The notes below the pieces were generated by a model. It was not told the origin of the DNA and searched no databases. It was given only the letters and a program-made list of their open reading frames with translations. A stretch of 53,904 bases of DNA, filler included, from Basidioascus undulatus (lineage: Eukaryota): the NCBI GenBank assembly GCA_000826855.1. It is 4 parts of 4 records of this genome, joined end to end, with 100 filler letters (N's around TTAATTAATTAA, not from the genome) between each part and the next. Parts side by side here need not be neighbours in the genome. Positions count along the whole stretch, not along the records: positions 27,026 to 40,417 come from JTLS01000816.1; 3 more parts are not named here. One strand, written 5' to 3'. Below, in pieces: positions 1-53,904 of this stretch. A program made the position numbers and the translations under genes. The number at the start of each line of letters is the position of its first letter. Positions within the stretch are counted from its first letter, which is position 1.

Positions 1-1050
1 ACGCCGGTGCGTCTTCCCCCCCACCCTCCCCATCATTCCTCACAGTGAAGGCGAAGGTCCTCCACACTTGATCTTGACGCTGCGCTCCCAGAAACCCGAT
101 CCGAGAAGCCCGCGCGCGCATCGCTCATGTCCGCCGTCGTACGCCACCTCAACAAGAACACCATCGTCATCTGCGACGCGCTGAACTACATCAAGGGCTT
201 CCGGTACCAGCTGTACTGCGCCGCGAGGGAGGTGGGGTCTATGAACGCCACGGTCAGTCCTCAGCGGGAGCTGGGAGGGGGAGCGGAGAATGAGATGGTA
301 GAGGGGAGGTTGTATGTCGAGCGCGAATAGATTGCTGAGGTCCTTGTCAATGTTTGGTGCGCAGATATGGCCTGTCGTGCTTCCGGAGCAGTGCGAGAAG
401 TGGAATGCGGCGCGGAGCGGGGAGGCGTATTCGACCGAGACGTGAGTGCTCAGCCACCGCTGTGTATGAGTAGCTCATCCACTGACGCGTGCTTTTGGTT
501 CAGGCTACGAGAGTTGGCGATGCGGTACGAGGAGCCGAACGCGAGCACCCGGTGGGACTCGCCGCTCTTCAGCGTGGCGGACGGCGAGCCGCTGCCGCTC
601 GACCAGATCTGGGAGACGCTCACGACAGGGCAGCAGAAGCCCGCGAACATCGGCGTGAAGACCGTGTGTCCCTTCCCCCTTCCCCTCCCCTCCCCCATCT
701 CCAACACCTTTCATCTCACCCCAATTGAACCCACGCGACGTTCCCAGACCCCCGCGGCAGCCCCGAACTTCCTGCAGCTGCTCGACGCGATCACGCAGCA
801 AGTAGCCTCGTCCATCCTCTCCGCCTCCTCGTCCTCCCCTTCGGGGGGGACCGTCAAGCTGCAGGGCGTGGACGTCCTGCCGCCTGGCGCGCTCGAGGTC
901 GAGCTCCCCCCGCGCGCGATTGCGCCCAGCCAGATGAACCGCTTCCGCAGGCAGTTCATCGCGCTGCATCGCAACGAGCCTGCCGTCGACGCGGAGAAGA
1001 TCGCCAGGTTGTTTGCGGCGTTTGTGGAGAATGCATTGCGCGAATCGTAG
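1..1050 (+). CDS. KTI12: KTI12-like Elongator-associated protein, spliced, 5'-truncated at contig start
   Basis: Spliced exons give SEKPARASLMSAVVRHLNKNTIVICDALNYIKGFRYQLYCAARE ... ELAMRYEEPNASTRWDSPLF, the typical Kti12 motifs; GT-AG introns at about 7-91, 253-364, 442-503, 664-747; stop TAG at 1048-1050. Confidence 0.9.
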
Positions 1051-1580
1051 AGCGTGACTGGGTTGCATGTTGCGGAGACTGCCGCTCGGAGGAGTGCTCT
1101 GAAAAGGTCATGCTCGACTGCCACGGTCCATAGAGCCTCATGCAAGGTAATGGAAATATGGAAATATTACAGTACAGGCCACGGCTTTCCACGGTGGATC
1201 ACATTGTGGCTTCACTGTTGGCAGCAAGCGGACGGAAATCAATCCTGTCGGCGCAGATTGGCGGCATGATCGGATGACAGGTGTTCACGTGTACCCCTGT
1301 GCCGGCGATACCCCCACCAACATTGGGCTTGGGTGGGCGTTCGTCACCCTGCTCTTGCACCGGCTCCTCGTCCCGAATTTCCATCGTATCTTGAGGGCAT
1401 CCAAGGGTGGTGACTCCAGCACTACTCTCCATCACCCGCTGTACAGCTCTCCTCTCCTCCTCCTCGGGACATCGACACCGGGACATCGGCACCAGGGCTT
1501 CCCACTTTCCCACGCGCCCACCGCTTGGCTTCCCCCTTCAACCGGCACCCCGGCTTCCCGTTGTCTGCTGGCACACGAGG

Positions 1581-2663
1581 ATGCGCTTCTACTGCAGCGA
1601 GGTGCACTTCTGCTATGGCCTAGGCGTGGACCGAGAGTCGCGTACGTCGCTCTCACTGCCTTCCCTCCCGCATTGCTCGCTCGCTCACAGCCCCCCACCA
1701 GTCTACGCCGCCGGCGAGGCCTACGCAGCGTATACCGTGCGCTTCCTCGTCCGTCTACCCTCTCGCTCGCAATCTAAGTCTGTCCCTCCCACAGCCCGTC
1801 GCCCACGCCCTCTCTCTCTGCGCCCTCCGCCTCTGCCTCTCCGCCTCACCGCTCTCCCTCCCGCCTGAGGTCCTCGAGCGAATAAAGGGCATCCTCCGCG
1901 CGTCGTGCCTCGCCGACGCGCACGCGGACATGGAGGACGAGGCGCGCACGGAGTGGCTCGAGACGAAGCCGAACGGCGCGCCGGATGAGATGGGCCCCAG
2001 GGAGAGGGAGCGCGTCATGGACAGGCTGCATAATTGCGAGAAGACGGTGCGTTGGAGGGTGTTTCTCTTTTCTGTGTGAGGAGGAGCTCAGGCTGAGGTT
2101 GAGCGAGCGGGCGTCGTGGGATCTAGTATCCGAATATTGGGTTTCTCCTGGAACACTACGGACTCGTCCTATACACCATGGCGTCCTTCCGCGCGCCGCC
2201 CAACCACCCCCCAGGGACTCTCGCCCCGCCTCTCGGAGGACCCTCCAAAATCGGTCCGTCCCCTTTCCTTTTCCCCCCTCCCCTCCGCTCAACCCCTCCC
2301 CCCCGCGCAGGCCTCCCTCTCTACGCCTCCACGCTCGACCTCCGGCGGCTCAACCCGCTCCGCACGCCCACGCTCAACCTCGACCCGCTCGACGAAGAGT
2401 ACGAAATCACCTCCCAGTCCGTCTCTGCCATCGACCCCTCCGCGCTCGCCGTCTCCCTGCGTGACGAGACGCGCTTCGCCAGCGCGATACGCGAGTGGGC
2501 GCTTGTGCCGCAGCACTCGCGCGATCGCACGATTACGCGCCGGCCCAGGGACGGGCAGGACCAGGTGGGCGAGGAGGAATTGGGGAAGCCGTTCTTTATG
2601 ATCATTCACTCGTACGTTTGCTTGAAAGGGGCGAGAGGATGGAAGGCAAGGGGTCGGTGCTGA
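1581..2663 (+). CDS. Hypothetical spliced protein with an F-box-like LPPEVLERI segment
   Basis: GC-rich coding-like exons (LPPEVLERIKGILRASCLADAHADMEDE...; LDPLDEEYEITSQSVS...) separated by GT-AG introns; start and exon chain inferred. Confidence 0.5.
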
Positions 2664-3188
2664 TTGGCGAGCGAGTGGACAGCGACGTGAGTGCCCCGGA
2701 TACGGATCTTTGAGGAGTGGGTGGAGTGATTGTGGACGCTCGGGTGGAATTGGTTCTTCCCATGGTCGGTCCCGCGATTGCATCAAGGGTTCGATGCACC
2801 CTGCGCCGTACTGACGTTGAGCATTGCTGTGCAGTACATGTAATATCTGGACTGTACGATGAGCATCTGTATTTGCTTGAGGGGACTTTCGCACACGGAC
2901 GGAAGAAGAGGCTGTCATGTATTCAGAGCTGGGAGCCGGCGTTCGTTCCCAAGTCACTGGACAAGTTGGACTGGTCTGGCCCCTTCGTCGCGGGCTTGTC
3001 ATGGCAGTCCCACGTCGGTGGTTCGCGCAGCATGCGGAGTGGTAGCGTTTATTTGACTGACTGTTGCCGGAAGACACAATAAGTGAGATGCCTCGCAATC
3101 CTGCTCGGCTCCTGCGGTCGCGATCGTGTCGCAGTGCTTATCGGTCACTTGGGGTTGTCTTTAATGCCTTGCGTGTCAAACTCCCCAA

Positions 3189-4770
3189 ATGAAAGCATTG
3201 AAGTTCCTGGGGTTGGTGGTGGTGAGTGCCTTTTGGCTTCGAGAACTGTCTTGTCTGTCTGAGGGAAGCACGTTCGATAGAAAGGCGCGTTGTCCGTCGT
3301 CACAACATGGATACCGTGCATCTTTTCACCCAAGGACGTATGAAACTTATGAATGTAATCTAGAGTAATGCACTGCTCTTCGGGCCTGCATGTTGTACCC
3401 TGGTCCTTGAGCGTTGAAGGCCTGCCCGCTTGTGCCCGCTGCCTGACACGAGCCGAGAATACTCGTGGCTTTCTAACTGCCTCATATGGCAGAGCCACAC
3501 TATGGAATTATGCCTCCTGGGGCCTCCAGAAGGCAAAAGGACAAGGTGCCGTTCTGCCATTTGTGCCGCCCAGGCGGCCGGGCCGCGGCCAGATGCTGGT
3601 CGACGGATGACAAACGCTCTTTCCTCTCCTGGAGTGTAGAGAGAACGGGCGTGTTACTCGGGCAGGTGACTGCCAGCTCCATGAATGCAAGTGTGCCGTA
3701 AACAGCTTCTAAAGTGTTGTAGCGCTCACGCCCTGCTCTCCTCTCAGGCTGGCGGCCCGGGCAGGAAGCCCTCGACGGCCATGCGATGAACCTCGGCCTT
3801 CTCGATCAGCGGCTCGCGCTCGAGTGGGTTTAGCAGCACATCGCTGCTTTCGGCAGCCACCCCAAGCGGGTGGGTGCTTTCTCGAAACGTCGTGCGGCCA
3901 GCGGATCACTGATCCCTTCTTTCTTCTTTCTCGCAGGTTATGCTGGTCGGCCGCCGGCGCTCAGTCAATTGGCTTGCACCTCATGCGAGAGGGCCGACAG
4001 ACTTTCGGGCTGTACAGGGGGGCTATTATGGAAAGTGGGAGCGCGGCGACGTAAGTCATCAACGGCCAAAGGCCAAAGGCGGTCTGTCACTGAAATTGTC
4101 CAACACGGGTTCTCGCTTGTTTTTACAGGTTTCCTGCAGCTCCAGCAGCCGACCAGCAGGGGTACTACGACGCTCTTCTCCTACCTACCGGCTGCAACTG
4201 CACGTCATCTCTTCGTCGTCCCTCGAGTGTCGTCCCTCGAGTGTCTGCGCAGTCTCGACATTGACACGCTCAGTCAAGCGGCCGCGGCTATGACGGACTC
4301 GGCGCAGTACACTTACGGACCTGTGTAGGTACTTTCTAGATGTCTTCCCTAAGAGCGCAAGAAACTGACAGTGTTTAACAGCGTTGATGGCACCGTCCTC
4401 CCTGACAACGTCTGGGACGGCGTGAAGGAGGGCAGATGGGCCACGGTTCCGTTCATCTCGGGTAGTGAGCGACTGCAAACGCGTCCTCGAGACCTACCTA
4501 GTTCTGTATTCTGAATGTCCTGCCTTGCAGCCAATCTAGACGAAGCAATAGGCGACATCCCCCCCGTGAATACTACGGCCCAAGTCGCACTCGTACTGCA
4601 AGCCGTCGTGCCGGTGTATTCTGCGGACGGGTCGCCAAAAGGCAGGCAGAAACACCCTGGCCTCGGTCCGCTGAGCAAGAAGACGGACTCCATCCTCGGC
4701 GACGGCGCGTTCGACGCGCCGCGGCGTGCTACGTTCGAGGTTGCCGCCGGTCAGGGTCAGAGCGCGTGAG
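3189..4770 (+). pseudogene. Decayed type-B carboxylesterase/lipase
   Basis: MNLGLLDQRLALEWV*QHIAAFG has an in-frame TAG at 3831-3833; the GxSAG nucleophile elbow (~3937-3975) is frameshifted; LYRGAIMESGS, LECLRSLD, YGPVVDG and VPFISG motifs follow; a signal-peptide-like first exon MKALKFLGLVV at 3189 is tentative. Confidence 0.75.
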
Positions 4771-6263
4771 GGTATCAGTTTACCCAGCAAGGGGAAGGCC
4801 AAAATTGGTGGTGAGCCTCTTCAGTGGCCCGCGGACTAGGCTCCTAATGAGAATATAACATTCTCGCGACGCCAGTTCCTCATGCCGCCGAGGTTCGCTC
4901 TGATCAGTAGTACCATGGCAGCGCAATTCCGTCCGGTCCTGACATCCCAAACCTTACCAGACTGTTCTCCATCCCCACCGGGCTGACCGTCGGAGGACGC
5001 AATACCACCGTCACGCTCGAGTCTGAGGATTTCTCTGGCAGTATAACCACGTACTGGTTCGTGCCCTCTGACTATCTCATTTGCGTTTCCCAGGCCTACA
5101 GCCCTGTTTCTCAGGTTAAACTTCGTGCACCACCTCGACCCAATTCTTCGTCTCGTACGCTCTCTGGCATACCATTGCCCCAAAATAGCCGCTGACTCGT
5201 GGAGTACAGTGCCTCCCTGGCCACAGTAGGGCCTCGAAGCCTCGCTGCTTCAGCTCGAGGACGACAACATAATTCGCGACGATTATCGGCAGGAGCAGAT
5301 TCGCTTCCACATCGACAACCCATACGTTTGAAAGCCTCTAAGTGCCTGTTTGGCTAGCTTCGTAAAAAATTGCTTCATTATGCGCCGAGCGAAGACATGC
5401 AGTACGCATGTTTGGCAAGATGTCAATGTTTACTGGCAATGGGGAATCTTGTAAACAAGCAAGACTAAGAAGTTGCTGTTAGGGAGTATAGGTACATGTT
5501 TCCACCGTCCAAGAGTGATACACGACCGTTGCCGTGGGGCACAGCGACAGTCCGTCAAGTGAAAGTGCACCTCACTCCTCACCAGGGTTCTTCACTACTC
5601 CTGTCAATTGGTAGACCTGCAGATAATGAGACAAGTGCAGGGATTCCGCAGTGTGCGGCCCTCCGACTGCGCTTACGGGTCTGATCGCAAGTGGATTCAT
5701 ACTTTTACTGGCCTACAAGTACCAAGCGACAGTTGTTGGCCAACTTGGCACAGATGGCCCTGGAATGAGTTTCCCACGATCTATTCTCCACGCAGGCTCC
5801 GAGGGGATGTATGTCGAACGTCAGACCGGAGCACGGGTGAGTCCCGGTGACCTTTTGGAGCGCCTCTCACAGGGGAAGGCACACTACTCCTTACCACTCA
5901 AAAGGCGACCGTCCAACGCAGCCGAGCGAGTTTACGGTTTACTCGGGGTTTGCACCTGAAGACTTTCAAGGACTAATGAACTTCTTCCGTCACTGACAGA
6001 CAAAGGCGACAACAATGCTATGCAGCCGCATGCTCCTCTGCTGTCGACGCGTCGACGTACGCATCAGACCAACCGCAAGCGACTGCTTTCAAAACAGCGC
6101 CATCTTAAAAGAAAACCTGCTATGAAGAATGCTTCACATAGCTAGCTAGAGACGGTGGTGGTGGTACAGTAGAGAAACAAGCAACCCGCCGTGAATAGCC
6201 AGCGAGCAGGCTACACCAAGCAAAAACCTTCCAATGTCCAATGCGCTCGCCCGATTTCCATCC

Positions 6264-6572
6264 TCAGCGCTGCCAGCTCGCGCCCGCAGCTTTCGACGAT
6301 TGCCAGTTTGGCTTGGGGGATTGGCTTCCGGTGGAGTACGCCGGCCCGCCGGGACTCGTGGGGGAGTACGCGGGCGAGGCATCGCTGTAAGACGGCCACG
6401 TGGGGCTGTAGGACGGTGAGGCCGGGCTGTAGGACAGGAGGCCGGGCTGTAGCTTGGGCTCGTCGGCGAGTATTTTGGACTCGCCGGCGAGTACGAGGGG
6501 GAGTAATACTGGCCTTCCGCCCAGTACTTGCCAGTACTTGAGACTCGTCGGCAAGTTCTTTGGATTCGCCAT
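6264..6572 (-). pseudogene. Detached, decayed copy of the RNA polymerase II CTD (YSPTSPS heptads) and C-terminal tail
   Basis: Minus strand reads YSPSYSPASPKYSPTSPSYSPAS, frameshifts, then SYSPASPSYSPTWPSYSDASPAYSPTSPGGPAYSTGSQSPKPNWQ...WQR*; upstream heptads are degenerate and include a 10-bp duplication (ccagtacttg x2, 6521-6540). Confidence 0.8.
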
Positions 6573-7233
6573 GAAACGGGTTCACATTTCGGCTTCATAC
6601 CTGAGAGAATTTGAAGTTACATGGACAGATGGAGTGTCTCCGTAATGTTAACGAGCAAGCCTGAGTTGCTTCTCAGTCCTAGAACCATTCCACCCCGAAG
6701 TACTCTGCAGTCTCTGACCATCCTTGTCCAGCATGATGGTATAACGTACGTGAAACTGCCTGAAACTTTATGGTCCTGCACGTCTGCACTCATGTAGAGG
6801 TGAAAGCCAAAGCAGCAGTATTCGATCCGTTTGGGAAAATCCATGAAGACAGCTTACGTAACCACTGGAGGCGCGCCGCCAAAGGAGGAGTGCCAAAGGG
6901 CGCGACTCGCTCTCCCAGCCGCCCTCATCACTCTCCAGGCTCCCTCCCTCTCTTCTCGGTTTGAATTCCCTCACGTCCGTCGTACTCACCTCAAAACCGA
7001 GAATCCGCCCGTCAGAGACTTCGGTCACCGCACCGTCGCCGCTCGGCACCTTCTCGCTCTTCCCGGCGCAGACCTTCATTGGCCACGCGTCGCCCGCTCC
7101 CTCCCACCGCCACCCGTCTTCGCGCACCTCTCCCCGGTGCTTCCCGCCCGTCTTCCCCGTTTCTGAAACGCCTTTTCATCTCGATACCGCCACTTCGACC
7201 TTTCCGCCCTTCGACTGATCGCTTTCGGTCGTC

Positions 7234-13414
<6,181 letters not shown>

Positions 13415-13514
13415 NNNNNNNNNNNNNNNNNNNNNNNNNNNNNNNNNNNNNNNNNNNNTTAATTAATTAANNNNNNNNNNNNNNNNNNNNNNNNNNNNNN
13501 NNNNNNNNNNNNNN
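13415..13514. other. Artificial contig linker N44-TTAATTAATTAA-N44
   Basis: Six-frame stop spacer flanked by 44 N on each side; identical at three places. Confidence 0.98.
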
Positions 13515-14099
13515 CGTGCAGTGGATGGTAGGTATTCAAGAGTTGGGGGTCACGAGAGCCTGTTCGGAGATAAAGCGAGGTGAAGCGGATATCTCAACTG
13601 TCACCTTGATCAACGTTCTTCTGTCGAGCTGGTACGGGTCTAGCTTTCATGAGCAACATTGAGAGAGCAGGAACATCTGAAGTCGACGAGCTTTTGTAAG
13701 AAAGCTGCCGTGGCATTCGTTCCACCGCGTCAATCAGAAAGCTCATGATGCATGACCCGTTCTGCTTCCCGCTTTAAATTTATGCCCGACCATTCTTCTG
13801 CAAGACTCTCGGAAACTATAAGCTCCATCTTTTTGTGGAATCTAAAGGATTCTCACCGGTTGGGCGAAAATCAGCTTGTTGATAGCCGCATTGCGTTCGA
13901 TGACGCGCTGCATAATTGCAGAGGGTACACCAAGTCTGCGACCCGGTCGATTCCAAAATTCATTAGACATCTTGTCCTCAGCGTTGACTACCACGAGGTA
14001 CCTAGTCTAAGGAGTGCTAAATTGATAGGTCAAGTCCTCCGGTGACCGAGGGCTTGCAAGAGATCTGCGCACGGGTTCAACTTCTCGGCCTCACTGTGC

Positions 14100-15050
14100 T
14101 CAGTCCTGTGTGGGAAGGACATGGGAAATGCGGAGGAGTCCATCAGGCTCTCGCCGTGGTCCCCATTCATCCCGAAATGTCGCATTGCTCGAGCAGCGAG
14201 TCCCGATTGATCCGGTACTCGAGGTAGCTCTTCCGCTTAACGTCGTAACGCTGGAACTTAACTTCCCTTCAGGCAGGAACCTCTCGGGTTGAATTGGAAG
14301 GAGCATGAAGCGGGGATTGTCGGGAAGCTGGGATAAGAAGCAGCTGACGTGAGGCTGTACCCATAACATTATGACTCCAAGCCTTCGAAGACACTTCTGG
14401 AACTGCATCCCCGGGTCTGGCATCTCTTCGGACAGGAGCCACTCGCCCTTCTCTAGATCCGAGCGCAGGATACGACACATATCCGCTGCTGTACCCTCGT
14501 CGACCATAATGCGGAAGGTATAGTACCTCACCGTGCCGTCAGCAAGTTCATGCTGACTGAAATGGAACGGTTCCGAGCTGCAGCAGGGGTCTTACCTGTA
14601 CCTCTCAATCATCAGGGACTGATGCCGACATAAAGGACGTCCACCGCAGGCCACTCACGACAAGTTCCCCCAGAAATTTGTCCTGGAAATCGGAGACCAC
14701 ATGAGCAGAACGATCGCGCAGCTCCCTGCGGGTTTAGCATCCTGGGTCTCTCTGCTACGCCCACTTCCGGAGGTCTTCGGGAAGCGGGGCTGCAGCGTCT
14801 GTGTCGAAGGACGGCCACGCTGCCACGTCCGGATCCGGCCCACCACCAGCCACGGCCGGATTGACGACGGCGTGTAAACAGGGCGATCTTGCGCAACCGT
14901 AAGATGTGAATTCTTTGATACAAAACCCGGACATTCTGTGATGAGGATCAGGGAGTGGACAGACGGGAGGGCAGGCAGCGGAAACAATAGGAGGACGGTG
15001 CACATTGGCAGACGTCACGCCTTCTAAGTCTACGAAAACCACATCGCCGC
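14100..15050 (-). CDS. Possible hypothetical or degenerate spliced gene
   Basis: Coding-like exon YYTFRIMVDEGTAADMCRILRSDLEKGEWLLSEE... with plausible splice sites, but upstream exons do not join in one frame without a stop. Confidence 0.25.
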
Positions 15051-15582
15051 TAGATGTTGTTCCTCTCTGCTAAACTGCGGGATTGCATGAGAATGAGCGA
15101 ACCCAACCGGCATCAAGTGGACGGCGGAGGGCTAGTACGCCTCAAAAGCTCGCGGGCATCGCGTCGGTGCACACAGCCACTGATGCACTCGTTGCAGGTA
15201 CACCCTAAGACAGATATCCAGCTTCAGGTTCAAAAACAAATGGGTGGGTGGGTGAGGGGAGGGGATGTTATGTTCAGCCAGTGCCTCTCCTGTTAATCTT
15301 TCGCATCCATGCACGCGTAGTACGTGCCGCTTGTCGAAGCGCATAACACGGCGCATGTACTGCTTGACCGGCGGACACAGCGTAAAGGTTAATTGAACAT
15401 TAAAATCGTATAATGGATCTCAAGACCCCAACAAAAAGAAAAAGACCAACCCGGTCGGAACGCGGGAAAGAGCGATGCAAGCAAGCACCGAGGCAAAGTA
15501 GTATTGTCCGCAAGGAGGAGCGCGTGGCAGACCTCGACGTCAAAGAAGATGTCAAGGAAAGTGTTCAAATTTACTCTACCAT

Positions 15583-17009
15583 TCAAATGAGTGTGTTCGG
15601 ATGTAAAGCGGAATACCCAACGAAAAGCGGCGGGTGAAGCGACGAGACCCTCGAACCATCCCACCCAGTCTGCAGCGCCCGGCTCTCCCGCGCCTGCCAT
15701 CCTGGCCCCTGCGATGTCTGCGCCTGCGTACGCTTGGGCAACTCTTCCGCCCGCGGCGGGGGACGGGACGTATATGTGGGCGGCGCTTTCGGTGCAGGCC
15801 CGACGTACTGCGGGGGCAGGACGGGCGGGAGACTTTGGACAAATCTCCGACTAGTGTAATGACCCGGTTTCTGCGGGAAGTACCGCGGCGGGGAAGGGGG
15901 ACAGATGCTCGGGTTCGGCAAGCCGGGAACGAACGACGGAAGACAGCCGTCCGAGAACGTCGTCGCGGGGCTGGTAGGGCGCATCCTGCGCTGCGGAAGG
16001 AAGAAGAAGGGTGGTGGTAATTTAACGCCTGTAGTTGCTTGAACGGGGCTGCGCGCGGGCGAAGACCCAGATGAGTCCGTGCTGCACGCCGAGAGGGCGG
16101 GCGTGGGTGCGCAGCGCAGAGCGACGACTGGACTGCAGCTGCGGCTCTGCGGGGGCTGGGTGGGCGGCGGTGGGCGGCGGTAGGGATGGTAGAGCATTAC
16201 GGGTGAAAGCGGGCGAGGTGGAGAAGGGGGAGATTCTGCACCCGAGGAATCGCTCGACGGGCTCGGAGGTGAAAGCGCAGCGTCGCCATAGCGCTGCGAG
16301 GTCCTCTGCACCCTCCCAAAACGCCGACACATCCAATTATCCGCCGTTAGACCAGCACTTTACCATAATTGCTCGTTTAGCGCACCTTTCCATCCATAAA
16401 CATGAAGTTCCACTGCTCCTCAAACCGCTTCGCCCTCTCTCGGTCCTTGATGCTCGGCGCCGGAGGAAGGATGCCGGGCGGAGGCGCGGTTGTCACCTCG
16501 TAGTCGCATGAAGGGTACTGGGGTACGAATATAAAAGGGGTCCCAATCCAGTCTTTGCGCTGCTGCGCCGACCGCGCGGGCGGTTGAAAGGACTCGTCGT
16601 CCGGGTAGAAAACCGGACCGCTGCCGCGGGAGTGATTCCAGCTGAGGTGGAAGTGAGAACATGCCAATATCCCGAGGGCAAGTCTTCAAAAGATTGTTGG
16701 ACATACTTGAGGATGTAAGCGAAGTGCCCACAGGTGAGGTTCTTCGCATTGCAGCGCCCGCAGCCCACCCCGTTGTTGACCATCCGGCAGGTTGACTTGC
16801 CTGCCGAGCACCAACCACACTTCTTAGTAATCCACCGTCTCTCAAGTAGTTCGGTCGTGTATGGACCAGAGCGAGGCAACCCTGGAACAAAAAGAAGCAC
16901 AGGAACGAGGGATCAGCAGCGGAGGGAGGAGACGACGCTCACTCATGCGGCAATTCCGGCATCCTTTCGTCCCCTTGGCAGGAGGGCCCCGTACTCTGCG
17001 CGAAGACAT
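15583..17009 (-). CDS. Putative Zn(II)2Cys6-like protein with Pro/Ser-rich C-terminus
   Basis: Spliced MSSRRVRGPPAKGTKGCRNCRM/RLPRSG...; CGWCSAGKSTCRMVNNGVGCGRCNAKNLTC matches C-x2-C-x6-C-x8-C-x2-C-x6-C; GTATGT...CTCAG intron restores frame into NWNHSRGSGPVFY. Confidence 0.55.
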
Positions 17010-17701
17010 GGCCAGTCTAAAAGGTTGGTAAACGGTATCCACCCTATGGGTGGCAGCGTTGAAGACGTTCGAAGGCAACAAGCGGTCGTCCTTTCCGAAG
17101 TTCTCATCATGAGTCGTACCCAAGTCTCCGATAGCCCACCGGCGTGAATTACGTAACAGGAGCTCATATCGGAAACGGCCAGAACTTTGGGCAATAGTGA
17201 GTCTTGAATGGGGTCACGGCTTTCATGATTTGTTGTCGCAGCCGCTCCAGCCGTTGCAGTCCCGTGGAATGCAAGGTGAGCATGCGCAGGCTGGCGTTCG
17301 GTGCCGCAATCTCGTGCTTGGAGAAGCTCTCGCGGACACTTGAAGGTTTAAGAGAAAGTGCGGAGTCCGCAAGCGGCATATTTGTGCATGTTGCGCAACA
17401 TGATCTGAGAAGCAATTCACGGCGGAGCGACGGCCGGCAGGCGTTGTCCCGCAGGCTCGGTTCACCGGGAGGTTTGTTTGCACGTTGCGCGTCCACCTTC
17501 TAGTTGTTAGCTTAGGACTTATTTCCCTGTAGCTCATGTGAGCCGGCAGAGCGGCTGCTGAGAGGCAGTACGAAGTGCATAAAAACCCACTGACCCGTTC
17601 ACAGCGCTCATCCTTCCCATCACCACTTCACTCCTTCTGCTTCCCAGACCCAGATAAGCGATACACATTTTCTGCCTTCTCCAATCCCCATCCCTTCAAT
17701 A

Positions 17702-18243
17702 ATGCGCACCGCTTTCTTCTCGGTCTTCGCCGCCGTCGCCGCCGCTGCGACCGCCACCGCTCTGCCCGAACCCAACAACTTCCTCAAGCGCACTGACGGC
17801 GGCCGCTGCAACACCGAGGAGGTTTCTTGCTGGTAAGTCTTGACCTCTTATTGACGTATTCTCCGACTCGCGGCACTGATAGACGACCTCTCCAGCAACA
17901 CGGTCAACAAGGCCGGCGACGTTTTCGGCGCCTTCGGTGGGCTCCTCGGCCTCAACGTCGGCAGCCTCGGTCAGGTTGGCCTTAACTGCATCCAGGTAAG
18001 TCACAATGATATCGTTTCAATAATCCAGGAATTTTAGTCCAATAACTCTGGTCGTGACAAAGGTACCGGTCATTGGCGGTGCGCTCGCCGGCACTTGCAA
18101 CAATGCGCCCGTCTGCTGCGAGAACGTTTCCCAGAACGGTCTCATCAACTTGGGCTGCTCTGTAAGTATTTAGCGATGTTCTACATTCGCAAAGAGCGCA
18201 ACCGGGCTGATGTTGAGTCGCATTGCAGCCCATCCAACTCTGA
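17702..18243 (+). CDS. Class I hydrophobin (4 exons)
   Basis: Signal peptide MRTAFFSVFAAVAAAATATA; eight-Cys pattern CNTEEVSCC...GLNCIQVPVIGGALAGTCNNAPVCCENVSQNGLINLGCSPIQL*; three GT-AG introns. Confidence 0.93.
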
Positions 18244-18635
18244 ATTACGCCGCAGATTGGTATCGACCACAACCATATGGGAAATGGAAGAGAGAATTTA
18301 TCACGGGACTATAATTAGTTGTGTCGAAGCATCAAAGTGGGTCCGCGTCGATAATAAATCCCATAGTGAAGGGATGCAACGTGGTGCCGCAGTGCGATGC
18401 TATGCACACCGTTAATGGTAGTGAGGTTAACTTTGCTTTCGAGCCTTGTGCCCACAACGTGTCCAGTTGCCTTCGGCCGCATCACGCTGCCCCACACTGA
18501 ACGCGAATGCAGTCGAACAGCCGAGTCACTGTGAGTGGCAAGCCGTTAAACGGTTCGAGCAGAGCGAAAGGGAGCAGGCCAGGGAGGAAGCTCTCCAGCT
18601 CAGCCGGAAACGAAGCAACCAAAAAATGTTCATGT

Positions 18636-19640
18636 CTAAGCCGGGGCGGGCTGCTCTGCGACGGCCGACTCCCCTTTGTCCACAGGTGCAGGCTTGCGCC
18701 TGAGCACGGCCACACCCTGGACGTGGCTCGTCTGCGGGAACAGGTCGAAGCTGGATATCACGAGACGAGGCGTGTCAGTACTGCTGTCAGTCGCAAACGA
18801 GATGATCGTTACCCGCGTACCCTCTCAAGCTCTCCAAGATGTATGGCCCGTCCTCGCCACAAAGTTTGCCGACGTCCCGTCTGCGGAGAACAACACAATC
18901 GTCAGCTTCTCTGCCCACAAGCGGAAGACCCGCGCAGGAAAAGCACGCACGTGGACATTGCACGAGATGTACAAGACCGTGTCGGGCCTGAACGTCCTCA
19001 GCTGGTAAGGAACGCGTCGTCGCAGCCCTTCTTGGGCGGGTCGACTACGACGACCGTATGTTTTGGCGGGTAGTCCTTAACGCTGTCGAAAATCTTTTCG
19101 GGGTTGCCGACGTGGAACTGCGCCTTGTCCTCGGGCAGCGCCGCGTTGTGCTTGGCGTATGCGACGGACTGGTCAGAGACCCTGCAGAAGAGGCGCAGCG
19201 TAGAGAAAAATAAAAAAGCACTCGACTCCGGCGGCCTTGACGAAGCGCGATGCAACAGTGATGGACAAGAGACCGGAACCGCAGTCTGCGAAAGGACGGC
19301 TCAGCTTGATTACGCGCGTACTGAGCAGATGAAAGTGAACGTACAGGCGTCGACGAGGTACATAGGTTCGCCGCTCGGGCTGGCGGACGGCAATGCGTCG
19401 AGGACGTATTGCGTAAGTGGTTCGAGGATGCTCTGGTTGTTCTGGAAGTAGCTCCCTGTGATCGGTACAGCCCAATTTCAGCAAGGAAGTCGGCGCAAAT
19501 CCTGCCTCAGGGGCCCGATAGGCACGTACCGGCGGTGAACTCGAACAGCTTGTCACCGACCTTCTCACGAACGATCGCCTTGTGCACGGTGATGCAGACG
19601 TGCTTGTCGAGCGCATCGGCCAGCTGCTGGAATGCACAGC
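18636..19640 (-). pseudogene. TRM2: tRNA (uracil-54 C5)-methyltransferase TRM2-like, frameshifted C-terminal half
   Basis: SYFQNN, YLVDAYCGSGL, VVVDPPKKGCD, YISCNVH and FDLFPQTSHV motifs present; 1-nt deletion near 19003, a second frameshift in the TQARD motif (~18880), HVE appears as HVQ, and no recognisable N-terminal half. Confidence 0.8.
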
Positions 19641-21899
19641 AGCCGAGCTCCAGCGGGACAGGGAGACGGCGAGGAGTAAGAAGAATGGTCTCCGTAGCAG
19701 TTGCCGCATTCAGTGTTATCTATATGGCTAACGAGATGGCTATCATCTCCGACTGGAGTGAGCGTCATAGGGTGCGGCTACCTCTACGACGGTACCCTGG
19801 TCAACCGCTCGGGAGTCAGCATGAAGGTAGAAGAAGGCGGGCTCGCCACTGTACGGTGGCCCTGTATCAGGGAGAGGCCTTTACTATCCCGTGAGCTCGT
19901 GGGAGCTTTCTAAGCAGAGCGCGTGAACCCGATACTGGACAAGCTCTACCTCTTGAGAAGCCGCGGCTTTTGAAAACTACGTGCCCTCGCCCTCCTAGCG
20001 CGCTATATTCGAACGCATGGCCGTTAGTGATACCACTCATGCAGTCCATGGTTATGGTGCCCCTGGGAAGTGCGAAGTCCGCGAATACCCCCTCACCCCC
20101 GCAGGTGCACAGATATGCCATCCTGTGGCACCGCGAGCATTTGCATGTACTTCCTTCTCCCCGAGTAGTACGGCCCCTCCCCGCGAGCGGCCTACCGGGG
20201 GAGTGCTTGCCGAGGGGGTTGCGGGTGTAGTGCTGCTTGACCCACGATAACTGCGACATCTGCCATACCCGGGTGAGGCCTCACGAGGCGGCCACAGGCA
20301 GCGTCCCGTCACCGGAAGACTCCATGATGAGTTCGCCGGTCCGGCTGTCGTACAGGGCGCATGCTCGAGCAGGCTTTCGCGACCGAGGTCGCGTCGTGCA
20401 GCGACGGGGCTCCATGGGGATGTGAGGGCCGCGGATTCTCGCACGCCTTCCTCTCCGAGCACTCTCTCGCAGTACTGGCCGAGAGTTACCCGGTTGAGCA
20501 GAGCGGAGGTAGACATCACCATGTCGAATCTCACGGGCTGCTCGTTATGTCCATCGCGAAGGGCATGTCGTGCTCTGGCCATATCCGAAGCACATCCTTC
20601 TGCCCGTGAGGGGTGGAGATCTTGTCGCCAGTGACGGGAAGCCCATACGGCTCTACCTCTACCCTCGTAGTTGTCGCTGTAATTGGCGAGACACATGGCG
20701 AGGTCCTCCCCCGGCGGGCACTGTACCAGGCCTATCTCTGGGTCGTCGGGCATATTCTAACTAGGACACCCGATGATACCGAAACCACTGCCGTCCTGGA
20801 CTCAGCCGAGATGTGCATGGTGGGCCTCGACTCAAAAGCCAGCGCGGTCTGTTGCACCTCGCTACAGCGTAGCATGATCCCCATGCAGAATAGCAACCAT
20901 TCGCCGTCTCGTGCATGCACCGCAGCAGGGCTCCCGTGAACACGCCCAGGGTTGCCCGTGAGAATATCCTTACGGACACCTTGTGACACACGCGCACTGA
21001 CCTGCTCGCATCCGTAGAGTGAGACATATATCCTGCCCATATGAAGCACTTGAAAGGCATCCTCTTCCTCGCCTCCTTGTCGGTGCCCTCTCCTCCTCCA
21101 GGGTCGACATGTCAATAGCCTGATTGAGTGTAGAGTACCGAAGAGTCCGGGCGTCCTCCCTGTCTCTGAGGGCACGTCGAAGAGCGTAGGACACGCGCTG
21201 GTCCTCCCCCTATGCATTGTCTCGGACACAGCATGGGGTATGTGCACGCTCAGGGGGGCAGGTGAGCCGGACGTAAGCCTGTTGAGGGAGTCGCAGATGA
21301 CCTGGGGTAGTAATCTCCCCGCGCTATTCCATCCCTCGTGTGTCCTGGATACCAACACAGTGCCCCTGCAGTCCCATGGACACCGCCTTGTCCACTTAGC
21401 TGTGGTAGCTGTGCCACGACGTCGGTTGAAAAATTTGAAGCAGAAGAAGACGACGATAGTAATGTGTGTACTGGTGAGAAACCGGGGTCATCAAGATTGC
21501 AAGCTTGGGACACAGCCTGCGTTGCGTTTCTGCACAGGTGACGTTGCAAAGCCCGCACAACCGCCTTTGCGGAACAGCACAAAAAAGCGGTGGCCTCTTT
21601 GCCTTACCCTAAAACGATTATGGGTTACGCTTAAATGAGTTGCGCTAGCCTGCAGCAGCCAGTCTCGCAGCTAGATGGGTGACAGGGCAATACGTATCGT
21701 GCCGGGGAGGTGATACTGGCCGAGCTGGAGACAGCCATGAGGAGGAAGCACTCGGATAAGGCCGCGAGTCTTCGCACATCCGTAGAGCTGCTCGTCTTTG
21801 CGCTTAGGCAGAATGGGCGCACCTCGCCAAGAGCTGTTAAGTTGTCCATGCGGTTAGGCTGTTCCTCGATGTGAAGCTGAAACCTCTTCGCTGTCGCGG

Positions 21900-22564
21900 C
21901 AGCCTTGTCCGGGGAGCAGTTAGAACGGGATTTGTTCCGCGTAAGGGCACTGCATGTGTGATATGATAGCCTTGTTGTGATCATTGCTTATGGATGCGCT
22001 TCGCGTTCATACCTGGTTGACTTCCTTTCGCGGCGTACTGCTCCTGATTCACTGCATCAATGGCTGGCGTCGGGCGACCCATTGCGCCGCTACTGCCTGT
22101 TGCGGGCCCAATTAACGTCGTATTTGTCGACAGCACGGACGAGCGCAACCCATTCGAGGGCCGTGAAGATGTGGGTGGATGTCTTGGCCGGCATCCGAGC
22201 AGCTGGGATATACGAATTGAAGGAGAGTATCGATCACCTCGGGGTATTCCTCGTGTGAAACATTAGGTAAAGAGCTGAGATGCTCGATCGAACTTGTCGA
22301 AATTGACGCGGCGTTAAGGTACTTGTAGTGAATCTTGGACGTGTTGAGCAGGGCATCAGTGCATACTAGAGGTAAACCTCGTCTCAACATGATGGTACAT
22401 CCACTCACCTTGAAATCAATGAGTCCCCCAGCCACCACGACGAGCAAATCTGCCTTATCGGCGCGATACTGGTCTTGGAGCTGAAGCTTCAAGGGCTCCT
22501 TTGCAGCTGCGCCACCCTCGTCCTCTGTTTGGGCAGGCCTCTTGACTGGTATGAGCGAGGACAC
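21900..22564 (-). pseudogene. BTB/POZ-domain protein, apparently disrupted
   Basis: ADLLVVVAGGLIDFK/IHYKYLNAAS, EEYPEVIDTLLQFVYP, then AVDKYDV in a different frame followed by a stop; 3' limit uncertain. Confidence 0.55.
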
Positions 22565-23399
22565 TCAGGAAGAATGAGGTAGGGGGTTACGATCAAGTCG
22601 GAGAGAAGACGATTACACTCTGAGCGATGATAGGAGTGAGCTACGAAGCGACTGGAATGTTGTTTTCGTTTCCAAGCAGCTCCCGCAATGCCGCAAAAAG
22701 CCTTTGACAGTTGGCAGGACATGGACTGGCGTCCCTTTCAAAGTTGAAACTAGGGCCTTTTTGTAGTTCATTTGCTTTGAGAAGACTTCACGAGCCAACA
22801 GTCCTGGCAGTTCCGGGAAGCAGTTCCGCCTGGGTAGGGAAGTGCCGGGCCGACAACTCAATGCGAGTTCGATCCTGTCAAAAACAAGCTTATGAGGTTG
22901 GACCTGCCAATTTATTCTTCTGTTCCAGGAGGTACCAAGAAGACGGCGGCAGGCAAATGCCTGCAAAGGAATCATTCGTGGCTTTACTGTCCCGAGGCTG
23001 TGGTCCACTGGAAGGGTTGCGCTCGCTGCATTACCACTCAAAGCGGTGTTACATAATAATGCATTGGAACTTTCACATATTCCAACAACGTTGCACAGGA
23101 AGGTGGGTACACCATGTGGAGAGATATCTGGGCGAGAATGGCAGTGCTGCCTTGTACACAATCGCTACGAGCGCGATGTTTAGTGGGAGAAGTAGCGATC
23201 ATGAGGGAAGCCGTTGAAGAGGAGGGGAGGACCGAGGGGGGTGAGAAAGCTTTCAAGAACCCAACTGGTCAGTTGACTCTTCATGTAAAAGACCTAGTGA
23301 AAAATGAAAAGACCGCACAAGTTCCAGTTCTCGGCTGTCCAGTACGAGCGCTGATTAACTGAGCAAGGATACCGGCGACTTAAGTCGGAGAGAAGGAGC

Positions 23400-23580
23400 G
23401 AGGTACTGGACTCAATGTCGTCGATGCGCTGCCGCACAGCCTGCGAGAGCTGGTGGTCGTCCTTGCCGGCGTCAAGACCCTTGAAAGAGCCTAGTCAGTG
23501 AAGGACCAGGTTGGGCATCAGGTTTTTAAATATGAGATGCATGGGATCGAGCGGGAAAGAGGGTGTCGACAAAAGGCAGC
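23400..23580 (-). mobile_element. Relic of a CACTA/En-Spm (Tnp2-like) transposase
   Basis: SFPLDPMHLIFKNLMPNLVLH*LGSFKGLDAGKDDHQLSQAV resembles the D.MHL..ENL.PNL..HW.G.FKGLD block of basidiomycete En/Spm transposases; the Trp codon has become TGA; no TIRs seen. Confidence 0.65.
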
Positions 23581-24531
23581 TCAAACAAGATAGACTACAG
23601 AGACAAAGCAAGGCAGTGAGCTCTTGTAGAAACGTCGACACTGAATGAAGGCCAAGAGAGGGGGGGGGGGGCACAAAGCGACTATCTATCAAGAAACTAA
23701 AGGGGTTGATATATGCCTATGTGCGTGTGTAGGGCAAGATCGGGGCTGGGCAGTTCTCAGAGGGTGAGTGCTTGAAACGGTATTGGAAACGGTACAGCAA
23801 GATATGCCTCGCACGCAGCTGGGCTACGATTGACACCTGACCGCGCAGCAGCGACGTGATCTAGAAAAACCTTCTTGGGTGACGTGTGGCGCCTTGGGCG
23901 TTTGAAGTACGGTGCATGGGAGGTGGGCGGCGGCGGTGGGCGCTGAATCCAGCGCGTAGCGGCTTTGTTCGCCGAGACGCTAGCGGGAAGCGCGAAGGGG
24001 AGTTCCGCACGGTCGTCGACGGTAGCCGCGTTTTTGGTCTTCTCATCAACACTTCGTTGCCTTCAACACTCAAGTGTTCTGGTATCTATCTGATGGTGAG
24101 AGAGAGGGAGCGGTGCGTTTTCAGGAGCTCCCAGATCTCCCGATGAACCGTGAGCTGCAGGTGTTGGCCCGGGGCCCGGGCAGGGCGACGACGTACAGCC
24201 TGAACCGCGATGCGGTTGTGCAAGTGGTTAACGACTCGCGACGGGTCATGGGCTCGCAGCGTTCGTCATGCTTCGGTCAACTGTCATGAGTTGCAGGCCA
24301 TCCTCCCTTAGCGCATGGTCGGGAATAAAACCACCGCCTGCTCTATGTAAGTACTGGCAAGAGCTGTTCTTTGGACGCTGAAGGACAGCTGTGCAAGCAC
24401 AGAGACTCTGGGTGAAGGCTAACTTGAATCGGCCAAGAGCAACTCGGGTCTCCAAGAACGAGGGCATTGCCACGCATCACAAGCAAAACCAACGATGCCG
24501 AGACAATGCGACCAATTCAGAATAATCCTCT

Positions 24532-26925
24532 CTATGTCGGGTTCGTCGCACATCCGATGTCGAAGGCCCATGGGAATCCGGTCGAGCTTGCGGCGAAGAA
24601 GTTGTCTGGATCAAAGTCCCAGCTGGGGAACATGAACGAAATGCTGCGGTTGGGGCGAGAGAGCAAGGAATGTCAGAACCAAGCTACAAGCCTAGTTCGA
24701 AGAAACAATTGTGCTCACGACGATGCCGCTGAAACATCCATGGGAGCGGAGAAAGGCGCGGCAAAGTCTGTCAAGAGGTTGCCGGTGGCAGTTTGCACCG
24801 GCAAACCCGTCTCGCGTGTCCACTGAACCATGAGCGCTGCAAATGCCCAACCACCGTTGCTCTTTCCGTCAGCGGTTGAGATGACTTTGGGCAGAAAGGG
24901 TGCTAGCCTTCTCTTGCCTTCCAAAATATCGGCGCTGACGCAAGCAGTAGTCCAGACCGTCCGGCCGATGGTGCCAAGCGCATCGGTGACCGTTCGCAGA
25001 CTGCGGATGAGGTCCACGCGCCGCTCATCTTGCTCCGTTGTGCGTAATTGACTTTCCAGGCCATCTCCTACGATCGACAGCACAAGGATGGTTCCGGCAC
25101 AGAACGCTGCGCTGTTGAAGAAGGGGTAAAGCTCGAAACTGAAAATCTCGGAGACAACAGACACTATAGGATCAAAAGCTTACTGTTGAAAAGCTGGGCT
25201 GGTCAAGCGAAGCCCATGCGCAGACTTCTGCATCTCGATCAGCCGAACTACCTGCGTTGCTGCGGACAGGCATTTGCTTGTAGATATTTCGGCCGATAAC
25301 GCGGTGTTCAGCGGCGTCGAAGAACGGCGGTAGAAAGGGCGATGAAGAATGATACAGAGCATTTGATAGACCATATTGAGATCTACGAGATAGAGCATTA
25401 ACAGACAATCGGCAACGAAGGAGGAAGAACACCAGGTGGACTTGCTGATAATGTGCGGTTGGAAACCTGCGGATGCACAGAAGGGCGAGATGCGGAGGTG
25501 AGATGGGAGGTCGTGGTACCTGGAGAAGGCAACAGAGGCTCGCTTGTCACGACTTCGGCAGCTGCTTTGACAGGCAGCATGTCTTCTCACCAAGACTACA
25601 GAGCAAGATGAAGCACAGGAACTGCTTCTTGACGATGGGCAAGAGAAATTCTGCGTAATGGCTGTCAGCGACTGGGGTAGCGCATCAATATGTCGAAAGC
25701 GAGGACGGCTTACCCAGGCTTCAGCTCGTACACGGAACTCATGATGTCGCTAGCTATCATCAAAAGCCGCGAACTCCAATGAAAGGCTGATGAGCGATGA
25801 AACGGTTCTTCAAACTCGTCCTCGGGAACCACAGGGGGGACCGCGACGTCGATGTCGCTCGTTATGAAGGTGCAGTTGCGTCCGATGTACATAGACAGAA
25901 GGCTGGGTCGAGAAGTGAATATCAGCGCAAGCAGAGACATTCAGGAACACGACAAGGAGCTGAAGGTGTTACACCGGACGCACATGTCAATGCTGAATGC
26001 AGAATAGAAGCAGCTGCGCCTTGCTTTGATCAAGTCTTCACCAACGCCACCAAGACCCATTGACAGCCGGTGCGTGCCGAGATGCAAGCCAAAATCCTCA
26101 GCCAGACGCATTGCTTGACCTGACAATTGAGGGGAAGTCAGCCGCCCTACTCTCTGCACACTCTGCCTACCGCTGTGTCACTCTCACCGATGTACATCCA
26201 TTGTAGGCTCTCCCGTTCTTGACATGAGTTGTCGTACAATAGAGGCAGAATATTAACGCACACTGGGTCCACTGCAAGGGGTGTCTTGTTCAAAAAAATG
26301 TCCGTAGATTATACAAGTCAATTGGATCAACTCACTCAAGTCCACGTCCTGCAAGGTATACACCTAAGCAAATGAGGGCCCGAACTGTCGAAAGCTTGGG
26401 GTTGTGCCACTCCTGGCTGCTCGGAAGCCATGAAGTCAATGCCTACTAGCGTGTACGGTGGAGGAATCCAGCGAGACGACCTACTCTAGAACTGACACCA
26501 AGGTTATCAGTGCAAAGCCAATAACGTCTTGGCTTAGAGCAGTGACTCACGATACCGTGCCCAGTTTGCAAAGACGTCTCCACGCGTGTCAAGATCGTGC
26601 GCGTTCGTGCACACGTCTCCAGGGACTGATTTTTTAGGATCAAGATATCTGCTCACCGTGGCCACTTGTGCTGGCATTAAGTTCTCCGTCTCAGCCATGA
26701 ACGATGCGGACGTACCTGCATCCGATTGCAAGAAGAACGTTGAGAAGAAATGGGCTGTAGTGGTGCGTGCGCGCCCCTGTCTGGCTTCGCATTTCGGCAA
26801 GAAACAGGCGGTCCGGTACCAGCTCAAATTGACAACAAGTGAAATCGAATGCGGCTCGCAGCTGATCTCGTCAGGATGCGATGAATGCAAGAAAATGCAG
26901 GGATATTCAGCTCTGCTATATCACT
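24532..26925 (-). CDS. Fungal-specific transcription factor (Fungal_trans domain), 5'-truncated at contig end
   Basis: GQAMRLAEDFGLH, ARRSCFYSAFSID, LLSMYIGR, IILHRPF and KCLSAATQV motifs over multiple GT-AG exons; 3' end approximate. Confidence 0.85.
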
Positions 26926-27025
26926 NNNNNNNNNNNNNNNNNNNNNNNNNNNNNNNNNNNNNNNNNNNNTTAATTAATTAANNNNNNNNNNNNNNNNNNN
27001 NNNNNNNNNNNNNNNNNNNNNNNNN
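26926..27025. other. Artificial contig linker
   Basis: N44-TTAATTAATTAA-N44. Confidence 0.98.
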
Positions 27026-27407
27026 CTCCTCCGCCCCCGCATCCGCCATCCCGACCCTCTCCACGCCCTCCTCCATCCGCCAGTCCCGGCGCCTCCTCCG
27101 CGGCGTGACCTCCCCGCTCTCCCCCAAGGCCCCGCTCTCCCCCTGCAAGCCGCCCACCGCGCCCCCACAACAACAACAACGACAAGAGGAGGCGGAGGAG
27201 GAGGCGGCAGAGGAGGAGGAGGCGGAGCACGACCCCGAGCGAGACTTCACGCTCGTGGAGTACGTCCGCCGCGTCGTCGCTGCGGAGAAGGAGCGGATGC
27301 GGGCCGCGGCTGAGCTCAAGATCGCGCGCTTTCAGGAGGCCGTGCGCCTGGGCGAGGAGGACCTGCAGCAGAAGTTGGAAGAGGCGCGCATCGCGGAGGG
27401 CGCGTGA
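27026..27407 (+). CDS. 3' end of a gene; C-terminus resembles fungal BIR1/survivin-like proteins
   Basis: Low-complexity S/P/E stretch followed by DFTLVEYVRRVVAAEKERMRAAAELKIARFQE helix; open from the contig start to TGA at 27405-27407. Confidence 0.5.
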
Positions 27408-28895
27408 TACCTCGTTAGAGTGGATTGGGGACGCGTGGACGTTTGTCGTTTCTCTCTTCCTTCTTGATCTACCGATTCTTGCATCGCTGCTCTCCCGTGT
27501 CTACTCCCTTTCGCTTTTCTTTCTACTTTTGTGAACACCGTGCAGCGCAGCATCTTTCCTTTGCTTTTCGTCTTCGTTGAACCGGCGCGCTAGTTTTTAC
27601 TTCCACAACGCTTTCGGTCGCGCTTTTGTTGTATTGTCTTTGACAGCCCGCGGCCAAGTCTCCTCGTGCTGATCTGACCATGTGTCTGTTGCAATTGAAA
27701 GTCCTTGGCTTTTGCTGCGCCAGGTCGGTCTTCTCAGGCCTTGGACTTGGATTGTCCAGCGACGCCTCCCGACGTCTTGCCTTGCGATTGCTTGCGACCG
27801 AAACGAGTCACGGGCTGCTTCTCGATCGGAGCGTGCCTTTCCCGCCCTTGTTCCAAGGGCGGGTTTTGGGGGTGGGTATTTCCGGTTTAAAAAAACAATG
27901 AAATGGCTACTCCGATGATATACTCAGCGAAAACCGGACTCCTGGAACCTTGGGACTGACTTTTGACTCCGCCTCGCTGCCGTGTTGACCTCAGCATGCC
28001 AAATTCACCGTCTTCCTCTCCTCCAACCAGCGTCTCTCAACACTGCATCCAATAGAAATTATGAATGTGTTTGCAATTCTTCTCCTTCCACTCAGCCCAG
28101 TCGTACAGGGGTAGCGGCTTAGTGGGAGTACGGCCAGTGACATTGGTTTTGAAATGCCTTCTTGGTCTTTTCTTGACTACTCAGCAATTCCACTGGAATG
28201 TGCCTGAATTAGAACCTTAATATCCTGTCCAGATCAAGATCTCACTCCGTGTCTTCCAGCCGGAGTCAGGTTAGCCGCTCGAACCTGACGGAGGCTGCCC
28301 CTGAATTCAAGGCCACCAATGCAGCCCACAGCAATCGTGTCGCTCAGTGTTGCTTGGCCTCCGGGTAAAGATTGCTTAGGACAAGCGGGTCTGCTGTGCA
28401 GAGTATCGTCAGCCTTCCACCCTTTTTTGTACTGCCTTTCATATCCTTCCATTACATGCTTGCCGTGATGTTCTGTGTGCGAGTGACGGTACCACTGTTA
28501 GATTAGCGAGGCCACACCGAAGCAGCAAGCTGCGTCGTCTTCAAGGAGAATTAGCGACCCTTCCGTCTCATGGTTGCCATTTCTTCATTCCCTACTTCTT
28601 TACGGGCGGGTGTGGTACCAACGCACCATCTTCAATAATCTCCTACGAACCGAAACAGGCGCATTTGTCACGTACCACCTGGGCACACGCAAGTGGGATC
28701 TACTAGTCATAATGGATCTATGCATCGGCATCGTCTCTCAGGCGGCATGGGACGACGACATTTCTGGAGGTGTCCAGACCGAAGAGGTTCAACAGTTCTA
28801 GTGCAAAATCAGGCAACCAGGGTGGCCTCCCCTCACAAGCGTACCAGTGCGTAAAATCGGAGGAAAGCTAGTCCGGCAATGTCGATGGACGCAGC

Positions 28896-28901
28896 AAAAA
28901 A
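28896..28901 (-). terminator. RNA polymerase III terminator (T6)
   Basis: TTTTTT begins 1 nt after position 37 of the tRNA 5' half. Confidence 0.7.
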
Positions 28902-28902
28902 G

Positions 28903-28975
28903 TCGTAGTCAGATACTCTACCATTGAGCCAGCCGGCCTTGACCGACGCAGGGATCGAACCTGCAACCCCCTGAT
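28903..28975 (-). tRNA. Circularly permuted tRNA-Arg(ACG): 3' half (28975-28940), 1-nt spacer, 5' half (28938-28903)
   Basis: 3' half ATCAGGGGGTTGCAGGTTCGATCCCTGCGTCGGTCA precedes 5' half GGCCGGCTGGCTCAATGGTAGAGTATCTGACTACGA. Rejoined they make a 72-nt cloverleaf: acceptor GGCCGGC/GTCGGTC, D stem GCTC/GAGT, anticodon stem TCTGA/TCAGG with loop CT-ACG-AA, T stem GCAGG/CCTGC with TTCGATC loop. Confidence 0.85.
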
Positions 28976-29334
28976 TACGATGCGGAGAGTAATCTTTACA
29001 GACCAAGCAACCAACGCTGACGGCCATAGTCGGGTTAAATCCACATCCATTTCAAGGTTCTGGAACGCGCACCTTACCCAGAATGTGAATTCAACGCTCT
29101 TTCAGAAATACCATGGAATTTGTTAATAGCACGCTGATACAGACCTGTTTCAAGCAATATTCAAGCCCCAAGCAGGGGTTGTTCCAGCATGGACAGCTCA
29201 ACGGCGCAGCGCTTTCAGAAGTCAAGAATGGCATCGTCCATTTGGTTCTCCATCGTTTCGATACTATTTTCCTAATCTTCTGAACCATTCCCACGAACCT
29301 CCTATCCCACTATCCTTCTTCCGACTGTTCCACT

Positions 29335-32300
29335 TCACTCGATCTGGAACGTAAGCACCGTGACGCTCTGCCCGGAGATCGAGTGGTTGAGCGACTTCGT
29401 GTCCGGGTACGCAAACGTCTCGTAGTTGGGCGTGACGGCGAAGGGATTCTCAGGGGTGTTCCTGCCATCCGCTTTGATTTCAGGAAAAGCACAGAAGGAA
29501 CATGAGGGGAGAGTGCGGAACGCACGAGATGTTGTACTGCCCATTTGCGATGTACGAGGACGAATAATACGGCTTGACGGCGAAGTCGTCGAAGAAGAGG
29601 CGGACAGTAATAGAAGTCCTGTATTATAACCTTAGTAATGGGCCTGGAGTATGTGCAAAGAAAGCTTGAGGGACATACCTCTCTGTGTTGGCGATCTTCA
29701 GATGTCGGACAGACTGTCAGTCCATGCCTACATTCTCAGCTCGACGGACATGCGCACCTTGATAAACAAAGTCTTGTCCGTCTCATGGTGTGAGACCGAC
29801 CAGAAAAGCGGGCTGTACTCGAGCGACGACACAGGCGAGGTTTGGAGGACGTGCGTGCCGCGGTTGGCCGAGAACAGCTGCGAGTTTCAGGGCCTCAACA
29901 TACTTGACAAGATTACTGCACTAAAATGGGAGATAGTCTCACTTGTTGAGTGTAGTAGGAGGTTGACAAGATCATCTGCGTCGCGTCGTAGCTGATCATG
30001 TCTGGGGTCCATTGCGTGTTGCGGAGATGGTTGAGGCTTGGCGCGTCTGATAGATTTCAATGAAGGAATTACAGCTAATTTTTGGAAAAAAAAATTATAC
30101 ATTGCGGAACTTACAAGCTGAAGCGAAGACAATGTCGGTGTTGCGCTCGCTGAGGGTCGCTCAATCGTCAGCTGCAGCCTTCAACCCCAGCAAAGGGAAC
30201 GCCTACACGCCAGTCAAATAGGCCGCCTCGCTGTCCCCAGTCCATTAATTTAGTCCACGGTCTTTTTCCCAACCTTATGTCCGCCGTTACGTACGCCACC
30301 GATGCTTGTAAAGTCGGGAACTCGAACCGACCGTCGCCAATGACGCCCAGAGGGTTGTCCTCGTTCATCGACGTCGCAGCACTATTACATGTGAAATTTA
30401 GGTAATGCACCAAAATTCAGGATACAAAGTTTATCTTACTATTCGCCTTCAAAAATTTGTGTGCCGTTGCGGGTGAAGTTGTCATACAGCTGAGGTGTCT
30501 CTAATCAGCGAGACGGCTGCGATGCACGCGTGCTCGGATATCGACTCACAACCGAGTTCTCAATGAACCACCTCGGCGTATCGTAAACTGTTTATAATAA
30601 AGACAGTTAGAGTGACAGTCCCCACGCCCTTGCTCCTTCTCTTACCATGTCTGTCGATGTAAGTGTAACTGCAGCAAGCGGTCTCGTAAACACAAACTGA
30701 GCGGAAAGAGGTGTGTGGCATTCACTCCGAGTCCAGTTTCTGACTCATGAGGGAGGTAGCGATGAATTTGATGTCCGGGAAGGCCTCGCCCAGCTGGGTG
30801 CGGAAGTGCCTCCAGCGGTAGTAGTACGACCTGAGTGAACTTGGTTACTACGAAGACGCCAGAGTGCGAAAGGGAAGAAATGCTCACTCTTCCCCGAACC
30901 AATCCTCATTGCCGATTTCGACAAAGTTGAGCTTGAATGGCTCGGGGTGCCCGTATTCCGCACGCAGAGCTGCCCACTTGTTGGTGGATGCGTCACCGAC
31001 GACGAAGTTGATCTGCGGAAGGATTAAAGAGTCAGCTAAAGCATTATTGCGCATCATGCCTAACCGTCAGGCTTGCCTGATCGATCTGTAGAGGGACGAG
31101 GTTATCTTCAGAGCCTCAGAAGGGAGATAGAGAGCCTCTCTTACCGCCTGGTCGATGTAAGGCTGGAGCTCGTCTTCATGCACCGTAGGCCAACCGACAA
31201 GCTGTTCAGAGAGCGAGCCGGTCAGCCCAGTCACTGATCGTAAGGCAAGTCCAGGCACATTGCTGTAGTTCTGGATCGACAGGCCGGCCCACACGCCCAT
31301 GATAGGCTCCATCTGTGAACCGACCGGGGGCTTCAGCATTCATCAAGAGACAAGCGGTACAAAACACTACGCTTACCGAGAGGTCTTCACACCATTCCAG
31401 GTATTCAAGGAGACCCAGACCATCCTGTACTCAAATGGGTGTCAGTGAATGTATGCTGGAAAACTTCGCTCCTGAAGAAATAAGCATACGGTGTTCGGGT
31501 ATGCTGCATTGAGAGAGTGTTGCGATGTCAGTATGCACATTGACTTGGATATTCGTGAGAGGACTTACTCCAATCTCCCACCCGACCGGGACGGGTTTCG
31601 AGAGGCCCCTGTGTTTTGGGTACCGTCGGTCGGTTTAGAGACTACAATCGTGTCGCCGGAAGAAGAGAGACGTACGATTGTGAGGTTCCACTGCCAGCGC
31701 TCTTCTATAGTCTGGCCTTCGAGGTTGTTGCCGCCCTGAAACCCCCTTGTCAGTGCAACTCTTGAATGATGGCGCTCGTTCTAAATACTGGGAAGCGGAA
31801 GATGCTGGGACGGGTGCCAGCCAAGGCCTCAGCCAGGTCGATCCTCAAACCGTTCTCACGACCACGGAAGGTAGGCGGGAAAAGCGAGAAGAACCCGAAG
31901 TCTATAAGTGGCGGCTTCAGCCGTTCGGTACAGAAACCTACTAGATACAACAGCCACTCACAGATGGTCTGCCCAGCAGCTTCTTCACCCTCGACCTCCA
32001 CAACGAACACGTTCTGGCCGTGTGAAGCCGACTTTTCCGGGTTGAACTCGAAGTTGAACTTCCTCCACTCCTGTCCGACAGAGCCGCCCTCGATGCTGGC
32101 GGTCGCGAAGACCTCTCCGGCAGTGGAGCGCAGGGAGAGGGAGACTGTGCCACTGAACGAGTCGGAGCGGACGTAGAGGTGCGCGGTGTACTTCCAGCCT
32201 TGCTGGACCTTCATGCCTGTCAGGGTCGACATTTGTACCGAGTCAACGAGCCGTGTAGTAGTGATGTTGAGGAAATGATAGACCAACCCCAGTAACCGGT

Positions 32301-32990
32301 GTTTTGGAACCCGATCTTGCCCTTGGTGTTCTTCGGAATGTCGACCTTGAGGCTGTTGGGCAGCGCCTCGGATACGCCGGGGATGCGGTCGGTTACGCTG
32401 AGCCACGCCCCGTTGCGAGACTCCCAGCCGTAAAGACTGACAATGAAGAGTTGGTCTGTGGAAGACTGGCTGAGGGATGGCAGGAGCTCACGCCGAATGC
32501 GAGTGGGGGATGACCTTCTGGAAGCTGTGGTCGCAGAGGAAGACACTGTTCAGAACGCGTCCGTCAAGGAACGAATGAGACGCTTGCGCACGCTCGGTTC
32601 TGCAGTAGCTCCGCATATAACCCGCCTGAAAGGAAAGGCCAAAGTGAGTGTCCTGTTTATAACGTAGAGCGCAAACTGCTTACCGTCGCCGCTCCAGTTG
32701 ATGTCCTCTGCAACCAGCACTTCAGCGCCAGTCCTTCCCTTACAGGTCACAGCACTATGAAGCACCATACATCTGACAGAGGAGAATCCGTGAGCTCAGT
32801 GGCCGGAACACTATCACAGTGCATTGACACGCACATAGCCATACAGCGTCGGACTCAAGGGCTTCGCATCCTGAGCCGAGATGTGAAGCTGCAGCGTGTC
32901 AGGCGGGACGATGTCCCGCTTCTGCGCGGGCGTGGGCTTTGCGTTGGAGGCAAGGACGAGCGCGAGAACGCCCAGGAGCTTGGCACGCAT
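29335..32990 (-). CDS. Secreted alpha-L-arabinofuranosidase, glycoside hydrolase family 51, very intron-rich
   Basis: Signal peptide MRAKLLGVLALVLAS; EDINWSGDGGLYAELLQNRAF, FSLFPPTFRGRENGLRIDLAEAL, FRFPGGNNLEG, MEPIMGVWAG, EIGNED; C-terminus SVTVLTFQIE*. Confidence 0.92.
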
Positions 32991-34667
32991 GGTGGAGGAG
33001 AGTGATGCTGATTTCGTTGGATGAGGGAAGTCTGCTGAAGGACAGCGTCCATGAAGCCAACTTGTACCTCTTCGATCGACCCACGCTGGCTTGGTATTCC
33101 TTGGACATTTACAGACCGTAACGCCATTCTGTGCGTCGGTAAAACACCGACGTGGAGCTGAATGGTCAGACGAGCGATCATCACTTCTCGAAAGAACACA
33201 GTCGAAGCTGGGAAGTACTACTTCGTCTACGATGCGGCCGCGTGCGTTGGGGTCGACTGCATCCCAGCCCACGACAGCCAGCCTTCTCAACGGAGCGCGA
33301 GGGAGCATCGCAAGCCGAACCAGACTCATACTGTAGTTCCGCAGCTACTGTAAGCCGGGTTTCCAACTCCACCAGGAGGGTGCGTGAAACAGTAGCCCGA
33401 GGGTCAGGAAGGCGCTGCGAAGGACAAGAGGAAAACAGATGGCAGGAGCGTAAGAACAGCGAGACTTCGGCCCCTCAGTGCTGCTGAAGACCTTGCGGGA
33501 CATACGCGTTGGGCAGAGCGATCAGCAGGGGAGGCAGGGCGCGTGACGAGTTACGAGCGTTCAAAGAAGGCGGTGCGAATGACGAGGGGACGGGAAAGTG
33601 AAAATAACGCGCGCCGACAAGCTTGCGGGGCCGTTGATGCCCGCGCTGTGCGGTAGGCACGGAGAAGTGGAAGGGGGAGGTGAAACGTTCGGGCGACGAG
33701 CTTTGAGCGCGGGTAAGCTGCGACGGGCAAGATGGGCGGCGTGGTAGGTGCGCGAGAAAATGATAAGGGGTGCCAGCATCAAGCGCGCCTGCGGTGCAAA
33801 GAACCCGCGGGGCATGGCTGCTGGAAGGGGGAAGAAAAGCCCTAGTTATGATCAAGAGCTGGATGCGGGAGAGAGGGTGCATAGCTCGCGCCCCAGGAGC
33901 GGATGAACAGGGCGGCCGAAGAGCTGGCCGAGTGGTATGAACAGCACAGTTCGGCCTCTTCAAGTGCGGTTGTGCGTGGATGGAGCGCAGAGGAACTTGT
34001 CATGCGCGATGTGGGGGCTCTGCCACTACGAGCCGGGAGGCGAGGCCTCACTCCGTCTGGCGTACCCTCCCTGCTCCCTTGCTCCCCTGTGCGCTTTTGT
34101 AAAACCCCCCTGCAGACGTCTATGAGTTCCAATTGAACGCAGACGCGGTGAAGTGCCCGCGGGAGAAAATGGGCTATCGGCAGGGGAGAAGGGACGTGGC
34201 CTGCGATGCATGAGAAACAGTCGACAGCCAGCTGCGTGCAGGTCTCCCACGTGAACCGGGTGAACTGCGATAGCGACCTCGGACGATGCGAGCGTTTGGG
34301 CTAGCGTGTAGTGAGTGAGTTGGTGGATGGGGGTGTGCATGCAAAATGCGGAGGTGGACAACGGGTGGAGCCGCTCAGGATGGGAGGTGGTGACCCAAGT
34401 GCGAGAATGAGGTGCGAACATGATGTACGAGTGGAGGGAGACTGGTCGAGAGTGAAGGGAAGGAAGGTGGGCGAGTCTGGGCGAGTCAAGTGCGGTATGA
34501 GGTGAATGTCGATCGATCGAAAAGGACATGAGGCGTGAGTGCGATGATCAAGCGAACAGTCGAGAGCATGCAAAGAAATATTCAATCTGCGGATGGGAGG
34601 AGCGGATGAGCGCCACGGGATTCTGAAGGGGACAGGACAGCCGAAACGTACCTATCATCGTCAACCC

Positions 34668-35321
34668 TCAAACGACCTAGCCCCGCCGTCAAATGCCATC
34701 AGCGCTCGTTCCCTTCTCCCACCAGCCAGTCATCACCCCAGACCAACCGCCCACTTACCTTCGGTGCGACACTAACGATCTTCCCCCACCCCTTGGCCCT
34801 CAGCTCCTGCGCGACCACTCCACCAATGCGCGTCCCGAGCAGCTCCTTCTTTGCGTTCAAGAGCACGCCGGCGTTGTCGTCGAAGCGGACGTAGCGGCCG
34901 TCCGGGCGGCGGATGGGCTGCTTGGTGCGCACGATCAGCGCACGGCGGAGATCGCCCCTCCGTATCTTGTTCGCCGCTGCGGGCGAGTTGGGGTTGATGT
35001 TGCTGTTTTGCGGGATGGGACGCGCTTTTTGGATCACGACTGTTACTTCATCGCCTGGGGGTCGAGCGGAGAGGGGATGAGTGAGGGGGTGGGAGAGGAG
35101 AGGTTGGATGGGAGGCGTTGGGGAAAGGGGGGAAGACTCACCGACTGTTGCGACACCCGGGACGGACTTTGCTTTGAGGACGTTGACGACCTCGGCGATG
35201 AGGGCGCCAGAGTTGTCGATGATCTGCGCCCGCGCCCGCCCCCAGTTCTCAGTCTCCAGATCCAGCTTCTCTCTCCCAACACAGCCTAGCGCACGTTGAT
35301 GGTGCTCTTGAGACCGAGCAT
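34668..35321 (-). CDS. MRPL38: Mitochondrial ribosomal protein uL14m
   Basis: [24 protein letters not shown]...[29 protein letters not shown]...[17 protein letters not shown]; three introns. Confidence 0.93.
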
Positions 35322-35662
35322 CGTGTAAGCGAGTGGGTGGGGTGAAAGAGTGTTACGAGAGTCGAGGGGGTCAGGAGAGAAGGCACCCGAGAAGACAGTC
35401 GGGCCGGAGGCATTCGAGGCCAAGTTGAATGAACTCTTTTTGCCGATGATTGAAGCATTATCGCCGAGAGCAGCTCGCGCTTGAACGCGTCCTACACCGT
35501 CATCCACCATTCTCCTCATCAACTTGTCTTGTCTTGTCTTTACTGCAACAGACCACAACAAATCCGCGGCCTTTATCGCACTCATCGTCGGCGCGGGGCT
35601 CAGGCTCCCCAAGTTCCGCCAGTTCCAACCACCCCATTACACCGGCACCGGTGGCCACCGCC

Positions 35663-36969
35663 ATGCCGCCCCCGCCCGAGTCCTTCTTCACGCCCCAGCA
35701 GCAGAAGCGCACCACCCTCTCAGTCGCCGCCGCACCAAACCCAGCATTTACCACCGGCGCAGCACCAACATCCTCGTCCTTTGTACCCCCATCCACCCTC
35801 AAACGCTCCGCGAGCTCAGCCAGACTCGACCATGGTCCGTTCCCCCTTCCCCCTCACCCATCTCCACCCGTCTTCCCCTTTCAAACAACACAGAGCCGCA
35901 CTGACAACCCCCCCACAGACCCAGACATCCAGTCCGCCAAGCGCCAACTAAAGCAAGCGACGTTCGAAGCGTCCATGTCGAAATCGTCCTTCGAGCGCAA
36001 GCACCTTGCGTTCGAGACGGCCAAGCGCGAGCTCGAGCTCGCACTCAAGGAGCGCGACGGCCGCATCGACCGCCTCGAGAAGGACCGGCGCTTCCTTGCC
36101 GAGCGCGAGCGCGAGGAGCGCGAGGGAAGGGAGCGCGCGGAGGAGGCTGCGCGGAACCAGCGGGTGCGCTATCATTCCCATCCCGTCACCATCCTTCTGG
36201 GCCGGACTCTGAGGAAATTATGTAGTTGGAGCTGGACCGCACAATCCTCTCCCTCCGACAGCAGCTCTCCACGCTGCGGGAGGAGCACTACAGTTTATCA
36301 TCCTCCTACTCGGACCTGCAGCACTCGTCCTCGCAGGCGACCGCGCGCCTCGAGTCCGCCGTCGCGGGGCTGCAGCGCCAGGCGGCCGCGCTCGAGGACG
36401 ACCTCGCGTCGACGCGCGAGGTGTCGGACCAGCGCCAGGCGCTGCTCGAGCAGACGCGCAGGGAGATGGACCGTCTTGAGGAGGAAATCGCTGCTGGGCG
36501 AGGTGGCGCGGGGAGCGAGGAGACGAACAGCGTCGTGAGGGAGGAGCTGCATCGTGAGTATCTTCTTCTTCCTTACCCCTAGCTTTCCCTCTTCTCCAGT
36601 GGGACTTGCCTTGACTGACCTCGCCCTTCCCTGCAGGACAAGCCTCCTACCTCCGCACGCTCGAGTCCTCCAACGCCCGCCTGCAAACGGAACTCACCAC
36701 CCTGCGCGAGCGCGCGAGCAACGTCGACGTCCTCCGCGAGGAGAAGAAGTCGCTCGAGCGGCGCCTGCGGTCTGTCGACGAGCTGCGGAACAAGCTCGCG
36801 GACGTCGAGGCGGAGCGGGACTCGCTCCTCCGGGAGCGGCAAGAATGGTTCGTTCACCGCCCTATCCTCCTTTCATCCACAAACTTTTAAAGAATGCGGA
36901 GAACTGACATGCCCCGGCTGCTCCAGGTCCCAGTACCTCCAAACCACCGAGTCATTCTCCAGAAAATAA
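35663..36969 (+). CDS. MAD1: Spindle checkpoint protein MAD1, N-terminal half only (ends abruptly)
   Basis: Coiled coil with LEKDRRFLAERE, VVREELHRQASYLRTLE, NVDVLREEKKSLERRL, LLRERQEW typical of fungal Mad1; runs into TAA at 36967-36969 with no C-terminal domain. Confidence 0.75.
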
Positions 36970-39761
36970 AATAGAGCGGCAGAGAGAGGAGAGAGAAGGG
37001 GGAAAGGGAAAGGGGAGCGAAGGGCTAAGGGGAAGCGGAACGTACCCGGTCCTGCAGTTTCTGCAGCGCAACGTCCACGAGCTCCGCGACGCGCTGACTC
37101 TCCTCGTGGCTCTGCTCGACCTTCTTCTTGCCGTACCCCAGGCCAGCGAGGACAACGAGGAAGCCCACAAGCTGGCTCCGCCAGCGCTCGAACGACGCGT
37201 ACGCGGCCTTCTTCGCGCGGCAGGCGAGCGTCAGGTCCGCGTTCTTGGCGGCGATGATCGGGCCCTCGCTGCGGGCGGGTCAGTGAGAAAGAACTTGGGA
37301 GAGTAGATGCGGGGCGAAGACGTACGATTCGGAGCCGGGGCCGATCTCGACATCACCGTGCGCCTTGAGGTCCTTCAAAGCGAGGTCCCAGATCTCGCGG
37401 AAGTATGTGTTGTCGAAGCTCGGCTGTCCAGCCCGAGGACTGTTAGCGGATATGCGCGACAACCATCTCATTGCAGGCGAAACACGCACGTCCTTCAGAT
37501 CCAGCGTGTCCTCCCACAGCGTCCTCTCCGACAGTCCATACTTCTCGAGCTCCGTCTTGCCCGCCGCAAGTACGCGCCCGCACTCAACATCTCCCCTCCA
37601 GCGCTCCAGACGCTTCGCGACCTGCCCCGCAAGGTCCGCCACAAGCTCGCGCTTCTCGTTATCAGGTGTGCACGCGGTGGGGAGCGCGACTGGCCCGAGG
37701 CCGGGGAGGCCGTTGAGAAGGCGGTCGACGAGCGGGAGGGCAGAGAGGAGGTTCGGGCGGAGCTTGTACTCTGACGAGCACCCGATGATCTCCCCACCCG
37801 CGCACTTCGCGTGCGGCGGGCACGGCGCGCACGCCGTCGGCTGCGGCATGAAGAGGAACACGGGGGCGTCCTCGACGCTCTCCCCGCGGGCGAGTGCGTC
37901 CCGCGCGCGCACCAGCGCGATCTGGCGTTCCGCAGCGATCGCGTTGGTCGACGAGCCCGTGTCACAGTACCCGATCGAGGCGGACTGGGTCTTGTAGGGC
38001 AGGAGCGCAGCGAGCACGACGAGCACGAGCGCGAAGAGCGACAAATTGCGTGCGCCCCGCGCGAGGTCTTGTCCGCCTACGCGCTTAATCGCGGATGGCC
38101 GGCGCACGACGGCGGCTGCGTCTTGCGGGGCGTGCACGTTAGGGCGCGGACGCTCAGAGAGCGCGAGCTTGCCCTCGACATGGCGGTTGTGCTCCTCCGC
38201 GGCCGCCCGCTCCTTCATGAGCTCGTTGAGCTCGTCGTTGTCCACGGGCTCGAACTCGTCATCCGGGTCCGGCTCGAGCTCGGACGGGTGCTCGGGGACC
38301 TCCTCGGCCGGCGCAGGCTTGAGCGGGGAGGAGACGCGGCGCGCGAGCGCGACGGGTGCGGGTGCGGGGGTGGGGCGCGATGTCGAGGCGGAGGTGCGCA
38401 GCGAGTCGAGCGGAACCATGTACCGCTGCATGACGGGCGTGGGGGCGCTCGGGGGCACCCTCGCTTGCGCCGGCGGGCGAGACGGCGTGTCGTCGGGGGA
38501 GACGGGGGAGTCGAACGCGGTCGCACGCGGCAGTGCGATCCGGCTGATGGGCGTTGGCAGTTCGGAGTGTCGGCGGTTGGTGCTCTGCCTTGGAGCGAGG
38601 GAGGTCTGCGAACGCCAGCACGTCAGACACGGGTGAGTAGGAATGGAAAGTGCTATGCGGGAATGGCGTACCTTGCGGCGGTCATTCTTGGTGGAATAGC
38701 CGGGCGAAGATCCCTCGCCGCCGCTCTGGAAAGGGTTGTAGTCGCTGAACGCGCTCTCAGTTTCTTGCAGCAAGGCGCGCTAGAGAGTTCCCCGGCATGT
38801 TAGCAATCAAAACGGTAAGAAAGTCGTCAGATGAGCCTTACGCTGGTACTCGCTGGCGGAGGAGATGGCCGAGCTGCGGCCTGTTGAGCAATTTGAGCAT
38901 TCGGGGCGCGAGGATCAACCAATATATGAGACAACGCACGCTCTTCTTCCGCGTCGGTTTCTGCGGCGTGTCCATCTCACTCTCCTCCGGTGGGAGAGCT
39001 GCAGGCGCGGTCTTGCGCGGGCGACCCCTCGAGCGCTTCACAGGCGGCTGCCATCCCAATGTCAACCGTGTTTTCGCCCATATCGCGCGGCAAGTTAACG
39101 CACCTGCTCCTCCACGACATCCTCGTCGTCCTCCTCATCCCCACCCTCGCTCTCCCGTTCCAGGTCCGCCTGCTCGCGCTCCTCCTTCCAGCGCGCCTGA
39201 GCCTCCGCCTCCAGTGCCGAGAGCGACGTCGACGGCGAGCCCCCGATCGTCCTGCGCGGACGTCCGCGGCCGCGCTTGGTCCCTGCGCTGGGCTGCAATC
39301 GTAGCATCGCATCAGCTTCATAAAACTATCGAGAGACGCGTTCCTACGCACAGTGTCCGGCGCTGCTGATCCTTCCGCTGCGGCTGAAGTCTCAGCGACG
39401 ACCGCCATGTCGACACGGGCGTCGATGATCCCCGCGCCGTTCGGCCTGACCCGCGCCTGCTTGGTCAGGAGGTCGGCGGCTTTGGGACGGATGTGCTTGA
39501 TGAACGCGTCGACTAGGTCTGTGGTGTGGACGGGGTTGAGATGGGCACTGTGGCTCGCTGCAGGGATGATGGTATGCACCTGGCTTGCGCGCGGTACTAG
39601 GAAGCGCGATACCTTGCGCCAGCAGTGCGCTGCGGAGCTCAGGCACCTATACGAGTCCAGGATGTTAGCAATAGCGGAGGGTCCATCTCCCGGAGGCACT
39701 GACTGACCTTGTAGATGCTCGGATCAAAGTCCGGCTGGAGATAGACCCTGGGGTCCGCCAT
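36951..39761 (-). CDS. SRC1: Inner nuclear membrane LEM/HeH-MSC protein (SRC1/HEH1/Man1 family), last exon(s) missing
   Basis: N-terminal YLQPDFDP..VPELRSAL HeH domain, SAFSDYNPFQSG motif, TM helix, IGYCDTG, CAPCPPHAKC, second TM then RVAELVDVALQKLQDR before an intron that never closes onto a further exon. Confidence 0.85.
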
Positions 39762-40014
39762 GTATCAGGTTTGACACGTCTAGATGACCGTGAACGAAAT
39801 CGTAGCTGGCGCTGGTCACAAAATACAGCGTCGTTTTGAGGAGATGAAAGTGGCGGGAGCAGAGCGCTGCCCAAACTCCACGTGATATGACCGCATTCCG
39901 CTGTCGGCCTTACTTCCCGTCCATTGAATTCAAGTCTCCGAAAGGCTCCCAGCCCCAGCTTCTCTCACCAGTGCACTCCGCCTTCCTCCCTCACACACCC
40001 ACTCACGCATCGTA

Positions 40015-40417
40015 ATGTTCATCAAGTTCTCAAAAGAAGACATCAGCGGGCAGACGGCGCTCAAGTCGTCCGTCCAGCGCGGCATCCGCAACAAGATCCT
40101 CGAGCAGATGCCCCTCCTCGCGGCCGAGGACGGCGCGCTGCTCGAGAGCATCTGGCCAAAGAAGGAGGCGCTTACGCTTGTCAAGTGGTGAGTCCTGGCG
40201 CCGCAGCGAGACGTTTAGAGTTCCTTGGAGGGCTATGGTGGGAGATGTGGGTGGACGGGGTGGGGAAAGAAACATCCCCGTGCCACAGTGTCCCCGAAAG
40301 CTTACACCAGGGATTGCTCGCAGCCGGGATCACATCTCCATCTTCACTGTTGCCGGCGAGCCCCTCTTCTTCCAACATTTTGACGGACCGTACTATCCCA
40401 CTCTCCGGCTGCTCCAA
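40015..40417 (+). CDS. TMA20: Translation machinery-associated protein 20 (MCT-1 family), 3'-truncated
   Basis: MFIKFSKEDISGQTALKSSVQRGIR...IWPKKEALTLVKC/RDHISI...PLFFQHFDGPYYPTLRLL. Confidence 0.92.
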
Positions 40418-40517
40418 NNNNNNNNNNNNNNNNNNNNNNNNNNNNNNNNNNNNNNNNNNNNTTAATTAATTAANNNNNNNNNNNNNNNNNNNNNNNNNNN
40501 NNNNNNNNNNNNNNNNN
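40418..40517. other. Artificial contig linker
   Basis: N44-TTAATTAATTAA-N44. Confidence 0.98.
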
Positions 40518-41772
40518 CGGAGACAGTCATCTGCGGGACGGACATCAACCAAGTGACGGCGAACGCGAAGGGCGAGCCGGCTGCGGTCGTAGCAGCGGGC
40601 ACTGGTCGGTACGGGGCCGGGGCGGGGGGCATCCAGGACGCGGTCGTCGTGAGGCCCAGCGCGGGCGAGGGGCCCAACCCCGGGTCTGCCAGCAGCGGGG
40701 AAGCCACCGACGGCGGCACCACGGACGTGGATGATCTCCGGGAGCCGACCTCGCTGTTGGTCGGCGAGCGCCCGGCCGTGGAAGACGCGCGACGCTTGGT
40801 CACGGTCGTGAGCGAGAAGTCGATGGTCCCGTCATCGAGCACGGTGTCGCTGATGGAGCGAATGCCCGCGGCCATGGCTTTGGCTGAAGAGAGACTCGCA
40901 CGGCGCGAGCGCGGGGAGAGATGGGTGCGGTAGCTGGTGAAAAGGGTAAAAAGTCGGGTCAGCGACTGTCTGCCTTCGCGATCCTCTTCGCCCCTCGCCC
41001 CTGCGACAACCGCTGCGCCCTTCCAAGGCACAGGGACAGACGCAGACTCACTGCTGCTGGAGGTTGTCCTGTCGGCTGCATCGCGTTGTGCACCCTGCGG
41101 GGTCAATTTCAGAGAAACATCAGCCAGAGCTGCGGAGGGGGGGCGAATGATCGGACCGAGGAGGAGGAGAGAAGACGCACCTGGCCAAGGGCAAGCGTGT
41201 GCGCGCTCGCCGGTGTGGGTTCGCTGATGGCGGGAGAGATGCCCAGACGTGGAGAAGGACTTGTCGCAGGTGGGGCAGACGTGCCGCTTCTTGCCCACGC
41301 TGCTCCCCGGACCCGTCGTCGCGGCGTCTCCGCTCGCAGTCGAGGAGGCTGGAGTGCTCGGTGCGCCTGCGCCGGCGGCCTTTGGCTTGCGATCCTCGAG
41401 CTCCTGGAGGCTTGCTGTGGCAGGTGCTGCGGAGGCCGAGGCTTCACCGGCGGGAGAAGACGCGGACGAGGCCGGGCCGCAGCGGGGCTGCTGGGGCTCG
41501 TGGGTGAGGCCGAGGGCGGGCTTGCAGTCTTGGTCGTCGTCGAGCATGGCGTCGTCGTCGGTACCCAGCGAGGAGGGCGATGGCGATGGGGGCGGGCGGG
41601 AGAGCCTTCTGCGTGAGGAGCGCCTAGCGAGGTGGGGTTGCTGCGCAGCACAAACCGAACTCGAAGTGTTTAGTAGATTTCGAATAGAAATCCTAGATGC
41701 GGTCAAATCGGCCCGGCTGAAGCCGAATCCGCAGTTCGCATAGGACGCCGATGATAGGAGCGACATCATCAT
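40518..41772 (-). CDS. NRG1-like C2H2 zinc-finger transcription factor, 3'-truncated
   Basis: HVCPTCDKSFSTSGHLSRHQRTHTGERAHACPWPG/CTTRCSRQDNLQQH/YRTHLSP across two introns; N-terminal ISIRNLLN motif; start codon uncertain. Confidence 0.85.
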
Positions 41773-44723
41773 GGGCCACGGCGAGCACGCCGAGTGCAAC
41801 GGCGAGAGAGTGAGTTGGGGATGAGATGCTAGAGGTGGTGGTGGTAGTAATTGTCCGAGGAGGGGCGGGTCTGATCTGGGACTCGTGGTGGCGGCAGGGC
41901 AGTCGGTTGGCAGCGCAGGGCCCACCGGGAGTTGGCCTTGTCTAAGTACTCTGTGTGCTTATGGCATGGCACTTGGCGGGGATCTGCCTCCCCGTGGCCG
42001 ATCTCTCGGTCGCCGAGGCTCATGAAGGGGGCCATGCAGTGTCAATGACGAGGGCTTCCGCAATGCAAGACGCCCTCCGCGTCGGTAAAACTTCAATCCA
42101 CGGCCGAGCCGCTCGAGTTCTGCACTACTCTTGCAGTAAATAGTAGTACTTGTATACCTCAATCCTATTCGCGAGTACAACGCCCTCTCGTCTGTCGAGG
42201 CGATCAACATGCCTAGGCATCATCTACTATCATTTACAGGTCCGGTGGAGGCCCGTCCTCAAGATCCTGGCGACCGAGCAACCTCCACGATGCTGGTGTA
42301 CGCTCAGCCGGGTGCCCTAAGCAGCTTGCCCTGAAGGGCCAGTTGTTCTTGAACTGCCTCCGTCCACTTTCACAGTGAAGCAGAAAGTATGCAAAGTCTG
42401 CTATTTACAGTCCCACGCGGCCGTACTCGTACTCCGCACACACACCGGCCGCTTAGACAGCACGGAATGCCACCCATTTATGCACGTCCTCTTGCGTTCT
42501 CCATGGCCTTCCGGAGGCACAATGTCCGTCTTGTAAGCTGCGATATCGTCTGACGAAAAGTGATGATGAGCTGTGAGCATCCCACAAAGCTGCCGAAACC
42601 TTTACCCCGCATGCTGCATAATGAACTGTCAAGCGCTTTGGTCCCTGATCAGCTCGTCTCTCCCTCGAGTCCATCGTGACCGCGCGCGTAATGCGTCCGG
42701 CCAGCTCCTCTGTGCTAGCCTGTGCAGCTGCACGAGCCGCACAGAGCCTTCAAGATTCAGGCCATGAACAGCGCTATCCCACCCAAGCGTCTATCGGAAC
42801 CGACGTGCCCTTCCGTGAACGCCCGCCCGGGTCTACGGAGGACAGAGCTTTAAGTTGTTCGACCTTGAACGGTCTCGTCTCGTTAGCCCCACTATGTACC
42901 ATGCATATGAGGCGTTGAGCCAAGTCGCGCGTAAGATCAGTCTGTCGCTTGTGATGAGAAAACAGCGTCACTCGCCGTGGACGACACTTTCTTGCTCCCC
43001 CCGATCATGAGGGAGCGGAGCATGCATCAGGGACAGGCACAAGCACTTGCCGTCCGCACATGAAACTACCTGGTATCTTACATTGACAACCAGAAGTGGT
43101 ACATGTGCGTGTCGATACTCATCCTTCAGCTTGATGTCTGTGCTATCATGTTGCCTCTTGGCTATCATGTTGCCTCTTGGCAGCATGCAGCCGGCGAAAG
43201 CGATTCCACTCAAGTCAATGCTAAATTCACGACTGCTAAGCAATATCAGATAAGCAGAACCACAAGAAAGTTATTGAGTCGTCAAGCTTGATAGGCAATC
43301 TCTGCTCCGCCACCGCCACACTGCAAGCAACACGCGGCAGCCATGATTCGTAAGTGTGGCTGGCAGCAGTGGCGGCAAGGCCACTTTCTACTCGGTTCCA
43401 TCCGCGGCATCTCGTCCCGCAAACTTTGGGCTCGAGGGCCTCACAGCATCCTTTCGTCGCGAACGTCATATGGGGAATGTTCATGGCTATCATCGGTGGG
43501 ATGTAGTTGTCCCAAGAAGTCGAGCTCTTTTGCCGTCCCGCAGTCGTAAATATGAGGCTGGGCAAACATCCTCTTCCAGCAGTCGGGCGTTTTCGTTGAC
43601 TTCCCTCCGTGAAAGAGAGGTCCACTGTATACCAATATAATACAGGCCTGTTCTACGCAGATGTTCTGAACACAAGACAACCAACTGGCCCATTCCTTAG
43701 GTGGAATGCCATTTCACTCACAGTGTCACTCTTTAGCCCGACTGCATCAGTCATGCACCGATGCAGTCGAAAAAGAATAATGGGCGGCTGGCAACCTTGA
43801 CTGGTCTAGGATGGTTTCCTTGAAGGTTTTACGATAAAATATGCTAACAGCACTAGCACTGAGGGTGTCCTGTTTGCACTCTGCGCCGCTCTAGACGCAA
43901 TGCGGTCGCGGAGCGTGGGCAGTTACTCGCGTTTGCAGGTCTTCAAAAGGAGGATCATCAGATACGCGACACGCCACAGTCATACACATGGCTGTGAAAT
44001 GCTAAGTTGGCTGATTTCTGAGAAGAATGGAGGGCGGCCTAGGCTCAGACAGCTTGCAGTGCCATCGGTGTGGTCAGTGTGGAGTGTAGGATTGTGGTCC
44101 AACACTCGCGCCTGGAACAATCTACTACTGAGCCTTTCTATGCTCAGGTTGCAGGGGTACATTATGTTGTAATATACAGTTCACTTCCGGGACAGACGGC
44201 AGCTAGCCAACACGTTCTGTTAGGCCTGTCGAATTGGGCAGGCGGCCGCAAAACTCAACGTCGCAACTGCCCGCACATATTCACGTGTTCCGGCATTTCT
44301 CTCTTTTAAAAACAGTCTTTTTCAGTAATCCCAAAGATCTGGAGAGGCGTCTCGTATACCCAGGTGAGCTGCTCTACAGCAAGCCGACAGCAGCTCATGT
44401 CAGAGAAGGCTGTTCACCGCCCGTGAGCCTGCAGGCTCAAACCTGGATGACAAAGAAGCATGTGAAATGAGTCTAGTTAACCTTGTGATGAAATGTAAAT
44501 GTTCTAGCGGCTCAGACGAGCAAATGTGAAATGTATGCGGGCGTCAAAGTCAAACACCCAAGCCGCGGCGACGCGTCGAAGCAGACTGCGCGTCGCCTGG
44601 CTCTCTTGCCTCCCACCACCACCTCCTCTTGCTCCCGTCCACTTGTCTTCCTCGGCAGCGACGATTTCTTGCTTACACCTTGGATTTAACCCGGTCACAC
44701 GCAGTCCATACTCAGTATTCTAC

Positions 44724-46067
44724 ATGTTTCCTCTTCTCCGTTTCCCACCGGAGCTCGTCGAGATGGTGATCGCGTACGCCCCGGAGTCGTTCGCTATCCT
44801 CTCTCGCGATTTTCGCGCTCTCGCTCTGCGGCACATCTTCGCGGGCTGTCTTGATCTTAATCCTCATCACTTCTCAAAGCGGAAGGGACGCAGCTTTTCG
44901 CTCCCTCGCGAGATCCTGGATCTCAACCCGGCGCTGGCGGGCTTTATAAGGTGCGAGCTGCTTGAGGCGATCCAGAATTGACTCCCATTGAGCAAACGCG
45001 TGCTTTCAGATCTGTCAGCGCGCGGAATATCCTGCCTCCCCCGGGCCATCCTGAAGAGGTGGACGTCCTTGAGGTCTTGTCGCGCCTCCATTCGCTCTGC
45101 TCCATAGAGCTCGCTATCGACCTCGGGACTTCCCACGGACCGGCGCCTTATCGGGCCGCCGAGCGGTACACTCGAGACGTGTCTGTGGCGATCGACCGCC
45201 TCTTCCGCGTCCTGTCCAGCCTCCCGCACTTGCGGACTATGGAGCTTGAGCTTCAAGCCGGCGGCGAGCCCCTCGCGCAGCGTGCGCCGCCTCCCTTGCG
45301 TGGTCTGCGGAACCTCGACCTCTACTGGTACGACGAGTCCGAGCCACGCACGGCCACGTCTCCTCCGATCGGCACGCATCCAGCCTCGACTTCGCCAACG
45401 CTGCTGAGGATCGTTGGCCCATCGCTCTCGTCCTTAGAGCACCTCCGCCTGCACATTCCGCGCGCGACGCGGCTGTTGATTCCCGATCTGGCCGCCGCAG
45501 ATTTACGCGAGCTTCGGCTGGAGCTCGACGGCGGGACGCACAGCCACGTCTACGACGTATGCCGGACGTTCCCCAGGCTGTGCAAACTCACGCTGTGCTT
45601 CGGCACCCACGAGATCCCGTTCCCATGGCAGGTAAGCCTTACTCTTCTGGTATATCTGGAGTTTACCGCTGCTCACATGGCACCACGACTGGCAGGACTC
45701 CTACATCGGATCACTAGCGCAGCTCACCCAGCTCGTCTGTTTCCGAACCAACTTCGACCTCGACTATTCTTCGCGCGACCCGCCCAACCTCGAGCTCGAA
45801 CTGGACGATGCCGGTTTCCGTCTCTGGGACTGGCGCTCGCTCGCCCGCCAGCGCGCGAAGGTCGAGGTTCTTGCCCGCACTCTAGCCAACTTGGGGATCA
45901 TCTCGTGGTCACGTCCAGGGTTGGAGGAGAAGCTGCTCGACGAGCCGGACTTCGGCGCTGCAGCTCATCCAGACACGTATATTGTGCAGCATCGCCAAGG
46001 CGGAGGGGTTTGTTTCGAGAGATGTGCCTGGAGGGACCTTGTCGAGGGGGATTTCCGAGAGTTGTAG
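44724..46067 (+). CDS. F-box-like / leucine-rich-repeat-like hypothetical protein (3 exons)
   Basis: LLRFPPELVEMVIAY N-terminus, LPHLRTMEL, LSSLEHLRL, FPRLCKLTL repeats; introns at about 44951-45009 and 45631-45696; TAG at 46065-46067. Confidence 0.7.
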
Positions 46068-46812
46068 GCTGGCTTTGCTGCGTCGTGGCGCGTTTCTGGG
46101 CTGTTCACTATCATTTTCGCGCAATTTGGACGCTTGCTTAGTGCCGCTATGAGGACTGCAGTAGGCGAAGCGTATGCTCGGAAATGTTCAGTGGAGACAC
46201 AGTTACGAAGAAAGGCATCCTTCAAGTTCCTCAGCCATAGAAGAGACAACAACCGTGCTCAAGGGCGAGGACTTTTGCTCGAATCCAGGTTGCCTGGGAA
46301 TCTGTTCTTTCTCATGCCATCAATATTCCCTTGGGCCTCAGGCCGATCGATGTTGGATTCAGCAACCGCTGAGGAGACCGGCATAACGCACTGAAACTGC
46401 CCCTCCGTTCGCGGATGCTGCGCTAGTAAACGAGCGATTCGACGTTCCCCAACACAGAAATGGAGTTCTCTAGAGAAGGCTCATTGAAAACATCAGACGC
46501 AGTGAATATAGTGGTCGAAGAATTGAGAGGCTTGAACAAGAATTGACTCCCGAGTATCGGCACGTTGTCCCTTCGCAGGGGCGATCAAAATGCCCGGGCT
46601 GCGCATGCTCGGAAGCAGTTGTGTGTTGATCCTTTGTGTACTCTCCAGGCTAGTTGCCTCTTCTGGTGGTGCGGTTATGGCCTGGTCGTTCCCTTGATCC
46701 AGCACTCGCAGTTATATCCTGGCGGAATGCCTTAAAAGGCTTGTCTGAAAATGCAGCTCGAGCCTCACAAACCTGCCTCTCTCTTTCTCGTCCACCAAGA
46801 ATCTCCACTGTA

Positions 46813-48762
46813 ATGAGAACATCGGCCCTTCTCTCCCTTGCTCTGCCCATCGGGTCCTTGGCCGCCTCTGCCAGCGAACTGGAGTCCGCCCTAGAGGCTG
46901 TCCTCCCGCTCCTGCTCCCGGACTGGCGCTCCCTTCGGACAGCCCAGGCCATTGCAGCTTTGGGTCAAGCGTAAGTTTGTTTCAAATTTTTCTCAATGTC
47001 GCTATGCTCATTAACTCCCCGAGCAGGTTTCTCCCACCCAAGAACGAGATCCAGGCGAACTCGATCAACTCAACGCTCTTTACGGAAGACATCGTCGGAC
47101 GGGTGGACGTGACTACCAACTTCATTGGTCGGGAGCTCAACACAGAGGTCAGTATCACCTCAATTTGGCCTGTAGTCAAATAACTGCCTTGCTGACTTCT
47201 GCTGTGTGCGTTGGGAACCCGTGCCTTGCAGTACATTTTCGGTGAGCTTGGCCCAGGCTTACAGCCCCTGCTGCCTTTGTACTTTGTGAAGACTAACCAT
47301 TGCTGAGATTCACTTCCAGGCTTGTTCTATTCTGCACTCAACGACTCCTTGACCGAGTCGACTTGGTTCCCCTCGCCGGTATCGAACGAGATTACGTCGC
47401 TGGTCATGTTGGTCAAGTTTTTAGATCCTCACCCGCACCTTTCCTTTCCGGTTAATATGAGCTTACGAGATCATTTCTGTTCGTAGTCAAGGGCAGCGCG
47501 CATTTGTGACGAACGTCAATCAGTTTAAGTGGTCGACTATCGACCTCGTTCTTCCTGTGCATATCGATGCGACCTTTTTCGTGGACGGTAACGGGCAAGT
47601 TAGCGAGGTCAGTACCTCGAACGGCCTCAGAAGCCATGTCATAAGCTTACCATTGTGCTGTGCCTCATGACAGTATGAGTACGCCTCACTCAGACTCCCA
47701 TTTTGTCCAGACGGCATAGAGCTCATAACACTATCGGCAGCATTACCTTCCGCCGGTTCGCTCGCGTCTTGCCGATTGCTATGGGTCAACTGCTCCCCAT
47801 ATTCGCTCAAGAGACCGGCCTCCCGCTCCCGCCTCGCTTCCAGAGCACTAGCAGTCTGAGCACCCCAGACTATGACTACCATTCGGTCGAAGCACAAACG
47901 ATTCTTCGGGCGCACTCGGCTGCGCGTATCTGTGCCGTGCACGAGGACTACTGCACAGGGGAGTTGGCTCAAGTAAGTTCACCACTCAAGCCCGAAGAAT
48001 GAGTTCGTAGGGTGAAGAACTGACAAATTGGATGGCTGGGGAATTCACAGTATGGGAGCTACGACGCCTGCTACAGCTTCCTGACGGAAGAGCGAGAATT
48101 CGGCGAGCCCTATCAGCTCGGAGAAGGTAAGGTGTTGCGTTTAGGGTTGTGAAAAGGAGATGGACTTTAACGGAAACCCCACACGCAGATACGGTCGCCT
48201 GCCGCTACCTGCATAAGGGCATGCTCAAGAAGTACGTGCCTATTCCTCACGCAAGGTGTAGCGGAGTGTCTCCTTATGCATCTACTTATGCTTTGGTTGG
48301 TTATTGCCTTCCAGTCGCCCTTCGGTGCATTGTCCCCATATCGGCCCAACCGGTGGTGACATGTGCGTCGCGCCTATTCCGTCTTCCTAAGCTTGCCTTG
48401 GCCGACTTTGAGTTTCCTGCTTCAGGTGCATTCCCCGAGACTACACGTTCGTCGTGAAAGAGGACCTATATCCCGTCACTCTTGTCGGAATTGATATGGC
48501 AGCCGCCACCTCCGCCCTCACCCTCTTCGGACCCGACGCCTCGACCGCCGTGTCGTCTCTCCTGGCCGAGCTCAGCCCCTCGGCCTTGTCCGACCTTTTC
48601 TCGTCCGCCGACCTTTCGTCTCGCTTTCTCGACATCGACATCGCCCCTCTTGCACAGAAGCTCGACCTGCCTTCCGCACTGTCATCCAACCAATCGTCGC
48701 GCTCGTCTTCTGGCCAGCTCAACACGACCCTGGCATCACGAAGCTTCGCCGACCTGGCTTAG
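46813..48762 (+). CDS. Secreted conserved fungal protein of unknown function, many introns
   Basis: Signal peptide MRTSALLSLALPIGSLAA; SINSTLF..GRVDVTTNFIGRELNTEY, ICAVHEDYCTG, DTVACRYLH, RPSVHCPHIGPTGGDMC blocks. Confidence 0.75.
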
Positions 48763-49938
48763 TCCGTTCACGGGACCCGGGACGGCCAAGGCCTTCCAAG
48801 GCGGAGTTTCTGGGACTTTAAGTTGGCGGCAATGGGCGGGGCAGTCAGTGGAGCGCTGTTGACAATGGCCGCAGTGTGGGCAATACGAAAGCCGGGAACG
48901 GCGCAGTACGAAAGGCTGCCGATATCGAGTCGTTGATAACGTACAGAGGAGTCTGATGACAATGTTTAAATATTTGCCCCCGATAGATTTATAGAACGTA
49001 CTTCTTCATCGCGCCTCTTGCGGGCGGTTCCAGGCGGCAGTGTGCTGTGCCTTCGTTCCGCACCTCCAGTCAAGTTGCGCATATATAGCGCTATAAGCCA
49101 TTGCAAATAAAGGCCGAAATACACATGCATATTCATTAGAATGCTACTACGAGTGACGGCCGGTTGGAAGGCATGCAGGCAGTCTCAGGATTTCAGCCGG
49201 CTATCTGTGGAATGCTTCGCGGGACATGCCGCCATAAGCTTGGCGTGGAAGAAAATTCCTAGAATTTCAAGGATTTGTTCACTTTCGCCTGCTTTCAAAG
49301 CCAGCAGCGTCTGCGTTTACTCTGCCAAACTGCTGGCACATTGTGCTGCAGAACTGAGGACCTCTGAGTCTCATCGGAACTGGCACACAGGTTCAAGTGG
49401 AAATTTCCCTCAAATAAAACTGAACAATACAAAGGAATAAATCAATTCATTACATCAAAAATGCGAAGAGCAGACCTGCGCCTTTTGCTCGAGCGGGGGT
49501 CTCTAGCTGATCAATCTTGGCTGAACTTGACAAGTAATGGCAAGGGTAGGATGGGTGCTGAAAGCAGTTTTTAATAACCAAAACCAACTAACCAGGGATT
49601 CCTTGAAAGCTTATACAGCTAGACGGACGAATCGATTCAAGTCGCAATTGGTTGGACCGTCCGATCTGCAAACACGGTGTCGACCTTGCCCTGATGCTAC
49701 CTTCAACAAACGCTACTGCATCAAACTCCACGACAATATTGAGGCTTGTTTGAAGCCCGCTAGGTCACAATAACTCGACGATGTGTGGGCGCAGTTTGGC
49801 GCTGCCGCAGTCTTTTGTGCACTCACATGCCGCGCTTGACGCGCTCATCAACCACACGTCACGATACACATTCCTCGATAATACCAGTCCGCCGTCTTTG
49901 CGCTTACCACCATCTGCTATACGCCTACGACGTACGGC

Positions 49939-51714
49939 ATGACGAGCACAGACAATCTCCCTCTATTCATCGCGTACGCGGCCCTCGGCGCTCAGGCTGT
50001 CGGAAGCGTGTACGTTGGCAGCTGGGGGGGTCTCAAGGTGCGCTTCCTCCTCTACGTTTGATGAGATGTGATCAATGACTGATGACGGGGCATGGTGTTA
50101 GACTCCGGCTGCGACCAAGAAGATTCTGAAAGCGCAGCGCAAAAAGAAGGCCATTGCCGGCGAGGAGGAGGAGAGCGACTCGGAGGATGAGGAGGAGGAC
50201 ATCGCCGAGAAGCTCACGTCCAGCGACGCGTACTGGTTTCCCATCATGGGCTCGTGCGTGCTCTTTTTATATTCTTCGAATGGGCCGGGGTATGCTGAAG
50301 GGACACCTTTTCTGTGATTCTAGCTGCGTCCTCGGCGGACTATACCTCCTCTTCAAGTACCTCTCCCCCGAGCTCCTGAACACTCTGCTGGGCGGATACT
50401 TTGCGCTCCTCGGCTCGCTCGCTGGCGGGAAGCTCCTTTCGTCGGCCTTCGCGAACTTCCTCGGCAAAGAACGTTACCGCTCTACGTTTACGCGCTGGAA
50501 GGTTCTTCTCCTCAAGGGCAAGGAGGGTGCGTCGCCTGCATTTCCGGCGAACGCCTCTACACCGGACTGACTGCTGGTGGGTTGTCGCTGGGCACGCAGA
50601 GGAGCTCCGCTTCCCATTCACTATCCCCTCGATCGTCCTTCTCGGCCTATCCTTCGTCCTCTCCGTCAGCTACCTCGCATTCGACCGTCCCTGGCCGCTG
50701 AACAACTTCCTTGGGCTTGCCTTCTCGTTTAACGGCATTAAGCTCATCGAGCTTGACAGCCTGGCGACGGGGGCGATCTTGCTCGCTGGCTTGTTCTTCT
50801 ATGACATCTTCTGTGCGTCTCCGATGCGGATTCCTATGCATCACAGATCTCTACTGACCATGCTCGCACTCGCGCAGGGGTCTTCTTCACGCCCGTCATG
50901 GTGTCGGTTGCCAAGGGCCTCGACGCGCCCATCAAGCTCGTCTGGCCCAAGGACGGTGGGCTCTCATCTCTCGCGTGGCTCGCGCGCCAGCTCCGCCTAT
51001 CTGGCGACTGGATCGACAAGGCGGGCGAGCACGTCGGCAAGTCGGGCTTGACCATGCTCGGGTTGGGCGACATCGTTATTCCTGGTGAGTTTTGCGACCG
51101 CACGCTACTCCCCCACGTTTACTAACACATCTTTGCGTAGGTGTCTTCGTCGCCCTCACTCTCCGGCTTGACCTGCACCTAGCGACCCTGGCGTACGCGC
51201 AGTCCTGTGCGCGCGCACGCGGCACTACCCCACCGACCGCCTCCTCGCCATTCCCCAAACCGTACTTCACCGCGACGCTGATCGCGTACTTCCTTGGCCT
51301 CCTCGTGACCGTCACCGTGATGCACACGTTCAAGGCCGCCCAGCCCGCGCTGCTTTACCTGAGCCCGGCGTGCGTCGGCGCCGTCGCGCTTACGGCGCTC
51401 GCACGCGGCGAATGGTCCACCGTGTGGAGCTGGAAGACCGAGGAGGACAAGGATGAGAAGGGCAAGGAGTGCGTCGCGCTCGAGGAGGACCACCAGAAGA
51501 AGATCGTCGACACCGTGCCGACCAGCGCGCCGATCCCCGCCTCGTCGGCTGCGGCGCTCCAGGTGCCCGAGGTGGATGACGGGGCGTCGACAAGCGAGGC
51601 GGACGAGGTGCGACATTTTCGACTTTCGCGCCGGCGAACCCGTGCTGACAGATGTGTATTCAGGCGGAGGGCAAGTCTACCAAGGCGAAGAAGCGCAAGA
51701 ACAAGAAGAAGTAG
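49939..51714 (+). CDS. Signal peptide peptidase (peptidase A22B, YPF1/HM13 family)
   Basis: GLFFYDIF/W, LDAPIKL, LGLGDIVIPG and QPALLYL motifs; multiple TM helices; C-terminal KKRKNKKK*. Confidence 0.95.
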
Positions 51715-51894
51715 CGGTGACGCTGGCCAGGAGGAGTCGGTGCCGCAATGGACAACAAATTTTTTCGCGTTCGTCGCATAAATGTATTGATACCTGATCG
51801 ATGTTCTAAGATGTGCACATGCTTGAACGCCTGCTTTCCTGAAAGAGCACCGAAGGACAGACTATAGGTACGACGAGAACAGCGAGATCCATCA

Positions 51895-53904
51895 TCATTG
51901 CTCCATCGCCCCTCCGTCCTGGTCCTCATGGTAGATCCGCATCACCTCCTTGTGCCAGTCCTCAAGCCCTGCCTCATCGATCATCCGCTGCAGCCGCGCA
52001 TTCTCTTCCTGAATGTCCTTGAGCAGCGGAGCGACGTCCTCGTCGCTGAAGCGCGCGGCGAGGTCCGTCTCGGTAAGCTTGCAAATCGTTTTGCGTGGAG
52101 CGAGGAACAGCGCGGGAGGGTGGTCTGCAAAAAGAATCGATCAGTATCTGTGCAGCAGTCGCGGAGACACAAGCGACGACAGCGTACCGGATTCGGAAGC
52201 CACCCGCAAAGTCTGGTACAGCGCCGTCTTCCGGAGGTTGTCCGCCAGCTGCGTGTCCGTCAAGCCAGCAGTGTTTTGCAAAGCGTGCCAACTGCAGCGG
52301 TATGAACAGAAAATAAGCTTAGCGTGTCGACCAGCCCGCCATGAGCAATGCTACGTACTCATCGCGGAGCAAAACGCGGCGCCACACGGCTTGGAGGTTG
52401 GCGTGAGCGCGGCGGGGAGGCGTGTCCTGATCGGCAATGTCCGCGTCAGATGCAGCTAACAGATAGCGCGCCGACAACGAAGCGCACCTTCGCGCGAACG
52501 CAAACGTCCAAAGCGCTGGCGTAGTCAGTCGCCTCGTCGCCAACGTTGTCCTTCAGCGTGAGGAGGTCGACAAGGTCCTCAGCAGAGAGCGCGTTCCCCT
52601 CCAACAAGCGACCAACGAGCCTCGAGAAGAGCTGGGGAGTCACGCTTGTAAGCATACCGGCGGAATGAGCACTTGAGAGATCCGAACCGCTGACTCACAG
52701 ACCGCAGCGCGGGAAACGATACATCGCCCAGCCGCGACGCAGCGGCGACCGTGATGGCTTCGCTCCGGGCAGCACTGTCGAGGCGGGTGACGTCCGGTGC
52801 GACCTGGCGGAAGAGCTCGACGAGCTTGCCGTGCACGCTGACGAGGTCGAGCCGGTCGTCGATGACTGCCGCGACCCGCTAAGCTCAGCGAACGTGCACA
52901 CAACGGAAAGGAGGCAGAGCACACGCACGCTCGATGTCCTGCTGCGCCTTGTCGCTCGCGAGCGTCTCCTCCGTCAGCTGCGCGACGTACGTCAGCTTGC
53001 TGATGCTCAGCATGAGCTGCCAAAGTCCATGTTCACGAGTCAGCCACCGTCCCCCGGCAGGGTGTAGGGTGAAGGGGAACGTGTCGCGGTAGGGTTGGAC
53101 TCACCTGGCTCTGCGCGAGCTTCGCCTCCTTTTGCGACTCCTTGAGCAGCGTCTGCGTCGCGTGGTCGTAGCGCCGAATAGCGAGGTCGTGGATCCACGC
53201 CACGCGCCCGTTGTCCGTCGCGTCGAGGTACTTGAGCAGGAGCCACCCGTATGCCTCGTCCTGCTCCAGCAGCGTCTGCAGCTTGCCTGTGTATCCGCGG
53301 CGGCGGTTGTCAGCGTCTTTGAAGCACAAGCGACGTTCTGGGAGCGGGCGACGCACCGTTTTCCAAATACCACTGGTACAGCTCGAATGCGAAGTCCAAC
53401 GCGTAGCGGTCGAGGTAGAACTTGACGCGCCTCGGCGAGCCGATGCGCTCGTCCGTGCAGAGCTCCGTGAGGATCCGGAACGCACGGTACCGCTCTGCGA
53501 GATCGAACGCGTAGTCGGGCTTGCCGATGTGTACTGCGCGGATTGCATGTCAATGACTCGTGCCGTAACATGCATGCAAGGGACGAACCCAGAGGATGGA
53601 TGAGTTGCGGGCGGAGAGCGTGGTACCGGTCCGTCAGCGCCGCAAGGTCCCGCTCAACCATGCCAGAAGCCGACAAGTTGCTGTGGGAGGGCCATCGCCT
53701 ACTATAAACACCGACCACCAAGACATACGGAAATACGCACGCATTGAAGTACGCCGACCGCTCCTCGAACGCCGCCATCGCCGCGTCCGCGAGCTCGCAC
53801 ACCTGCCGGCGGAGCTCCTCCTGCTCGATCTGGCGCTCCGCAAGCGCGTCCGCGCCCGCGCCGAGCGCGTACTGCGCCTTGGTCGCGTCGTCGTTCGCGC
53901 TGCC
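51895..53904 (-). CDS. NUP133: Nucleoporin NUP133, C-terminal part, 5'-truncated
   Basis: AFDLAERYRAFRILTELC, FAFELYQWYLE, VAWIHDL, LMLSISKL, LSAEDLVDLLTLKD motifs over several exons. Confidence 0.8.

What the first reader, a model, noticed from the sequence alone, without database searches (positions are those of the whole stretch)
28896..28980. Apparent circularly permuted tRNA-Arg(ACG) gene in a fungus
Seen: on the minus strand an intact tRNA 3' half (positions 38-73) comes first, then a single A, then an intact 5' half (positions 1-37), then C and a T6 run. The halves are fully complementary in all four stems and the break is exactly at 37/38, the canonical intron site. The leader ends TCGTA, which can pair with TACGA of the anticodon loop, and its -3 G can form the C32 anticodon-intron pair used by eukaryotic splicing endonuclease. 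Established: permuted tRNA genes are known from Cyanidioschyzon merolae, some prasinophyte algae, the Bigelowiella nucleomorph and Thermofilum pendens, and mature through a circular intermediate. I know of no fungal example but cannot search. Inference: a Pol III transcript is end-joined by the tRNA splicing machinery and reopened at the acceptor stem. The 1-nt spacer is unusually short and may need unusual RNase P/Z handling.
Basis: partly seen in the sequence, partly recalled or inferred. Interest (0 to 1): 0.95.

Follow-up and report, generated by a model that had tools for sequence, protein, structure and literature searches.

The report
Back-to-front arginine tRNA gene, fungus
A basidiomycete fungus carries an intact arginine tRNA gene written with its back half before its front half, a layout so far described only in a few algae and one archaeon, but whether it is used could not be tested here.

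Summary
On the minus strand, 28975-28940 is the tRNA 3' half (positions 38-73), 28939 a single A, 28938-28903 the 5' half (1-37), followed by C and T6. Read as a circle, ARAGORN folds it into a clean 72-nt tRNA-Arg(ACG) with 21 of 21 stem pairs. Read linearly, the window holds no tRNA. The window is fungal (Basidiomycota; RPB1 fragment 75% identical to Wallemia).

The flanks fit a working type II permuted tRNA gene. A T6 run (1.6e-4 per position in this window) starts one base after position 37. The five bases before position 38 are the exact complement of the anticodon-loop bases 33-37 (8e-4 per position). No vestiges of outer halves lie within 1.5 kb.

Against function: the 1-nt spacer leaves a 2-nt acceptor loop that cannot close, the A and B boxes are in reversed order, and no clear upstream promoter is seen.

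I found no fungal case in print. Best reading: a real permuted tRNA gene, confidence 0.45. Main rival: a dead rearrangement relic.

The parts
28990..29000 (-). AT-rich patch TGTAAAGATTA, 15-25 nt upstream of position 38. It is the only TATA-like candidate, it is weak, and its spacing to the gene is short.
   Evidence: Read. No test of promoter function was possible. The bacterial-type promoter scan is not applicable and found nothing.
28976..28980 (-). Leader end TCGTA, the exact complement of anticodon-loop bases 33-37 (TACGA). Its -3 G could instead pair with C32 (anticodon-intron pair register).
   Evidence: The helix is part of the minimum-free-energy fold. TCGTA occurs at 8.1e-4 per position in the window.
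28940..28975 (-). tRNA-Arg(ACG) 3' half, positions 38-73: anticodon stem 3' strand, variable loop, T arm with B box (28951-28961), acceptor 3' strand and discriminator A73.
28939..28939 (-). Single-base (A) intervening sequence between discriminator A73 and G1.
   Evidence: One search shows that a 2-nt loop cannot close G1-C72.
28903..28938 (-). tRNA-Arg(ACG) 5' half, positions 1-37: acceptor 5' strand, D arm with A box (28921-28931), anticodon stem 5' strand, and loop with anticodon ACG.
28896..28902 (-). Trailer C followed by T6, read as the RNA polymerase III terminator.
   Evidence: There are only 12 runs of six or more T or A in the 53.9-kb window, and T6 starts at 1.6e-4 per position.

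Best explanation
A real circularly permuted tRNA-Arg(ACG) gene of type II (junction at 37/38) in a basidiomycete nuclear genome.

Inferred pathway: RNA polymerase III transcribes leader, 3' half, A, 5' half and C, and stops in the T6 run. The body folds as a tRNA whose acceptor stem is capped by a tiny loop and whose two free ends lie at the anticodon loop, held together by the 5-bp leader/anticodon-loop helix. The tRNA splicing endonuclease (Sen complex), measuring from the mature body, removes leader and trailer at 37/38, and the fungal tRNA ligase Trl1 joins A37 to A38. RNase P opens the acceptor loop 5' of G1. The single extra A after A73 is trimmed and CCA is added. A34 is then deaminated to inosine.

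The order may be circle first, as in algae. Alternatively the acceptor may be opened first, giving two base-paired halves that are joined later; this would suit the nuclear end-processing and cytoplasmic splicing known from budding yeast. Shown: the anatomy and the flank signals. Inferred: every processing step.
For: 1. Complete, undamaged tRNA when read circularly: 21 of 21 stem pairs and the standard invariant bases.
2. Both boundaries are sharp and coincide with the canonical intron site, with nothing missing or duplicated beyond a 1-base ambiguity.
3. T6 starts one base after position 37. T6 is rare here, at 1.6e-4 per position and 12 runs of six or more T or A in 53.9 kb on both strands.
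4. The leader's last five bases are the exact complement of loop bases 33-37 (TCGTA at 8.1e-4 per position) and form part of the minimum-free-energy fold.
5. No remnants of a lost upstream 5' half or downstream 3' half lie within 1.5 kb on either side. One alignment reached the 95th percentile of shuffles but not their maximum. So either the layout is old and the tRNA parts have been kept intact, or it arose precisely.
6. No terminator lies between the halves.
7. Type II (37/38) is the commonest class in green algae (Table 1 of PMC3978253, section read).
8. Basidiomycetes can be very intron-rich in tRNA genes (Cryptococcus neoformans, 132 of 143; passage of PMC4090602). The splicing machinery there handles nearly every tRNA.
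Against: 1. The intervening sequence is 1 nt. Published eukaryotic cases have 5-74 nt (PMC3978253) or 5-85 nt (PMC3218864). The only 1-nt case, in Thermofilum pendens, also encodes CCA. Here the precursor loop has 2 nt and cannot close G1-C72, so RNase P would face an unusual substrate.
2. The B box lies upstream of the A box. The review argues that this order is unsuitable for TFIIIC and notes that C. merolae lacks the box-binding TFIIIC subunits. From my own knowledge, fungi have TFIIIC, and A-box-directed initiation would start inside the 3' half.
3. The only upstream AT-rich patch is weak and close to the gene.
4. There is no strict bulge-helix-bulge motif. The stable register buries both cut sites in or at the end of a helix, and the anticodon-intron-pair register is energetically unfavoured.
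5. No evidence of expression, conservation or necessity was obtainable. A conventional gene may exist elsewhere in the genome.
6. The T6 could be inherited from the terminator of an ancestral ordinary gene (trailer A-C-T6). In that case it is not independent evidence of present use.
Confidence: 0.45

Rival explanations
1. Dead rearrangement relic. An ordinary tRNA-Arg(ACG) gene (leader, 5' half, 3' half, A-C-T6 terminator) suffered a local 74-bp tandem duplication with loss of the outer halves, or equivalently a swap of two adjacent segments. The product is not matured into tRNA. Other, ordinary copies supply tRNA-Arg(ICG).
For: It explains the T6 as the original terminator and the leader as the original 5' flank without invoking selection (reading). 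The 1-nt spacer and reversed A/B boxes make function difficult. tRNA-Arg(ACG) is usually multi-copy in fungi (my own knowledge), so one copy is expendable. No permuted tRNA has been reported from fungi.
Against: It needs two independent breakpoints to fall, within a base, on the one site the splicing enzyme uses, which I estimate at roughly (2/73)^2. It leaves the exact 5-base leader complement to chance (8e-4 per position). No mutation has hit any of the 21 stem pairs or the invariant bases, while no trace of the deleted halves remains within 1.5 kb. The duplicated unit would have to coincide with the mature tRNA ends to within one base.
Confidence: 0.35
2. A Pol III-transcribed tRNA-like small RNA that is not turned into a decoding tRNA. 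It could be a capped-acceptor tRNA mimic with the topology of the bacterial YrlA tRNA-like module. Or, if TFIIIC starts transcription from the A box, it could be a dedicated source of a 5' tRNA-Arg half ending at position 37.
For: The only Rfam match in the region is YrlA, whose tRNA-like domain has the same order (T arm, capped acceptor, D arm): 32.4 bits, E 1.2e-4, full model length. The linear fold is closed by the leader helix and ends in a U tail. From my own knowledge of yeast Pol III start sites, A-box-directed initiation would give a transcript of little more than the 5' half.
Against: The YrlA score is far below the gathering score of 69, and the match follows simply from tRNA elements in permuted order. 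No TROVE/Ro60 domain appeared in any of the 124 window reading frames scanned against Pfam. An intact anticodon loop, a complete anticodon stem and exact 37/38 ends are not needed for a mimic. I know of no fungal precedent.
Confidence: 0.12
3. Assembly or sequencing artefact: a chimeric join within a real ordinary tRNA-Arg gene.
For: The window holds short N runs, so it is not a continuous finished sequence.
Against: Both flanks are unique sequence with no repeats at the joins. The nearest N run is about 1.9 kb away. A misjoin giving exactly one complete tRNA complement with a terminator is very unlikely.
Confidence: 0.05

Closest known systems
Type II (37/38) circularly permuted tRNA genes of the green algae Ostreococcus and Micromonas and of Cyanidioschyzon merolae (Soma et al. 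2007; Maruyama et al. 2010; review PMC3978253)
   Same: The 3' half lies upstream of the 5' half on one strand. The junction is at 37/38. A T-stretch follows the 5' half. No promoter or terminator lies between the halves. CCA is not encoded. The complete eukaryote-type tRNA is restored on circular reading.
   Different: The host is a fungus, not an alga. The intervening sequence is 1 nt against 5-74 nt. The isoacceptor Arg(ACG) is not in the review's table of 34 genes. No clear bulge-helix-bulge motif or TATA-like element is seen. Expression is unproven here, whereas circular intermediates were shown by RT-PCR in algae.
Permuted tRNA-Tyr(GUA) of Thermofilum pendens (Chan, Cozen and Lowe 2011, PMC3218864)
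   Same: The only published permuted tRNA with a 1-nt intervening sequence.
   Different: It is archaeal, has its junction at 59/60 and not 37/38, encodes CCA (so the loop is longer), carries an additional canonical intron, and is processed at a BHB motif by an archaeal endonuclease.
YrlA (Rfam RF02553), the tRNA-like module of bacterial Y RNAs
   Same: Same order of elements: T arm, acceptor stem capped by a small loop, D arm, with the ends paired where the anticodon stem would be (alignment).
   Different: The score is below the family threshold (32.4 against 69). It is bacterial and Ro60-associated. YrlA has no anticodon loop, whereas this locus has a complete one split exactly at the splice site.
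Ordinary intron-containing fungal tRNA genes (canonical 37/38 intron, anticodon-intron pair)
   Same: Same cleavage site. A G at -3 could form the pair with C32 that the eukaryotic endonuclease uses. The leader is complementary to the anticodon region, as many introns are.
   Different: The 'intron' here is not a loop but the two free ends of the transcript, and the exons are in reverse order.

Membership tests
Circularly permuted tRNA gene (type II) | 3' half upstream of 5' half on the same strand, together giving one complete cloverleaf | tested here: met
   ARAGORN in circular mode: tRNA-Arg(ACG), 72 nt, 21 of 21 stem pairs. Linear searches find no tRNA.
Circularly permuted tRNA gene (type II) | Junction at a site cut by the tRNA splicing endonuclease (37/38 for type II) | tested here: met
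   The halves end and begin at 37/38, readable also as 36/37 because of a shared A.
Circularly permuted tRNA gene (type II) | Leader and trailer form a bulge-helix-bulge or anticodon-intron-pair structure around the junction | tested here: inconclusive
   An exact 5-bp leader/loop helix is present (-27.7 against -21.3 kcal/mol) but has no 3-nt bulges. The register with the C32:G(-3) pair and a 3-nt bulge is possible but unfavoured (-18.9).
Circularly permuted tRNA gene (type II) | Downstream T-stretch terminator and no terminator in the intervening sequence | tested here: met
   C plus T6 directly after position 37. The spacer is a single A. T6 is rare in the window.
Circularly permuted tRNA gene (type II) | Upstream promoter able to start transcription before the 3' half (TATA-like element in algae) | tested here: inconclusive
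   Only a weak AT-rich patch at -25 to -15. The A and B boxes are in reversed order. No other tRNA genes of this genome were available for comparison.
Circularly permuted tRNA gene (type II) | Intervening sequence that forms an acceptor loop removable by RNase P and a 3' end-processing enzyme | tested here: inconclusive
   1 nt, outside the published eukaryotic range of 5-74 nt. The 2-nt loop cannot close G1-C72. Cleavage was not testable.
Circularly permuted tRNA gene (type II) | Expression: permuted precursor, circular intermediate, mature CCA-ended tRNA | not testable with these tools
Circularly permuted tRNA gene (type II) | Needed for decoding (no or too few conventional genes for the same anticodon) and/or conserved in relatives | not testable with these tools
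   No genome is held for this window. The collections reachable hold no fungal genomes. The metagenome scan returned 115 of 117 ordinary tandem tRNA genes and 0 permuted. Protein-space searches with frames across the gene found nothing related.
YrlA / Y RNA-like (RF02553) | Score at or above the Rfam gathering threshold | tested here: not met
   32.4 bits against 69. No match at gathering thresholds in the whole window.
YrlA / Y RNA-like (RF02553) | Ro60/Rsr (TROVE) gene nearby | tested here: not met
   No TROVE hit in any of the 124 window reading frames scanned against Pfam. The rest of the genome was not available.
tRNA pseudogene / rearrangement relic | Disabling substitutions, truncation or redundancy of tRNA parts | tested here: not met
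   No broken pair, no missing or duplicated segment. No remnants of outer halves. The order of the parts is the only defect.

The most novel reading that the evidence does not exclude
This is the first working circularly permuted tRNA gene in a fungus, and in opisthokonts as a whole. It has the shortest intervening sequence known in a eukaryote. It would show that the fungal Sen endonuclease and Trl1 ligase can join the two ends of a transcript, giving either a 74-nt circular tRNA precursor or a pair of annealed halves. It would also show that Pol III can transcribe a gene whose B box precedes its A box in an organism that has TFIIIC. It may be one of several such genes that standard tRNA finders miss in basidiomycetes.
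Probability: 0.4. Interest if true: 0.85.

Novelty: new member of a known kind. Interest (0 to 1): 0.62.

Why it matters
Permuted tRNA genes are treated in the literature as a peculiarity of a few unicellular algae, a nucleomorph and one archaeon. A working fungal example would extend the phenomenon to a kingdom with excellent genetics. It would give direct tests of three open questions. How does Pol III transcribe a gene with reversed internal promoter boxes? Can the 5'-phosphate ligase pathway circularise tRNA precursors? How short can an acceptor loop be and still be opened by RNase P? It would also mean that tRNA gene counts made with standard finders can be incomplete in fungi. If it is a relic, it is still a snapshot of the rearrangement proposed as the origin of such genes.

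Tried and rejected
1. Whole genome: not held. So I made no count of conventional tRNA-Arg(ACG) genes and no search for other permuted genes.

3. Metagenome scan for a T arm followed closely by a D arm and the Arg(ACG) loop. Of the 117, 115 continue as an ordinary anticodon stem (another tRNA followed closely by an ordinary tRNA-Arg, mostly bacterial in look), 1 is cut by a contig end, and 1 (L096) continues with something other than an anticodon stem. None of the 117 has T5 within 10 nt of position 37. The pattern was too permissive and the collection is poor in fungi, so this says nothing about fungal relatives.

4. Protein-space trick: I translated frames that run open across the gene to catch spurious ORFs from relatives. 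phmmer of the 72-aa frame against 1.84 billion representatives gave 5 hits, all unrelated long repeat proteins. The word-index search with the 77-aa frame gave no candidate. The third open frame was not searched.

5. Earlier notes of this scan: none for this genome or for look-alike stretches. The word searches returned only algal, archaeal and phage cases.

6. Rfam: nothing at gathering thresholds, and only the sub-threshold YrlA match.

7. Remnants of outer halves, local repeats, transposon domains: none.

8. Rejected origins. A retrocopy with a poly(A) tail: the T run is on the sense strand, 3' of the tRNA, which is the wrong side and strand for a target-primed retrocopy. A chance resemblance: both halves are exact.

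9. Thermodynamic z-score of the precursor: -0.66, uninformative.

Full report
WHAT IS THERE

Read 5'->3' on the minus strand, the sequence runs as follows:
- a leader ending in TCGTA (28980-28976);
- a 36-nt stretch that is positions 38-73 of a tRNA (28975-28940);
- one A (28939);
- a 36-nt stretch that is positions 1-37 (28938-28903; position 17 is absent, as in many tRNAs);
- C (28902);
- T6 (28901-28896).

I excised the stretch and gave it to ARAGORN as a circular record. It returned tRNA-Arg(ACG) of 72 nt. All 21 stem pairs are present (acceptor 7, D 4, anticodon 5, T 5; four are G-U). It has a 7-nt anticodon loop, a 5-nt variable loop and a standard T loop. By eye the usual invariant bases are all in place: U8, A14, G18G19, A21, U33, G53-U54-U55-C56, A58, C61 and an A15/U48 pair.

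In linear mode, with or without introns, ARAGORN finds no tRNA anywhere in the window. Rfam finds nothing at gathering thresholds. Each half occurs exactly once in the window and has no second copy with up to three mismatches.

I make three refinements:
- The junction can be read as 36/37 or 37/38, because the leader also ends in A. Two differently cut records give the same tRNA.
- The precursor cannot close the G1-C72 pair over a 2-nt loop.

WHOSE DNA IT IS

The window is eukaryotic and fungal. It carries, in pieces separated by introns:
- KTI12;
- the largest subunit of RNA polymerase II;
- ribosomal protein L23 (L14p family);
- a Man1/Src1 inner-nuclear-membrane protein;
- a C2H2 zinc-finger protein;
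- a signal peptide peptidase.

A 578-aa RPB1 fragment has its best matches in Basidiomycota: 75% and 74% identity to two Wallemia species, and 66-69% to most of the other listed proteins that carry a species name, which are Agaricomycotina and Pucciniomycotina. Nothing at or near 100% identity was listed, so this genome's own proteins do not seem to be in that collection.

The gene sits in a stretch of about 4 kb (about 27.5-31.7 kb). This stretch has lower G+C (0.51-0.53 against 0.58-0.65 on either side). It has no Pfam-recognisable reading frame, no notable repeats and no other tRNA-like box.

IS IT MORE THAN A SCRAMBLED LEFTOVER?

Four features of the sequence itself speak for a gene that is, or recently was, under selection as a permuted tRNA.

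1. The two boundaries coincide with each other, so nothing is missing or redundant. They also coincide with the one site that the eukaryotic splicing endonuclease cuts.

2. A T6 run begins one base after position 37. In this G+C-rich window there are only 12 runs of six or more T or A on both strands, and T6 starts at 1.6e-4 per position. The chance of one starting within three bases of a given point is about 5e-4.

3. The last five leader bases are the exact complement of loop bases 33-37. TCGTA occurs at 8.1e-4 per position. The helix is part of the minimum-free-energy fold and stabilises the permuted cloverleaf from -21.3 to -27.7 kcal/mol.

4. The standard origin model is tandem duplication followed by loss of the outer halves. 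Local alignment of each half against 1.5 kb on either side, both strands, found no remnant of those halves beyond what shuffled sequence gives. One alignment reached the 95th percentile but not the maximum of 100 shuffles. Meanwhile the retained 73 bases have not taken a single disabling change.

WHAT SPEAKS AGAINST A WORKING GENE

The intervening sequence is one base. The review's table of 34 published genes gives 5-74 nt for eukaryotes. The single 1-nt case is in Thermofilum pendens, where CCA is also encoded (section read; passages). Here RNase P would have to cut a loop of two bases, or four once G1-C72 is opened.

The B box (28951-28961) lies upstream of the A box (28921-28931). The review argues that this order does not suit TFIIIC, and that C. 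merolae, which lacks recognisable box-binding TFIIIC subunits, uses upstream TATA-like elements. From my own knowledge, fungi have TFIIIC, and in budding yeast the start site is set roughly 20 bp upstream of the A box. That would fall inside the 3' half here.

The only AT-rich patch upstream (TGTAAAGATTA, -25 to -15) is weak and rather close.

There is no strict bulge-helix-bulge. The stable 5-bp register puts both cut sites at the ends of a helix. The register that gives the classical 3-nt bulge with a C32:G(-3) pair is unfavoured in isolation (-18.9 kcal/mol). The eukaryotic enzyme measures from the mature body and needs mainly that one pair (my own knowledge; the pair is shown in a figure legend of PMC4090602).

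Finally, the T6 may be the inherited terminator of an ancestral ordinary gene whose trailer read A-C-T6. That would weaken feature 2 as independent evidence.

WHAT I COULD NOT TEST

- No genome is held for this window.
- No collection within reach holds fungal genomes.
Of the 117, 115 continue as an ordinary anticodon stem, that is, ordinary tRNA-Arg genes lying just behind another tRNA. One is cut by the contig end, and one (L096) continues with something other than an anticodon stem. None of the 117 has a T5 run within 10 nt of position 37. This is not evidence about fungal relatives.
- Searching protein collections with frames that stay open across the gene, in the hope of catching spurious ORFs from relatives, gave only unrelated repeat proteins (5 of 5 hits) or nothing.

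Conservation, copy number of conventional genes, and expression are therefore all open.

MOST LIKELY MECHANISM (INFERRED)

1. Pol III transcribes leader, 3' half, A, 5' half and C, and ends in the U run.
2. The RNA folds as a tRNA body with a capped acceptor stem and two free ends at the anticodon loop, clamped by the leader helix.
3. The Sen complex removes leader and trailer, and Trl1 joins A37 to A38.
4. RNase P opens the acceptor loop 5' of G1. The one extra A after A73 is trimmed, CCA is added, and A34 becomes inosine.

If the ends are joined first, a 74-nt circle is the intermediate, as shown by RT-PCR for algal genes. If RNase P acts first, two annealed halves are joined later. The second order would fit the nuclear end-processing and cytoplasmic splicing known from budding yeast (my own knowledge).

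RIVALS

- A dead relic of a local duplication or segment swap (0.35). It explains the T6 and the awkward spacer. It needs two breakpoints on the splice site, an exact leader complement by chance, and no decay.
- A tRNA-like small RNA that is never made into a decoding tRNA (0.12). The region's only Rfam match is the bacterial Y-RNA-like YrlA, whose tRNA-like module has the same order of arms (32.4 bits against a threshold of 69, E 1.2e-4). A-box-directed initiation would give mostly a 5' half. However, no Ro60/TROVE domain is in any of the 124 window frames scanned against Pfam, and a mimic needs neither a complete anticodon loop nor ends at 37/38.
- An assembly artefact (0.05), which cannot be excluded without reads.

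COMPARISON WITH WHAT IS KNOWN

The locus works like, and by anatomy belongs with, the type II permuted tRNA genes of Ostreococcus, Micromonas and C. merolae. It meets the tests on gene order, junction site and terminator. The tests on bulge-helix-bulge motif, promoter and intervening sequence are inconclusive. Expression, necessity and conservation could not be tested.

In print I found no fungal case. Two full-text searches ('permuted tRNA' with 'fungi': 16 papers, of which the 12 listed titles were seen; 'permuted tRNA' from 2015 on: 46 papers, 40 titles seen) show none by title or abstract start. The 2014 review (section 4 and passages read) and passages of a 2026 review restrict permuted tRNA genes in eukaryotes to unicellular algae and a nucleomorph. 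Papers outside the held library were not searched.

One relevant background fact: the basidiomycete Cryptococcus neoformans has introns in 132 of 143 tRNA genes (passage of PMC4090602). So in this phylum nearly all tRNAs may already pass through the splicing enzymes.

VERDICT

If real, it is a new member of a known kind, in a new kingdom and with an extreme spacer. Interest 0.62.

Noticed in passing
window 27500-31700: A stretch of about 4 kb around the gene has lower G+C (0.51-0.53 against 0.58-0.65 in the flanks). It has no reading frame with a Pfam match, no notable repeats and no transposon domains. It is unusually empty for this otherwise gene-dense window.
   Followed up: partly
window, several places (none within 1.9 kb of the finding): The window contains short runs of N, so it is not one uninterrupted finished sequence. 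I did not look into them.
   Followed up: no
window 8225-13180 (+): The gene for the largest subunit of RNA polymerase II is split into many short exons (Rpb1 domains 1, 3, 4, 5, 6 and 7 on separate frames). The best matches of a 578-aa piece are to Wallemia at only 75%, so the organism has no close annotated relative in the protein collection.
   Followed up: partly
window 28868-29126, three frames: Three of the six reading frames stay open right across the permuted tRNA (72, 77 and 84 codons). Gene callers could mistake the locus for a small ORF.
   Followed up: partly
L096 (metagenome locus), match at 300-365 on the minus strand: A eukaryote-looking tRNA-Arg(ACG) 5' part lies directly behind another tRNA. 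After position 37 it continues with AT-rich sequence where the anticodon stem should be. It is probably an intron-containing gene in an AT-rich eukaryote.
   Followed up: no
window 28885-28986 (-): Rfam's YrlA model aligns end to end with the locus below threshold. It also pairs CGCA in the leader with TGCG just beyond the T6 run. This 4-bp outer helix could form only if transcription read through the T run.
   Followed up: no
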